Virus record (IMG/VR): IMGVR_UViG_3300028888_000089
Direction: 5' to 3' (one strand)
DNA: 64,000 bases
Origin: an uncultured virus (IMG/VR IMGVR_UViG_3300028888_000089)
Lineage: Duplodnaviria > Heunggongvirae > Uroviricota > Caudoviricetes
In this document: positions 1 through 64,000 of the stretch, in pieces
How positions within the stretch are numbered: the first letter of the stretch is position 1
Layout: every line of letters starts with the position of its first letter
The notes under the pieces: generated by a model
The model's database searches: none
What the model saw: the letters and a program-made list of their open reading frames with translations, nothing else
What the model was told of the DNA's origin: nothing
Program-made: the position numbers and the translations under genes

Positions 1-77
1 ATGGAAGGCCGGGGGGCTGGTTTAAGGGCCTACCCCCCGGGGTTCCAAATTAAATTTATGTTTATGTTTATGTTTTA

Positions 78-356
78 TTATTGATTTTTGCTATCTGAGC
101 CAACAATTTTTACATAAGAGATGCCATCATGTGTCCACGAAATGAGGTTAAGCAGGACAATTTCATCAATCGCTTGCTCTATGTCTTTAGCATATGCTTC
201 ATCACCAAACTGGTGAGAAGTTCTAACAATTCTAGCTAAATAGTCTGATGTGTTATAGCCCATTTGTCGATCATATGCTTCCCAATTATCATAATCTGTC
301 AACGGATTGTACGGGTTGTCAGACGTGCTCAAAGCAATTTCATAGTTGACGTCCAT
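78..356 (-). CDS. Hypothetical phage protein
   Basis: 92 aa ORF with AAGGAG RBS, directly downstream of the RNA polymerase gene. Confidence 0.7.
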   Translation of the reverse strand: MDVNYEIALSTSDNPYNPLTDYDNWEAYDRQMGYNTSDYLARIVRTSHQFGDEAYAKDIEQAIDEIVLLNLISWTHDGISYVKIVGSDSKNQ

Positions 357-387
357 TCAAATATCTCCTTTCTAAGAAGCTTTGAGC

Positions 388-3186
388 TTAAAGCAATGCT
401 TTTTGCAGAGAAGTCACAGACACATCAAGTGCTTCAGCAACTTCTGCTGTGGTTCTACCCTGTTTAAGCATGTTCCGAGCTCTTGTGATCTTAGCAGGTG
501 ACATTATTGGGCTGGATCTAGGCATAGACAGCTGCTTAATTTGATCCATGTCACTATTGTTTAAGATCTTAGTTAAAGTATTATAAGACACTGCATGCGC
601 TTGAATGGCTTCCCATTCTCTTTCTGAAATATCGACAGGTGTCTTCTTAGCACCTACAGCCTCTCTAGCATCCTTTATGAAGCGGCCACGCATCTTTTTA
701 ATCTCGTCATTATCCGCATCAGGGTTCTCTTGAATATATGTCTTAAGCTTTTGCGCCATTAATAACTGAGCTTTTCTTTCAAGGGGTCTATTAAGCTCTG
801 CTAAATATAGCTTTTTGTTAAGAGAATCCACCTCTAATGCATATGCTTTCTTAGCTGATGGAGAATATGCGTCAGGCTTCGTTAAAAGAGCCATCTTACG
901 AGCTTCGTTTGCCAAATTCTTAAGACGATTGGCAAAATTAGCATAAATTGTTTCTTGTATGGTTCCAGAAGATAAGGTAAATGCGTCATCTGTCTCTGCC
1001 ATCTTTGTAGATGTGATCTTTATCCTCTCTTCTTTACCATGCTTATTGATTCTGGTCCTTCCAGTTTCAATATAAATCTTCTCGCCATTGAAATAACGCT
1101 CTCTTTGCTCAGGCGTCATCTTACTAGGGTTGGTTAATAACTTACGTTCATAAGGATGTGCTTCGCCACTCGCTCTTGACATTAATGTAGACGCACCGCT
1201 TCTAGGACCGCCTTGATAAATAGTCTTTAATTCGGCTATCCCATTATCCTCATAAGACTTACGCCAATCCAAATGATGCTTTTCGGCATCGATAATAACC
1301 ATAGAATGCTTAACGGCTCTTGCGATCTCTTCAGAATCAGCGCCTTTAATGGTCATATCGGTTATTAAATTAGATACAAGGCCCATTTCAAGCTGCTTGT
1401 TAAATCCATGATCCTTGTCAACCTTAGGAGCATCCGGTGGAAGTTGATACATGTCGGGTTCAAAGTTCTTTAATGACTCCATTAATGGTCTAGTCTGTAT
1501 TCTATGGCTATCATTAGGAATAACAAGAACTGAATCTCCGTCAAAATCAGCACCTGAAAGCTTCTGAGCAGCAGATGGATGAATGCCAATAGCATCCATA
1601 GCATCTGTTCCATCAGGTCTCTTTAAAATAGATCGAGCTTTTTCATCTCTATTGTTAACGGTTAACTCTGGAATTTCAAATAGTCCAGAATGAGGATATC
1701 TAATAAGAACAACAGACTCACCATCTCTATAATTTGGAGCATAGCATTCGTTCTCTTTTAACCAAGGCATTGGCAAAATAACCTGAGAACGTTGTCTCGG
1801 CATAGATGCGCCTTTTAAATGAACCGCCGCAGCATCGCAATCGTCAGCGAAACTAGAATATAGCTTCTTTCTAACAGCTGGATTAGTCATTAAGCCTATC
1901 TCGTCGAATGCTTCTTTACGAATATCATATGCTTCTTTCAACTGTGAGCGAATTAATGTAGGCTGTTGTTTTCCTAAAAACTGACTAGAAAGGGTTTTTG
2001 CCCAATCGCCCCAGTTTCCTTCCTCATTAACAATGTTTAATGCTGATAAATGCTCTTTTCCGTCTTCTCCAATATAGTGCCTTTGAGCACGAATAAGCTC
2101 CGTGTCCTTCTTAATAGTAGCGCCAAATGGATTATCTGGATCAGCACTAGCTTTAATAGGCTTTAAAACAGATGTATCCGAAGATTCTCCAAATACAGCT
2201 GTGCCTTTGGGCTTATTGGTATTGAAGATAATATCAACGCCAGGCGGCATTTTGCTTTCGTCTGGGGAATATAGAGCCATTCCTTTTAAATAATGTGTTG
2301 GCTCAGTGGCATTAGGATCCTGTTTTACACCAATTCGTACTTGAGCGTATAATGCATTATGCAAATCCAAATCGGCGACACCTCTTCTAAGCTCGATTGT
2401 GCCGTCTCTTTCTTTTCCGCCCTCTTCGCCATACCTGACTAATACCCTTTTTCCATCAATGGCTATTGGTTTTTCGATCTCTCGTATAGAATATCCATGA
2501 TCTTCTGAATAATAGTTAGGAATAGCAAGATCCGCTCTATGCTGATTTATTTCACTCCTCGGAACATCAGCTTTAGTAAGCACTTTTATTGTTGTCTTAT
2601 ATGGGGTTCCTGCTTGCTGAGTTTTAAATGTCGTAATTTTATATCCTTCATCCTGAAGTAAAATACAAACATTCTTCAATTTTTGTTCGCTTACATTTAA
2701 TCTGAGTTCTGTACCACCACCGACATCAACATATTTCTTTTCTTCAACGGTGTTTTTAAGAACATTCATTAAATCTTCTGTTTGCTTAGCTCTTAAATCG
2801 CTTTTTTCTTTTAATAATGAGCGAACTGAGCTCTCATTTGGCAAACCCATTCTTTTAGCAATGGCCGGATTAGAATATCCTTTTTCTTTAAGCTTCATAG
2901 CCATAGCTGCTCGTTCTCTACGAAGAGTATCTGATGCATAAGATATCTTAGCACGAAGAACAGAAGTAGTCATATCCATGCTTTTGGCTATTTCTTTTTC
3001 AGTTAGGCCTTTGTCCTTTAATTTCTGAACATTAGCCAGAAAATCTTCATGCCTTTGATAAGGATTATCGCCAGAACCCCAAGGATATCTACCAGAATGA
3101 CGAGGAGTGCCATAGTGTTCGAGATAAGCATCGTCTTCTAAATATATCTCATCAAGATAAACCTCATTATGGTCCCATTCTTGCAT
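388..3186 (-). CDS. Single-polypeptide two-barrel (YonO/RdRP-like) DNA-dependent RNA polymerase with HTH domains
   Basis: 932 aa; catalytic LSGADFDGD (cf. NADFDGD of beta-prime); upstream IRYPH (RxP) motif; N- and C-terminal HTH-like segments; N-terminal HYGTPRHSGRYPWGSG motif. Confidence 0.8.
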   Translation of the reverse strand: MQEWDHNEVYLDEIYLEDDAYLEHYGTPRHSGRYPWGSGDNPYQRHEDFLANVQKLKDKGLTEKEIAKSMDMTTSVLRAKISYASDTLRRERAAMAMKLKEKGYSNPAIAKRMGLPNESSVRSLLKEKSDLRAKQTEDLMNVLKNTVEEKKYVDVGGGTELRLNVSEQKLKNVCILLQDEGYKITTFKTQQAGTPYKTTIKVLTKADVPRSEINQHRADLAIPNYYSEDHGYSIREIEKPIAIDGKRVLVRYGEEGGKERDGTIELRRGVADLDLHNALYAQVRIGVKQDPNATEPTHYLKGMALYSPDESKMPPGVDIIFNTNKPKGTAVFGESSDTSVLKPIKASADPDNPFGATIKKDTELIRAQRHYIGEDGKEHLSALNIVNEEGNWGDWAKTLSSQFLGKQQPTLIRSQLKEAYDIRKEAFDEIGLMTNPAVRKKLYSSFADDCDAAAVHLKGASMPRQRSQVILPMPWLKENECYAPNYRDGESVVLIRYPHSGLFEIPELTVNNRDEKARSILKRPDGTDAMDAIGIHPSAAQKLSGADFDGDSVLVIPNDSHRIQTRPLMESLKNFEPDMYQLPPDAPKVDKDHGFNKQLEMGLVSNLITDMTIKGADSEEIARAVKHSMVIIDAEKHHLDWRKSYEDNGIAELKTIYQGGPRSGASTLMSRASGEAHPYERKLLTNPSKMTPEQRERYFNGEKIYIETGRTRINKHGKEERIKITSTKMAETDDAFTLSSGTIQETIYANFANRLKNLANEARKMALLTKPDAYSPSAKKAYALEVDSLNKKLYLAELNRPLERKAQLLMAQKLKTYIQENPDADNDEIKKMRGRFIKDAREAVGAKKTPVDISEREWEAIQAHAVSYNTLTKILNNSDMDQIKQLSMPRSSPIMSPAKITRARNMLKQGRTTAEVAEALDVSVTSLQKALL

Positions 3187-3187
3187 A

Positions 3188-3832
3188 TCAGATTCCCTCC
3201 ATCATATTCTTTGTTAGCACAGAATTTCCATGAACTATCTTTTTCATAGTCGTTTTAATATCTTCTGTTGTTGGATTGCACACTTTTATTTCTTGACTAT
3301 GATAAAGTCTAAGCTCGACCTTCATGGAGTCAGGATGAAAATCCCTTTTGTATTCTAAAAAGAACAAACCGGCATAGCATAATAACTGGTCCATGTGTGC
3401 AGGAGTGACACCAGTTTTTAAATCAAATATCCTAAGCCAATTTCTTCTAACGCCAATAGCGTCTGCCGTGCCAAAACAAAGATCTGAATATTTAAGAACC
3501 ACTTCACTATCCATTTTAAAACCAATGCAGTCGTTTACATATGGCACTAAAATATCAAATATTCGATCCAAGTCTATAACTCTAAACGGAATACCGTTTT
3601 TCATTAAATGGAGTAGCAAACCATTTTTAGCTTCGTCGTTTTCTGAATCAAGGGGTAAGCGATATTTTATTCTATCGCAAGCATACTCATGAACTAGTGT
3701 CCCAATATCCGTAGCAAAACTAGAAGCATATGATTTTAGTAATCCTTCATCATCATAATTAAGCCAATAATGTTTACTCGGGCTTAATATAGCGTGTCGT
3801 CCTTCAAGCTCTGAATGCTTGTTGAAGATCAT
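3188..3832 (-). CDS. PD-(D/E)xK exonuclease-like protein (Cas4/DUF2800-like)
   Basis: LSPS, GTLVH, E...FGTADAI, IFDLKTG and QLLCY motifs. Confidence 0.75.
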   Translation of the reverse strand: MIFNKHSELEGRHAILSPSKHYWLNYDDEGLLKSYASSFATDIGTLVHEYACDRIKYRLPLDSENDEAKNGLLLHLMKNGIPFRVIDLDRIFDILVPYVNDCIGFKMDSEVVLKYSDLCFGTADAIGVRRNWLRIFDLKTGVTPAHMDQLLCYAGLFFLEYKRDFHPDSMKVELRLYHSQEIKVCNPTTEDIKTTMKKIVHGNSVLTKNMMEGI

Positions 3833-4097
3833 TTAAAACTTCCTCCTCATTTTCGGGACAAATAAAAGCAGCAAAAGACATCTGCTTTCCTTTGTCAATG
3901 TAATATTGCTGATTCGGTTGTTTATGAGCTTCGCTTTCTATTTTGCATTCTAATAAGGCCCATTTGTTTTTCCATAAAACTGTCAAATCTGGAATTCCCT
4001 GAATGTAATTAGGATCATTTTTCATAACTATGCATCCAGGGAACATAGCCATAAGCTTTTTTTTAAGTTTAGCTTGGTACTGACTTTCTTTAGTCAA
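3804..4097 (-). CDS. VRR-NUC domain nuclease / Holliday junction resolvase
   Basis: KESQYQ, GIPDL, LECK and QPNQ motifs; start reassigned to TTG at 4097 because the longer ORF overlaps a terminator and an ncRNA. Confidence 0.75.
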   Translation of the reverse strand: MTKESQYQAKLKKKLMAMFPGCIVMKNDPNYIQGIPDLTVLWKNKWALLECKIESEAHKQPNQQYYIDKGKQMSFAAFICPENEEEVLNDLQQAFRA

Positions 4098-4116
4098 TGG
4101 AAAAACATCCTTTCTA

Positions 4117-4148
4117 AGAAAAAAATAACAAACCATGTTCGGTTTGTT
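4117..4148 (-). terminator. Intrinsic terminator after the orphan Y-like RNA
   Basis: AACAAACC/GGTTTGTT hairpin followed by a U-tract on the minus strand. Confidence 0.65.
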
Positions 4149-4152
4149 AAAG

Positions 4153-4225
4153 AAGCAGACAAAAAGCGAGAACGGTACAATGTCAAATCCCAAATTCGAA
4201 GTAACCGTTCCCTGCAGTTCTGCTT
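4153..4225 (-). ncRNA. Orphan Y-RNA-like hairpin RNA carrying a tRNA-Pro(UGG) anticodon stem-loop
   Basis: 63/73 identical to the unit at 38446-38518, with compensatory changes; UACUUC motif; UCGAA-UUUGGGA-UUUGA. Confidence 0.75.
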
Positions 4226-4269
4226 GGAGAATTGAAAAATATCAAAGAATGCTAAAAGCACTCTCTCTC

Positions 4270-4294
4270 CATATCAGTCCATGTTTTTCACGCG
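4270..4294 (-). promoter_or_regulatory. Phage-specific promoter-like motif (copy upstream of the orphan Y-like RNA)
   Basis: CGCGTGAAAAACATGGACTGATATG matches consensus CGC-N6-AACA-N7-TAATG. Confidence 0.6.
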
Positions 4295-4316
4295 AGGGCC
4301 AAATTTTGAAAGAATA

Positions 4317-5525
4317 TCAATAAAGACTTTTTAAGAAAGCGCTCTCATTAAAGCTCTTTTTGTTTCGTAGTGCTCTAGCGATTGCCAAATCTATTTTACT
4401 CATACTAACGATGTGGTAATAATATAAATCGACGAATGGCGTATTTAGTCTATCTATTCTACCAGCTGCCTGAACCATTGCTTTGTAGCTATAACTTTGA
4501 GAATAGAAAATAATGGTGTCAGTCGTAATGCAATTCCATCCTTCTGCTCCTGCTGAATACTGAACAAGATAGGCCCAAGTATCTCCTGTCGGAAGCGGTT
4601 CATGTTTGTGTCCATTCCATTCGGCAGTAGGAATATCCAATGTCCTCAAAATATCAAGTTCGTAGTCATAATTGTAAAAGATTATGGCTTTCGGGTGAGC
4701 TTTCATCACCTCCTTGATTTTTTGAAGCCTGGATGGATCACTTCCAACGATCCTTCGTAGCGTTTGGCATAACTCACTGGATTCCATTATTGGTTGATCT
4801 TTAAAAAAGTTCCATCTAGTTTTCATAGTTGCGTCATAAATATCCTTATCGAATCCTACAACTACTTTTTCATGATGAGGGATGGTATCTCTATGAAAAT
4901 CCATAGTCACCAATATGCTACTTCTCAGGCGATTAAGATGCTTTTCTTCTACAAAACGGCTAACTTGAGGATACTTTGCAAATCTGTTGTATACGACATG
5001 GCGACGACAAAATTCAGTTTTGTTTTTATAAAATCCATTAGCTATAAAAACAGGAATGTAGTCCATCCATGTGTCGCCTGGTGTTGCACTTAGTAAAATC
5101 CATTTATTGTTTTTTGTAATTTTTAAAAAGTTTTTAACCCAAGTGCCATATCCAACAACTCTTTGCTCGTCAAATAGAAAAAAGCAATCTTTTACCGATA
5201 TATATTTGCCTATATTATTCCAGCTATCGATTGTAACACAAACTCCACCTATACTGCATTCACGATTTGTACTTAAGCCAAACTTCATGCATTCATGTTC
5301 CCATTCAAAGGTGTCTCTCTTTCTAGCCGTAGTTATTATGAAAATATCAATGGGCTTTCTTGGGAACTCTCTTGTCATATAATAAGCTATGCCAGTTATA
5401 CTTTTACCGCTACCAACACCACCACATAGGATGGAGCCGGTGTGTAGCTTTTCAAGCGCCTGCTTTTGGTGCTCAAATAATTCTACTTGCATTCTTTCAG
5501 ACTCCATCCTATGTTGAAATATCAA
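4317..5525 (-). CDS. SF2 (DEAD/SNF2-like) DNA helicase
   Basis: GVGSGKS Walker A, FDEQ, LSATPG, AGAEGWN and QAAGRIDR motifs; true start may be a downstream ATG. Confidence 0.9.
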   Translation of the reverse strand: MIFQHRMESERMQVELFEHQKQALEKLHTGSILCGGVGSGKSITGIAYYMTREFPRKPIDIFIITTARKRDTFEWEHECMKFGLSTNRECSIGGVCVTIDSWNNIGKYISVKDCFFLFDEQRVVGYGTWVKNFLKITKNNKWILLSATPGDTWMDYIPVFIANGFYKNKTEFCRRHVVYNRFAKYPQVSRFVEEKHLNRLRSSILVTMDFHRDTIPHHEKVVVGFDKDIYDATMKTRWNFFKDQPIMESSELCQTLRRIVGSDPSRLQKIKEVMKAHPKAIIFYNYDYELDILRTLDIPTAEWNGHKHEPLPTGDTWAYLVQYSAGAEGWNCITTDTIIFYSQSYSYKAMVQAAGRIDRLNTPFVDLYYYHIVSMSKIDLAIARALRNKKSFNESAFLKSLY

Positions 5526-5528
5526 TCG

Positions 5529-6089
5529 TTACCAACGATCATCTGTTTCGGGATCGATGTCGATTCCGTCCATCATTTCAGCCATGTCATTGTCCGTGCT
5601 AACTTGAACAACCATCTTTTTAAGATAAGCAACAACTCCGGTATATGTTTTACTATCCATATATCGTCCGGTTATGGTCAAATTACATTTAAGAATTTCA
5701 TCACTATCTAAGGCTTTAACAGTATCCTCATCTAAACGAATCTGCTCACCATTAACAACCTTAATAATCATAGGATTAAGTCCACTCCTACTATCATCAA
5801 GAGGGAACCAATTAGCATGTACCCTTAAGAAACAGCTAGGAACATCATCAGGATCTTCAGGATTTGGCTTTCCAACCTTCACATTCCAACCTTCTTCCTG
5901 AAGCTTAGCAATATTGACTTTATCAGGATCAAGGAAAATACTAAAATTTCTAGCTCCTGGTCTATCGAATTTTCCAGGATTATTTCCACTAAAATTACGA
6001 GTCCTCATAACGATTCGAGCGTCTTTGATAACCAACGGCTCAATAAATTTTTTAGTTGCATTGTTTTCATAAGGTGCCATAAATATCAA
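5529..6089 (-). CDS. Putative single-stranded DNA-binding protein
   Basis: RNFSG..F...GARNF motif, acidic C-terminal tail, position between polymerase and helicase. Confidence 0.65.
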   Translation of the reverse strand: MIFMAPYENNATKKFIEPLVIKDARIVMRTRNFSGNNPGKFDRPGARNFSIFLDPDKVNIAKLQEEGWNVKVGKPNPEDPDDVPSCFLRVHANWFPLDDSRSGLNPMIIKVVNGEQIRLDEDTVKALDSDEILKCNLTITGRYMDSKTYTGVVAYLKKMVVQVSTDNDMAEMMDGIDIDPETDDRW

Positions 6090-6109
6090 TACTCCTTTTT
6101 AAATATTTT

Positions 6110-9100
6110 TTACCATGGTGGATTTAATGATTTGTCGTACTTTTCGAACATTTTGTCGCTGTTGTCTAATACATCATCGATTGACATAGAAGAAGGCATC
6201 GAATCCATTTTTGATGCCTCATCTGCGAAAATATCAAAATTTCCAAACTTATTGATTGCTTCTTTTGCTGTTTCAGCTAAACTCTCAAAATACTTCATGT
6301 CTATCATGTCCATTCGATCGGCGCTCTTAAGAGTTTCGCCTTCTCTCCATCTGAAGCCCTTACTTCCAGTTGCCGCTGAGTATTTTCCATCTTTTTCTCT
6401 TACAAGAATTCCGCCATCAAATCCTATCTTAACAGGACAGAAACTACCAGCTTTACCAACAAATACATAGTTATGCCCTTTAGCTATAAGCTTCTCCAAC
6501 TCGTACATCCTATTTGAAATATCAATAAGCAGTTTAGTTTGTTCATCTTTTGGAATATTAGTATTACTGCTCATTCTATTTCGCCATTCGTCTTCGGTTA
6601 CACCATTTTCTTCTCCATATTCTTTAAATAACTTTTTGAACTTAGACTGAAGTTTCGAATATTCAGCTTCTTCAGCACTAACATCAACTAATCTTTCATT
6701 AAAGTCTAAATATAAAGCACTGGTTACTGTCTTCGTTTCACACAAATCTTTGAACTCAATATCTCTATGACTGAATAAAGTCTTAAATACATATGGATGC
6801 TGGAATTGAGCACCGGTTGCAGTCCACCTTGTAGGCTCTGGCTTGTTTTCTTTCTCTGCTTTTTTACATTCCTTAAGCCAGCCTGGATCAGTTTTATCTC
6901 TTAATGCAATATAAACAGCATCATTAACAAGACAAATCCTTTCATATACATCCTCTACTTCAAATGTGTAACCATACTCTTTTCCTCGACTTAAAATATA
7001 GTTTGTCACATCCTCTGTGGGATTAACAATCTTGATTGAGTCGGTTTTAATATGAACAACCTTTGCGCCCATTGCTTGAACTCTGAGACGAAGGTTTTCC
7101 ATAAATAACGCTCCGCGCTTTGCCACCCAGTTATCTTTATTTCTCGGATCTCTAAACTTGTTATCAAAGCTCGCTGCTGTTAACCCATAAACACTATTAA
7201 TTGCAATCTTCAACGCTTTGCTAAGAGCGTCTGCTTGTTCCTCATTAGTCAAATATTTAGCAAGCTTTCCATCAAGCATCTTTCTGGCTGTTTCAAAATC
7301 CCTATGCTTAATTGCTATACGAATATCCATAAGCTGCTTAAAACGCTCTGTATACTTACCAAATCCATTTTCAGCAATAATGCTCGAAGGATGCATACTA
7401 GCAACGTCATATGTAACAACATTCTGATAAATGCCAGGATTTGCATAAACCCTTCCGCCTTCGCCTACTTCAACATCAATATCCACTAAATTACTATTTT
7501 TAGGATTTAGCCTAACATGATCCTCTCCATACTTCTCTATTAGCAATGGTATAGCTTTTTCTTTACTTTCTTTAAGAATCTCAGAATGAGTATAGTAGCT
7601 TTTACCATTAACAAAAGAATATCCTGGAAATTCTTCTTTAAGATTCGGATAAATAAATTGAGTTTGAGGCTTTTCATCATTACCAAAAATAATTCTTGTA
7701 GTAAGCATATTAGTAGTGTCATTAACGGACATGCCAGCGATATCAGCAAGAATTTCTCGCGCCTTAAAATCACCTGCTAAATGATTGAAGACGGCTTCTG
7801 TTGCAATGACGTCGTTGTCACAATATTCCGCAACGAGAGCCCATTTATCTTCCGGAACAGGTTTATCCCAAGGAAGCCCTAATTCCTGATGATGGATGCC
7901 TAATTCAATTTCCCACTTTTTCAGACTTTGTTTTGTCGCCGCAAAGTCGTGCACATCTGTATAAGAAATATCATAAGCGTTTCCAAACATTGCGTTTTTA
8001 CTTTCATTAATAATCCTTTGACTTAACCTGTATATGGCTGGAATGTCATAGCCCATAGCTCTGGCATATAGAATATGGTTGTCATAGCGCCGACAGTTAA
8101 AGCCAACTAGCTTTTTCTTAAATAATGCTCTGACTTCTTCTTTAGAAGGATTTATCATCCTTACACAGCCTTTACCTTCGCCTGCTTCTTTCCAATTAAC
8201 CAATAATAAATTAGGAAACACTTCAATATCGAAGAACACCAAAGGCTCGTCAACTGGTTCTATTCTATTCGGCATTTTATCCATTGGGGTCATCATAGCA
8301 TCTATTCTTTTATCTGAATTACTTTTTGAGTTTAAGCTTCCATCCCACTTTTTATCATTCTCAAAACTTTTTCCTGTAACTTTAAGCTCTTCACACATCT
8401 TCATACAAAATTGCTTTTGATGATGACTTGATGCTGCAAATGCTCTAATTGCTGGAAGCATATCACGAATATCATAGTTGACGCCTTCATTATATGCATC
8501 ATCCAAGGTCTTCTTAATCAAACTCATTGCTGGAGTAGTATAAGGCTGAGCAATATCTTTCTTTAAACACTTTGCAATAATATTTCTTATATGCTTCTCA
8601 TCTTGAACACTCTTAAAATCAATCAACTGGCCTTTTGATACCTCCTTTTTAGGTAATCCACAAGCTAGTACAGCTATTGGCAATTTATTACAGAGGCTCA
8701 GCCTTCGTCTTAAACTTTGTTTTCCAGATAAAACCTTTATTTCAATATCTTTCGAATATTGCTGTGCTAGCTCATCTGGATCTCCATCATAAATGTAGTG
8801 AAGATGAATTCCTTTTCCGCCTTGACTATACTCAGCATAAGTTTTAGGCCACTTGTCTGCGGCTTCAAGATTTAATAAAGCATCCTTTTCACCTTTTTCA
8901 TTCTTCAAATCAAAATCAATAACAATATGATTCTTAGGAAGTCTCACAAAATGAAGTTTTGTCGTATCAATATTTTTTAAAGTGGTTTCAACTTTATCCC
9001 AAGCAATCCGAGGTTTACTTCCGCCATCTTCTTTTTCTTCTGCATATTGAGCTGGGCAATCTTTTAAAATATCATCTAGCAATGAAACCTTCTGATCTAA

Positions 9101-10489
9101 CACAAGACCAAATGTCTTTTCATTATGAGGTATCACTTTTTGTCCAGTATATCCAGATTTTAATTTACTAACATCAATTTCTGTATACCAGCCTCTAACT
9201 GTTTCTTTATTAATTTTCTTATACTCATCAAATTTAACAAAATAGCTTTTAAGCTCCTCCTTAAATGCAGGTCTACGCATGTAATTAGTCATGCCAATTT
9301 CTTCACAATACATTTCCCACATCCCAAAAGCTTCAGCTATACTAATTCCTTCTTCTTTATTAAGTTCTTCAAATTTATCAAGAACAAAATTGTAAACAGG
9401 ATTCGTTCTTTCAATCATATCGAATGGTTTATAACCATTGTATGCGTTCTTTCCTAACTTATTAAATACTTCAAGGCAATGATAAGCTATTCCACTTAAT
9501 TCAAATTCAATCTGGCCCATTAATTGATCATATTCCCTTTTAGGAATAGTTATACCTGTTGGAGTAACATCGATCAGTCTTCTCATAATACCAGACTTAC
9601 TATCTGTAATTTGTACAGGTTTATTTGATGCCATAAATAAGAAGCAACGAGGCTTAAAATTATAGCTTTGCTTCCTCTTCTCATTCATTAATATAGTTTC
9701 GTGGCTAACAAGACTATTTAATTTTGTATTATCTTCAATTTTAGATAAGTCGCCATCCATCTGAAGCGCAATCAATGGATTGCTTCTAAATTGTTCAAAT
9801 GCAAAATTATTAGTGTTACTGCTTAAACTCTTTGCATCAAATACTTCATAATATCCAGGAAACAACTTTTGTATAATACTAAGTATAGTTCCCTTACCAG
9901 CTCCAGGTGCACCATATAAAACAACAAACTTTTGAATCTCTTTACTTTCTCCGCTAATAATAGATCCAATTGCCCATTCAATCTTTTCTCTTTCACTTGG
10001 AGCATAAAGAGTACTTAATATCTTATCCCATGCGGCATAGGATCCTTGTTGAAGTTTATATGGCAACTTCTTAGAAATGTAATCTTTAGGATTGACTTGA
10101 TCCTCATCGAAACAGAGCTTGTCATCTAATTGATGAAAGTGATCTGGAAGATTACTTACATACATCTTATACTCGACCCATGATCGACTTCTATTGTTTA
10201 GCATCTCCATGACATTAACATGACAATGCTTTGGATCATCGGCCTTCATTCTCAAAATATCTTTATTAGTTTGTGCATATACTAATAGCTCCTCATCGAC
10301 ATACTGCTGAACTTTAAACTCATCGGTTTCCCAAAATCCAGTATTCCTATTTAATACTGCATAAAACTTTCCGCCTCGTGTCATTAAATGGCTACTCGGT
10401 CTCACAAGAAATTCTGGAAAAATATCAATGTACGTCTCTGTCTTCTTTTGCATCACTCTATGTTTGACCTTTAAAAAATCAAGCTCCAT
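6110..10489 (-). CDS. Multifunctional replicase: SF3/D5-like helicase + AEP primase + 3'-5' exonuclease + family B DNA polymerase
   Basis: GAPGAGKGT and MASNK (helicase); VIDFDLK and GIHLHY (primase); FFDIEVF and YCDND (exonuclease); YDVASMHPS, KIAINSVYG and KTDS (PolB). Confidence 0.85.
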   Translation of the reverse strand: MELDFLKVKHRVMQKKTETYIDIFPEFLVRPSSHLMTRGGKFYAVLNRNTGFWETDEFKVQQYVDEELLVYAQTNKDILRMKADDPKHCHVNVMEMLNNRSRSWVEYKMYVSNLPDHFHQLDDKLCFDEDQVNPKDYISKKLPYKLQQGSYAAWDKILSTLYAPSEREKIEWAIGSIISGESKEIQKFVVLYGAPGAGKGTILSIIQKLFPGYYEVFDAKSLSSNTNNFAFEQFRSNPLIALQMDGDLSKIEDNTKLNSLVSHETILMNEKRKQSYNFKPRCFLFMASNKPVQITDSKSGIMRRLIDVTPTGITIPKREYDQLMGQIEFELSGIAYHCLEVFNKLGKNAYNGYKPFDMIERTNPVYNFVLDKFEELNKEEGISIAEAFGMWEMYCEEIGMTNYMRRPAFKEELKSYFVKFDEYKKINKETVRGWYTEIDVSKLKSGYTGQKVIPHNEKTFGLVLDQKVSLLDDILKDCPAQYAEEKEDGGSKPRIAWDKVETTLKNIDTTKLHFVRLPKNHIVIDFDLKNEKGEKDALLNLEAADKWPKTYAEYSQGGKGIHLHYIYDGDPDELAQQYSKDIEIKVLSGKQSLRRRLSLCNKLPIAVLACGLPKKEVSKGQLIDFKSVQDEKHIRNIIAKCLKKDIAQPYTTPAMSLIKKTLDDAYNEGVNYDIRDMLPAIRAFAASSHHQKQFCMKMCEELKVTGKSFENDKKWDGSLNSKSNSDKRIDAMMTPMDKMPNRIEPVDEPLVFFDIEVFPNLLLVNWKEAGEGKGCVRMINPSKEEVRALFKKKLVGFNCRRYDNHILYARAMGYDIPAIYRLSQRIINESKNAMFGNAYDISYTDVHDFAATKQSLKKWEIELGIHHQELGLPWDKPVPEDKWALVAEYCDNDVIATEAVFNHLAGDFKAREILADIAGMSVNDTTNMLTTRIIFGNDEKPQTQFIYPNLKEEFPGYSFVNGKSYYTHSEILKESKEKAIPLLIEKYGEDHVRLNPKNSNLVDIDVEVGEGGRVYANPGIYQNVVTYDVASMHPSSIIAENGFGKYTERFKQLMDIRIAIKHRDFETARKMLDGKLAKYLTNEEQADALSKALKIAINSVYGLTAASFDNKFRDPRNKDNWVAKRGALFMENLRLRVQAMGAKVVHIKTDSIKIVNPTEDVTNYILSRGKEYGYTFEVEDVYERICLVNDAVYIALRDKTDPGWLKECKKAEKENKPEPTRWTATGAQFQHPYVFKTLFSHRDIEFKDLCETKTVTSALYLDFNERLVDVSAEEAEYSKLQSKFKKLFKEYGEENGVTEDEWRNRMSSNTNIPKDEQTKLLIDISNRMYELEKLIAKGHNYVFVGKAGSFCPVKIGFDGGILVREKDGKYSAATGSKGFRWREGETLKSADRMDMIDMKYFESLAETAKEAINKFGNFDIFADEASKMDSMPSSMSIDDVLDNSDKMFEKYDKSLNPPW

Positions 10490-10521
10490 TCATGACTCAA
10501 TCCTCCTTTCTTTTAGGCTCT

Positions 10522-10793
10522 GGTCACAAGGTCACAAAATTTTTCTACTTTAACCTTTATATAAAAAAAATTTTAGTCGACATATTAACTAAAAAAAAGT
10601 GTGACTTTGTGACCTTTTCCCTCTAGCCCTTATAAATCAAGGCTTCCAGCGGTCACAAAAAGGTCACAAAATGCCCTCGGTCACAAAAAAAAACTGTGAC
10701 CAGGCCCATTTTTGCACTTTTTGAGCACGTCCGTAATCTGCATCACACGAAAAAACCCTTAAAATGTGACCTTTTTGTGACCTTTTTGTGACC
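10522..10793. repeat. Iteron-like GGTCACA repeats; probable replication origin
   Basis: GGTCACA at 10522, 10530, 10651, 10662, 10679; TGTGAC(C/T) at 10600, 10608, 10695, 10765, 10776, 10787; AT-rich spacer; non-coding gap upstream of the replicase. Confidence 0.75.
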
Positions 10794-10965
10794 ACAAAAA
10801 TATCAATTTTCAGACTCCTTTTCATCAATCTCTATAGAGACAAATTTATAGAAATTTGAGCAACAATTTATCTCACCAAGTAGATCGCCAGCGATGAAAT
10901 CATCAGTTTGAGTAAATGGATCTCCATTGTCATCTAATTCGAGCACTAATGTTATTTGCTTCATA

Positions 10966-11277
10966 TTATGCTCCTTCTAAGCCCCACTTTTCCTTTTCTA
11001 TTTCTAATTCTTTAGCCCTTGCTTTTTCATAAATTTCTTTTGCATTATCCACATCCTTAGAAGCTTCAATAGCCCATCCTAAATATACCTGAGCCTTCTC
11101 TAAGTCTTCAGTTCCACCTTTATGATGCCATCTTGAAATATACTTCAAGCTGTTTCCAAGGCAATAGCCAATAAATTCCTCAGATGTAAGCTTATCTCGA
11201 ATATATGTAATCACTTCAATTTCGCCAGCAGTGTAATGCGAAGGATGATTTACATTATCTTTAATAGTTTCACTCAT
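10966..11277 (-). CDS. DUF3310 (T7 gp1.7-like nucleotide kinase) protein
   Basis: DNVNHPSHY, GNSLKYISR and KGGTEDLEKA..YL motifs. Confidence 0.85.
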   Translation of the reverse strand: MSETIKDNVNHPSHYTAGEIEVITYIRDKLTSEEFIGYCLGNSLKYISRWHHKGGTEDLEKAQVYLGWAIEASKDVDNAKEIYEKARAKELEIEKEKWGLEGA

Positions 11278-11292
11278 TTTTATAGGCCCTTT

Positions 11293-11793
11293 CTAAATAT
11301 GCATTTTATCTCTAATAGATTGTCTTAATCCACGCCAATATCTAAACCATTTGAATTTAAATATTGAGATTTCTTCAATATCAAAGTCGCTTTTACATTC
11401 TGGGCACTTAATGCCATGACGCTGTGTGATTTTTTTGTACTCGTCATGATCAGATATATGTGCCGTAAACATAGTGTTACAATTATGACATTCAAGAGCT
11501 ATAATAGAATCATCATGGTCCTGTCTTTCTGAAGAAGGAACAACTTCACAAATAAAATCTGGATCATCAGAGACTTTAGAAGCCATCATTTGATCAGCCC
11601 AACTAGGAATATATATTGTTTTTCTAGATTTATCATAAGGTACGCAACGTTTAATATTGTCATGCTTTTTTGAAGATATCTGCTCTACATTATAGCCTAA
11701 TTGTTTTACGGCTTTTTCTAATGTACAATGAACATCTCTTTCTATAGTTTCTACTTTACATCGATTTGACTGCTTCATCTTCATCCCTTCCAA
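11293..11793 (-). CDS. Hypothetical protein with zinc ribbon
   Basis: CHNC...CPEC. Confidence 0.6.
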   Translation of the reverse strand: MEGMKMKQSNRCKVETIERDVHCTLEKAVKQLGYNVEQISSKKHDNIKRCVPYDKSRKTIYIPSWADQMMASKVSDDPDFICEVVPSSERQDHDDSIIALECHNCNTMFTAHISDHDEYKKITQRHGIKCPECKSDFDIEEISIFKFKWFRYWRGLRQSIRDKMHI

Positions 11794-11819
11794 AGCAAAA
11801 ATATAAATACATGCCTCAC

Positions 11820-12380
11820 TTAGATCTCTAAGTTAATCTCGCAATTTTCAGAAAGCCAAGCTTGCATTTGATACCATACTTCTACTTGTCTTTGGTCCTC
11901 TTTAGGATTGCTTAATGGAAACATTCCACCATTCCCATTATAGTCAAAATCCCTATTTTGAATTCTCCAAACAGCGTCGCCTACAAAGAAGTCGCCATTT
12001 AAATATTCATACTTATCGTTATTCAATTTTAATAGATTTAAGTTTCCAATTATTCGCCAAAAATAATATGCAGTGTGATGTTGACTAGCATTACCGCACA
12101 TTAAAAAGCTCATTCGTCTAGCAACTGCAATTAAAAATTCAAGCATTGTACAAGCGCCACGATTTGTTGCAGAACCATAAGCACCATGCTTTTGCATAAA
12201 CTCAACACGCAATTGCATGCCGTCCATTCCTCGGTTTTTGTCGGCAGGGAGCTTAGCTCGGAACTCTATCCCATGTAAAGCCCGAGCCAGCATCCCATAG
12301 TTTCGCCCACTGGTCCTATCATTTATTCCAATAAGAATGCACAGCCAATTAAAATACGGATCATCCATATTGCCGCGCAT
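11820..12380 (-). CDS. Hypothetical phage protein
   Basis: 186 aa ORF in a tightly packed operon. Confidence 0.7.
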   Translation of the reverse strand: MRGNMDDPYFNWLCILIGINDRTSGRNYGMLARALHGIEFRAKLPADKNRGMDGMQLRVEFMQKHGAYGSATNRGACTMLEFLIAVARRMSFLMCGNASQHHTAYYFWRIIGNLNLLKLNNDKYEYLNGDFFVGDAVWRIQNRDFDYNGNGGMFPLSNPKEDQRQVEVWYQMQAWLSENCEINLEI

Positions 12381-12388
12381 ATTTTATC

Positions 12389-13201
12389 TTACAACCTCCC
12401 TCCCATATATTCTTGAAGGGTCATGTGGTGCCGAACAATTTCATAATCCGAACCATAAGATTCGTTTCTTATAAAACGAACATCTGGTTCGCCATCTGTT
12501 TCCTCTTTAAATAACTTAACGAGATCAACGTCCCCAACATATGTTTCAATGCTGGCTATAATGTCGCCACGATCATCAACAAATGTTCCGATTCCAGTAT
12601 CATTCGGACCTTTTTCATACCAGTCTAATGAAATCTTATCGTATTCAGGACGTTCATTATAAAATTCATTTAAACTGATAGCATGAGGAGGCTCTACTTG
12701 TCCTGGCTCGACTTCCTCCTGCTCTATTACTTCTAGAAATTGCTCATCAAATCCTTCTTCTACATCAGAAGGAGAATCCGTGTATTCCTCTTCTTCAGAA
12801 TGCTGTTGAACAGGTAAATTATCAGCATTCTCTTCATTAGAATAATCTTTTACTGCTCCCCAGATTTTAGCATACTTTTCTTTTTCTGCCTGGTCAGCCT
12901 TTAAATAACTAACCTTTCCTTGAAGAGCCCTCTTTAATTCATCTGGATCCTTTGGAAGCTCTTCTACAGAATTGACTCTGGCTAATGAAGAAGCCTCCGC
13001 CTCAGTCATCTCATAAGTGTAAGTGGCTTTTTTCTTAGTAGCTGTATTATCGTTTACATTAGCCTCAATCTTAGCCATCTCTTCTTCAGAAATTTCTTCA
13101 AACTCGACATCATTCAACTTTTTGTGAAAAAAGAAGCCGGTCGCAAAACCGGCTCCAAATCCACTAAGAACACCAAGACCTATCTTGATCCATAACTTCA
13201 T
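12389..13201 (-). CDS. Hypothetical protein with N-terminal membrane anchor and acidic region
   Basis: Hydrophobic Gly-rich N-terminus; start overlaps the upstream stop. Confidence 0.7.
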   Translation of the reverse strand: MKLWIKIGLGVLSGFGAGFATGFFFHKKLNDVEFEEISEEEMAKIEANVNDNTATKKKATYTYEMTEAEASSLARVNSVEELPKDPDELKRALQGKVSYLKADQAEKEKYAKIWGAVKDYSNEENADNLPVQQHSEEEEYTDSPSDVEEGFDEQFLEVIEQEEVEPGQVEPPHAISLNEFYNERPEYDKISLDWYEKGPNDTGIGTFVDDRGDIIASIETYVGDVDLVKLFKEETDGEPDVRFIRNESYGSDYEIVRHHMTLQEYMGGRL

Positions 13202-13689
13202 GAAATATCATCTCCTTCCAATTCAGGAGATGTTTCCTCCGCGACAGAGGTATTTTCATTGTTTTCAGAACTAGCGTTAAATTCTACTCGCCATCGAGGA
13301 TCTTCTTCTTCTAATTCTTCCTCTTCTTCCGTTTCTTCGGAAATATCTCTCTCAGATGCCTCTGTTTGCCCTTCTAAGGGGTCATTTTCGCGTTTTTGGG
13401 TATCAAAAAGGGAGTCTATCGCTTTTGCAACAGCCTGGCCTACACAGGCCCCTAACGTCGTAGAATCGCTATTCTTTTTTATCTCATTTACCTCACTATT
13501 ATCTTGTGCAGGCCTAATTTCATATCCAGGAGGAATAACCGCCTCTTTACTAGATTTATAATATGCGTTCCATTTCACAGCATCGGTGATATGCCTCACG
13601 GAACTACGAAATGCGTTGATAGCCTTACCAATAATCAGATAAGCTCCAATACCAGTAAGAATAATTCCACCTTTTTTAAATCCTGTCAT
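13198..13689 (-). CDS. Hypothetical membrane-anchored acidic protein
   Basis: 163 aa ORF in operon. Confidence 0.65.
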   Translation of the reverse strand: MTGFKKGGIILTGIGAYLIIGKAINAFRSSVRHITDAVKWNAYYKSSKEAVIPPGYEIRPAQDNSEVNEIKKNSDSTTLGACVGQAVAKAIDSLFDTQKRENDPLEGQTEASERDISEETEEEEELEEEDPRWRVEFNASSENNENTSVAEETSPELEGDDIS

Positions 13690-14700
13690 TTATTTAACCT
13701 TCTTTCCGTCTTTTGTATATCTGGGAGAATGGTACAAATTGCCATCACAATTGAAGTTCAGCCAAACAAAGTTCTCACCAGAAGTTAAAGCAGGCTTATT
13801 AATTGCCCGCATAATACCAAAATCAATATAGTTATCGCCATCGCCATTCGGACGCCATCCGGCAAGCATGACATAATCCTTCCTGGGATCGTCCGTATCA
13901 AATTCAATCCCAAGTTCATTTAAAACCATATATAATGTGACAGGCTTCTGCGTGCCTTTCATCCACATATTCCAATATTCCTGCTGACTCTTTAAATAAC
14001 TAATTGTATTGATTGCATCTCGCGGACACCTCGAGCTTGTGTCTGGGCAGAATACAAATGAATACATACTGCATGCCTTATCTGAATCGATAATAGGCAC
14101 TTTACAATTTATTGTCTTTTCATTACCCTGATCGTCCGTAACCGTGACCTTGGCTTTAGATTCTCCAACAATACCGTAGCGATATCTTTTATCGCACTCT
14201 TCGCCGTGCTCAGCAATATTCATCTGACGATATCGTTCAAATGTTTGCTGTAATGTGGCAAATGCTGTAGATAGCTGACCAAACCTTCTCAGCAATACTA
14301 CATGGCCACCTATGCTCAATGCCATGCCACCCATAAATAAGATACACGGGATACCCATAAGCTTGAACATAGCCCAAGCAGTTTCACCACGAACTTTCCA
14401 GATATCCTTGTCACACTTTACAATGATCGCTTTCTGTTCTTCTTCAGAAACATCATTATCCGTGCTATTTAATGCATTATCCTTTTCAGAATTGATGGCA
14501 TCCATTTTTGCTTCTTCGACAGCCATTGTGTCGTGGATCTTTGTTGCCGCAACAATACCCCATACGAAGCCAATTGTGGCCACAGTGACTCCGCCATATA
14601 ACATGATCTGAGGTTTGTTCTTAGACAGCTTCATTGATGCTTTTCCTAAGAATTTCATAAATGTCTTAGGGAGCTTATTGACAATTGCCAACGCGTTCAT
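13690..14700 (-). CDS. DUF6353-like phage membrane protein (paralog 1)
   Basis: Two hydrophobic segments and a C-terminal LxxVLxxLG..GW...IDF pattern shared with 29038-29850 and 40417-41181. Confidence 0.6.
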   Translation of the reverse strand: MNALAIVNKLPKTFMKFLGKASMKLSKNKPQIMLYGGVTVATIGFVWGIVAATKIHDTMAVEEAKMDAINSEKDNALNSTDNDVSEEEQKAIIVKCDKDIWKVRGETAWAMFKLMGIPCILFMGGMALSIGGHVVLLRRFGQLSTAFATLQQTFERYRQMNIAEHGEECDKRYRYGIVGESKAKVTVTDDQGNEKTINCKVPIIDSDKACSMYSFVFCPDTSSRCPRDAINTISYLKSQQEYWNMWMKGTQKPVTLYMVLNELGIEFDTDDPRKDYVMLAGWRPNGDGDNYIDFGIMRAINKPALTSGENFVWLNFNCDGNLYHSPRYTKDGKKVK

Positions 14701-14828
14701 TAAATATCATTCCTCCCTATCGGATTGTTTGTCTTTTTGGCGCCTTTTCTTAAACCATTTATTGTATTGTTTTGAAATTTTCTTTTTACCTTTGTCTCGA
14801 GACTTATTAGAATTCATAAAATATCACC

Positions 14829-15500
14829 TTAAGTGATAACATGTGCCTGCGGAAGATCAATCATCCACGGCCATTCACTACTATTAATATGTGTAATAAT
14901 CTTGGAAGCATCCCAAGAAGCAATTTCTTCTCTGTTCCAACCATATGCATCCCATGTATAATCAATATGCTTAGACATCATCATATACATAGTATGGACA
15001 CTCAATGTTGGATAATCATAAGCTTTCAGTTTGTTATTCAAAAATCTTTCAGCTTCAATTCTAGTCTTGAAGCAGGGATTAACAAATCCATTACTTAAGT
15101 CCATTCCATTGTTGTTTGTCGCTGGCTGCTGTTGCGGCTTAGAATTCTGTTGAACTTTATAAATATTATTATACACGAGCCCGTTGTTGGGAGAGCTCTG
15201 ATTGGATGGCTTACTGCTGTTATAAATAAACATATCTAAACTACTAACTAAGCCATTTCTAAAATTATCCTTAATGCCAGGAACAATATTGTTTTCAAGA
15301 ACATCCATCGCGATTTCGCTTGGCTTCCTATCGCTTAAAAACATCTTCCGGATCCAAGCCCAAAATCTGCTTTTCTTTCTTTTTGCTCCACCGACTTCGC
15401 CATCAAATGGAACAATTTCTGGCTTTCCGGCTTCCTGAGGTTGAGTTTTTGCCGTATGACTATTGCTAGGAATATCTTCATTTCTTGGCATCTGGCTCAT
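14829..15500 (-). CDS. Hypothetical phage protein
   Basis: 223 aa ORF with RBS. Confidence 0.7.
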   Translation of the reverse strand: MSQMPRNEDIPSNSHTAKTQPQEAGKPEIVPFDGEVGGAKRKKSRFWAWIRKMFLSDRKPSEIAMDVLENNIVPGIKDNFRNGLVSSLDMFIYNSSKPSNQSSPNNGLVYNNIYKVQQNSKPQQQPATNNNGMDLSNGFVNPCFKTRIEAERFLNNKLKAYDYPTLSVHTMYMMMSKHIDYTWDAYGWNREEIASWDASKIITHINSSEWPWMIDLPQAHVIT

Positions 15501-15780
15501 TGTTAATCTCCTCCTTTGACTCGTTAAATGTCTTAACTAATTGATCAACTATATCGTTAAAATATGCCTCTGCAACATCTCCAGCTTTGCATCCAAGAAC
15601 AAATATTCCAAGTCTCATCATGAGCTTCGTAATTCCTTTGGCACTCTGAATCGGATTCCTTAATGCGGCTACAATCGCAGCCATGGCTCCACAAGAAATA
15701 ATAGTACCCATTAAAAACTTTGCAGTATTGATCGGAGTAATCTTACTTTTTATTTCTGCCAATTCCTTTTCAATATCCAT
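15478..15780 (-). CDS. Hypothetical membrane protein
   Basis: 100 aa ORF with RBS. Confidence 0.6.
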   Translation of the reverse strand: MDIEKELAEIKSKITPINTAKFLMGTIISCGAMAAIVAALRNPIQSAKGITKLMMRLGIFVLGCKAGDVAEAYFNDIVDQLVKTFNESKEEINNEPDAKK

Positions 15781-16562
15781 TTATTCGTCCTCCTTCCTGT
15801 TTATGTAATTATTTATAGTTATGTGGCTAGGCATAGTTTCATTACTACTTGAGTTATTAATTTTTCTTGTGCCCTCAATAAATAAACAAATGAGGACCCC
15901 AACTTTTAGAAGTTTGGAATACAAATCCATTTTGTTATCTAAGGTCTTCTCGACCTTATCTTTTATTGGAACAATTTGAGTTTTAACTGAATGGCCCATT
16001 TTTTCCGTGATCTTATTAATCAGATTATCGAACACGGTAAAATATCTCCTTTCTGTAAAATCGACTGGCAAAAAAGAAGAGAACAAGCTCCATAAAACTT
16101 GTTCTCATCTTTTATGGAAACTACTGCGCAGTCAAATAGTCATTTACTCAGCAGGAGATTCACTCTCTGCTTCAGTGTTGTCATTGTCACGGTTCCTCAT
16201 GATCAGTGCAGTCAGGCTGCCGCCAATGGTTAAACCGCTGAGAAAAGTGATAATTCCTTTGATCCACTTCTTCAGCGGTCCCTCGTTTTCCGGCACAACC
16301 GTGTGCTTCGTTTCTTCCACAACTTCCTTGACTTCTTCCATCGCTTCAGACATTGTTTTTTCCTCCTTTAAAATAAATTTACAGTTTAACAAATACTGTA
16401 GTTTCCATTATTCGAGATGTTTCTCACGCGTGTTAGGCTCCTGTGATCATTGCAAAAAATCCACCAATTACAGTTTCAATGATTGCTATAACAACAATCA
16501 TCGCTATGACTATTCCTATAATAATTAATAATTCTTTAAAAATATCTCCCAACACGGCGTAA

Positions 16563-16829
16563 TCACTTCCCTATCATCACGACATTCACATAAGATGTCC
16601 AATAAGGAATCCCATCGACAACAATTTGAACTTCATCGCTATCATTATAATCCCGCCATGATTCAACAGTAACCAATTTCCATTCTCCGCCAAGATTAAT
16701 CCATGCTCTCTTGGCCGTCTGATATGGGTCAATGCCCATAGATCGGTTACCACAGGAAGATAACAGGAACAAAGCAGCTAACATAATGACAACTAAAACG
16801 ATCACTTTTACAGTCTTTCTTTTAAACAT
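16563..16829 (-). CDS. Putative lipoprotein
   Basis: Basic N-terminus, hydrophobic stretch, lipobox LSSC. Confidence 0.65.
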   Translation of the reverse strand: MFKRKTVKVIVLVVIMLAALFLLSSCGNRSMGIDPYQTAKRAWINLGGEWKLVTVESWRDYNDSDEVQIVVDGIPYWTSYVNVVMIGK

Positions 16830-16843
16830 AGTTTGGTCCTCCT

Positions 16844-18046
16844 TTAATCATCACTTATTATGAATTTATTGCCTTCTGGTCTATATGACCGCCATTCGCT
16901 AACAAACATCCTTGATGGTCCTGAAGATACGTATTTGAAATTAAGATTTGTCCTCATAATATCAAGAAATAGCTCGGTATTATCCGTATGCGTTATAGCG
17001 ATGCTTCCCTCGATATTACATGGAACAGTTAAACAAAACTCTCCGATTTTAGAAAAATCGTGATCTATTCTTTTAACTAAATCGTCCGTATCCAGTTTCC
17101 CATATCGGAGCCTTCCTTGCCACTCGTTTTCTTTGTTTGTTAAATCGATCTTTTCTCCGATTTCTTCACGAGTGCATTCATTAGGAAGTATTCCGGCACC
17201 ATGCCTTGTTAAATATGTGCGGCTTACATAACATACCTCTATTGACTCATTGTCCTTATTAGAGAAATGCTTGGCTATGTTTTGAATTCCTGTATTAGAA
17301 GGCGTCAGATGCGGAAAATATTCAATATTGTTCTGATCAAGCATAAGACCTTGAGCACCTTCGAATACAACATTATCGTAAATATCATAGATCCCCTCAT
17401 CCGCTATAGACACATGATCAGTAAAGAACTTTAAATCCTGATCAAAATGGGCCTTAATGTTCTGGTTACTGAGAAGTGTTAATTCCTTATCCGATAGTCC
17501 CAATCCAAATATCTTTTCAATTCGCTCAGAACTATAATAGCCAAGATCGATTTGATACCGCGGAAAAGCATACTTAAAATCTTTAATGTATAAAGGTTTG
17601 TCGGTTTGGTTTCTTAACAGAGTTTCATAAATGCCAACACCGCAACTGCCATGACGAGATTCTCCACGACGTTTTTCAATAAATTGGTTGATCATCATGT
17701 CCTGAGGCATCGTAAGTAAACATCTTGGATGTGCATAAACAAGCGGATAAATGCCTAACTTCTGAAGCTCTTCGTACTCCCTTCTAAAAAGAATCGGATT
17801 GACAATGAAATCCGGTCCTAGATAGGTGGCGACGTTAGGATTAAAGCTTCCAGCTCCAAAATGTCCAAATACGTGACTTTTCTTAAGATCTTTAGTGTAG
17901 ACTGTATGACCTGCTTGAGCTCCGCCATTAAAACGAACATTCAAAACAGGCTTGGTTTCTGGGAACTGCGAACAAAAATAATCGGTCATGAGTCCTTTTC
18001 CCTCATCACCGAAATTGGCACCGATTACAACTTTTATGTTTCGCAT
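16844..18046 (-). CDS. Divergent adenylosuccinate synthetase (PurA)-family protein
   Basis: GANFGDEGKG, RFNGGAQAGHT, SCGVGI, FEGAQG and YLTRHGAG motifs; aspartate-binding loop not canonical. Confidence 0.85.
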   Translation of the reverse strand: MRNIKVVIGANFGDEGKGLMTDYFCSQFPETKPVLNVRFNGGAQAGHTVYTKDLKKSHVFGHFGAGSFNPNVATYLGPDFIVNPILFRREYEELQKLGIYPLVYAHPRCLLTMPQDMMINQFIEKRRGESRHGSCGVGIYETLLRNQTDKPLYIKDFKYAFPRYQIDLGYYSSERIEKIFGLGLSDKELTLLSNQNIKAHFDQDLKFFTDHVSIADEGIYDIYDNVVFEGAQGLMLDQNNIEYFPHLTPSNTGIQNIAKHFSNKDNESIEVCYVSRTYLTRHGAGILPNECTREEIGEKIDLTNKENEWQGRLRYGKLDTDDLVKRIDHDFSKIGEFCLTVPCNIEGSIAITHTDNTELFLDIMRTNLNFKYVSSGPSRMFVSEWRSYRPEGNKFIISDD

Positions 18047-18677
18047 AGCCTCCGCTCCTTAATTATCTAGACACTGGCGAAAATGTTGTGGAATCTAAAA
18101 ACTGTTTAAACTCCTCAAGCAATATGCTAATATCCATTGCATCGCCATCACTTATCAGCACATTTGGTAAACCGTCGGAATAGGCTGTTCTTCTGGCCTC
18201 GTTTAATTTTTTTATAGAATCCACAAGGCCATTTGACATCTTAACAATTTCCTCACCTGTAAATTTAAGCGCGTTCATAATAATGTCCCTCTTCTATATG
18301 ATTCGTTTAGGATTTTTACAGCACACAATGTCCCCATCTTCATTTGTATAATCTGACACACACATCATTCCATCCATAATGCTAAATTCCCCATATTTGC
18401 AATAAACACAATCTTCAGGCAACTTGAAGCAAGAGAAATATTGGTAAATATCATCATTAGAAATGTAATGAATGTCGATTCCATAAGAGCATCCTCTGAC
18501 AAACCCTTCTAAACGATAGCCATATTGATTAACTTTTTTAGCAGTAAATGCCATTCCATGACTCATCTTTAACGATGTTTCACGGTCCACTATTCTATCC
18601 GGTAATCCGTTTTTATGCCAAGCATAAATGGCTATAAACTCGGATTTCTTATTCTTTGACATTTTTCTCACCTCCAA

Positions 18678-19082
18678 TCACACAGGATAAATATCTTCAG
18701 GCGGAGAACCATAGCCTTCCCTTACAGTGACTGTGATGTTACCACAAGGATCGTGACCAACATACATATAGGTCTTCCAAGGAAAATTAAATTCCTTAAT
18801 TCCGGCTTTAATGGCTGCATCCGCTAAAATCTTATCCGGATGATAGTCGCATCCAATGCAGTCTACGTCTACGAAATTTTTTCTAGATACGATCTCCTCA
18901 GTGAGAGCATCTATAAATATCTTTTTTGCCTCGTCCGTAACCTGTGTAACCATAGAATCTGCAAGCACCCCTGCAAAACTACTCGGAAATGACTTATCGC
19001 CATTGTCATGAACGACTTTACCAGACACTTTTTCTCCCCACCATTTGGCCATAACTTCCGCTACTTCTCTAGGAATCATCAT
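18678..19082 (-). CDS. Hypothetical phage protein
   Basis: 134 aa ORF with RBS; CDYHPD..L..A motif. Confidence 0.65.
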   Translation of the reverse strand: MMIPREVAEVMAKWWGEKVSGKVVHDNGDKSFPSSFAGVLADSMVTQVTDEAKKIFIDALTEEIVSRKNFVDVDCIGCDYHPDKILADAAIKAGIKEFNFPWKTYMYVGHDPCGNITVTVREGYGSPPEDIYPV

Positions 19083-19989
19083 TGGTCCTTCCTCCTTTTA
19101 ATTACCAAGTTCCTCTTGCAATGTCATCCGTTATTTCTTCCAAGAAATTATCTTTTTGATTTACAACAATTTTTATCGAAGCTCTAAAAAGCTTTGCCTG
19201 GTTTCTATAATCTTTCTTTTTAAATACTATAACTTCCCTGGCCAACAAATCATTAGCTATAGCTCTAGCTAAATCGTGCTTTACTAAATTTGTGCTTGTC
19301 TCTTCGCCCATTAATTCAATCTCATAATTAGGCACCATTCTGCAAACTGTGAATACATCAAAATTAGGAACATTTTTAATATACGAGAAAGCCTCAAGTA
19401 AAAGCTTTTTAGTATCTTTATTAGTTTCAAGGCGATACCGTGTTGAAAGCTTATACAGCAATTCGTTTTTATCCAATTTTACCGCCCCTTATTATGCTTC
19501 TCATAATATCTACCGAGCAAAGCTATCACATAGATGATTAAGAGAACAAAAATCAGTGCCGTTTTCATGTCTATCATCCTTTCACATAAATAATTCCTTT
19601 TGCCCCAGACTGCTTTAAAAAATCATTTAGTAACCGTTGGCCTGCTCTTTTCCATCTTGCTTTTCTATATGACTTTCGTGAGAAAAACCATTCAACATCT
19701 CCCCAGTCATATACTTTTATGGTCATCATGCTTGTGAGCTCCATTTAAGTATCTTCCTGCTTTTTCACATAAATTATAGAATCGCCATTTTTAAGCCAAA
19801 TCCGTATACCCATAGGAATTGATACATATTCCTTGCCTTCATATTCAATTATCTTTACCAAATCCTCGATATACATATCGCTTGCTGGTCTCCAGTCATC
19901 TTGAACAATATTATTGGTAGTGAATTGGTCGACAACGTAGTCATGAATCTCCTTATAAGTCATATAGTTCCACCTCCTTTAAATATAAA

Positions 19990-20062
19990 ACGGCCCTAGT
20001 AGGATTCGAACCTACTCTAGCGGAGTCAAAGTCCTCTGTGCTGCCTTTACACTATAGGGCTA
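19990..20062 (-). tRNA. tRNA-Gln(UUG)
   Basis: Cloverleaf; loop CUUUGAC; GGTTCGAATCC T-arm; stem mismatches; no encoded CCA. Confidence 0.8.
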
Positions 20063-21222
20063 AAGTAATTTCACCGCCTTTTCAACGTTGCTGGTCCACA
20101 TTTTTGATTTTCGAATTGATTATCTCAATAATCTGGCCTTGGCACGTCTCGAACCCCTCAACCCAACTCTTTAGTGTTTCCATATTCTCACACCAAGGAG
20201 GCTCAACAGCCATAGATAGCACTTCATTTCTGAACTTCTTTAATTCCTCTGTAGTCATCCCACTTCGCTCCCCATTATTCGTCAGTTTTGTGTCCTTTTC
20301 TGTGCGCTTCCGATAATCTTCTTCACAATCTTCACAAATATGTAGATCATAAAGGCAAAGCAGAGAAGTGTTTTCTTTGCCACATATTTCGCACCGTCCA
20401 TTCATTTCTGCTCGCCGTCCTTTTATTTGCCATTATTATGTGCAATGAATCCGCATAGTAAAATCGCCGTACCAATGAATATAAAATTCGAATCTGCTTT
20501 TTCCGCAAATGGTGCAAGCAAAATTATAGACAAAATCAATTTCAAAAATTCCATAGTCATTCACTTCACCTCCATGTGCAAGTCCAAGGCGACCATGAGT
20601 TCGTCGAGATTAAATATCGTGGCCAATTATACTCCAATGCTCTGATCCTCTCCTGGAGAATCTGCATTTCGAGATCGTGAATTTTCAGATCAATTCTTAT
20701 CTTTATCCTTTCTTCGTCTGTAGGTTCCGAATCCAGATGATAATATTTCTTTAATATTTCATTCTCCTCTGTGAGTTGTTTGATAGTTTCATGGCTCGAC
20801 TTCAAATCCGCAAGGTCTTTTGCCGTTTTTGCTTGATCATCAGCACGTTCTTTGAGAACTTTATAATATTCGTCCTCTTGTTTCTTAAGCTTTTGTTTCA
20901 GCTCATCGATCTCGTTTTTTAAAATCTTACTCGCTATCTTTTTTAATATCATTTATGCTCTCCTTTAAATCGTCATATTATTATGATTTGCATCCTTTAA
21001 AACGGTAAATGAGTGCAAGCATTTATTGCCTTTTCCAATTCATCTGCTCTTACAATAGCCGATATTTCGCCAATTGAAATTTTTACTTGATTGCTTAATG
21101 TTCCGTCATCTTCGATAATGACCCTTGGATTATCTAATGGACTTTTGTCCTGTTTAAAATTTAGCAATTCGCATTTCACTTCCATACTTCACCTTCTCAC
21201 TTATTTCGTCATTTAAAGAAAT

Positions 21223-21463
21223 ATAACTGGGTGAGGATTTTCACCTCACATAGGTATCTTTCATTCACGGCCTCTTGATTATGAGCAGGCGCGATATTAT
21301 TACCACCTCATAACCCGTACCCTTCGCCACATTGCGTCTACTGGATCATGATACAATTGCCCAAAATTATCGCTACTTTTGGTTTAATATTCATGTCCTC
21401 ACATATTGAGTAGCACTTCGTTACCCTATGTCTAAAATATGTGATTTATTCCGCCACCAGTCA
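21223..21463 (-). ncRNA. Enlarged tRNA-like RNA A
   Basis: Acceptor TGACTGG/CCAGTTA; TGGCGGAA...GTAGACGC D-arm split by a ~100 nt insert; T-arm GTGAGG-TGAAAAT-CCTCAC. Confidence 0.6.
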
Positions 21464-21468
21464 TAAAT

Positions 21469-21651
21469 ATTGCGGGGCAAGGATTTGAATTTCTGTCACC
21501 TTGCATGAACGCCCTTTTAAGTAACGCTTAAGATGTGACCCTTAATCATTACTCGCCGAGAGTCGGTATTAACCTTCACACCGAATTACGCTTATCTTCT
21601 GTCGTGGGGCATCTCTCTCCGGAATGCGTCTACCTTTTCCGCCACCCGCAA
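21469..21651 (-). ncRNA. Enlarged tRNA-like RNA B
   Basis: Acceptor TTGCGGG/CCCGCAA; intact Leu-type D-arm TGGCGGAAAAGGTAGACGC; ~115 nt in place of the anticodon/variable arms; T-arm GCAAGG/CCTTGC with an enlarged loop. Confidence 0.65.
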
Positions 21652-21656
21652 AAATA

Positions 21657-22418
21657 TCAATTATTTAGAATCGAATCGCGAAAAGCAATAGCAGATTCTA
21701 GTGACAAAAAAGAAACACGGTTCACATAAGTATTATGTCTACGAATATGAACTCTAAATTTTCCATTTGCTAATTTTGAAATATGGAACTCACCAGTATT
21801 TGTTTTTGGCTCAAGCTCCTTTTTCGGTTTGGGCTTCGTAATTTTTTTAGGAACTTTAGCGCCGCTTCTTTGAAGAGCTAATTCTAATTGACTCCAAATA
21901 ACACCAGTTTTTGTTATTTGTGGATCGCTTGACCAAAAATCATTAGCTATCATCTTGCCTAATATGGCTTTCTCGACAACCATTAGATTGTCTTTGTTGC
22001 AATTGCTAAGATCGCCATCTAAATGAATAATTGCCATTCCTTTAGGACAATCCACAAGTAATTGCTTGAGCATAACCCATCCTTTTTCAGTTTTAATATA
22101 AGGCTCGCCGCCAGTCTTTTTGCTAATTCTAATGGTCCCTATTTTGCAATAGTCTTTACCAAAATTACTAGCATTTAACCGACGGCGAGTCTCGTCCGTA
22201 ACTTTAAGTTTTAATTTTTCGGCCATGCAGCGAATAGACTCAACCGATCTATTCTCATGAAAAATATCATTGAATCTATTAGTTGTTTCGATTCGGCCAA
22301 GGAGTGGGTAATTTTTTGCGAACCATTCGATTTGCTCTTCGGTGTAACGGCGCCGATTGTTACCCATTAATGAGCTTGTAAGAATGAAGTTCCTCCAAGC
22401 TCTTATTCTGGGCAGCAA
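21657..22418 (-). CDS. HNH endonuclease-like protein with C-terminal AP2-like DNA-binding domain
   Basis: IIHLDGDLSNCNKDNL HNH motif; C-terminal NTG..HI...GKFRVHI...SF.SLESAIAFRD; true start probably MGNNRRR. Confidence 0.6.
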   Translation of the reverse strand: MLPRIRAWRNFILTSSLMGNNRRRYTEEQIEWFAKNYPLLGRIETTNRFNDIFHENRSVESIRCMAEKLKLKVTDETRRRLNASNFGKDYCKIGTIRISKKTGGEPYIKTEKGWVMLKQLLVDCPKGMAIIHLDGDLSNCNKDNLMVVEKAILGKMIANDFWSSDPQITKTGVIWSQLELALQRSGAKVPKKITKPKPKKELEPKTNTGEFHISKLANGKFRVHIRRHNTYVNRVSFLSLESAIAFRDSILNN

Positions 22419-22641
22419 GCTTCTCGATGTTTAAAATCAAAGTTCCGTTATTAATCATCTGCTTACCAAGATGCATGATCAAATAAGACTGTTCGTTATC
22501 AATTTGCCTTTGTTCAGGAGTCTTGTTTTCATCCAGTGTTAAATTAATTCTGCTTCCTAATACCTTCTGAAGCTGCAAAAGAGTCATGCTATCAGAAACA
22601 GTAGATGAAGATGCAGATGTAGATGTAGTTTTACGAGCCAT
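22360..22641 (-). CDS. Hypothetical protein coupled to the HNH gene
   Basis: 93 aa ORF with AAAGGAG RBS. Confidence 0.65.
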   Translation of the reverse strand: MARKTTSTSASSSTVSDSMTLLQLQKVLGSRINLTLDENKTPEQRQIDNEQSYLIMHLGKQMINNGTLILNIEKLAAQNKSLEELHSYKLING

Positions 22642-22670
22642 GGTCCAATGTCTCCTTTCAAAAATATCAA

Positions 22671-23738
22671 TTACTTTTTCTTTTCTTCTTTTGTTTCTTC
22701 TGTTGTGGTTGTCATATCTGTAAGAGTCCTAAGGTCAATAATATTACTTCCGCCTTCGCCAGAAGATACAATCGGGACCTTGCCATCCCATTTCTGAACA
22801 GTGTTGTACTTAATAAGAGACTCGCTCAAAGTAGCCGCAAGTTCCTTATTAGCCTTAGCTTGTGCCTCCGCCTGAACAGCTGTAGAATATGCAGCCGCAT
22901 CAGCATTAATCTTCTTAACATCAGCTGCAGCCTGGGCCTTAATACGATCACGTTCTGCCTGCTTCTCCTGTTCCATAGTCTTCTGTTCCTGCTCAGTCTG
23001 AGACTGCTGTTTCTTCTGAGTTGCTACCTGTTTGGCTTCGACAGCAGATTCAAACGCATCTGTGAAATCGACATTCTCGATAGCAAAGGAAATAACATTA
23101 ATGCCCTTTTCTTCAAGCTCCGTTCTTAAGAGCTCTTGAATCTGATCAGCAGCATTCTGTCTATTTTCAATGAGATTCTCAGCAGTATATTTAGCAATGA
23201 CAATCTTAACGTCTTCATATACACGAGGCTGAACAAGAATCTCAGGATAGTTCACACCAACATTCTTATAGAGATCCATAGCGGTGGATTTGTTAATGTT
23301 AATATTAATGGATCCCTGAATCTCGACTTGCTGAATGTCTTTAGAGAATGCCTCAAGCTGGAACGGAGAACGCTGTTCACGATTATCCATGTTAACAACA
23401 TTCTGCCAAGGAAGCTTAATGTTAAATCCAGAAGGAAGAACGTCATCTTCAACTTTTCCGAATGTCGTCTTAATACCGGTATGCCCCGTAGGAACAATCG
23501 CTACCAAACTAATAATGAAAAACATCAATGCAAGAACAAAGGCAATCAAAGGAATAATAGTCCGCAACTTTTTACATTTTGTTGCTTCTTCACGAATCTC
23601 ATCGACTTCGTATTTTCCCCATCTTTGCGGTTCGTTCTCCATTGCTTTTACTTTTTTCTCACATGTCACAATGTTACGAGAAAGAATCACCCCGACAATA
23701 ATTCCAATAATAACAAAGCAAATTGCAACAATAAACAT
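22671..23738 (-). CDS. SPFH / band-7 / prohibitin family membrane protein
   Basis: Two TM segments; VPTGHTG..FGKV, PWQ, SKDIQ, AVEAKQ and KWDGKVP motifs. Confidence 0.9.
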   Translation of the reverse strand: MFIVAICFVIIGIIVGVILSRNIVTCEKKVKAMENEPQRWGKYEVDEIREEATKCKKLRTIIPLIAFVLALMFFIISLVAIVPTGHTGIKTTFGKVEDDVLPSGFNIKLPWQNVVNMDNREQRSPFQLEAFSKDIQQVEIQGSINININKSTAMDLYKNVGVNYPEILVQPRVYEDVKIVIAKYTAENLIENRQNAADQIQELLRTELEEKGINVISFAIENVDFTDAFESAVEAKQVATQKKQQSQTEQEQKTMEQEKQAERDRIKAQAAADVKKINADAAAYSTAVQAEAQAKANKELAATLSESLIKYNTVQKWDGKVPIVSSGEGGSNIIDLRTLTDMTTTTEETKEEKKK

Positions 23739-24106
23739 TGGTCCTTAATCTCCTTTTAGTTATTAAAATTGTGTTGGACGATAGGTAGATTCAAGCTCAA
23801 TGCAAACAATCTCGTATTTATCGTCATTGAGATACAGAGTAGCCTTCTCGATAGCATCATCTATATTATTTGCATTCACCATAATATCAACATTGTGCTG
23901 AGCTCTACAGATAGGCACGCCTTCTTCTTTATAACCGTCTACTTTTTTCTCGGCACGAACATGATAATTTTTGAATTCGATCCTCTTCATGAAATGTCAT
24001 CCTTTCTAATAATAAATAATGCCCCTAAAAAGGGGCGATGCTACTGCAAAACGCCTGTCCCTGTTTGGACTTCCTGCATAACATCACCACCTTTCTGGGG
24101 AAAATA

Positions 24107-25030
24107 TCAGTTAAACTCCATGAGCTCGCCAGTTTCCTTCTTTTCAGTAAGTCCCTGAATAGCTTCTTTGACTACTACAGCAGTGCTGCCATCCCAGGAA
24201 CCAACGACTTCATCAATAGTTTTACCAGACATTGTTTCAAGAATAGAAACAATAATCTGCGGAATCTTGGTGTAATCGGATACCGGAATCATTCTTTCTC
24301 CAAGAAGCTGGCGCCATTCTTTTTCGACTTCATTCTTATTCCGTCCATGCTGAACATTCCAGCCTTCGCGTAATACTAAATGAAAGATCTCCCATTCGCG
24401 ATTGGCTTTTGTAAGGATTTCTTCAACAGATAAATCTTTAGAGATCTCACTGCTATTTCCAAATATCCTAATAAGATCGTCCTTGGAAATGGACTTCGGA
24501 TAGCTATCGTCACCCATTGTGAAAATGAAGCCCTTCTTCCCACGCTTCTTGAAATTATCGCAAGAGGTATGATTGGCTGCAAAATACCAGGTTAAAGGAT
24601 AGCTTTCGAAACAATTCCCACCTCCGCCTTCTTCGAACCAAAGATCTGTAAGCTGCTTAGCAATACGAATATCACTCTCGAACTGAGTGACTTGAAGCGG
24701 ACATCTATCGAAGTCATGGTCCCCAATGGCATTAAACATGATCTGAGGATCCGAAACAGGCTTCCTGTCAAGAATCTCAAGCACCATGTCACCGAGCGTC
24801 TCAGCAACCTGATGAAGAATATCTTCCATACTTCCGGTCACATCGAGACCGATAATAATAGGAGTAGAATTCGGATGATCATCACTGTCGCAGCTCTCAC
24901 GAATAACCCCTCTAGGAGAATATTCGCTCTTCATTCCAGTGGAGCTATAAATCTGCCTTGTGGATTTGTTATTAATGCTACTTGTAGCATAATTTTTCCA
25001 ATCCTCGGATGTAAAATTACCAGCGCCCAT
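24107..25030 (-). CDS. von Willebrand factor A domain protein
   Basis: MIDAS DVTGSM, GGGGN and TMGD motifs. Confidence 0.85.
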   Translation of the reverse strand: MGAGNFTSEDWKNYATSSINNKSTRQIYSSTGMKSEYSPRGVIRESCDSDDHPNSTPIIIGLDVTGSMEDILHQVAETLGDMVLEILDRKPVSDPQIMFNAIGDHDFDRCPLQVTQFESDIRIAKQLTDLWFEEGGGGNCFESYPLTWYFAANHTSCDNFKKRGKKGFIFTMGDDSYPKSISKDDLIRIFGNSSEISKDLSVEEILTKANREWEIFHLVLREGWNVQHGRNKNEVEKEWRQLLGERMIPVSDYTKIPQIIVSILETMSGKTIDEVVGSWDGSTAVVVKEAIQGLTEKKETGELMEFN

Positions 25031-25031
25031 C

Positions 25032-25292
25032 TTATTTTTCCTCCTTTTCTACTTCTTCATAAGTGGCTTTGAAAATATCATCTTTGCATGGATACATTTC
25101 GCCTTCGACACCAGTGATAATCCAATCGCCAGGATAAGCTTTCATATCACCCTCCAGTGTATGAATAACCATAGGTGCATTTGTCTGGTAGGCCTCGACT
25201 ACAACAGGAATCTTTCTATAAAGCCTAGGCACTGTCTGATAAGTCGGTTTTTCAGCCATTTCTTCAAAATTGACATCATTCGATACGCCCAT
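25032..25292 (-). CDS. PGDYG-like phage protein
   Basis: [20 protein letters not shown] and YPCK.DIF..TY motifs. Confidence 0.75.
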
Positions 25293-25307
25293 TGTTGTTT
25301 GCTCCTT

Positions 25308-26309
25308 TCAATTCTTATATATCTCATCGGGATCAACCGTGAGAATCTGGAATTTTCTAGCGCCATATGCTTCATTCAAAGCCTGGTCCCATCGCTTGAA
25401 TTCCTCATACGGATTACCTAAGCTACCAGCATTAACCCAATCTGCTATAGGCTTTGGAATATCTTTTTTGCCATTGATTAGTTTTCTGAAGATGATCCTT
25501 ACAGATTCCGCATCAGTAACAGGATCTGAAACTTTATTTGTTCTCGATGTCATCGGCATTAACTCATAAATATCTTTTGTTGTGCCGAGTAGCTTTTCTC
25601 CAGAAAACGTCGAGTACCACCAACCACCATAAATAGAGATGGTATGCAAATTAGGGTTAATGAATAAATTCTCAGGCTTTATAGAATTCATAACGATATT
25701 GTTATGGTGCAGAAAGCAAAGAAGATCGCACATTCGAGAAATCATCCAGGCAATATCTCTGCCGGTTAATGACCATCCATATGCTGAAATAAAAGAATCC
25801 ATCGGATAATCATCACTAAGAAGCCTATTAACATAAATAGCTGATGGTGTAGTTTCTTTTATGATAGGCATTTTAGGCTTGTACTTATCCAGCATCTTGG
25901 AGTCATCATATTGAATTCTTCTGACCATCGTAACAAATTGATCTCTGTATTTCTCTTTTCCAGGATCAAATATGTATACGACGCTATCCTGTGTGACGTA
26001 TCTCCACCCGAGTTCAAACTTTTTCCTGTTTAAATACTTTATTCCTTTTGGGTTTCCAGGAATCCATAAGACCTCATTCTCTTCCCAGATACCGTTCTTA
26101 ATGTTTTCAAGAGCTCGATAATACAAATTATTAAGCTTGGTGAATGCCTCAACAGCCCCTTGCTCATGACAAATATCAGGGTGAATTGCCTTAGCAAAAA
26201 GTCTGTATTTTTCTTTAACAAGAGCCTCATTATTATCAAAAAGGTCCCCACAGTAGTTAGCTGCGAGGACCTTATTGATCATAGTGCTTGCTTTATCGAG
26301 TTCCATCAT
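25308..26309 (-). CDS. J-domain fused to a degenerate protein-kinase-like domain
   Basis: YRLFAKAIHPD J-domain motif; LH..NIVMNSIKPENLFI resembles HRDIKPEN without the catalytic Asp; YGG in place of DFG. Confidence 0.7.
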   Translation of the reverse strand: MMELDKASTMINKVLAANYCGDLFDNNEALVKEKYRLFAKAIHPDICHEQGAVEAFTKLNNLYYRALENIKNGIWEENEVLWIPGNPKGIKYLNRKKFELGWRYVTQDSVVYIFDPGKEKYRDQFVTMVRRIQYDDSKMLDKYKPKMPIIKETTPSAIYVNRLLSDDYPMDSFISAYGWSLTGRDIAWMISRMCDLLCFLHHNNIVMNSIKPENLFINPNLHTISIYGGWWYSTFSGEKLLGTTKDIYELMPMTSRTNKVSDPVTDAESVRIIFRKLINGKKDIPKPIADWVNAGSLGNPYEEFKRWDQALNEAYGARKFQILTVDPDEIYKN

Positions 26310-26968
26310 TCTTCCTCCATAGGAACTATATCCTCGAAGAGTGCAGGAAGTTTCATTCTTAATTCATTAAGAAGGGGAACTGCAACTTCAAGCATTTGCG
26401 GATGCGGTTTTCCAGTGGTTCCGGCTGCACGAAGCTTCAAGAAATGACGCCATTCACGAATATTTGCAGTCATAACGACCTCCGTTTTAAGGCTGTTTGG
26501 CAGTACAGATCTAGCTTCCTGCGGTGTTGCACCTTCATCGAGCATGCCAAAATAACTAAATTCAGCAAGCTTGCATGTGCAATACCAATGCCTAAATTCC
26601 CTATCATCCTCTGGTTTTTTCTTAAGAAAAACGGGCCTAACAACGGTAACCTCATTGCCAAATTTGTCTTTGCTATAGTTACAATATCTTGTACTTTCCT
26701 GAGCAAAGCTGGCTAAACGATGGCGAACAAGCTCGTGACTGATTCCACGGTCGACCGTAAACTTTACAGTAAGAGAAGCATGCTCGAGCATGGCCTCATG
26801 ACCACGCTTGATAAGCCGCTTGATGAATTCCTCAGGACCATCTTTTGACGCCTCGCTTTTATAGCATACGCGCCCCACTGTTTCGATCCGATTGTAAATA
26901 TCTTTTACAACTTGAGGGTCGTTAAGATCAATAAACATGATCTCATAGCCTGCATCAATGATTTTCAT
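26306..26968 (-). CDS. thyX: FAD-dependent thymidylate synthase
   Basis: ELVRHRLASFAQESTRY signature, GH..MLEH, ARSVLP and NIREWRHF motifs. Confidence 0.95.
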   Translation of the reverse strand: MKIIDAGYEIMFIDLNDPQVVKDIYNRIETVGRVCYKSEASKDGPEEFIKRLIKRGHEAMLEHASLTVKFTVDRGISHELVRHRLASFAQESTRYCNYSKDKFGNEVTVVRPVFLKKKPEDDREFRHWYCTCKLAEFSYFGMLDEGATPQEARSVLPNSLKTEVVMTANIREWRHFLKLRAAGTTGKPHPQMLEVAVPLLNELRMKLPALFEDIVPMEEE

Positions 26969-27170
26969 ATATCTGGTCCTTTCTAAATATAATTATTGAT
27001 GTCCCCTACTAAGAGAATAAGCGATCCTTTCAAGAGCGTCGGTAATTCTTTGCATCTGGTTATTGAGTTTAACCAATTCTTCAGTCTGCTTCCTTGCCTC
27101 GAATACAGCATCCGAATTCTGATCTTGAATATTGTTTAATATCTCTTCAAAATTCGGTTGGCCTTTAGGC

Positions 27171-27608
27171 TCATTCGTCTCCACCGGACAAGACTTCTTC
27201 TCCTCCATTATCCTCATTGACCTCCTCTTCTTCACTTTCCTGTTGCTCCATGAGGTCTTCCGTTGTAGTGCCAATATCATCGATTTCATCATACTGCTTT
27301 AAATCATTCGGGCCGATGAGATTTGCAGTTTCTTTATACTTCGCAAACATTGTACAAAGCTTCTTCCACTTCATAGTCTCATCGTGAATGACATTTTTAG
27401 CAATACGCATAGCTTCAGGATCGCCTTCTGGCGGAATATCTACGAAGTTTTTCTTTGTGCGCATTGCAATGAGGCCAAACATTTCTTTCTTGAAGGCATC
27501 AATAAGTTGGCGCCGAATCATCCAGCGATCGGCGCCTTTTCCAATACCATGCACAGCATACTTTTCAAAATACTGATCCGCGCTAAGAACAATTACTCCT
27601 TCTTGCAT
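27171..27608 (-). CDS. Hypothetical protein
   Basis: 145 aa ORF; start abuts the upstream stop. Confidence 0.6.
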   Translation of the reverse strand: MQEGVIVLSADQYFEKYAVHGIGKGADRWMIRRQLIDAFKKEMFGLIAMRTKKNFVDIPPEGDPEAMRIAKNVIHDETMKWKKLCTMFAKYKETANLIGPNDLKQYDEIDDIGTTTEDLMEQQESEEEEVNEDNGGEEVLSGGDE

Positions 27609-28696
27609 TAGTCATCCGCCTCTTTCTTATCTTTCTTATCTTTTTTATCTTTCTTTCTTTCGACAACAGTCGTTTCTTTGACCATCTTGCAAACCTGGGT
27701 ATTATTACCAAACATCTTTTTAGCTAATGCCGCACAGAATGCATTGTAAACATTGTGAATCTCGCCTTCGGACTTCCTCACAATAGTCTTAGTTCCATCA
27801 CTCCAGAAAACAATGGTGCAAGGACCATTCACAATGATGCGCTTAGGGCAGAATGTGCTCCTCTTAACAAGAGAATTAAGGAACTGATTATGTTTAACTT
27901 TTTCCAACTGAGCCTTTTCCTTATTAATCCTCTTCTGCTCCCTTTTCGTAAGTGTCTTTTCGCTGGTCTTGTAGGAAGCGGCAGCGAATCCACAGCAATC
28001 AAAATCGAACTTTTTATAAGGCATTTTCTTTTCCTCCGTTACTATTTTAAAATCAAGATCTTCATATGCATTACATGGCGTGAACTTTTTTATGAACTGC
28101 TTATGATCAATTTCACCAGTTGGCTTATAATATATTTCATTCACTGTTGTAATATTTTTTTCTTCTTTTCTTACATAAGCCATTTCTGGTTGCACAGACT
28201 GATCATGCAAGCAATTTGCGTTGTTCGTCCATTCTTTTTGATACACTATTGCACCGTCATCAGTTACTCCGCGTACTTCTCTAAAATATACATAAGGACG
28301 CCCAAATGGTCCAATGTAACACCGATCAAATGGATTTATTCTTTTCCAATTTGTAAACTCAAGCTTTGTATATATTATTCCCTTATATTTGTATATTGGA
28401 AGAGCAGCTGAGATGCTAGATGAAGTCGATGCCGATCCAGGTAGATCTTTTTCTTTAAGAAATTCCATAGCTGATTCACATGGATCTCTCATGCTACAAA
28501 AATCTAAACCTATTTCATCCATATCTTTCTTTTTTATTGAAATAGATAGCTTTGCATCTTCGGCAGTTATTCCACTGTACTTATACTCAAATGGTGCTGA
28601 ATCTACTGTAACTCCGCATGATGCCAAATTAGAAATATAACCGAGATCGACCGGAGGTAGACCTAGACCATTAGTAGTTAATTCTATTTCGGCCAT
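27608..28696 (-). CDS. Hypothetical phage protein
   Basis: 362 aa; C-terminal TIVFWSDGTKTIV..AKK phage domain. Confidence 0.7.
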   Translation of the reverse strand: MAEIELTTNGLGLPPVDLGYISNLASCGVTVDSAPFEYKYSGITAEDAKLSISIKKKDMDEIGLDFCSMRDPCESAMEFLKEKDLPGSASTSSSISAALPIYKYKGIIYTKLEFTNWKRINPFDRCYIGPFGRPYVYFREVRGVTDDGAIVYQKEWTNNANCLHDQSVQPEMAYVRKEEKNITTVNEIYYKPTGEIDHKQFIKKFTPCNAYEDLDFKIVTEEKKMPYKKFDFDCCGFAAASYKTSEKTLTKREQKRINKEKAQLEKVKHNQFLNSLVKRSTFCPKRIIVNGPCTIVFWSDGTKTIVRKSEGEIHNVYNAFCAALAKKMFGNNTQVCKMVKETTVVERKKDKKDKKDKKEADD

Positions 28697-29037
28697 TATT
28701 TTTTCTCCTTCTTTTTATTTCGTCCATAACGATCCACAAGATAGCTGATACAGAGAGCTGTTTCTTCATCTTCTTTATCTGGTTTTAAAGAATACCCGCG
28801 ATCGTAATCTGCGGTGCTCTTGCCATCTTTATTGAGCTTTAAGAAAAATATCCTACTAGACTGGATTCCAAAACAACTCTCTCCTTTGCTCCTTTTCATG
28901 ACGTATTCCATCTTGTGCCCATTGATCATCACTGAACCTTTTTCTTCAGGATAAACATTTTTAGCCATACTAAAGCTCCTTTAAAAATATAATAGAGAAG
29001 GAATGCGAGATCTCTGTCTCAACTTAATTCCTTCTCT

Positions 29038-29850
29038 TTAAATGTTGATAGGCCATGGCGTGAACCTAACGACGCCAACCATTTCTCTTCCCCAAGGAAG
29101 ATCCATCCATTCGCTTGAGATTACAAAGTGAATATAATCATTACTTTCAATGAAATCAGCAATGTCCCAGCCCATATTTGAACCCATATCAGTTATAGGC
29201 AGATCCAGAACTTCTTGTGCCTCGCTGACATGCACGAATTCAGCAACTCCCCAGGATTTTGCCTTTTCTTCAAATATCTTTGATAACTTCGCTTCAGCAA
29301 GTTCGACTCCATTCCAATCGCTATAGAACCATTGTCCTGTTGAAGCGCAGAAGAACAATTTGCTACCTTTACCAGTGGCTATAATATCTTTTTGATCCTT
29401 TGGTGCGTGTTCCTTTGCTAATTCCGCCTCTGCCTCGTCAACAGCTTTCTGGGTCTTCTTAGGACCAATTTGTTCTGACATCTTCTCTTCGATCTTCTTA
29501 ATTGTTTCGACGCTTCCACTGTATGCACTTGTGAGCACAGCAAGTCGCTTTGCATTAATCTTGCCATTGCAAAGTATTGCGGTAGTCGTCAGAATAGCCA
29601 AGCCGATTGTTGGAATATAACATTTCCATACCGTTTCAATGACTTCTTTGGTCCCAGATACTTTCTTTTCTTCGCAAAGCTTGACTGCTTTGATTGTTCC
29701 TTTAATTGCGACGATTGTGGTTACAATTACGCCTGTCGCACTAATCATCGTTAAAATAACATTGCTATTTTTACTTATAAACCGCAATGTGTTCTTACTA
29801 ACTTTCACAATAGGCTGCATAAATTTAGTCATGGCCAATGATTTACTCAT
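29038..29850 (-). CDS. DUF6353-like phage membrane protein (paralog 2)
   Basis: ILT...GVI.T...A...T.KA and WKCYIPT patterns. Confidence 0.65.
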   Translation of the reverse strand: MSKSLAMTKFMQPIVKVSKNTLRFISKNSNVILTMISATGVIVTTIVAIKGTIKAVKLCEEKKVSGTKEVIETVWKCYIPTIGLAILTTTAILCNGKINAKRLAVLTSAYSGSVETIKKIEEKMSEQIGPKKTQKAVDEAEAELAKEHAPKDQKDIIATGKGSKLFFCASTGQWFYSDWNGVELAEAKLSKIFEEKAKSWGVAEFVHVSEAQEVLDLPITDMGSNMGWDIADFIESNDYIHFVISSEWMDLPWGREMVGVVRFTPWPINI

Positions 29851-30782
29851 GTTGTTCTTCGTCTCCTTTATTCTTCGTCCTCGGGATCGATTCTAGAGCT
29901 GTTGCCATCTGCTTCATCAGATTCGATATCACCATCTTCATCTTCGTCTCGCCCCAGATCTTCCCAATCCCGAATCCGATCATCGCCGAGAGAATTATCG
30001 CCATCACTATGTTCGCTGTGCTCAAATACAAGTACACCTTCTTTCCATTTATTGAATTCTTTTTCTGTTTCTTGATAAGAGTCTTTAATCTTTCTTAAGT
30101 CCGCTTCAAATCGTTTTCGTTCTTCCTCGAGCTCTTTTCTCGCACTCATAACAAGACCCCTTTCAAAAAATAAGAGACAATGGTCATTGGACCACTGTCT
30201 CCATGTACGAAAGCACTACGCTTTCAATTTTCTTTCCGAAAGCCTTCCGGACTATCGGATTCGAAGCAACTTTAAAGACAGCATCCATTTTGACTGGTAT
30301 ACGAATAGGAAACTTATCCTCTGAAAGATTACTTAAATCAACACCTTTCAGTAGATCTAGCCTTTTCGCCTCAGTCAGGAATGCATCCAGTTCACTTCTT
30401 TCCGTGATTTCCAGAATCATCGCTTTCACCTCCTCATTAAGAGGGATGTTTATCAAGCGAGTAAATCATCGTTACCGAACCATTTTCTTCTTATCCATTA
30501 GCCATTTTCTGAAATCTTCATCATTTGGATCATCTGTGATTTCATAATTGACGGTGGGAAGAAACGCATTCATAACATTTCTAAATTTTTCTTCCTCTTC
30601 TTGGCTGTGAAGAACAACCCTATTTGTCATTCCTGATTTTTCTTTTTCAAAATCCTCAACGCATCTTTTTATTTCGTTATAACTGAGCTCAATAATACCA
30701 ACTCCACTCATAGCTTTAAGAAATTCACGCTGGTTTTTAGATTCATCAGGACCAAAATATACAGCCGCATACCTTTCCATGA

Positions 30783-31412
30783 TTATTCCTCCATAGCTCG
30801 TTTATAACGGCGCTCTTTTTTCTTGCTTGTCTTCATAATATAATCAGAATATTGTTCATAATCAGAAAAGTACATATGTTTGAAAGTCGTAACGTCGATA
30901 CAATCTTCCCCTTTTGCGAACTCGTATTCATTTGTGGAGACAACAAAATACACATCACAGCCAGCATTGTCATCAATCACGGTATCTTTTAAAACTTTAA
31001 TTTGCCGTATGCCGTCAATTGATAACCCAGATCCAACTGTATCTAATAATATCCAAATTTCTTTTGGTTTTTTAGATCTAATTTTTGACCGAATTGATGC
31101 AGCAAATGTGCCGACCCCATATATAATTTTTTCGCCTTCGGATTTCATCCACATATTAGCCATTTGGGTCATGTCGCCTCTCCATGCGAAAAACGACATT
31201 AAATTATCTCCACCTTCTGCTCGGTCATCATATTCTAAAACCAGAATATCCTTATTCTTTTGTAAAGCATACTTTACAAATCTCATTAATGTAGATTTAC
31301 CAGAGCCATTGCATCCAACTAAAACAGTCATTCCAGGATTAAATTCGACAGTTTTTCTTAGAAACAGCCTATCATCATATGGTCGAGTTGGCACATTAAT
31401 AATTTTGCTCAT
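30783..31412 (-). CDS. ABC-type/AAA ATPase
   Basis: LVGCNGSGKST Walker A, SEGE signature-like motif, ILLD...SGLS Walker B. Confidence 0.75.
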   Translation of the reverse strand: MSKIINVPTRPYDDRLFLRKTVEFNPGMTVLVGCNGSGKSTLMRFVKYALQKNKDILVLEYDDRAEGGDNLMSFFAWRGDMTQMANMWMKSEGEKIIYGVGTFAASIRSKIRSKKPKEIWILLDTVGSGLSIDGIRQIKVLKDTVIDDNAGCDVYFVVSTNEYEFAKGEDCIDVTTFKHMYFSDYEQYSDYIMKTSKKKERRYKRAMEE

Positions 31413-31439
31413 TTACAAGCCCTCCATAAAAAATAAAAA

Positions 31440-31643
31440 AAGAAGTATAATTTTCCAGGCTTCGAACCTGGGTCTCCGGACACGTCCCCTCACCCATAAA
31501 TCGCTATGAGGTTTCATTGCTACTATCCGACGCTCTTAAGAATTTCTTCTTCTCCATTGAGCTATTAGACGGCTAGTTTTAAAAACTGGTCTTGCCGAAG
31601 CTCACAGCCCTCCGTCGGGTTTATACTCCCAATTATGCTTCTT
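31440..31643 (-). ncRNA. Enlarged tRNA-like RNA in its own promoter-terminator unit
   Basis: 13-bp terminal stem; TAGCTCAATGG...GAGC D-arm; CCAGG-TTCGAAG-CCTGG T-arm; promoter motif at 31644-31668; U-tract after. Confidence 0.55.
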
Positions 31644-31648
31644 CATTA

Positions 31649-32071
31649 TTATGAATGTTCATCATGCGTGTCCTCAGACTCAAGTTCTATTGATTCCACA
31701 TAAGCAGATTCGAATTTACCAACACATATAGCTCCAGAAACAATATTCGCCTTCGCTACAATTTTACTATCTTTTTCTTGCCTACGAACTCTATTGCAAT
31801 AGACCCCGATATAGCAATCATCTGTCCACGCTGTTTTTTCATCTAGAGCTTTTTTAGCAGCTTCTGTATTAGCAGAATGAAAAATATAATACACACCATC
31901 ATCTCGATAGTCTAATTCGCAATATCCTATTTCATCTTGACGATCATGAAAAAATGACTGCGTAACTGGAATAGTTTTATTACTCTCATCGAACGCGCCT
32001 TTTAAAATTATTGTTCCGTCAGGCCATTTTATTCCATATTTAATTAAACATCCACGTATAGCTTTAATCAT
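31649..32071 (-). CDS. Degenerate HK97-type prohead-protease-like domain
   Basis: DG.II.KGAF, TIPV, IG..EL..RDDGVY and .GVYCN pattern; catalytic His/Ser positions appear substituted. Confidence 0.45.
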   Translation of the reverse strand: MIKAIRGCLIKYGIKWPDGTIILKGAFDESNKTIPVTQSFFHDRQDEIGYCELDYRDDGVYYIFHSANTEAAKKALDEKTAWTDDCYIGVYCNRVRRQEKDSKIVAKANIVSGAICVGKFESAYVESIELESEDTHDEHS

Positions 32072-32270
32072 ATATTATTAGCCTCCTGGGCTTTCTTTAT
32101 GAAGATCTAATATTGCATGGCACTTATCTACATGTCTGCACTCTATACGATTAATGACAGTCACTGGCTTTGTCCCAGCCCCAGCATATACTTCTTGTCT
32201 CTTCACAATAATGCTTAATTCAGGACACACTTTGCATTTTTCACCAATACACAAAACTGGCATGTCAATG

Positions 32271-32711
32271 TCAACCTTCGAGTATAGTGCCATCTTTAGC
32301 ATACCTCCTCATAAATCGTCCTTTTGCTTTTGGATCTAAGAATAGTAAATATAATTCAACACTATCGCCTCTCAAAGTGTGTCTTAATTCATCAATACTT
32401 ATCCAATCATCTTCATTCATTTTATTTACTTCATAGTACTGTTTTGCTATCCATGCAGCTTCATCGGTATCCGCTGCACAAATGACCTCAGTTGAAATAT
32501 TATGAACGGGTTCCCAATTTAATCGTTGACCGCATTGAAAACATAAACTATTTCCATGAATTTTTTTCTTGAATTGGATTGTTCTTTTGCATTTAGGACA
32601 AATATAACGAATGAGGCGTCCGTCATATTGAATTATTACATTTTTTGCCATGTCGTTCATAATACTCCCTCGAAAAAATAAAAGAGGAAGCCGATTAAAC
32701 GGCATCCTCAA
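32271..32711 (-). CDS. Zinc-ribbon hypothetical protein
   Basis: CPKC...CFQCGQRLNW. Confidence 0.6.
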   Translation of the reverse strand: MRMPFNRLPLLFFRGSIMNDMAKNVIIQYDGRLIRYICPKCKRTIQFKKKIHGNSLCFQCGQRLNWEPVHNISTEVICAADTDEAAWIAKQYYEVNKMNEDDWISIDELRHTLRGDSVELYLLFLDPKAKGRFMRRYAKDGTILEG

Positions 32712-32933
32712 TTACATAATCCTTGGTTCCTAGCCAAATGTAGTTCGTTCGCGCATCGTACTCCGTATTTTTCTTCGATTTTGGTTTATTACCGAATATT
32801 GTTTTACCAGCTTTTTTATTGTCAATCGCTGTGTAAACAGCATCGATAATAATCGATCCGATAATATATACCGCAAGTCTTGTAGCAAACTTTTTCATTA
32901 TTGCCATCCCCCTTTCATTATTAGGGATGTTCA

Positions 32934-33422
32934 TCATGCGAGGTAGTCAAGTAATGTCTTTTTTCTTTTGGGAATTTGCACTTTTTTGCCATTACTTTTG
33001 CATAATTCTATATATTCTTTAACTGCTTCATTAAAGACAATAGAAATATCTTTTTCATTCTCGCAATCCCAAGTAACAAGATCATCTATGTCTTCTATTT
33101 TTCCATGAAAAACATGATCTTCGATAGAATATGTAGCATATGTATAGTATATTCCAGAACTATATTTTACATATCCTATTATTTTTGTAGGATCCGAATT
33201 GACATTACGGTACTTTTTATCACCACAAATATCCTTATATGCTTTCTTTAAAGTACATATAATGGCTCCTGATATATCTAATTGACGCCTCAAGCCATTA
33301 ATAGTATTAATACAGACATCCGCATTTATGCCATCTAAACTATCAGGATCAGCAAGTTTTATACTTTCCAACCATGCTATAGCTTGCTGAATGCTTTTTT
33401 TACCAGGTGCTTTATTAGACAT
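32934..33422 (-). CDS. Hypothetical protein with C-terminal HicB-like antitoxin fold
   Basis: YS.ED.VFHGKI..IDDLVT....F.EAV.EYIELC...GK pattern. Confidence 0.6.
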   Translation of the reverse strand: MSNKAPGKKSIQQAIAWLESIKLADPDSLDGINADVCINTINGLRRQLDISGAIICTLKKAYKDICGDKKYRNVNSDPTKIIGYVKYSSGIYYTYATYSIEDHVFHGKIEDIDDLVTWDCENEKDISIVFNEAVKEYIELCKSNGKKVQIPKRKKTLLDYLA

Positions 33423-33547
33423 ATGTTGCCTCCTAAAAAATAAAAAAGAAAGAAGGTACGCTTTTTAGTCATACCTTCTATCTTCGAAGAGGATTAATCA
33501 GTCAATCTTAATTTTGATTAACCACATTAACCTTCTTTTTAAAAGCC

Positions 33548-34141
33548 TCATAAATGCATCGGAAACAGTCTCAAAATGAATTCTGCTATCTTTACAGCCT
33601 TCGGATTCTCCCTTTCCAATGAAAACACGAATACACCGACAAGAACCATAGATCCAATAAGAATACCATCTTTCGGAGCCATTATAAATTTACCGTCTTT
33701 GACTTTCTTAATGTTCTCGTATTCGAGCTTCATCTCTTCCTGAAGTGTACTATACACATCATGCATATCGGCAAGATCTTTTTTCATTTCCTCTAGATCG
33801 CCCCTAGCATTTCTTAAATTGCGTTCAGCAACCATTTCTTCTTTACTAGGTACAAGACGATCAATAAGAATAGATCCGTCATCTGCGATTTTGCTTGTAT
33901 AGTTAACAGATTTAGCTCTAGCTTCGGAACATTTTGCAGTTAAGTCAGCAACTAAAATTTCTTGCTTTTCAATCCTACTGTTTTGTTCTTCTATTCTTTT
34001 TTGAATCTTTTTGAGTCCTTCCTGTATTCTTAAAACATTTTGCTGGAGATCTTTTACTGTAACCTTAACAGGTTTCACATCACTTCCAGACCATAATTTC
34101 CTTACAGTTCCTCTAACCTTTTCCAAAAATTGTTTAATCAT
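33548..34141 (-). CDS. Coiled-coil membrane-anchored hypothetical protein
   Basis: Cassette gene between a promoter motif (34180-34203) and a terminator. Confidence 0.65.
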   Translation of the reverse strand: MIKQFLEKVRGTVRKLWSGSDVKPVKVTVKDLQQNVLRIQEGLKKIQKRIEEQNSRIEKQEILVADLTAKCSEARAKSVNYTSKIADDGSILIDRLVPSKEEMVAERNLRNARGDLEEMKKDLADMHDVYSTLQEEMKLEYENIKKVKDGKFIMAPKDGILIGSMVLVGVFVFSLERENPKAVKIAEFILRLFPMHL

Positions 34142-34217
34142 GATAACACCCTCCTTATTATTGAGTTGTTAACCCTCTTCATATAAAGGATGTTTTCAAG
34201 GCGTAGTCTCATTGGAA

Positions 34218-34406
34218 TCACCTCTTTGCTTCCCAATGATGAACTGCATACTTGGGATTATCTTGACCTGGCCATTCTTCACTTGACGAACGTTCAACTT
34301 TATAACCAGCGCTTTTAATTTTGTTTAAAATTCTTTTTTCCGTATTATTAGATGCATCGAAATGCACTTCTGGATCTCTATTTGAGTAATGAATTACGGT
34401 TATCAT
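34218..34406 (-). CDS. Small hypothetical protein flanked by 20-bp direct repeats
   Basis: GGAGGA RBS and ATG at 34406. Confidence 0.6.
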   Translation of the reverse strand: MITVIHYSNRDPEVHFDASNNTEKRILNKIKSAGYKVERSSSEEWPGQDNPKYAVHHWEAKR

Positions 34407-34425
34407 TTGCTCCTCCTTGAATTTT

Positions 34426-34785
34426 TCAAGGCGTAGCCTCATCAGAAATATCTTTATTCTCGTTTTCAGGCAGATCCGGTTCAGCTTCTTCTTTCTTCTT
34501 TGCTTTATTGAAGCTTGTGAACCGAACGTACACATTCCCGATTACGTCTGTAGAAGCAAGCTCATGCATCGCCACCATCATATTGGTGATATCATTATGC
34601 GTATTCATTGCTTTCAGACCTTTAAACGTGATAGTGCTGGGTCCTTTAGGATTCATAGATGTGAACTTTTTGTCGAATTTGATGTGGTGCTCCCTGAAAA
34701 TCCTTAAGATTTCATCAGCATCTTTCATCTGCGCAGTAACATCAATGCGCTGGTTTTTGAAAACACTAAGAACTACGGAACTCAT
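34426..34785 (-). CDS. Hypothetical protein
   Basis: 119 aa ORF with GAGGAGG RBS. Confidence 0.65.
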   Translation of the reverse strand: MSSVVLSVFKNQRIDVTAQMKDADEILRIFREHHIKFDKKFTSMNPKGPSTITFKGLKAMNTHNDITNMMVAMHELASTDVIGNVYVRFTSFNKAKKKEEAEPDLPENENKDISDEATP

Positions 34786-35139
34786 AAAATTTCCTCCTCA
34801 AAAATATAATTTGTTTTAATGAAAAAAGACCAGGAGTTGTTCCTAGTCTTTATCATTTTTAGTAAACCATGATCGGATTTCGTTAATTACAGATTCTAAT
34901 CCTTGATGAAATATAAGGAATAATACTAGAATAACGATACCAATTCCCATAGTCATCCTCCTTTCCTATTTAGGAAGATGCTTCTTGCGCGAGTTCATCT
35001 GCGTTTCTGTCATTTGCTATTTGCTCAACTAACATTTGAGAGGCCTCTTTAACATTAGGCTTATTGCCGATACAAATATCATCTTTGTATACAGAATATG
35101 ACAGATCCTCGATTCTCTTTATTTCATACTTATGCTCCA

Positions 35140-35634
35140 TTATACATTTTCCTCTACTAAATCGAGATTGATCCATCCTTTACTACATCGTCCCCAGCCC
35201 ATGAGAACTTGAGTAATTTCAATAGATCGATCTCTTTTTAAATATCCAACTATTTTACCATCAATCGGACGAGATCGTATTTTCACTTTGTTATAATCTA
35301 CATTCCATACAAGAAATGAATAATCGATCTCGTTTACGTAATCGGCATAAACCCATACACAACCGGTTTCTCCACCAACAATCTCAATCCAATGATGATC
35401 TTCCGACCACTCGCCCGTAGCCTGCAGCACATCATTTCTATCAAAGAAAGCTATGGCATCGGATTTCTTGCTTGGCGAAATCCTGCCATTCAACAGGCTA
35501 GCCTGGACAATAACCGGAATATAATCATTCGTCTGGTTTATCTGGTTCTGTTGGAGGCTTTCTGAACATGAGACGTTCGAAAACGTCAGCAAGAGGAGTA
35601 TCGCTATAAGAAAAGCCATTACTTTTTTGTGCAT
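35140..35634 (-). CDS. Secreted/lipoprotein with two SH3b-like domains
   Basis: Signal peptide; LNGRISPS...W.EI...WVYADYV and VKIRSRP...GWGR...GWINLD. Confidence 0.65.
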   Translation of the reverse strand: MHKKVMAFLIAILLLLTFSNVSCSESLQQNQINQTNDYIPVIVQASLLNGRISPSKKSDAIAFFDRNDVLQATGEWSEDHHWIEIVGGETGCVWVYADYVNEIDYSFLVWNVDYNKVKIRSRPIDGKIVGYLKRDRSIEITQVLMGWGRCSKGWINLDLVEENV

Positions 35635-36220
35635 TCTCTAATCGCTCCTTTTCTTCAAGCAAAGCATCATAATCTTTTTTCAAATCGTCAAATAGTTTCT
35701 TGTTGACAACTTCGACCCCTGAACAAAATCTTTTGAAATCAAGTGTGCACTTTGGACAAAGATCGCCAAAAGTTTCCTGTCTTACACACGTATTACTTTT
35801 GTCCGCACCAAAGCGAACATTTTTGTATAAGACATCGTCGATATGAACGTATTCGCCGTGTGCGTCATCTGGAACAAAAAACAATCCACATCGATCGCAT
35901 TTAATCGCTTTGCTCACAAATATCAATCCCTTCCATCAACTTCAAAAACTCGTTCGGCTAGCAATCTACTCCAGTGAACAGATCCCTTGTTTCCACAAGG
36001 ACATACTATTTGATATTCCTTGTGAGACCCCGAAGGCTCATTAACAAACCTTCTTTTCATAGTTGCTTTTGTCTTTCCACATTTTTGACACCTGTACATT
36101 TTTTGTTGTCCATCTGCTTCAATGTAGTCAGTCCATTCAGTAGGCATTTTGTTTTCCCCTCTCTTAAAAAATAAAAATATAATGCGGGATGAGAAATTAA
36201 TCCCACCCCGCAATTATTTC

Positions 36221-37681
36221 TTACCAGGAATACTCCTTGATATGCTTTACCATGGATCCGGTTCCTTGTTCAGCTAAATTGATGAACTGGAAAACCTTCT
36301 CAGACCAACCGGCAATAATATTTGTCTTATGACCAGCGAACTGCTGAGTGCCATAGCCCATAAGGTCTACGGCATGAACCCAAATATCATTTCCAGTCTC
36401 CCTCCGATATTCATCAGCAGCAGATTGTACAGCGCTTTCCTGTATCAGCCGCCTATTATGCCAATGACTACGAGTATTACACTCGTTATCAGATAGGATG
36501 ATCATTCTATCGCACTTAATATTTTTATCAAGCAGATAGTAAAATGGCAGATACATATCGGTTCCGCCTCCTCCAAAATGGGAAGAATAGGCAGTCTGAA
36601 GAATCCCAGATCTTGTCGACACTGCCATCTGCTGAACCCGATAGTCAAATAAAACTACGATTGAATCGTCGCAGATTTTATTTGCAATCAATCCGAGAAG
36701 CATGGCAATATCTTTCGGATGAACATCGGATTTCTCGCTGATTGTCTGATAGCTCATCGAACCAGAGCAGTCAATAGCGATCACTGTCTTTCCAGGAATT
36801 CTCTCAATGTTCTCAATGGATGCTTCAGCAGCATCTTCGAGAGCATCAAGAACCTTAGAGCCTGCGTTTGCATTAGCTATAAAAGCAGACAGGAACCGGA
36901 AAGGAAGCTGCTTACTATTCTTAACAGCCTGCGGATCAGCGATCTTCTTCAGATACTCATCCAGGTTACTAGGATCGGCAGACAGAATATTCCGCATATT
37001 GCGAAGGAGTGCCATGTAACCGACTTTGCCAGAAGCAATCAGTTCTTGCCAAACATCTTTCGTGTTTCCACGAGCAGAAAGTTCGGTCTCCCAGGTATAA
37101 GGAGTCTCAAGAGTTCCCTCAAGAAGTTTCTTGAAGTTAGCTGATTGCTGTTCATCTTTGGGATTCGGCCGGCAAAGACAAATAGCATCTCTCATTTTGA
37201 AACTCTTGCCTTCACCCTTATACTTGGCCAGGGTATAAGCATCGAATTTCGGACTGGAGAGAATATCACGGAGACCTCTACGGAGGCTATTCGGAATAGG
37301 CTTTCCGAATGTATTGATGTAATAAGACAGAATCTCAGTCACATCATCTCCGCGAAGAACGACGCCCTTAACAGTCTTCTTAACATAAGGTTTGCCTTCC
37401 GGAGCATTGGCCAGATAGCTGGTCAGGACATGAGAAATAGACCTCATATTGAACTCACGGCGAGCGAAGACTGCCAGATTGGAGACGAATTCCGGATCAT
37501 CTTTGATGACCGCTTTTAAGGTCTCAATGATCTCGTCAGAGTTGTCGCCATAGAACTTTTCCTCATTAAAGAATGAGGTGAGGACCTGCGTAACAAGCTT
37601 GTCCTTATCGGGCATAGCATACGCAGTATTGCCGGAATGGTTGGTCGTTTTAATGGTCGCTTCGTTGTTGAACTTAGACAT
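36221..37681 (-). CDS. Ro60/Rsr-like TROVE + vWA domain RNA-binding protein
   Basis: FFNE.KFYG, AR.EFNMRS, FD.Y.LAKY, TWETELS, GYMALLRNMRN, SKQLPFRF and MIDAS DCSGSM...GGGT...LSDNE motifs. Confidence 0.92.
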   Translation of the reverse strand: MSKFNNEATIKTTNHSGNTAYAMPDKDKLVTQVLTSFFNEEKFYGDNSDEIIETLKAVIKDDPEFVSNLAVFARREFNMRSISHVLTSYLANAPEGKPYVKKTVKGVVLRGDDVTEILSYYINTFGKPIPNSLRRGLRDILSSPKFDAYTLAKYKGEGKSFKMRDAICLCRPNPKDEQQSANFKKLLEGTLETPYTWETELSARGNTKDVWQELIASGKVGYMALLRNMRNILSADPSNLDEYLKKIADPQAVKNSKQLPFRFLSAFIANANAGSKVLDALEDAAEASIENIERIPGKTVIAIDCSGSMSYQTISEKSDVHPKDIAMLLGLIANKICDDSIVVLFDYRVQQMAVSTRSGILQTAYSSHFGGGGTDMYLPFYYLLDKNIKCDRMIILSDNECNTRSHWHNRRLIQESAVQSAADEYRRETGNDIWVHAVDLMGYGTQQFAGHKTNIIAGWSEKVFQFINLAEQGTGSMVKHIKEYSW

Positions 37682-37722
37682 AACAGTTCTCCTTTCTTAT
37701 TGAGACAAAGTAATGTTTCCAT

Positions 37723-37855
37723 AAGCCGACAAAAGCATACGCAGTATTCTAGGAAGGTTTTCGCTCTACCACTTGAGCTATTTAGCTTTTGCTAAAATAG
37801 GATTTGAACCTATGACATAAAATGATCGAAGTAACTGCATATTACAGTTCGGCTT
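37723..37855 (-). ncRNA. YrlA-like Y RNA 1 (permuted tRNA-like domain)
   Basis: AAGCCGA/TCGGCTT closing stem; UACUUC; T-arm, then closed acceptor hairpin, then D-arm TAGCTCAAGTGGTAGAGC. Confidence 0.8.
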
Positions 37856-37867
37856 GGAAACAAAATA

Positions 37868-37984
37868 TAATAAACCGATAAAAGCGAAAATGGAGTTTAC
37901 ACTTGTGCAACCAATAGCACCATACGAGAATGTCGTAAGTAGGATTCGAACCGAAGTATCCATTTTCTACAATACGGTTTATTA
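37868..37984 (-). ncRNA. YrlA-like Y RNA 2
   Basis: 10-bp closing stem, UACUUC, GGTTCGAATCC, D-arm-like hairpin. Confidence 0.75.
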
Positions 37985-37995
37985 CCGGAATATAT

Positions 37996-38141
37996 AATTA
38001 AGCCGATAAAATCAAAAACAGTATTTTTCGTGCTCTGTCCAGCTGAGCTATCAGAAACTGTTACCAGATCCTGAATAGGATTCGAACCTATGACCACGTC
38101 GTTAACAGCGAAGTAACTGTTTTTTACAATACGGCTTAATT
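37996..38141 (-). ncRNA. YrlA-like Y RNA 3 with Asn(GUU) anticodon loop
   Basis: Closing stem; UCG-CUGUUAA-CGA; T-arm, acceptor hairpin, D-arm TAGCTCAGCTGGACAGAGC. Confidence 0.8.
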
Positions 38142-38151
38142 TCTTAAGAAA

Positions 38152-38248
38152 AGGGCAGACAAAATCAATAGCAGATAACAGTTAGGAAACCTGGGTTGGA
38201 GGTTTGTACTTATTAAATCGAAGTAGCTGCTATTTACAGTTCTGCCCT
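38152..38248 (-). ncRNA. Short Y-like RNA 4
   Basis: AGGGCAGA/TCTGCCCT and AATAGCAG/CTGCTATT stems; UACUUC. Confidence 0.75.
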
Positions 38249-38343
38249 GAAGAGGGGTGTGACAGTCTAATGTCCGTATATAGACCGTCAAAAGGAGGTG
38301 TTTGGCGAGAGAAGCGCATCTTCTCGCCAATGAATGGGAAATA

Positions 38344-38437
38344 TAATAAATGGATAAAAACGATAATGGTGAGATTAATAGAGTTGCAGTCTATTTTATA
38401 TAATCGAAGTAACCATTATCTACAATGCCATTTATTA
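38344..38437 (-). ncRNA. Short Y-like RNA 5 with Cys(GCA) anticodon stem-loop
   Basis: Same scaffold; AAUAGA-CUGCAAC-UCUAUU. Confidence 0.75.
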
Positions 38438-38445
38438 CCAAATAA

Positions 38446-38518
38446 AAGCCGACAAAAAGCGAAAACGGAACAATATCAAATCCCGAATTCGAAGTAACTG
38501 TTTTCTACAGTTCGGCTT
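38446..38518 (-). ncRNA. Short Y-like RNA 6 with Pro(CGG) anticodon stem-loop
   Basis: Same scaffold; UCGAA-UUCGGGA-UUUGA. Confidence 0.78.
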
Positions 38519-38525
38519 AATGGAA

Positions 38526-38601
38526 TGACGGACAAAAGCGAGAACGGGTAACATAAAGTCAAATTAGCAGTTCGAAGTATCCGTTCTCTACAGTTCCGTC
38601 A
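38526..38601 (-). ncRNA. Short Y-like RNA 7 with Ser(GCU) anticodon stem-loop
   Basis: Same scaffold; UCGAA-CUGCUAA-UUUGA; begins 2 nt after tRNA-Leu. Confidence 0.78.
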
Positions 38602-38603
38602 AG

Positions 38604-38686
38604 TGCGCTTAGTGGGACTCGAACCCACACGTCTATACAGACAAGGGATTTTAAGTCCCTGGCGTCTGCCATTCCGCCATAAGCGC
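38604..38686 (-). tRNA. tRNA-Leu(UAA)
   Basis: Full cloverleaf; AGGGA-CUUAAAA-UCCCU; long variable arm; GGTTCGAGTCC. Confidence 0.93.
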
Positions 38687-38688
38687 AT

Positions 38689-38725
38689 AAAAAATCCAGA
38701 AGAGAATATTTAAAACTCTTCTGGA
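38689..38725 (-). terminator. Terminator-like hairpin downstream of the RAMP gene
   Basis: TCCAGAAGAG/CTCTTCTGGA stem plus U-tract. Confidence 0.6.
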
Positions 38726-38805
38726 CAGAATATATCTTATGAGCAGCCTAACCCTGTGTTGTCGCCCGCAGGAAAGGATGTCTCTCTTCAACTGCTCATA
38801 AAATA

Positions 38806-39423
38806 TCAAGTATAGGGCTCCTGCTTACGATCGAGAATTTCAAAGTGGTAAATCCCTTTTCCAGAGTTTCTCCACTGTCCAAATCCACGATCGGCTCCAT
38901 AATTAAGAGCTTCGATAATCGGCTTCTCATGATTATCAGTGAGCATCTTAATTTTGAAAGTAATGCTACTTCCAGCAGGAATTGTCTCGCTCGTAGCCAG
39001 AGCAACCCGTTCGCCCTGAGCAGTCTGAGCACGAAGCGGTCTTGTGCACTGTCCGATTTCTCCGCCATTCAGATCAATCGGAATCATTCGAGGCTGTACG
39101 AAAATAAGGCCATCAATCTCTTTCTTATAGGCCTTAATCTTTCCGCACTCAGTTCCAGGAATCTTCTTAAGGAAACTAAATGCGTCCTTAAATAATCCCT
39201 TGAGCTGATAGTTGAACACTATGGGATTTCCATCAGTGTCGCGAGGGAAAACAGTCATGGACTTTTCAAAGACGCCTTCGGTGCCGATTGCGGCGACTTC
39301 TTCTTCCATGCTTTGTGCATCAGGAGCTTTGCTCGCAATATACTCCTTATGCAGATCGGGGTTGCCAGATGCAGTTCCGAGTACTTCCTCGTCGAATGTC
39401 ATCTTTACAGTAAGTGTTACCAT
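38806..39423 (-). CDS. Stand-alone RAMP superfamily (Cas7/Csm3-like) protein
   Basis: FPRDTDGNPIVFNYQLKGLFK (cf. Csm3 RD..G.PYIPGSSLKG); ETIPAGSSITF (cf. ERVPAG..F); C-terminal G-rich loop GFGQWRNSGKG; no other cas genes in the window. Confidence 0.75.
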   Translation of the reverse strand: MVTLTVKMTFDEEVLGTASGNPDLHKEYIASKAPDAQSMEEEVAAIGTEGVFEKSMTVFPRDTDGNPIVFNYQLKGLFKDAFSFLKKIPGTECGKIKAYKKEIDGLIFVQPRMIPIDLNGGEIGQCTRPLRAQTAQGERVALATSETIPAGSSITFKIKMLTDNHEKPIIEALNYGADRGFGQWRNSGKGIYHFEILDRKQEPYT

Positions 39424-39489
39424 TTCCCTTTTCCTCCTTAAAAATAGGTTTTGAAAAATATAAGAGAGACGTTAAATTAACATCTCTCT

Positions 39490-39514
39490 CATTTACAACT
39501 GTGTTTTTTACGCG
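39490..39514 (-). promoter_or_regulatory. Promoter-like motif upstream of the RAMP gene
   Basis: CGCGTAAAAAACACAGTTGTAAATG followed by a hairpin. Confidence 0.6.
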
Positions 39515-39518
39515 TGAT

Positions 39519-40346
39519 CAAACCATTCCACGCTGCGCTTTTCTGATCCATAGCTTGGCCATTTTCTGCAGTTCCATTCCGTTGCTTATCGTTACTGTTC
39601 CAAGCCTTTCCATCGCTTCTCGGTGTGTATCCTTTCCATTGCTCTTCCTGGCCAATACAAGCTTTTCTTTAGCCTTGCACGGCATCTCCTCGCTCTTCCT
39701 TCGCTGTTTGATTCCAGTCACAACACCGCCATTCCAACGCATTGTGATTCGTTTCCTTTCCACAGCAAAGCCTCTCTTTGCAGTTCCTTGGCAGTTCCCT
39801 TCGTGTCTAAGCAATTCCTTTGCGTTTCATCACTCCGCTCTTCCTTAGCAACGACTTGCCGATCAATTCCCTGCCCTGCTTCTCCTTTGCTTTTCGTCTC
39901 TACGCTCAGCTCTTCCTTTCTTTTCCTTGGCCATTCTTTTCTTTGCTATCCTCGCATTTCCTTTGCTTTTCGTCTCTACCCACGATTTGCTTTTCCATAG
40001 CATCGCTTCTCCTCGATCCGCCTTTCCGTCGCTTGGAAATTCGTTTCTATTCACTTCTTTTTCCTTGCATAGCACCTCATATCATATCATGTCTACGCCC
40101 CGCTGTTCCATCGCCAAACAACTCAATTCAATTCTTTAGCATTTCTAAGCATCTCTATTCCTTTCCATCGCCAAACAATTCTCTGCATCTCTTTTGCTTT
40201 TCATGGCACAACACGGCGATTCCGTTCGACGCCATTCCATTTCGGAGCTTTGCGCTTACGAGCCATTCAATTCTTTAGCATTTCCTTTCGTTTCTTTGCA
40301 ACGCTTTTCCTTTGCTTTTCGCCTCTATACTGCTCTTTTCCTTCGC
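39519..40346 (-). repeat. Period-5 non-coding array, G(A/C)RNN pentamers punctuated by GCNNNG hexamers; candidate guide-RNA array
   Basis: C at nearly every 5th plus-strand position; 25 phase-shift points with spacings mostly 26/31/36/41/46. Confidence 0.85.
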
Positions 40347-40387
40347 AAAGAAAAAATAAAGGAGAAGACTTTAAGTCCTCTCCTCTG

Positions 40388-40412
40388 CACTATACAATGT
40401 GTTTTTTACGCG
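40388..40412 (-). promoter_or_regulatory. Promoter-like motif upstream of the period-5 array
   Basis: CGCGTAAAAAACACATTGTATAGTG followed by a GGAGAGGAC/GTCTTCTCC hairpin. Confidence 0.6.
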
Positions 40413-40416
40413 TAGA

Positions 40417-41181
40417 TCATTTGTCTCCAAATATGCCATGGTCCTCGTCTTCTATTTCGACATCTTCTTCAGAAAAAGTATGGAAAGAGAATGGAAATTC
40501 TATAAATATAACAGGCTTGCCATTTAGCATTCCATTTCTATGCGTAAAATCGATCCATGAATATCCATAGAATGTTTCTCCAAGCAACTCATCCCATCCG
40601 AATTCATCGCCACGGTCCACTTGATTCAATTTAAATAATTGAAGCATCTGATTAAAAGTTATATCGCCGGTTCCTTTAAAAAACCTGTTCGTATCATATT
40701 CTGCCATCATAACCTGTAATTCACTGGCTTCAAATATAATATTCTGATCATTAAAGTTAAGCACAAACGTCTTCAGTGCACTGTCGTCCGTACTCGGCGT
40801 CAACTTCTGGTTAACCATAGCATCAATTAATTTTTCACCTTGAGGACCGTTGATCTTGGTTGAAATATCTTTATAGGTATCATGGAGTTTTTTTATGTCT
40901 TTATATGCTCCTTGGGGCAATATCTGAGACCCTATAATGCTTCCAATCGTAGCAGCAGACGTAGCTATGACCGGAATATAACAAGGTAATTGCGCTTTGG
41001 TTGACTCCATAAATGTGAGTTGCGCATTTTCATCACCTGTTTGCTCACGTTTATCAGCCAAAGCTTTTTCTTTTGCCTCCTTTGCCTCTGGTGCTTTTTT
41101 GGCTGTAAGAAATATCGTATAAATGAATCCTCCACCAGCCAAAATGGTTAAGAAAATACCAAATTTACTTTTAGCTGACAA
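40417..41181 (-). CDS. DUF6353-like phage membrane protein (paralog 3)
   Basis: FLT.LA..G...T...TAK.AP.A, CYIP and GDEFGW...WIDF.H patterns. Confidence 0.65.
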   Translation of the reverse strand: MSAKSKFGIFLTILAGGGFIYTIFLTAKKAPEAKEAKEKALADKREQTGDENAQLTFMESTKAQLPCYIPVIATSAATIGSIIGSQILPQGAYKDIKKLHDTYKDISTKINGPQGEKLIDAMVNQKLTPSTDDSALKTFVLNFNDQNIIFEASELQVMMAEYDTNRFFKGTGDITFNQMLQLFKLNQVDRGDEFGWDELLGETFYGYSWIDFTHRNGMLNGKPVIFIEFPFSFHTFSEEDVEIEDEDHGIFGDK

Positions 41182-41571
41182 ATATAATTCCTCCTTTTCT
41201 GCTGTTTTTCATAGGATATGCTCATATTTCCTGTAATTCATCGTCTTTATCCTCAAATTCAAGTTCAGCAATTGGCAAAATATCCATATCCCAATTCATT
41301 TCAGACGGATCTTCCGCACCAACAGCTTTGAGTAACCGTTTCTGAGTTTCTTCATTGAGATTGCTAAAATAAATGGGAAAATTAATCATTTTCGTTTCCT
41401 CCTTACTTCATTTATTCCATGTAAAGTGATTTCTTCCCACATTTCCTGCAAACAAAGAAACAGCTTGAAAAACTGCCATGTTCTAATACATTCGGACGAA
41501 CGTAATCATGCAGGCAACAAATCTTGTTGAAAAATCTTCTAATTGCCTTTATCATCCTCTTTTACTTCCTT

Positions 41572-42603
41572 TTACAAGCATTCCGAATAACGCACAGCTT
41601 CTCCCCTGTCGATAAAGAAGTGAATTCCACCAGCGCATTCCTGGAACCGGTCTTCACAAAAATCATTAGTCGGCGTAATAATTTCGCCAGGCCTATAAAC
41701 AAATTTTGGATCGAATGATGACTCTGCAGTTTTTAAAGGGCCATGCGGATAATCTAATCTTTCACCAGTAAGGGATTGAAACTCTAGCACCTCAGCCTTT
41801 TCAGCGCGGCATTTTCTACCAGTCGAAGATGACCTCTTACTATCTTCCGGAATAAGTAATTTTACGATTATCGGGCCAACGTCCGATTTGCAAGCCTTCC
41901 ATGCTATAAATCTACCTGTATCTGGACATGCTAATGGAATGTAAGGTAAAGATGCCATTTCTTTTTTAGTAGTAGAATCAAGGTAAACATTTTTGCCGAA
42001 ATGAGAAGTTGATAAATCGGTATCCTCTAAATTAGCAGAACGGAAGCTAGTATAATCGATACATGTATAAAAAATTCCAGTCCCACAAAAATAAGCGCCA
42101 TCGAAACAGGAATCGCATATGATAGAATCGTTTATTATAGAATGATTCAAATCGACATTATCTAATTGGCAACTCAAGATCGTGACATGATCCCAAGTAC
42201 TACCAATTAGCTGAGCTTCGATAAAATAGCATTTACGGAATATGGATTCGTATACATAATTTACGGTTCCTATTAATCCGATAGTGTTACTAAAATTTGC
42301 ACCTATAAACATGGACCTGTTTATTTTTACATTGATAAATGAGGCCCCACAAAAAATAGTGTCTTCAAAATAAGACATATCGATTGTGACATTACGAAGG
42401 GTCGAATTTGAAAAATCAGCATGTGAAAGATTAACACCTGTAAAATTCACATTCTCGATATCACAATTTGAAAAATCTGCTATCAGATAATCATCCCTAT
42501 CAAGCGATGGACGACTTAACCATTCTTTATGACCCTCAAGAACCTCTTTTAAATTTGTCCCATCATACTTCATTCTCTTTTGCCTCCTTAGATTGAAGTT
42601 CAT
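41572..42603 (-). CDS. Pentapeptide-repeat protein with C-terminal DUF5758-like domain
   Basis: ADFSN/ANFSN/ANLED repeats; CP..G.FIAWK, RSSSTGRKCRA and ECAGGIHFF motifs. Confidence 0.85.
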   Translation of the reverse strand: MNFNLRRQKRMKYDGTNLKEVLEGHKEWLSRPSLDRDDYLIADFSNCDIENVNFTGVNLSHADFSNSTLRNVTIDMSYFEDTIFCGASFINVKINRSMFIGANFSNTIGLIGTVNYVYESIFRKCYFIEAQLIGSTWDHVTILSCQLDNVDLNHSIINDSIICDSCFDGAYFCGTGIFYTCIDYTSFRSANLEDTDLSTSHFGKNVYLDSTTKKEMASLPYIPLACPDTGRFIAWKACKSDVGPIIVKLLIPEDSKRSSSTGRKCRAEKAEVLEFQSLTGERLDYPHGPLKTAESSFDPKFVYRPGEIITPTNDFCEDRFQECAGGIHFFIDRGEAVRYSECL

Positions 42604-43317
42604 GAAGTCTTATAGCCGCTTTTGTTAAAATAGTAATCAAAGATACGATTTGCTCAGGATCTTCAAATCCTTGCAACATAGTAAAGGTCCATTTTTCATC
42701 GAGACTTTCGGAATCATCAATCGGTCCTAATTGACGCTTTTTATCGGAAAATGCTGTCCCTAATATAGCAATATCTTTTCCATTTTCATCTTTTTTATAC
42801 CAGACAACATTTCGGCAATACCCTTTTGGTATCATAAATACGTTTGGAACATCTTCATTATAGTAAAGATTTGGATATTTCTCGGGAAGGGGCTTGAAAT
42901 ATTTAGACATATCATTTTCCCTCCATTTTTCGCATATTCCTGCATGCTTCACAAATCCATTTTGTCCAGAGTACGCCTTTTATGATTCCTACAGAAAAAT
43001 ATAATTCCGTATTCTCGCACTCACACCATGGGCATTTTCCAAACTTATTCTTGCTCATTAGATTTTAGTCTCCTCCCAATAAACCTTATAATAAAACTAG
43101 AAACAATATCCGAGCACTTTGAACGGAAAAGACACCATTTTGCAGACTTTATTTTGTCTCCGTTAATATAATACTCTGCTCTATCGATCAGCTTCTTTTC
43201 ATGAATAACCATACACTTCGCCAATCTGTGGAGTTTGACATAAATATAAAGCACCATTACACCTCCTAAAAAATAAGAGGTGACTACAACGATCACCCCT
43301 TATCGCACCTCGTATTC

Positions 43318-43869
43318 TCAAATAAAAACGACATGAACATCATCGTCATCTACTGCTAATTTATATGCACTAGCATACACCGTACGATCATGCTCTAGCT
43401 GTTTTTTGAATTTATCCAAAGTCGAATCAAGGCAACCATCAAGCTTACGAAGAGCCGTTTTCTCTGCCTGGTTGCAAATGCGCTTTTTGAGCTCTTCAAT
43501 ATCAAGGCTATTGACCTGATCCTGAATCTTTGATGCAGCATCATCACGAATGGAATTAGCGCAGCTTTCAACTGCTTTCTTAGCCTCTGCTTTAAGCTGT
43601 TTAGAGGCATCAGACACAACATCATCATGAACGTTCTGAAGATAGTCATCCACTTTAGAATTCGCAGATTTACGAACTGCTGCCTGAAGCATGGTATCTG
43701 TAATTTTGCTTTCGCTGGTTGCCTCAAGATCGCACATGCTATTGTTGAGCTTCTTAAGAATGTGATTTGCCCTTACTGTAGTATAGACGCTAACTACGAC
43801 AGAAGAGACGGCTGTAACGACTGCGCCAGCAGCAATAATAACTAACTTATTCATTTTCATTTCCTCCAC
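43318..43869 (-). CDS. Membrane-anchored coiled-coil protein
   Basis: N-terminal TM segment, helical body. Confidence 0.6.
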   Translation of the reverse strand: MEEMKMNKLVIIAAGAVVTAVSSVVVSVYTTVRANHILKKLNNSMCDLEATSESKITDTMLQAAVRKSANSKVDDYLQNVHDDVVSDASKQLKAEAKKAVESCANSIRDDAASKIQDQVNSLDIEELKKRICNQAEKTALRKLDGCLDSTLDKFKKQLEHDRTVYASAYKLAVDDDDVHVVFI

Positions 43870-44320
43870 TCATGCGATCTTTTATCATTTCTACAATTCC
43901 CATAACTGGTTCTTTGTACCAAATGTAATGATTACCTGGCCAAACAAATTTTTCTCCAAAAATACAATGATAACGATGATCCTGTCCATAAAAAGCAACC
44001 TGACAAGCATGACGTGGTTTTGTTGCCTTATTCGGTTCTTTAATGTCACGTTTTCTTGGACTCGCGACATCCTCGCTCCAGCACTGAACCTCATTTGGGT
44101 CAGAGCACTTTTTAAGATTGCTATACCAGTTCCAATGATCACTCACTCTGAAACTGAGCTCCGGCTTTCCATAATACGTGATCTGATCTTTTGTCCCAGC
44201 GGGGACCAAATACGCGCTAAGGTCAGCATTGCAACTTGCCACAACCTCATAACCAAGCGGCTTCAATAATGCAGCAAGAGTGTCAAAGTATATCCTACAT
44301 TCTTTAAACTTTTCCTCCAT
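43847..44320 (-). CDS. Hypothetical phage protein
   Basis: 157 aa with RBS; FRVSDHWNW motif. Confidence 0.65.
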   Translation of the reverse strand: MEEKFKECRIYFDTLAALLKPLGYEVVASCNADLSAYLVPAGTKDQITYYGKPELSFRVSDHWNWYSNLKKCSDPNEVQCWSEDVASPRKRDIKEPNKATKPRHACQVAFYGQDHRYHCIFGEKFVWPGNHYIWYKEPVMGIVEMIKDRMSGGNENE

Positions 44321-45138
44321 TTTTGAACCCTCCTAAAAAATTAAGGAGGACGTTATTCTACATCCCCCTCATTATCAAACGTGTTCCTTACGCGAAAAAC
44401 GGAAGCCAATGTTCGAAACACGACTTCCATTTTGATTTTATAAGTATTGCCACTTTACTCCTATGGACATCAAAGCGTGTTTTTGCTGGTCTGTTAAATT
44501 CAAACTTTTAATAAATTCGCTTGGCCCAAGTGTAGATTCCTCATATTTCTTGTTTATTTCTTCAAATAATCGCTTTAGAACAATGTATTCTCCTGGAGGA
44601 ATGCTATTATAGATTCCCCAGTCAACAATGCTTGGCTTTTGCTTTTTATTTGTCATCTTTGCCATCTTCTTTCCGCGCCATATCAATGACATCACTCCAG
44701 TCAAGTCTCTGTGTACAATTATGGCAATACTTTTGAGCAAATCTTACTACTCTTTTGCATTCTGGACAATCACCAACATACCCCTCATAAGAATGTCGTC
44801 TTAGTCTTTCCGGTTTCATCGGGCATCGAATTCCTGATTTTTCTAGCAATGCAAGCTTATCTAAAATCAGTTTCAACAGCATTAAGATCGATAATAAAAA
44901 CGCAGATGTAAAGATCATATAAATTTCAGTTATCTCCATTAGATTGTGCCTCCTTTAATTACCAGACATTATTTCAAACAGGCATCCGAATATGAACGCC
45001 GCGATTGCTAAACCAATAAATGTTAATATTCCTCCCATTGAACATCACCTTTCGATCGGATATACATACTCAACCCGCATACCTCCTTTATATATTAGAT
45101 TTTTTTTTTGTTTTTGCATAAATATGCAGACACCTTAT

Positions 45139-45183
45139 CTCTTAATCAGGGTGTCTAGGGTTCGAGTCCCTAATGGTGTACAA
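45139..45183 (+). other. 3' half of tRNA-Lys(CUU); candidate attP core
   Basis: CTCTTAATCAGGGTGTCTAGGGTTCGAGTCCCTAATGGTGTAC; no 5' half; opposite strand to the phage genes. Confidence 0.6.
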
Positions 45184-45296
45184 GGGCTCCGAGGATTACT
45201 TGGGGTCCATTTTTAGTAGAAAAGTGACATATAAACTTCCATTTTGATTTGTTCAAAACCAGAAAAGCCAATAAATTCAACGCTTATAACAAATAT

Positions 45297-45794
45297 TCAT
45301 TTGTTCTGCATATCGTAATCGGCCTTCTGTATCTGTGAATAAAGAATCATCGAAGCGACCATTACAGCTCTATGGAATGCGATGTATGCGGTTTCTTTCG
45401 TATCTGGCAAAGCATTCATTTCCTCAATTGACCATACTAGCAAGTTCTTATCATCAAGCTCGCTTGACAATACATATGCGAATCCGTCTCTAATTTTTTC
45501 ATATGCCTCTTTTGTTTTGCACAGTCTTTCTCCATATGAAGACCAAAAAGCACGAAATGTATCGCCATGACGTGTACAAACATATGGTTTCTCAAAAATG
45601 TTACTAGCATTCTTTAAATGCTTTGCCATGTCATTTGAAATGATGATCTTTATCGATGAATTCATAAGACGACAAAGTGCGACAATGAATACTTCATCAC
45701 AAGTAAACTCCCCCTCTTGAATGATGATTTGGTCATAATCGAATACCATAAACTCGCCTCCTAAAAATGTAAGAGGATGTTTAATCCTCTTCAT
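45297..45794 (-). CDS. Degenerate MYG1-like protein fragment
   Basis: EGEFTCDEVF.VAL resembles HxGxFHxDE/DVF; AFHRAV..A..IL; true start probably MVFDY. Confidence 0.4.
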   Translation of the reverse strand: MKRIKHPLTFLGGEFMVFDYDQIIIQEGEFTCDEVFIVALCRLMNSSIKIIISNDMAKHLKNASNIFEKPYVCTRHGDTFRAFWSSYGERLCKTKEAYEKIRDGFAYVLSSELDDKNLLVWSIEEMNALPDTKETAYIAFHRAVMVASMILYSQIQKADYDMQNK

Positions 45795-47202
45795 TTTATT
45801 CCATGTTTAGTGCGCGAGTTTATTAGATAACCAGCCTTCATTTTTAAGATACTTTTAGCGCGAAAATAAGAAGCAAAAGTTTTATTTACTTCTACTTCTT
45901 ATTTCGAAAATCAAATTATTCACCAATGTTATTCAACATGGCATGCAAACGATTGATAGCATTTATACATGGTTCACTAGCAGTTGCCATGCTAAGTGTC
46001 TCTTTCATCATCTGCTCAACTCCTGTCAGAATTTCCTCGTTCAATTGCTGCTGCTCTTTAACGAGTACCTCTGCTTTTCTCACAGCGCTTAAAGCATATT
46101 CTATATCAGCCATATCCCTCTTATGCATAATGCACATGCCAGAAATGCAACCTAGTATAGCTGCTGTCAAAACTTTCCACCACATTGTAAAACCTCCTTT
46201 TAATAATTTAGTTCCCATTATTAGACATGTTTAGCACGCGAAAAAATGGAAGTCCAAGTTTATTGGACGACCATTTATGGAGAGAATTATCTATTAACAT
46301 CGATAACTTCTGTTTTTCCTTTTTTCATATTATTAACAAGTTTTTCCGCTGTGGGTATAACAACTTTCTTTGTAGTTTCATATACACCAACCCAGAACAT
46401 TGCATGTACAAAAATAACAGTAAACATAATTTACATCCTCCTTTAATACAGTTCATCCTCTCCATTATTATGCATGTTGATTGCGCGAGATAAAAAAAAC
46501 GTCGCCATGTTAAAATGACGACGTCAAGTCAAATACTTGAGATAATTTTTTAGCAATCTCGGATTCGTCATCATAGAAATAACCGTAAACATTAACCCGT
46601 TTCTTTGTCACCTTCCATTCTATTTGTTCTTCATCCCAGACTTTATCACTATCGATACATAATATGGCTGGTGCAATCCTCATATTATGCGTCATGTCAA
46701 AAGCCCGTTTTACAAGATTCGTAGCTTCATTTGGTGCCAAATCTTTTTTAACATAATGGTTAAACATAATAATTCCTCCTTTCCATTATTTGGCATGTTC
46801 CAGACGCGAAAAAAAAAAGAAACCGCATTGTTCATGCGGCTCTTTCTCCTTTGAATTTTTCTACTTTCTTTGAATATACCCATTCAGCATGCAGTACCGA
46901 TGCTATATCGGTTATTGGCCATAAAGCCCCGCATACGAACATTGCGATATAATAGCCTACTTCAGATGATTTGTTAATATAGATGAATAGATCATAACCA
47001 GGATCTTTCATCTGCCAACACTTCATCTGAAGCTCTCTTATGTAGGTTCGTACAAAGTGCCTCATAATAAAACCCGATATAACATATGCCACAATTCCAA
47101 ATATAATACTCATGACAGTATACCTCCTTCATTATTAGCCATGTTTAACATGCGAAAGAAAAAAACGGAAGTCCAAGTTTATTGGACAACCGTCTTTGGA
47201 GG

Positions 47203-47625
47203 TTATTCGAAAACAACCACTGGCTCAATTATCCAATCTGGATGATCCTTAAATTTACCAGCATACATAGTATCGTTACCTTTTTTGAAAACATAAATCT
47301 CGACATCCATAGGAATGCGTTTATTGATTTGTGAAATAATAAGCTCTCTATTTCGATCTAAATAGTCCTCAAATGTGGAATCTTTAGAAAGGCCTATAAG
47401 ACGAGCAGCCATGCTGGTTAGTAGCATATCGCCTGTCTTTCTTAGCTCTTCAAACTTGTTCCACGTTTTTTTGAACGATTCGAAATTATTACACAAAATA
47501 GCATTATAGTTTGCATATGAATTCAAAAAATCATCTTTAACGCGCTCAAATTCGTCAATACTAATGTTTTCTCCAGGTATAAAACCATGTGATATAACGC
47601 TGTATTTCATATTAGTTTTTTCCAT
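47203..47625 (-). CDS. Hypothetical cassette gene
   Basis: Lies between a promoter motif and a terminator. Confidence 0.6.
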   Translation of the reverse strand: MEKTNMKYSVISHGFIPGENISIDEFERVKDDFLNSYANYNAILCNNFESFKKTWNKFEELRKTGDMLLTSMAARLIGLSKDSTFEDYLDRNRELIISQINKRIPMDVEIYVFKKGNDTMYAGKFKDHPDWIIEPVVVFE

Positions 47626-48035
47626 TTTTTCAAATCCCCTTCCATTTTGATTTGGATTTAACCTCCATTAAAAGGAATGTTTTCTAAGCGAAAAAAAAAA
47701 AGAAACGCCACGTTTGTGGCGAATCTTTTAAGATCTAAACTTATTCTCAATTTCTTTCCTTTCTTCATCAGTTTTGAATCCCATAGGGATCTTTGTCACT
47801 TGTTTTTTGTCATGCTCTTTTTCATAAAATTTCTTCATTTCGACATATTTTTTGCACCATCTTGAATAATCTTTTACGCACCGCATAATATACCCAATAA
47901 GGTATAAAGTCCCACCAATAGATCCTAAAATTTCCAGAATATTCATGTAAAAACCTCCTTTAAATTTAGTTCCCTTAAGTAGCATGTTCCTTAAGCGAAA
48001 AAGAAAGCCCGTGTGTTTTACACGAGCGTTCCTTT

Positions 48036-48440
48036 TTAGAATGTTATCCATCCTAAACCGTATTCTTTCTCCAGTTCCTCTGCTGCTCGAAGTAACGCTT
48101 TTGTCAGAAACTGCTTATATGTCGTCCCTTTTGCTGGATCGGTGAAGTGCACACCTTTCTTAACTTTGTAATCGTCCTGTCTGCCTCTGACATAAAACAC
48201 ATCATATGAATACTGACTAAGCTTCATGGTTCTCCCAGTTTCACTGGTTCCCACGAAGATAATCCGTTCTTTTGTATGATGATTTAAAAATATCATCATA
48301 GCAGATTCAGGCTTAATGCAAACGCCGAAATGCACCTCCATTAATCCATAATCCGGATCTTCGCAATCTCCGATGTCAATAAGCGTACTCCCATCAAACA
48401 GTTTTGTGGTTCTGAATATTGGTTTATACATTTTTAACAC
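48036..48440 (-). CDS. Hypothetical cassette gene
   Basis: AGGAGGTG RBS directly after the promoter motif; probable start MYKPIF. Confidence 0.6.
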   Translation of the reverse strand: MLKMYKPIFRTTKLFDGSTLIDIGDCEDPDYGLMEVHFGVCIKPESAMMIFLNHHTKERIIFVGTSETGRTMKLSQYSYDVFYVRGRQDDYKVKKGVHFTDPAKGTTYKQFLTKALLRAAEELEKEYGLGWITF

Positions 48441-48963
48441 CTCCTATTTAAGAAGATGTTTCTTAAGCGAAAAAAAAGAAAGCCCGTGTGTTTTACACGA
48501 GCAATCTTTTGGAGGAGTATTAATTAACTATCCTTTACGTACTGTATATAGTAATATCTCCTTATTTGAAAATCAAAATTCATCTCATCGTTGGTCATAT
48601 TCTGGATCATATTTACATGATTCTCATTGCTATCGATCCCTCGTTCCCAGTTGCCACCGAAAATAGAGCTGAGACTGTCAATGTGATTCCTTAAATCCCA
48701 TCTAAGCCAGTCTTGACAAACTTTATAATCTTTTCGAATAGCAATCACCAGAGCATCGGTAAGCTTAGTTTCAATCGGTTTCAATCCACGATTTTCGTAC
48801 CACTCTTTTGAATGTTTTCCTTCTTTGTAGATTTTACACATAATGGCGTACATAATAATACCTCCTTTATTATTTCCTCCACTAAAAGGCATGTTTATGA
48901 TGCGAAAAAAAAGAAAGGAAGAGTTTTTCACACGGGCACCACTCCGCATAATCAACTCTCCCT

Positions 48964-49076
48964 TGCCGATGTCGGGATTCGAACCCAATAATACCAAACA
49001 GATGTCATTCTATCATGATGAGCGGGAACTGTCAAAAGGAGGCAAGGAGGAAAAGTTAACATCTGTCATCACCGGC
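48964..49076 (-). ncRNA. tRNA-mimic RNA (acceptor + T-arm, no D-arm) with tandem anti-Shine-Dalgarno loop
   Basis: GCCGGTG/CATCGGC acceptor; TTGGG-TTCGAAT-CCCGA; ACAGATGT/ACATCTGT stem enclosing CCTCCTT twice. Confidence 0.55.
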
Positions 49077-49087
49077 TTGAATATAAG

Positions 49088-49161
49088 TTGTCCACCTGGG
49101 ACTCGAACCCAGAACCAACTGCTTATAAGACAGGTGCTCTCACCGATTGGGCTAGTGGACA
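49088..49161 (-). tRNA. tRNA-Ile(UAU)
   Basis: TGTCCAC/GTGGACA acceptor; loop CUUAUAA; GGTTCGAGTCC T-arm. Confidence 0.85.
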
Positions 49162-49583
49162 ATAAAAAGAATGAAAGTGCTTTATAACAGCGTCCCCACC
49201 GACGTCGTTCCTGTTTCCCGCCAAAATAATCCATAAGATGAACAAAGACGAAGCTACATAAATACATGCACGAGACATGGTTTCCCAATGTATTTAAGTA
49301 ATTGCGTGTCTATGGCATAGATCTAGATGCTTAGTTGTTGACTATGAAATTTGTATGGCTGGATTATTAAGGACTTCTCCGAATAAAGCACTTCCATTTT
49401 GATTTAATTGAATTGCCTGAGTAATCGATCCATCATAAATTAACTAATAATTCTAGTTATAGCCTAATCTCCGGCTTCGAGTTGGTGGATATACTCAGAT
49501 TGCAATTCAAGTCAATCCGAAAAATCGAGAAGGATGCATTTTACTTCCTTCTCATCTTTGCGTATGTTTTATACGCGTATGTC

Positions 49584-49985
49584 TCACCAACGCTGCCTTG
49601 CCGGATACGGCATGGGCATATTATGGCCACTAGCATTCATAGCCTCGGAGTAGCCATTATTGAAGCCATTGGCATATGAATCATTATTTGATTTCTGACT
49701 CATAGCTTCAGAATACCCTCTATCGTATCCTTCCATATAGCCGTCTCTACTGACGTATCTTCCATCTGCACCACGACCACGACGTCCAGATACGCCGGAA
49801 TCTTCATACTCTTCTGCTTCAAGCATAGCCTCAGCTGTTAAAAGACATTTGAGCCCATGTGAAAGGCAGTCGAACTTTTTAGCATCCGATTCCTCGAATT
49901 CATTCTTATTGGCATAAGCAGCATTGAGCTTCTTGAGCTCGTTAATAGCTACCCTTCTAAGATTATCAAACTCTTTCATTTTCAT
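49584..49985 (-). CDS. Hypothetical phage protein
   Basis: GGAGGA RBS; RGRGADGRYVSR motif. Confidence 0.7.
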   Translation of the reverse strand: MKMKEFDNLRRVAINELKKLNAAYANKNEFEESDAKKFDCLSHGLKCLLTAEAMLEAEEYEDSGVSGRRGRGADGRYVSRDGYMEGYDRGYSEAMSQKSNNDSYANGFNNGYSEAMNASGHNMPMPYPARQRW

Positions 49986-49991
49986 TCCTCC

Positions 49992-50477
49992 TTATGCCAA
50001 CCTTGTGACGTCGACATTAAGATTGCGAACCGCAACCGTTGGCGCGGGAGTTGTAGCCGGAGTGTCGGACACCGAGGCGTTTATCACCGTTACAGTTGTG
50101 CAGCAGCCAACTGGAACATCGATAGTAGCATCACCACTAACGTGCCAGTATTCGCCAACAGCAGCCGGTGTAGCAGCAGCAATTGTTAACGGCCTGGCAT
50201 AGCCATTGACACTTAACGCAAGCTGAATTTCACCAGCAGTTCCGCCTTCTGCTACAGCAATATTTCCGCTATATCTGACATTATACTGTGCATTGCCACA
50301 GCAAGGATTAGCAACAATACCCCGAAGTGTAATATTCGGAGTAAGATTGTCATGCACGACCCTCTGCGGACGTTTAGAACACGGCCTAATATTTTCAAGT
50401 ATAGCGGCTGCACCAGGAGACAATGTTTGTACTTCATTGTATCCAAATTCAACCATTTTAAGTTTTCCTCCAATCAA
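49992..50477 (-). CDS. BclA C-terminal-like beta-sandwich protein
   Basis: Y.V.YSGNIA...IQLAL.VNG pattern. Confidence 0.55.
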   Translation of the reverse strand: MIGGKLKMVEFGYNEVQTLSPGAAAILENIRPCSKRPQRVVHDNLTPNITLRGIVANPCCGNAQYNVRYSGNIAVAEGGTAGEIQLALSVNGYARPLTIAAATPAAVGEYWHVSGDATIDVPVGCCTTVTVINASVSDTPATTPAPTVAVRNLNVDVTRLA

Positions 50478-50550
50478 TATCGTTCATGGAACGAAACAAA
50501 AAAGTCACCATTAGTACCAGCCCAATGACTCTCATGTATGATCTGTTATA

Positions 50551-51258
50551 TTAATTTGCTCCGCAGCAGCAACCAAAGCTCGTGCCACAGCAATTCGGAT
50601 TCTGGACCATATACGCCGGGACAGGCGTAGGCGCCAGATACCGTTCGAGAGCAGTGGTCTGAGCCTCGTTGTTCGCCAGAATAGTTGCAGTCTGAGCATT
50701 CTGAGACGCGGCAAGATTCGCCATCGTGAGCTGACGCTCCAGATCAGCAATCTTTTCGTTCTTAGCATCGATCTTGTCCTGACACATCTGATCAAGGATC
50801 CTCTGTGTGGACTGTGCCAGAGCCTGACGATTGTTGCAAGCTTCGTTAGCAATTGTATACTTCAGATCAGCTGTGGCTGCACGGTTTTCGCAACAACAGG
50901 TCTGCATAGAAGACTGTAAGGAGAACATCTGATTCATATCCGCCATCTGACGGCTATTGGCAGCGATCTCAGCCTGAGCAAACCCATTAGAAATAGAGGA
51001 CTGAACGCCATTGATGCCACTAATAACGGCACTCTGATCAAACCCGCGCTGGACTTCAGAGCCAACTCCAGCACCGTTGTTGCCAAAACCACCAAATCCA
51101 TTTCCCCAGCCAAGAACAGCCAGCAGAATAATAATCCACCAAGCACCGTTCCCGCCAAACATACCATCGCCGTATCCACCTCCGAAACTGGTCGGAGCTA
51201 CGGGCATTGAAAGATTGAGACCATTACCTTCAGTCATGGTAAGATTTCCTCGATTCAT
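50551..51258 (-). CDS. Gly-rich membrane/coiled-coil phage protein
   Basis: WWIIILL, QRGFD, CCCE and PTPVPAY.V.NP motifs. Confidence 0.7.
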   Translation of the reverse strand: MNRGNLTMTEGNGLNLSMPVAPTSFGGGYGDGMFGGNGAWWIIILLAVLGWGNGFGGFGNNGAGVGSEVQRGFDQSAVISGINGVQSSISNGFAQAEIAANSRQMADMNQMFSLQSSMQTCCCENRAATADLKYTIANEACNNRQALAQSTQRILDQMCQDKIDAKNEKIADLERQLTMANLAASQNAQTATILANNEAQTTALERYLAPTPVPAYMVQNPNCCGTSFGCCCGAN

Positions 51259-51832
51259 ATAATATTTATCAAGAAAACCATCTTCTGAAAATATCCAGTT
51301 CGCGGCCGCTAAGACGGCTTTCTAGATAGCAAAAGGAGAAGGCCATTTGTTTATAGACGCTGGCCCATACGTCTTAAAATATTCATTTATGCATTTCTCC
51401 AACATGCAATGTCTTCACCAGACGTTTCATTGCATGAGCTACTCTGCATAAAATTGTGATTTAGACTTCCATTTTGATTTTATTCGCCTTCGGTAGGAGT
51501 TTCAGGTTCCTCTTCGGGTTCGGGTTCCGGAATGGGAACAGGAAGCTCGCCAACAGACTCATGCATGATGTCCCGACCATCAGCAGCAGTCAGCGTGACG
51601 GTCGTCATAACACGAGCAGGATTGGTGTCCTCATAGTTCGCGCCAAGCTTCTTAAAGTAATCAGCCTTTGCCATCTTGAGGGTTAAGCCGACATCATTGT
51701 TATAGTCTTTGCTGTCAAAAGTCTTCGGATACCCACTAACAACAGACAGAATGCCATACGGATTAGCCGTAGAAGTGACCACCTGAGTTGCATTAACGAT
51801 TAAAATAAGTCTTGCCATAATTAAATCCTCCT

Positions 51833-53566
51833 TTAAGGTATAATCAGCCATCTATCAGAGCCTTCATCATATGGCTGATAAGTAGTTAAATTGATATTAT
51901 TAATAGCACAAATACGTTCGAATTCTTCGACTGTGACTGGTTCATTACCAACGCCGAACATTTGAGTGAGGTCAATAAACATCGTATTCTTAAATTGACA
52001 AGTCTCCCCAGTCAAAGAGTATGTATTTCCGGAATAACAAGCCCAAATCGGCAAAATTTTTCCATCATCGGCAGCATTTGGATTTCCAATTGATTTAATT
52101 GTTGTCCACGTGTCTGCATTAACTAAATGCTGTCCTTTCCATCCACTGCCTATTATTGTTACATAGTTCTTTGTTTTAGAAGCTTTCAGATCTTGCTGAA
52201 TATAGTATTTATGATCTTTATTGAATGCGCATTCATTAATAGAACGCACAGCATCGGTATATGATTGTGATACATCTGACAGCGTGGTGCGTGTTCCAAC
52301 TCCATTATTAAAAGTTAATGACGCATAAGTTGTATTATACGCTCTCCAATTCAAACTTGAAACTTCTTTCGCCCATTGGTTCCACTTAACCTTTTTATGA
52401 TGTGCATGATCAAATGTGATTGCTCGTTTACGAGTGGCAAGAATATCCTTTGACTCAGTGATAGGATACGTTACCTCAGTCACATCATTCACATCCGACC
52501 AGAAATTATTGTGGTCGAGGAAGGCTTTCATGTCTTTGGCAGGGATGGGAATGTGGATGGGAGTTATAAGCTTTCCGATAACTTGAACGTTCTGTGTCGT
52601 ATCATATCCAGAAGGAAGATACATTCTACAATTATATGAATTTGCAACAATATAATAATGAGGTTCACCATTTGCATTGGTATAGCCATATTTTGCAACA
52701 TTACAATAGTCCGTACGATGATTACTTATACTATTACCATAAACCGGATTTGTAAATCTTTTATACCTAAGTTCTGTACCATCACCTTGGTCTGAAAGAT
52801 TTGGCCAATCGCCCCATAATCCTTCAAGAATTTCATATTCAGCCACAATCTCCCCTGCTATCGGATCTACATAACCACCGTAGATTGTTTCGCCATCTGG
52901 AAAAGTAATCGGAATTAATCGATGATTATGTTCTGGGTTTTCGGTGATGACATTTGGATAATTTGCGTAAAATCCATCAAATGTTGTATAGTCTTCTATC
53001 GAGAATGTAACAGTAGTTCCTTGATTCATTCTGAATATGATTATACAATAAGCAGTTTCAGCAGTTAATGTCACCTTTCGACTAAAGCTATTATTAGATT
53101 CATTGCATACAGTAGGATCGGTTATAAGAGTATTATCGCCTCTTCGAAGTTCTACTATTATAACAGCATGATGGTTTTCATTACTATTATTAATGCCTTT
53201 AGTAAAAAATATAACATTCTTTCCTCTAAGAGCTACTGGAACATCCCATCGCAAGCTAATTTGATGCAGTACATTGTATGTGGAAGTTCCATTTTTTACT
53301 TCTAATTTTAATTTACCATTATTCCATGCATATTTTGAATCGCCGCCAACAGCATGTACTGTTAATTGCTCATAATTAAACAATGTTTCGCTGCACATTT
53401 CACCATTTAACCCAGTCCATCCTTCAATCGGAATGGGGTTCTCTGGTGAAGGGGTTCCAGAAGCCTGCTTTGGCAGAAAATGAAATTTCAAACTTTCAAT
53501 AGGAACTCTAGAAGGGGTTCGAAAAGAGGCAATGTCCCCAGACACAGTATGAGTTAAGCTGCCCAT
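51833..53566 (-). CDS. Putative minor tail / receptor-binding protein
   Basis: [14 protein letters not shown] and [12 protein letters not shown] motifs common in siphophage tail proteins. Confidence 0.6.
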
Positions 53567-55686
53567 GACATCACCACCCCATAAACCCCATCTGTAATAA
53601 CAATTTCATAAGTCGTATTAGCCTCAAGGGCTGTATAATCAAACCAAGCTGGAAATTTAACTGTGCTTGGAACTGTTAATATTGTTGGCGACGAGCCGCT
53701 ATCAAATCTGACTACAATACTACCAGCCGAAGGTGGAGTAATAGTAAGCGTAGAGCACGTACCACAAATATAACGAACATTGGGCATGCCAGTAATGCTT
53801 GGAGTAGAGCCAGATATGGTCTCTACAAGCGGAATATCAGCCTCGATACCGAGCATGGATTGGATAGCAGTCTTTGCTTCTGGAGTATAAACGCCCACTT
53901 CGTTGTTCGAGGCGGCCATACTTTCGCCAGCAGCTTCTGCGAGACCATAAAACACAGATCTGTATTGCCTTAATGCAGTAACAGCCCTTTTCGAATTTCC
54001 AGCTTTTATATCTCCCATGGAAGCAACTCTTAGCAAACCGATATGATTTTCATCGGCTGCATAATCATTCCTTACATACCGCCCGTCCAAAGGATCAAGT
54101 TCGCAATTTGTCCCGGGTGTAATGATACCGCCTTGTGTAATTGCCGCAGTGGCCTTGTATCTCTTGCCATCCATGACGAATGTCTCGCCAATAGCATACG
54201 GACGGTCAGCAGTGATATCAGCCTCGTACGGGCCAACCAATCCATCAAGTCCAAGCATCTTTTGAATGCCCTGCTTAGCAGCGTCAGGGTACGTTCCAAC
54301 GGTGACAGTTTCATTTGCGAGATCTGCTCCTGCGAGTTTAGCAAGTCCATAAAAAGCTGAAAAGTGTTGCGTACCAGGTGTTATGACTGACTGCTCGGTA
54401 GCACCGGTTTTAATTGCGGTAGAGCTGGCCCTATTAATGCTTAAATACCCACCAGCATTTTCCATCATCACGCCAATGCCAGGTTTAACAACGCCAGCTG
54501 TAGCTAAGTTTGCATAATCTGTTTTCTTAACATAAGTCGAAAGATCGGGTTTTGCCATATTGGCAATCTCTTCCTTATCGGCTTGTGTTAAAACATAATC
54601 ATCACCAGGATCACCTTTTGGCCCTTGTTCACCAGTGTCGCCTTTATCGCCTTTAGGACCTTGTGTTCCTTGAATTCCCTGCGGGCCTTGAGGACCAGTT
54701 AAGCCTTCGAGCTGCTCAGGAGTAAAGTCCTCATATGTGAAAGGATCTCCCTTATCGCCTTTCGGTCCTGTATCGCCAGTGTCACCTTTATTGCCTTTAG
54801 GCCCACGAAGACCTTCCTCACCCTGAGGTCCCTGTTCACCCTGAGGACCTTGGGGACCAGTATCACCTTTGGCGCCTTTAGCACCCTGAATACCTTGTTC
54901 ACCCTGAGGTCCCTGAGGACCAGTATCGCCTTTTGGACCCTGAGGACCTGTTAAGCCTTCAAGTTGTTCAGGAGTAAAGTCCGCATAGGTAAAGGGGTCG
55001 CCTTTGTCACCCTTAGGCCCCTGCATTCCTTGAATACCTTGCGGACCCCGAGGACCAGTCAAGCCTTCAAGTTGTTCTGGTGTAAAGTCCTCGTAGGTAA
55101 ACGGGTCGCCTTTTGGACCGGCAGGACCTTGAATACCCTGTGGCCCTTGAATACCTTGAGGACCTTTAGGTCCAGTTTCACCTTGAGGACCTTGTTCACC
55201 TTGTTCGCCCTGAGGGCCATCGAATTCTCCAGATTCTTTAGCCGCTTCAAGAGCCGCATTAATATCAGATGCTATATTCTCTTTAGTTTCATTAAGGGCG
55301 ACTATAGCCTGCTCAACAATATTCTGCTGAACGGGAGATGGGGTTATATCACCAGGCTCAGCCCTTTGTATAACAGGAATGAAACCTTTACATATAGTTT
55401 CTCCATCATCCTGTCCAACATGAATAAATATCCAGAAATAAACATTTAATCCAGTTCCTAATAAAACATCAGGAATTCTAACCCCAGTAGGATCATTAAG
55501 CTGTCCCATCACAGGTATACTCTTGCCCTGCTCAGAATTACTAAAATGTACTTCATAAACAGGCGGCAGATCGACCCCGCTCAGGATAAGCCTCTGTCCA
55601 TAATTGTACTGATAAATAGGATTAGAATAAGCCGTTCCATTTGCAACTAAGGACATATGGATTTCGTTTTGCATTATAATAATCAC
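53554..55686 (-). CDS. Collagen-like tail fibre protein
   Basis: Gly-X-Y tracts interrupted three times by GDPFTY(E/A)[13 protein letters not shown]-terminal YQYNYGQ domain. Confidence 0.8.
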
Positions 55687-55726
55687 TTCCTGTTCACGAT
55701 ATCGATCTTACTTCCATTTTGATTTA

Positions 55727-56203
55727 TTAGAGACCATATGCACTATTAAAAGTGCTAGCTTCAATTTTTGTACCAGATGAGAAATTCGAATCCTTCATAA
55801 CCGCATACTGAGTTGTAGAAGTTCCTGTTTTCGACCTGTCAGTATACTTAATTACATCAGGAGATTTAACTTTTTCCAGTGTGACTGTAAATTGCACAGT
55901 TACAGAAACGCTTTGGCCTGATGACGCTCCATTGTATACTTTAACCTTAGGGGTTCCCCCATTGGTCCAGCCTATAAATGCTGGATCAGTATACTCATTT
56001 CCCCACGATAAATTAGTAGTAGTAGATGACGATACATTTCTTAAATACACCTGTCCAGAAGACTGACTATTTTTCGTTACGGATACACTTTTAAATACAC
56101 ATCCTGTTGGAACGGTAAAAGAATTATTACATGTGAAAGTATAAGATGATCTGGAGCCAACCGTTTTACCAGAAGCCGAAACGGTATATGTTTTAGTAGC
56201 CAT
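55727..56203 (-). CDS. Putative virion structural protein
   Basis: Ser/Thr-rich beta-type sequence within the tail cluster. Confidence 0.5.
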   Translation of the reverse strand: MATKTYTVSASGKTVGSRSSYTFTCNNSFTVPTGCVFKSVSVTKNSQSSGQVYLRNVSSSTTTNLSWGNEYTDPAFIGWTNGGTPKVKVYNGASSGQSVSVTVQFTVTLEKVKSPDVIKYTDRSKTGTSTTQYAVMKDSNFSSGTKIEASTFNSAYGL

Positions 56204-56207
56204 AAGA

Positions 56208-58295
56208 TCACCTCACATATACCCAAATACGGCCATTAACTTTGACAGGATTTGGATTATCTTCTGTTCCGGCATTCCAAATATCATAGTTCGGAATCTC
56301 AGATACAATTCCAAGAATTCTATCAGGATACTTTCGGATCTCCCTACGGGACATGATGCTTACTTTTCCATTGGGAGCAGAACAAACAGCATCTCCGATC
56401 TTGAATTTGCGTCTATCCTCATGAGTATACACAAGAACACGTCCAGCAACTGCTATAGGCGTCTTTGCTTTACTTGTTTCGCCCATACAAGATCCATACG
56501 TATCAGAAGTCAAACGGCAAGCAGACTGAAGACGTTTTGTAGATTTTCTCATCCAGCCATCTTCGCATTCGGAAAGACAATATCCGCCTTCAGCAGTTGT
56601 CCCCTGTCTGAATTCAGCATAGTCATTCCAAACAGCATTATAAACACGAGAGCCATAAATATACTTAGCAACACCAAGGCCGCCTTTAACAATAACTGCA
56701 CCAGTGCTTGTAGAAGATGATGCTGTTGTATCAGAGAAAGTTTTAGTTCCTGCGATTATTAAGTCAACGTCTTTTGTAGTAACAATGTCATATGTTTTGC
56801 TCGAGTCTAATCCAACAGTAGCTGGTGGTAAACGATAATGTTCGTAGTATCCTGTATTATCTGTTGTCGGGGTTTCATTTCCGGAATATACTCTAAAATA
56901 CATTCTTGGAGCAACAATCTTATCGACATTTTGTCCATCGCCATTATGAATTAGAATTTGTCCTAATGAATTTTTAGAGCCATTGCCGAAATTAATTCCT
57001 CTGTAAACAGCATCATATGAAATACTTGGGGCAGTAACAAATGTTTTTGTTCCATCAATATCTTCGTCTCCGGTTAAATGCACACAGTCAGAAGTGTCGC
57101 CACCTCCACCTCCGCTACTGTTGTTTGTTTTGGGCAGAACGCGAACGATCTCTGTTCCGTTATGCATGTAAATAGGATGAATATCATAGAGGCCGAACTG
57201 ATAAGCACTGCTTGCTCTCCCCAGGAATATATACCAATAACCATCTTCAATTATAGGAAGATCCTGTGTTAAAGGCATACTGTTTGCAATCTTACATTTG
57301 CCGTTAGTCAATGGCGTAACCATTAAATATACATTCTTATGCGGAGTTAATGTCGATCCACAGTTGAACGAATATCTAGCATCAACAAGATATGCAAATG
57401 TCAATGCAGTACCAGCTACAATTGCAGCTCCAGCAGCATACGTTGTCGTAGTATTCCAATAATAAATCCTTGCAAACGGATCGAACTCCACATCAGTGAG
57501 CATCGTTTTTGTTGTCGCAACAACATTATTATCATTGTTAAGTGGCGTAAGTAAATCCTCAGAAACATGAAACAACAGTTGATAGCGATATATTGCACTA
57601 TCAGCGATATAGTTCCCGTATTGGTTACATAAATGATTTATAACAGTTGCATTCTGATCGCCAGTAAATCTATAGCCATGGGTACAGGCATCAAAATTAT
57701 CAAAAGACGAATAGGTTGAAGAGTACCAATCCGTATGCGAAGCCCGATTGGGAATATCTGTCGGGGTATATAACGTATCCTGCATCTCAACTTCGCAGTC
57801 CTGGCATTCCAAAAGATCTACTATAACGGTTCTTTTATATGAGGTGTTTGTTGGGTTTGTCGCATAATATAAATTGAATCCAAGCCAGTTACCGCAATCA
57901 TTATTGTAGCCAGTAGAAGATACTCTAAAGTAACAATGATAATAAATAGGACGATAACTCGTACTCAATATTTTATTCTGCGTAGAATATCCACAATAAG
58001 TGTTTTGAACGCCCCAGATCTCATAAATACTATCAGTATTATACATATCGGAATTTGATGCAGATCCAGGAACTGTAGCACGAACTCTTACCTTAACACG
58101 CCATCTCGTCCTATAAGTCGTAGCTCTTACTTTTGCATAGAAAAAAGCGCCGCCTACATTGTCATTAGACGTCGCAATTACATCAGTATATGTTCTTGTA
58201 TCCAGTGGCCTTTGATAAGGATAGGCCATGGCTACGGAATCTTTTAAATCATAACTAGTGCCGCTAGAAAGTTTAATTTTACTAATATCAGCCAT
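56208..58295 (-). CDS. Tail fibre with C-terminal peptidase G2/chaperone-like domain
   Basis: VHLTGDE.I.G.KTF, STGA..V.GGLGV, VYNAVWNDYAE and GRIWV motifs. Confidence 0.65.
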   Translation of the reverse strand: MADISKIKLSSGTSYDLKDSVAMAYPYQRPLDTRTYTDVIATSNDNVGGAFFYAKVRATTYRTRWRVKVRVRATVPGSASNSDMYNTDSIYEIWGVQNTYCGYSTQNKILSTSYRPIYYHCYFRVSSTGYNNDCGNWLGFNLYYATNPTNTSYKRTVIVDLLECQDCEVEMQDTLYTPTDIPNRASHTDWYSSTYSSFDNFDACTHGYRFTGDQNATVINHLCNQYGNYIADSAIYRYQLLFHVSEDLLTPLNNDNNVVATTKTMLTDVEFDPFARIYYWNTTTTYAAGAAIVAGTALTFAYLVDARYSFNCGSTLTPHKNVYLMVTPLTNGKCKIANSMPLTQDLPIIEDGYWYIFLGRASSAYQFGLYDIHPIYMHNGTEIVRVLPKTNNSSGGGGGDTSDCVHLTGDEDIDGTKTFVTAPSISYDAVYRGINFGNGSKNSLGQILIHNGDGQNVDKIVAPRMYFRVYSGNETPTTDNTGYYEHYRLPPATVGLDSSKTYDIVTTKDVDLIIAGTKTFSDTTASSSTSTGAVIVKGGLGVAKYIYGSRVYNAVWNDYAEFRQGTTAEGGYCLSECEDGWMRKSTKRLQSACRLTSDTYGSCMGETSKAKTPIAVAGRVLVYTHEDRRKFKIGDAVCSAPNGKVSIMSRREIRKYPDRILGIVSEIPNYDIWNAGTEDNPNPVKVNGRIWVYVR

Positions 58296-58323
58296 TGTAT
58301 CCCTCCTTTCAAAGGATTAGAAG

Positions 58324-59355
58324 TTAAGATACAGTAACTGCTTTCTGCGTTCCAGAGAATGTCGGTTTGGACACATCACCAGCGGGAGTACCAGAAACTG
58401 AAACAGAACCTTCTGTACCAGTAAATGTCGGCTGAGACACATTACCGGAGGGCGTGAACTTACCGCTGCTGCTCATTGTTGTACCTGTAAACTTTAAATT
58501 TACTCCCTCACCAGTAAATGCCGGAGCAGTTGCCTCTGCTTTTGTGATTCCGCTAACGATTGACTGAGAAGCAAATTGAGGAAGCGTAACCGCTGTAGGA
58601 GTATTGGCTGTAAAGCTACCCTCAGTCCAAGAAAGCGTTAACGTTTCATCAGCAACTGAAGTCTGCAGAACAGGAAGAGTACAAGATGCAGCAGATCCAG
58701 GAGTGACAGCTCCACCACCGGTAGCAGAAGAAGCGACATACTTTGTGGTGGTTGCAGGTGTTACCGTAACAACAGGAGCTGCCACACTACCAGAAGGAGT
58801 ATAGTTCGCGGATCCAGTTCCAACGCCAATAGATCCGGAAGGAGTACCAGAAACACTAACATTTCCTTCAGATCCAGTAAATGTCGGCTTGCTAACGGAT
58901 CCAGACGGAGTAAAGGTACCAGTAGATGTCATAGCACTTCCTGTAAATGTCGGCTTGCTAACAGATCCTTCAGGTGTGTAATTGCCACTTGCTGAATCTT
59001 TATATGCAAGAGCTCCAAGTGCTGATAAATCGATATCTGTCGTACCGATCTTTTCCCACGAATACGTAGTGGAAGAACCAGATCCCTGCTTGATCGTTAC
59101 ATATTCGGAATAAATATCTTTTCCGCTAGACGTAGTCGTCGGAACAAGGTAAAATGCCCCGACGGTAGATGCGGAAGCGACAAGTGTACCCGTAATGGTT
59201 GTTCCGTTTTTAGTCCATTGCACGTCTTTTGGAGTACTTCCAGCATCAGTAGATATCACAAACGATACACCGGCGGATGCAGCTTGACGAGCAACTTCGT
59301 CTTTTAAATTATATGTGGTACCACTTGGAAGTGTAATTTTGCTAATATCAGCCAT
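58324..59355 (-). CDS. Fibre-like structural protein with TPxGxVSxPTFTG repeats
   Basis: Repeated motif; WEKIG..DL..LGALAYKDSA. Confidence 0.65.
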   Translation of the reverse strand: MADISKITLPSGTTYNLKDEVARQAASAGVSFVISTDAGSTPKDVQWTKNGTTITGTLVASASTVGAFYLVPTTTSSGKDIYSEYVTIKQGSGSSTTYSWEKIGTTDIDLSALGALAYKDSASGNYTPEGSVSKPTFTGSAMTSTGTFTPSGSVSKPTFTGSEGNVSVSGTPSGSIGVGTGSANYTPSGSVAAPVVTVTPATTTKYVASSATGGGAVTPGSAASCTLPVLQTSVADETLTLSWTEGSFTANTPTAVTLPQFASQSIVSGITKAEATAPAFTGEGVNLKFTGTTMSSSGKFTPSGNVSQPTFTGTEGSVSVSGTPAGDVSKPTFSGTQKAVTVS

Positions 59356-59791
59356 TATTATCCCCCATTCCTGATTTTAATATGAGATTCTCGCCTTCTA
59401 ATTGACAACTAACTTTATTATTCCAAAGTCCTCTATCGGTTTCACTAACATGAATACTTCCATTTTGAATGTGCTCGTTAATCAGATCCATTACGGAACC
59501 TGGAACTCCTCCGCCAATAAAAGGGGTATCTATTAAATAAGCACTTCCATCTGCAACTTTTAATCCTGGTATGTCCTGTCCTGTTTCAGATTTACTATAA
59601 TCGGAATAAACAAAAACCTCACCTCTGGATGGGATTAATAAAGGCTGATTATTCCAATATTCCGTTGTGCCTATTTTTATAGTGATCACTTTAATGGCAG
59701 GCAATGAGGAACGTAATGATAGCATTTGGCCTTTTGGACCAAAATCTAATGAAAAATGATGATTGCTGTTAAGCTCTAATTGTAAACCCAT
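59348..59791 (-). CDS. Hyaluronidase/tail-fibre N-terminal-like protein
   Basis: W......P..GE..VYSD...KVADG and H..N..IHVS..DR..WNNK patterns. Confidence 0.55.
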   Translation of the reverse strand: MGLQLELNSNHHFSLDFGPKGQMLSLRSSLPAIKVITIKIGTTEYWNNQPLLIPSRGEVFVYSDYSKSETGQDIPGLKVADGSAYLIDTPFIGGGVPGSVMDLINEHIQNGSIHVSETDRGLWNNKVSCQLEGENLILKSGMGDNNG

Positions 59792-60168
59792 TATGTACCA
59801 GCCCCTTCATTAGAAGCATGCGTAACTTCTTCATCTAATGTAAAGAGACCAAAGAATGTTTTCTTAATGTTTAAAGCAAGAGCAATAACTTCAATATCGC
59901 AAACATATTCTTTACCAAATTCCAAAGAGTTAGTGTCTTCCGGATTGATTTGAAAAGAATAAGATCCAGGCGCTTCCCCAGGATAAATCGTTCCGGCACT
60001 CAATGACTTTTGAAAGAGTGGATACCTGTCATTAGAATCTATTTTTACTGTAAAAAATATGTTCTCTGGTTGGAAGGCAATCGACTGCCCAGCATCGATA
60101 AGCGTAAATGAAAATATCTCGATATCGCCTCTTGGCATATCGATCTCGAAATCGATTTTTTGAGCCAT
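59791..60168 (-). CDS. BppU-like baseplate/tail adaptor
   Basis: RGD...FTVK...I.PEDT..L...Y..DIE...EEVT pattern. Confidence 0.55.
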   Translation of the reverse strand: MAQKIDFEIDMPRGDIEIFSFTLIDAGQSIAFQPENIFFTVKIDSNDRYPLFQKSLSAGTIYPGEAPGSYSFQINPEDTNSLEFGKEYVCDIEVIALALNIKKTFFGLFTLDEEVTHASNEGAGT

Positions 60169-60184
60169 TTATACACCCTCCTTA

Positions 60185-61816
60185 TTAAGTTTTTACATAT
60201 AAAAGATGTACGATTCCTTTTACAACTGCATCGTGAGTAGAATGTACGTTCCTAAAACGAACAGTAATTCCAGAAGTAGATACATATCTGAAATCACTAA
60301 GAAATACGAATGAACAATATCCACCACTATTTGTGGCATTCGCTATGCCGCATCCAATAATGCCAAGACATCTATAACCAGGTTTATCGATATTGCTGCT
60401 AGAATATGTTTTCTGATAAGATCCGCTTGGTTCAACTGTAAAATTGTCAAAAAATGTAATCGAATCCGTTAAGAATAACGGAGCCACGTCACTTGCTTCA
60501 AATGCTCCAATATTAGTACGAACTTGCGCCTGTTGAGCAGGGGTTAATGTCTGTTCGCTAATTGTAACAACGTCTGTTCTAAGCTTATCTTTTAGATTCT
60601 GACCATAAAGAGCACTTATTCTGCATGCAACCGTTGTTCCGTTAAAGAATTCCATTCCATGGTCATTTGCCTTATAGGAGCCATCGGTAAACGGAAGACC
60701 CGTACTAGGATTTAATAAGAATGGATAAATAATTGGATTCTCGCGAACTATATAAATATAATTCTGGTCGTATTCATAAGGACGACCACTAGATTTTGCA
60801 GCCTCAAGATTAGCTGCGGAATATGTGACCCTGTCTATCATTGACACAGCCTGTGCCAGTTCAAATGAAATATAATCACGAACAGCACCGACTTGGCATA
60901 ATCCATATGGAAAATTAGCCATTATACTGGTGAAATCTATTGTGCTTTCGTCATACACCTCAAAATCACCAGCATGTCCATTTATCCAATTGGACCAAGT
61001 CATATAGATGCACGTTGTATCTTCATCAGGGTCGATGACCCAAATATATCCATCTGATGGAATAGTGAATAGCCCATTATCGTCTGGAACAATAATAGAG
61101 TGCGTTCCATCAATAGTTTCGCTAAACTCTAGATCTGTATAATCTCCATCAATCCGGAATCCATAAATATCAGAGTATTTAAGAACCCTGGCGTAGCCAT
61201 TTGCATAATTATATAAATTCCATCCTGTAGAATTAAAATTTGCAGGCGTGGCCATAACAATTGTTCCACGAGATTCTTTAATATAAGTTATAGTTATACT
61301 GTCTCCATTAATAGGAGTGCCATCAACTGTAACACCGTAAAGTGCTGGATTCGCGCTCCAAGCACTAGTATATTCTAAAGTTATTGTTGCTGAATTATTA
61401 ACGTATGCCACAAAAATATCTCTGTCAATAATCGCTGAAATTTCATCGTCCCCTTCTTGGGTTCGAGTTGCATTATGCACTGTCATAGTTAAAACTTCCG
61501 GAATATAATTATTATGAACTCGTCCACCGTAAACAGTGCTTAATTTGGCATTGCCATCAGATATTGAAGCGAAGCCGTCCGTTGTTCTATATATGAACTC
61601 GCCAGATGAAGCTTTTGCATCTGTGGCTAAAATATTTGATGCGTAATCTACTTTATCAACTGGACAATTTCCATCCGGGCCAGCAGGAATGCCATTAACG
61701 GCTTTAATGTATCCCGAATTATCCAAAGTGTATGTTTCTGCACCTTTAACAAATGACAATTTGTTTATAATATGCTTACTCAATGCTCTATACTCCTTTC
61801 TATTTTTATGCTCCAT
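60185..61816 (-). CDS. Putative tail protein
   Basis: AVNGIP..PDGN and QTLTPAQQAQVRTNIGA fibre motifs. Confidence 0.6.
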   Translation of the reverse strand: MEHKNRKEYRALSKHIINKLSFVKGAETYTLDNSGYIKAVNGIPAGPDGNCPVDKVDYASNILATDAKASSGEFIYRTTDGFASISDGNAKLSTVYGGRVHNNYIPEVLTMTVHNATRTQEGDDEISAIIDRDIFVAYVNNSATITLEYTSAWSANPALYGVTVDGTPINGDSITITYIKESRGTIVMATPANFNSTGWNLYNYANGYARVLKYSDIYGFRIDGDYTDLEFSETIDGTHSIIVPDDNGLFTIPSDGYIWVIDPDEDTTCIYMTWSNWINGHAGDFEVYDESTIDFTSIMANFPYGLCQVGAVRDYISFELAQAVSMIDRVTYSAANLEAAKSSGRPYEYDQNYIYIVRENPIIYPFLLNPSTGLPFTDGSYKANDHGMEFFNGTTVACRISALYGQNLKDKLRTDVVTISEQTLTPAQQAQVRTNIGAFEASDVAPLFLTDSITFFDNFTVEPSGSYQKTYSSSNIDKPGYRCLGIIGCGIANATNSGGYCSFVFLSDFRYVSTSGITVRFRNVHSTHDAVVKGIVHLLYVKT

Positions 61817-61902
61817 AGGACAAGAAAAAACCGGATTGGCAGAAAGGAGCGGCTACCAATCCGGCGGTCTTATTTCAATTGCCCATAAGACGAGGCGCTA
61901 GA

Positions 61903-62703
61903 TCATTTCAATGCTAATAAAGCGCCCCATGTCTGAGGCCCAACAATGCCATCTACTTGCAGTTTATGCCTTGTCTGGAAGGCACGAACGGCACTCTGAG
62001 TTCCAGGCCCAAAGATGCCATCTATAGCTAAAGTAGAACCATCTTTTGCGAGAAGAGTCTGAAGGGTCTTAACGTTCTCTCCTTTGTCTCCCCTACGAAG
62101 AGTAGGCGGAATCTTAACTTTTTCCTTCTTAGGCTCTTCTTTCTTGGTTTCTTCCTTCTTAGCGGTTTCTTTCGGAACAGTCGTCTGCCCGGGAATGAAG
62201 TCAAATGTGATTCCCTTGCCGAGTCCCCAATATTTCCACTTTCCGCCATGAAGCTTTGTCTGGATAACGCCCTGCGTTGTTCCAGCAGCTTCTGTAACTA
62301 AACCATCACCTGTATAAGTTCCAATATGGGGCTTGCTGCTATCGGTACCAGTATAGACCCATGCGCCAACTGGAATTTCCATTCCTTTGACAAGCTTGCC
62401 TTTAGCCTGACAGTCATACTTATAACTACTATTAGAACCATGATGGAACTTAAGGCCAAACTTAAGACCTTTAGAGTAGGTTAAACCGGAGCAGTCCCAA
62501 ACGTAATGACCGATCCATTTCTTACCATACTTACGGCCATTCGCTCGATTCGCATCAGTTGTCTTATTCAGGGCCTTCTGCCTAGCTTCGGTCCAGAGAA
62601 CACCAGCTGTTCCCCAAATATAACCTGCTTTTTTCTCAAGTTTGGTTACTTCTAAAATAGCATCGGCATATTGTTTACCTGTTACCATAATTGTTTCCTC
62701 CAT
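61903..62703 (-). CDS. Endolysin (NlpC/P60-type catalytic domain + PG_binding_1)
   Basis: YIWG, WDCSGL and HIG motifs; LRRGDKG..VK.LQ...DGIFG..T..AV..FQ...DGIVG..TW. Confidence 0.85.
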   Translation of the reverse strand: MEETIMVTGKQYADAILEVTKLEKKAGYIWGTAGVLWTEARQKALNKTTDANRANGRKYGKKWIGHYVWDCSGLTYSKGLKFGLKFHHGSNSSYKYDCQAKGKLVKGMEIPVGAWVYTGTDSSKPHIGTYTGDGLVTEAAGTTQGVIQTKLHGGKWKYWGLGKGITFDFIPGQTTVPKETAKKEETKKEEPKKEKVKIPPTLRRGDKGENVKTLQTLLAKDGSTLAIDGIFGPGTQSAVRAFQTRHKLQVDGIVGPQTWGALLALK

Positions 62704-62944
62704 ACATGAGCTGCTGCAATTGCTGATTACTGATCCCTCGACTTTGCTGTAAATAAGCTAAAATCTGATTTGGATCATTAATAATTGCGTCTGGAATATC
62801 TGGAAACTGTTGTTTAACAAACGCAGCTGGATTTGTTAAACTCTGCATGATGTATTGAGCTTTCTGAATTGGATTCATAAAATTCGCTCCGGACATCTGC
62901 TGCGCTACAGGTTGACCAATGATCCTGGAATACCAGTTATTCAT
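62675..62944 (-). CDS. Gln-rich hypothetical phage protein
   Basis: 89 aa ORF with overlapping start/stop. Confidence 0.6.
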   Translation of the reverse strand: MNNWYSRIIGQPVAQQMSGANFMNPIQKAQYIMQSLTNPAAFVKQQFPDIPDAIINDPNQILAYLQQSRGISNQQLQQLMYGGNNYGNR

Positions 62945-63417
62945 TTATTGTCACCCCGTCCATTATTCCTATAATTACTTCCATTTTGATTTTGATGAAT
63001 CGACTGGATCATATTCTTAATCTCGGTCCTGAAACTCTCAAAATCTTCTTTTGTTAAATATTTGCTCATATCCGGTATTTCAACAGGAGCACTCTGCTGA
63101 CTTACATTTGGAAGATTTGCAGGAGCAGAATCCTCTTCGAAAACTATCTTGCCCTTCTTAATAGGGTTCATCCTTCCGTATGCATCAACAGATTTGAAAT
63201 ACACATGCTGACCATCTAAATCCCAAAGAGGGATTATAGTATTAGGAGGCAGATTATTAGGAATCTGCCAAGCTCTAGCCGCTAACTCACCATCGACGCT
63301 AATCATATATTGTGAACTACCTTGTCTTTGCGGTGCGATAAATGGCTGTGGGATTGAATATGGGCTAGTGGATATGTTCTGACCAAATGTTGGATATACA
63401 TCATAATAATTTGGCAT
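62941..63417 (-). CDS. Hypothetical phage protein
   Basis: VDGE..A...LWD...YFKS.D..G motif; RBS. Confidence 0.65.
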   Translation of the reverse strand: MPNYYDVYPTFGQNISTSPYSIPQPFIAPQRQGSSQYMISVDGELAARAWQIPNNLPPNTIIPLWDLDGQHVYFKSVDAYGRMNPIKKGKIVFEEDSAPANLPNVSQQSAPVEIPDMSKYLTKEDFESFRTEIKNMIQSIHQNQNGSNYRNNGRGDNK

Positions 63418-63434
63418 AGTTAATAGTGCTCCTT

Positions 63435-63812
63435 CTAATTAGATATACGCCAGAAAAAAGTTGGAATAGCATCTCCAGAATCCCAACTGTCATAATAGTT
63501 ACCATCGATAACAGCAACCGCATGCGTACCGGTACCTATTATGTACGTCCCATATGGATACATTTTTGTAAATGTCTTTATTGTTATGCAACGAGGACAT
63601 TCACTAGGAAGAAGAAACGGTTTAAACCCTTGCATATAAAGATAGTGTCCCCAGACATTATCATCTAGGGACACGCTGTAATCTTGTCTTGCAACGGAGT
63701 TCAACTCATCAAAAACCTCTAACCATGGTTTGTTAAGAGCAATGCAAATGGCTCTTATAACACAGTCTGGAACCTCTTTCTTTTTCGGATTCGGATTAGC
63801 TTCTATCCACAT
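63435..63812 (-). CDS. Hypothetical phage protein (possible papain-like fold)
   Basis: NPNP...DCVIRA...H.VAVIDG..YDSWDS. Confidence 0.65.
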   Translation of the reverse strand: MWIEANPNPKKKEVPDCVIRAICIALNKPWLEVFDELNSVARQDYSVSLDDNVWGHYLYMQGFKPFLLPSECPRCITIKTFTKMYPYGTYIIGTGTHAVAVIDGNYYDSWDSGDAIPTFFWRISN

Positions 63813-64000
63813 TATTCGTCCTGGTCCTGATCGTCAGGCTCATCCTTCCAGGGCTCAACATACTGCATTGCCCTCTTACTATCACCAAGTCCGGCAGTCG
63901 TCGGATCGACAATAACGCCAATAAGCGCCAGGAATTCAAGAGCCTGATTGGCGACCTGAAGAATAACGTTCTCAGTTACCTTCGGATAAACGTCGAACAT
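63812..64000 (-). CDS. Holin, phi LC3 family (5'-truncated by the window edge)
   Basis: IGVIVDPTTAGLGDSKRAM.Y..P signature. Confidence 0.85.
   Translation of the reverse strand: MFDVYPKVTENVILQVANQALEFLALIGVIVDPTTAGLGDSKRAMQYVEPWKDEPDDQDQDE

Follow-up and report, generated by a model that had tools for sequence, protein, structure and literature searches.

Anticodon-arm mimicry in YrlA-type Y RNAs encoded beside a phage Ro60 gene

Bacterial Y RNAs of the YrlA type are described as having near the 5' end a CGAA-type motif, presumed to contact Ro60, together with a conserved YUAY sequence, T and D arms and a closed acceptor hairpin, and their genes as lying no more than 4 kb from the Ro60 gene, rsr, on the same strand (PMC4201824). 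The hairpin that precedes the T arm and begins with YUAY was named V by Chen et al. in 2014 and equated with the variable arm of tRNA (PMC4201824). In the reported structure of the S. Typhimurium YrlA there is no anticodon loop, and the helix on the handle side is taken as the anticodon stem (10.1101/312249). The published picture is of a tRNA-like domain without an anticodon loop. The origin of YrlA from a tRNA dimer has also been proposed (10.1101/312249), a model that predicts an anticodon arm, variable loop, T arm, spacer and D arm, which is the order we observe. The YrlA and YrlB of M. smegmatis resemble the RNAs studied here in the 7-bp acceptor stem and in that several Y RNAs come from one precursor upstream of rsr; they differ in that RNase P cutting and CCA addition were shown there, and in that no anticodon arm is described in the portions of the paper considered here (PMC4201824). 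For D. radiodurans Yrn1 a possible 'anticodon arm' with a 5-bp stem was modelled by the authors, but its loop has 6 nt, its T and D arms are oriented differently and the RNA tethers PNPase (PMC4201824). The Thermus phage phiLo encodes the Y-like RNAs Yrl1 and Yrl2, with a CGAA motif, upstream of its Ro60 gene; a role of this Ro60 against host defence through PNPase hijacking has been proposed, and the portions of the paper considered here make no mention of a tRNA-like or anticodon-like module (PMC12135203). None of the papers covered by a full-text literature search describes an anticodon arm in Y RNAs or Y RNAs as anticodon baits.

The window analysed here is the whole 64,000-nt stretch of DNA recovered from an uncultured virus. 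It is phage DNA with all genes on the minus strand, and its ORFs include a DNA polymerase-primase, a helicase, a tail fibre and an endolysin; neither an RNA ligase nor RtcB was found among the 65 ORFs scanned. Between a tRNA-Leu(UAA) gene and an rsr gene lie seven Y-RNA-like units on the minus strand, here called A to G (Table 1). On the strand of rsr, this array takes up the region from 41 to 921 nt upstream of the gene, within the 4 kb of a TROVE gene that characterises YrlA, and an eighth, orphan unit lies 33 kb away from the array and outside that distance. In native order ARAGORN reports only the tRNAs Gln, Leu and Ile in the whole window. In a blastn comparison of the array with named phages the tRNA-Leu was the sole match, and a virus record 95% alike has the same two YrlA matches as the window.

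Table 1. Features of the Ro60 locus and of the orphan unit, in window coordinates
Feature	Position	Strand	Evidence and remarks
rsr, Ro60 orthologue, 486 aa	36221..37681	-	Pfam TROVE 1.2e-33, vWA_Ro60 4.8e-10; PHROG 850
Unit G, classical YrlA type	37722..37856	-	R1 81.5 bits; Rfam YrlA 45.1 bits, E 3.3e-8
Unit F, Y-like	37871..37981	-	R1 67.7 bits; T-loop-like GGUUCGAAUCC, without clear cloverleaf
Unit E, permuted whole cloverleaf	37999..38138	-	R1 74.7 bits; Rfam YrlA 33.3 bits, E 8e-5
Unit E T arm	38091-75	-	followed by closed acceptor hairpin and D arm
Unit E variable loop UGGUC, 5 nt	38096-92	-	
Unit E anticodon arm, loop CUGUUAA, anticodon GUU	38113-97	-	sequence
Unit D, Y-like	38152..38248	-	R1 75.1 bits
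C/D spacer	38249..38346	-	strong hairpin UUGGCGAGAAG...CUUCUCUCGCCAA
Unit C, Y-like	38347..38434	-	R1 80.1 bits
Unit C distal anticodon-like hairpin, AUAGA-CUGCAAC-UCUAU, anticodon GCA	38394-38378	-	lowest-energy fold
Unit B, short Y-like	38445..38519	-	R1 72.2 bits
Unit B anticodon-arm mimic, UCGAA-UUCGGGA-UUUGA, anticodon CGG, G37	38492-38476	-	sequence
Unit A, short Y-like	38525..38602	-	R1 covariance model 76 bits
Unit A anticodon-arm mimic, UCGAA-CUGCUAA-UUUGA, anticodon GCU	38575-38559	-	sequence; formed in lowest-energy fold
tRNA-Leu(UAA)	38603..38686	-	ARAGORN; Rfam tRNA 58.2 bits; directly 5' of unit A (coding strand)
Orphan unit, short Y-like	4152..4226	-	R1 69.5 bits
Orphan anticodon-arm mimic, UCGAA-UUUGGGA-UUUGA, anticodon UGG, G37	4199-4183	-	sequence

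The eight units align on a common frame of helix 1, internal loop, helix 2, N-UAC-UUCG, a variable middle and the return strands. The internal loop of this handle has A-Y-U-G-Y-A-R facing Y-G-M-U-U-U-U, and YUAY is present in 8/8 units as UUAC, AUAC or CUAC. Near the 5' end, units B, G and E come close to GNCGAAN0-1G without matching it exactly, having GCCGAA or GCCGUA followed by two letters and G; the same region reads ACGGAA in unit A and GCAGAA in the orphan. A covariance model of the two handle helices alone, termed R1, finds exactly these eight units in the window. The Rfam YrlA model (RF02553), which was built from other lineages and has no anticodon arm, matches only G and E, both below its gathering score of 69. 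The units are YrlA-type Y RNAs beside a Ro60 gene, and an earlier note on this DNA was right to call them Y-like.

Units E and G have T and D arms with the core bases of tRNA and, between these arms, a closed acceptor hairpin. These elements are absent from units A to D and from the orphan, which look like the short Y RNAs of the YrlB type; unit G has no anticodon arm. The earlier note had named five loops in these RNAs as matching real anticodon loops. All five are found when the minus strand is read: CUGUUAA at 38108-38102, CUGCAAC at 38389-38383, UUCGGGA at 38487-38481, CUGCUAA at 38570-38564 and UUUGGGA at 4194-4188. Four of them have 7-nt loops on stems of 5-6 bp, and units A, B, C and the orphan follow the rule of a 5-bp stem, a 7-nt loop, U33 and R37. 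The fifth, in unit E, has a weaker stem of three contiguous pairs (UCG/CGA) and one more beyond a mismatch, and it follows the position rule, standing 5 nt before the T stem; its status as an anticodon arm derives from homologues such as UUCGG-CUGUUAA-CCGAG and from the variable loop and T arm 3' of the hairpin. As that note had also observed, the stem UCGAA/UUUGA (5 bp including one G-U) is common to A, B and the orphan, and the two Pro-type loops, both with G37, differ only at position 34. Since A, B and the orphan are paralogues of one another, the window provides about four independent cases.

The remaining hairpins are less uniform. That of unit C lies further from the handle than the arms of A, B and the orphan, and GCA loops like its own recur in three clusters of relatives. 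The hairpin AAACCU-CCAACCC-AGGUUU of unit D (38205-38187) has C33 and is not anticodon-like, and the hairpin of unit F, CAUU-CUCGUAU-GGUG, is weak. In ViennaRNA lowest-energy folds the 7-nt loop is formed in units A and C; the Pro-type loop of the orphan is closed to a 3-nt loop and unit B is misfolded. When a hairpin of at least 4 bp with a 7-nt loop and Y32-U33...R37 is required, 5/8 window units pass (four solid and F weak, with E uncounted), while none of 2000 dinucleotide shuffles has more than three passing units.

Relatives of this Rsr number in the thousands at 60-73% identity, on contigs of up to ~130 kb, and named phages reach at most 34%. A single Rsr protein query found no relatives in viral contigs, and those there were gathered with an alignment of 28 Rsr relatives. 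We took 14 viral and 80 metagenome loci and excluded five repeats of viral contigs (L031, L034, L047, L050 and L083). In these loci R1 finds 259 units (216 distinct). They stand beside rsr in arrays that reach eight units and mostly have two to six, and TACTTC is present in 198 of the 216. In an alignment fitted to the model (A3; 113 distinct rows from 132 of the 259 model matches), pairing holds in 91.4% of the cells of the handle helices, and each of the 15 pairs has changed on both sides.

Within the window's clade a 7-nt loop is the commonest hairpin right after UACUUCG, being found in 51 of the 214 distinct units with a defined middle, or 41 of 175 clusters; the next loop size is 3 nt (23 units), and 60 of the 214 have no proximal hairpin. 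Among the 51 loops C32 occurs in 38, U33 in 41, A37 in 42 and A38 in 39, and positions 34-36 vary. Strict CU...AA hairpins were observed 40 times; the figure for dinucleotide shuffles is 1.46 +/- 1.39 (maximum 8 of 100). Hairpins were enumerated at the conserved site because the arm is under-counted when units are classed by whichever hairpin comes first in the lowest-energy fold (41 non-T 7-nt loops). We also took units with a T arm at 22-27 nt spacing, 71 of them distinct and none selected for the arm. In these the canonical-register arm is paired in 57% of cells, so that about half of these units have the arm and the rest are variants, and the pair 31:39 covaries (CG 15, AU 11, UA 6, GC 3).

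The loops were also collected with a pattern that leaves their sequence free, TACTTCG-N-[7 free letters]-N-CGAG-N-GGTC, in viral contigs and species genomes, and the matches were sorted by a criterion outside the loop, namely whether a T arm directly follows. Among the matches listed, the 93 viral copies with a T arm have a Watson-Crick pair 31:39 in 93 (AU 36, CG 29, UA 21, GC 7), U33 in 90, R37 in 91 and A38 in 87. The 37 cellular-genome copies with a T arm among those listed have the pair in 37, U33 in 35, R37 in 34 and A38 in 29, and the 85 listed genome matches without a T arm, attributed to chance, have them in 23, 12, 43 and 15. Raw pattern matches in cellular genomes cannot be taken as true copies, since 85 of the 122 listed have no T arm and are mostly chance; these served as an internal control only, and the true element accounts for 37 of the 122. 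Positions 36 and 37 follow a rule in the viral matches listed: U36 goes with A37 in 71/71, G36 with G37 in 13/14 and C36 with A37 in 5/5. The concern, raised in the earlier note itself, that loops in homologues might be random with respect to U33 and R37 is not borne out, as both the clade counts and the free-loop scan give loops that follow anticodon-arm rules.

The triplet itself is free. At least 26 different anticodons occur among the 93 viral copies listed; the commonest there are GUU, UGU, GCU and UCU, and in the clade UUU, GUU, UGU and GCU. Anticodons beginning with A, which are rare in real bacterial tRNAs, make up about 8% of the viral matches listed (AUG, AUU, AAU, AUC, AGG). In the copies compared, the stem UUCGN/NCGAG is nearly invariant across anticodons and across phages of unrelated hosts, so the arms are not copies of particular host tRNAs. 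In 12 pairs of close relatives the differing positions are 10/36 in the anticodon, 2/48 in the loop flanks and 142/1504 elsewhere (Fisher p 0.0017, the 12 pairs not being independent); one such pair has anticodon UUU versus GUU with a compensating 31:39 change. G36-G37 is the context of m1G37, and 84 of the 93 viral loops among the matches listed are of the U36-A37 or G36-G37 type. UAA at 36-38 is reported as a strict t6A determinant (PMC13276492), and two readings fit the 84/93 pattern: the mimicry is faithful and depends on modification, or the partner is itself a modification enzyme. Taken together, the loop counts show in many Ro60-linked Y RNAs an anticodon arm that keeps to the tRNA rules while its triplet is free and quick to change.

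The copies found in the scan are, by their sequence, Y-RNA-like and not tandem tRNAs. A TROVE gene lies within ~1.5 kb in 10/10 viral contigs of the scan, sampled in list order. The matches listed include 107 viral and 37 genomic copies; a partner for handle helix 2 was found in 94 and 34 of these, and a downstream 7-mer that pairs with the 3' strand of the acceptor in 92 and 36, respectively. ARAGORN makes calls on 41 of the 144 loci listed, and we considered whether these are real tRNAs; only two copies have a true tRNA topology. The sequence UUCGA-CUGUUAA-UCGAG-AGGUC stands next to the Ro60 gene of a cultured phage, Xanthomonas phage Usaquen, and YrlA matches in Gordonia, Streptomyces and Rhizobium phages have no anticodon arm.

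In the usual long unit, the 5' strand of the handle is followed by UAC, the arm UUCGN-CUNNNAA-NCGAG, AGGUC and the T arm, then a 7-bp acceptor hairpin, UA, the D arm (GCUCAGUUGGUAGAGC), GCUAA... and the 3' strand of the handle. A 17-nt arm, a 5-nt loop of the AGGUC type and a T stem are arranged as positions 27-48 are in tRNA. Of the 214 clade units, 75 have T and D arms on either side of a closed acceptor hairpin, and the acceptor in these 75 is of 7 bp. When their parts were re-ordered by script, ARAGORN called 48/75 as tRNAs, against 1/75 in native order; re-ordered unit E was called as tRNA-Asn(gtt), and the Rfam tRNA model scores unit E at 19.8 bits, below cut-off. RNAalifold predicts handle helix 2, the arm of 5 bp and 7 nt and the T, acceptor and D helices in 31 copies selected by motif. 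An encoded CCA end was considered and rejected, as NCCA follows the acceptor strand in only 11/75. Each long unit of this kind is thus an entire cloverleaf with its permutation at 26/27, and a short unit consists of the Ro60 handle and the anticodon arm that it bears.

These RNAs agree with the published YrlA in the same-strand rsr neighbour, the handle, the YUAY sequence, the tRNA core bases of the T and D arms, the closed acceptor hairpin and the several copies per locus, and their 5' motif comes near to the CGAA type without matching it exactly (RF02553; PMC4201824, 10.1101/312249). Whereas the published V is described as less conserved (PMC4201824), that of the window's family has 5 bp, a 7-nt loop, U33, R37 and A38 and many anticodons, and a 5-nt variable loop follows it; the window also differs in having short units of handle and arm alone and eight units in one genome. 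The hairpin named V in the YrlA literature is really the anticodon arm, and mimicry of anticodon arms is, in our judgement, well supported. The earlier note had treated the hairpin as an extra on a D/T/acceptor mimic; its likeness to an anticodon arm stands, while the view of it as an add-on does not, the long units being complete cloverleaves permuted at 26/27. Similarly, the term 'library' used in that note suits the window better than the family, because the element is spread over many phages and cellular genomes, usually with one or two arms per array. In the permuted tRNA genes of red algae the 3' half precedes the 5' half, the transcript ends form a helix and the halves are re-joined to real tRNAs by splicing machinery. 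The phage units are alike in order and end helix, which in them is the putative Ro60 site, and to our knowledge no such re-joining machinery exists in bacteria.

What these arms are for is a matter of weighing. We propose that the Y RNAs of the array serve as ligands for the Ro60 (Rsr) that the phage itself encodes, each unit consisting of a handle (two helices, the conserved internal loop and N-UAC-UUCG) and a variable effector module. In unit E this module would be the whole cloverleaf, with a loop closing the acceptor end and with the opening for the two ends placed between D arm and anticodon arm. For A, B and the orphan it would be a bare anticodon stem-loop stacked on the handle, with unit C holding one more distally. 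Ro60 may hold and protect these RNAs, so that their anticodon loops are offered as baits to loop-reading proteins. The best candidates for such proteins are the anticodon nucleases with which hosts defend themselves against phages; the baits would titrate or block them. Both the binding by Ro60 and the modification of the loops are things we infer. Baits or decoys of this kind, held by Ro60, are to us the most likely function and a plausible one, with a probability of about 0.4.

Both the fast switching of anticodons and their spectrum favour decoys, as do the short units, which keep the anticodon arm alone, and the cover of parts of the array by RNA-library contigs. PARIS AriB is reported to cut tRNA-Lys(UUU), Thr(UGU) and Asn(GUU) (PMC12409363) and P2 OLD to cut Thr(UGU) (PMC12445682), and the commonest anticodons include all three targets of AriB and that of OLD. 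Phage tRNAs that escape anticodon nucleases offer a parallel, being phage RNAs with the anticodon arms of targeted tRNAs, chiefly Lys, Thr and Asn, as in the T5 tRNAs against PARIS (PMC12409363) and phage tRNA-Thr against P2 OLD (PMC12445682; see also PMC10264068). Those tRNAs are functional and replace the cut host tRNAs, whereas the Y-like units cannot be ordinary tRNAs and would be baits. Decoys are weakened by the invariant stem, as AriB and OLD are reported to read stem positions of the tRNA (PMC12409363; PMC12445682), and by the copies in cellular genomes, on account of which the element is not a phage-only counter-defence. Most clade units, moreover, lack the proximal 7-nt hairpin (only 51/214 have one), and a stoichiometric decoy would have to compete with abundant tRNAs. 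The anticodons that begin with A, the pairing of the canonical-register arm in only 57% of cells and, more weakly, the deep RNA-library contig over C, spacer and D also speak against decoys.

A broader version, which we think rather unlikely, would have the Ro60-YrlA particles of phages and cells stand guard, in a programmable way, against attacks directed at anticodons. Their Y RNA would show a faithful, probably modified anticodon arm as a tripwire or bait, and a nuclease that binds or cuts it would be trapped; alternatively, the cut Y RNA may free the gate of the Ro60 ring and so switch on tRNA rescue or decay. The anticodon triplet would then be a fast-evolving specificity element. If true, this would explain why bacterial Y RNAs have a tRNA-like domain, a question open since 2014.

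Some of the same observations can be read in other ways. It is possible, if on balance doubtful, that the tRNA-like module acts as has been proposed for YrlA in general and brings a tRNA-binding protein of the host to Ro60, and through it perhaps to PNPase, with the anticodon picking the partner, which could be an anticodon reader such as an aminoacyl-tRNA synthetase or a position-37 enzyme (the t6A or m1G37 machinery). Y RNAs are reported to link Ro60 to PNPase, and the effector of YrlA is thought to be a tRNA-binding protein (PMC4201824; 10.1101/312249); the Thermus phage Ro60 and its Y-like RNAs are likewise reported to bind the host PNPase (PMC12135203). The preponderance of U36-A37 and G36-G37 loops, with UAA as t6A determinant, would agree with such a partner, and the occurrence in cellular genomes would suit a housekeeping one. 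With a fixed housekeeping partner, however, the fast switching of anticodons in close relatives is unexpected, and most enzymes that act on tRNA require a D/T elbow, which is missing from the short units. Quite unlikely, in our view, is that the arm is a remnant, the anticodon arm of the first tRNA of a dimer having survived in YrlA as a stable helix whose loop sequence has no role. The dimer model predicts exactly this order of elements (10.1101/312249), and the arm is lost or altered in many units, but U33, R37, A38 and the 36-37 rule are kept in at least 90% of the copies listed, in distant phages and cellular genomes, while 34-36 vary. That the stem is the same across anticodons, which makes the units paralogues altered only in the triplet, and that the short units lost the rest and kept the arm also argue against a remnant.

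The resemblance of the long units to re-ordered tRNAs could be taken more literally, as permuted or split tRNA genes whose product, cut by RNase P at the acceptor hairpin and given CCA, would be a two-piece tRNA that is held by the handle, charged and used in translation. The YrlA of M. smegmatis, with its 7-bp acceptor stem, is reported to be cut by RNase P and to gain CCA in vivo (PMC4201824), and here 75 units have a 7-bp acceptor and 48 of these are called as tRNAs after re-permutation. This use is nevertheless very improbable given how seldom NCCA is present (11/75), the short units without acceptor or elbow and the anticodons that begin with A; a handle of ~20 bp with Ro60 at 26/27 would also be unlikely to fit the ribosome. 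Regulators that act by kissing, their U-turn loops pairing with complementary loops or short sites in other RNAs, would fit the use that antisense RNAs make of seven-nt U-turn loops for fast pairing. Only three bases vary, though, and the 36-37 rule and A38 would be useless for pairing, so that we hold this to be highly improbable.

Returning to Ro60-held decoys, we consider them a good hypothesis, the mimicry of anticodon arms strongly supported and the observation itself real and general. A rule-abiding anticodon arm narrows the search for partners to proteins that read anticodon loops, and the finding links Ro60 to phage defences that target tRNAs. For annotation it means that such units are missed by tRNA finders and fall below the Rfam YrlA threshold.

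Parts of the array are present in four RNA-library runs, in which DNA carry-over is possible. The contig 38152-38409 has a depth of 199 (X2) and 38153-38425 a depth of 40 (X6), with flanks at 2-12, strand and levels not being given; uncovered parts (units A and B and most of rsr) are not readable as silence. The deepest contig spans unit D, the C/D spacer and most of C and not the short anticodon-arm units, which, coming from contigs only, is a weak indication. Although contig ends may not be RNA ends, in two studies there are contigs that end at 38152-38154, where the 3' end of unit D is predicted.

At the viral and genome loci (about L110-L349) recovered by a pattern scan in which all seven loop letters were left free, the loops are strongly skewed to U36-A37-A38 and G36-G37 (tRNA numbering), a composition that differs from the normal tRNA set. 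Among the matches listed, 71 of the 93 viral copies with a T arm directly after the anticodon-arm-like hairpin have a U36-A37-A38 loop and 13/93 a G36-G37 loop, while A36 (3/93) and C36 (5/93) are rare. Individual arms also vary between orthologous units: L024:2239-2380 has an 8-nt loop (CUUUGUAA), whereas its counterpart L027:2238-2378 has a 7-nt loop (CUUGAAA), and another pair, of short units, has GUA in one and UUU in the other. The stop-codon-reading triplets UUA and UCA occur in some arms (L008:5604-5677, L036:1972-2061, L009:30-158 and L073:2252-2376); stop-codon reassignment is known in this phage group (PMC10136315).

Y-like RNAs were also found beside the Ro60/TROVE genes of named phages. 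The unannotated gap that follows the TROVE gene gp96 of Bacteroides phage crAss001 contains, beside a short Y-like unit and a weaker Y-like match, two tRNA-like RNAs of un-permuted, normal order with open acceptor ends, in both of which the anticodon arm is replaced by a hairpin ending in GUUACUUC. ARAGORN, run on this gap, found none of the Y-like or tRNA-like RNAs. In the cultured, 43 kb Xanthomonas phage Usaquen two Y RNAs lie upstream of the Ro60 gene, which is unannotated; one is of the classical type, and the other carries the anticodon arm known from the clade of the window (UUCGA-CUGUUAA-UCGAG-AGGUC).

Y-like and tRNA-like RNAs near the Ro60/TROVE genes of two phages (R1, covariance model of the two handle helices of Y-like units)
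Feature	Locus	Position	Details
crAss001 gap after gp96	L100, MH675552.1	4375-5280	
Short Y-like unit	L100	4471-4554	R1 29 bits
First tRNA-like RNA	L100	4648-4791	Rfam tRNA 46.6 bits with 82-nt insert
Second tRNA-like RNA	L100	about 4904-5043	
Weaker Y-like match	L100	5044-5189	
Usaquen Y RNAs	L103, MW822536.1	2301-2409 and 1825-1920	one classical, the other with anticodon arm

Within the window, the orphan Y-like unit sits in the gap separating the helicase and endonuclease genes. The TTG start of the ORF listed at 3804-4193 (minus strand) falls inside this unit; the actual start codon probably lies downstream of that TTG. The 932-aa protein at 388-3186 (minus strand) matches PHROG 4291 with a score of 1120 bits; the annotation of this PHROG is 'RNA-dependent RNA polymerase'. 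The two ends of the protein give helix-turn-helix and sigma region 4 matches. In the RNA libraries, the contig that covers unit D together with the C-D spacer and the greater part of unit C (38152-38425) is the deepest, at 4-20x or more its neighbours (199 vs 2-12; 40 vs 2-5). This spacer (38249-38346) contains a strong hairpin.
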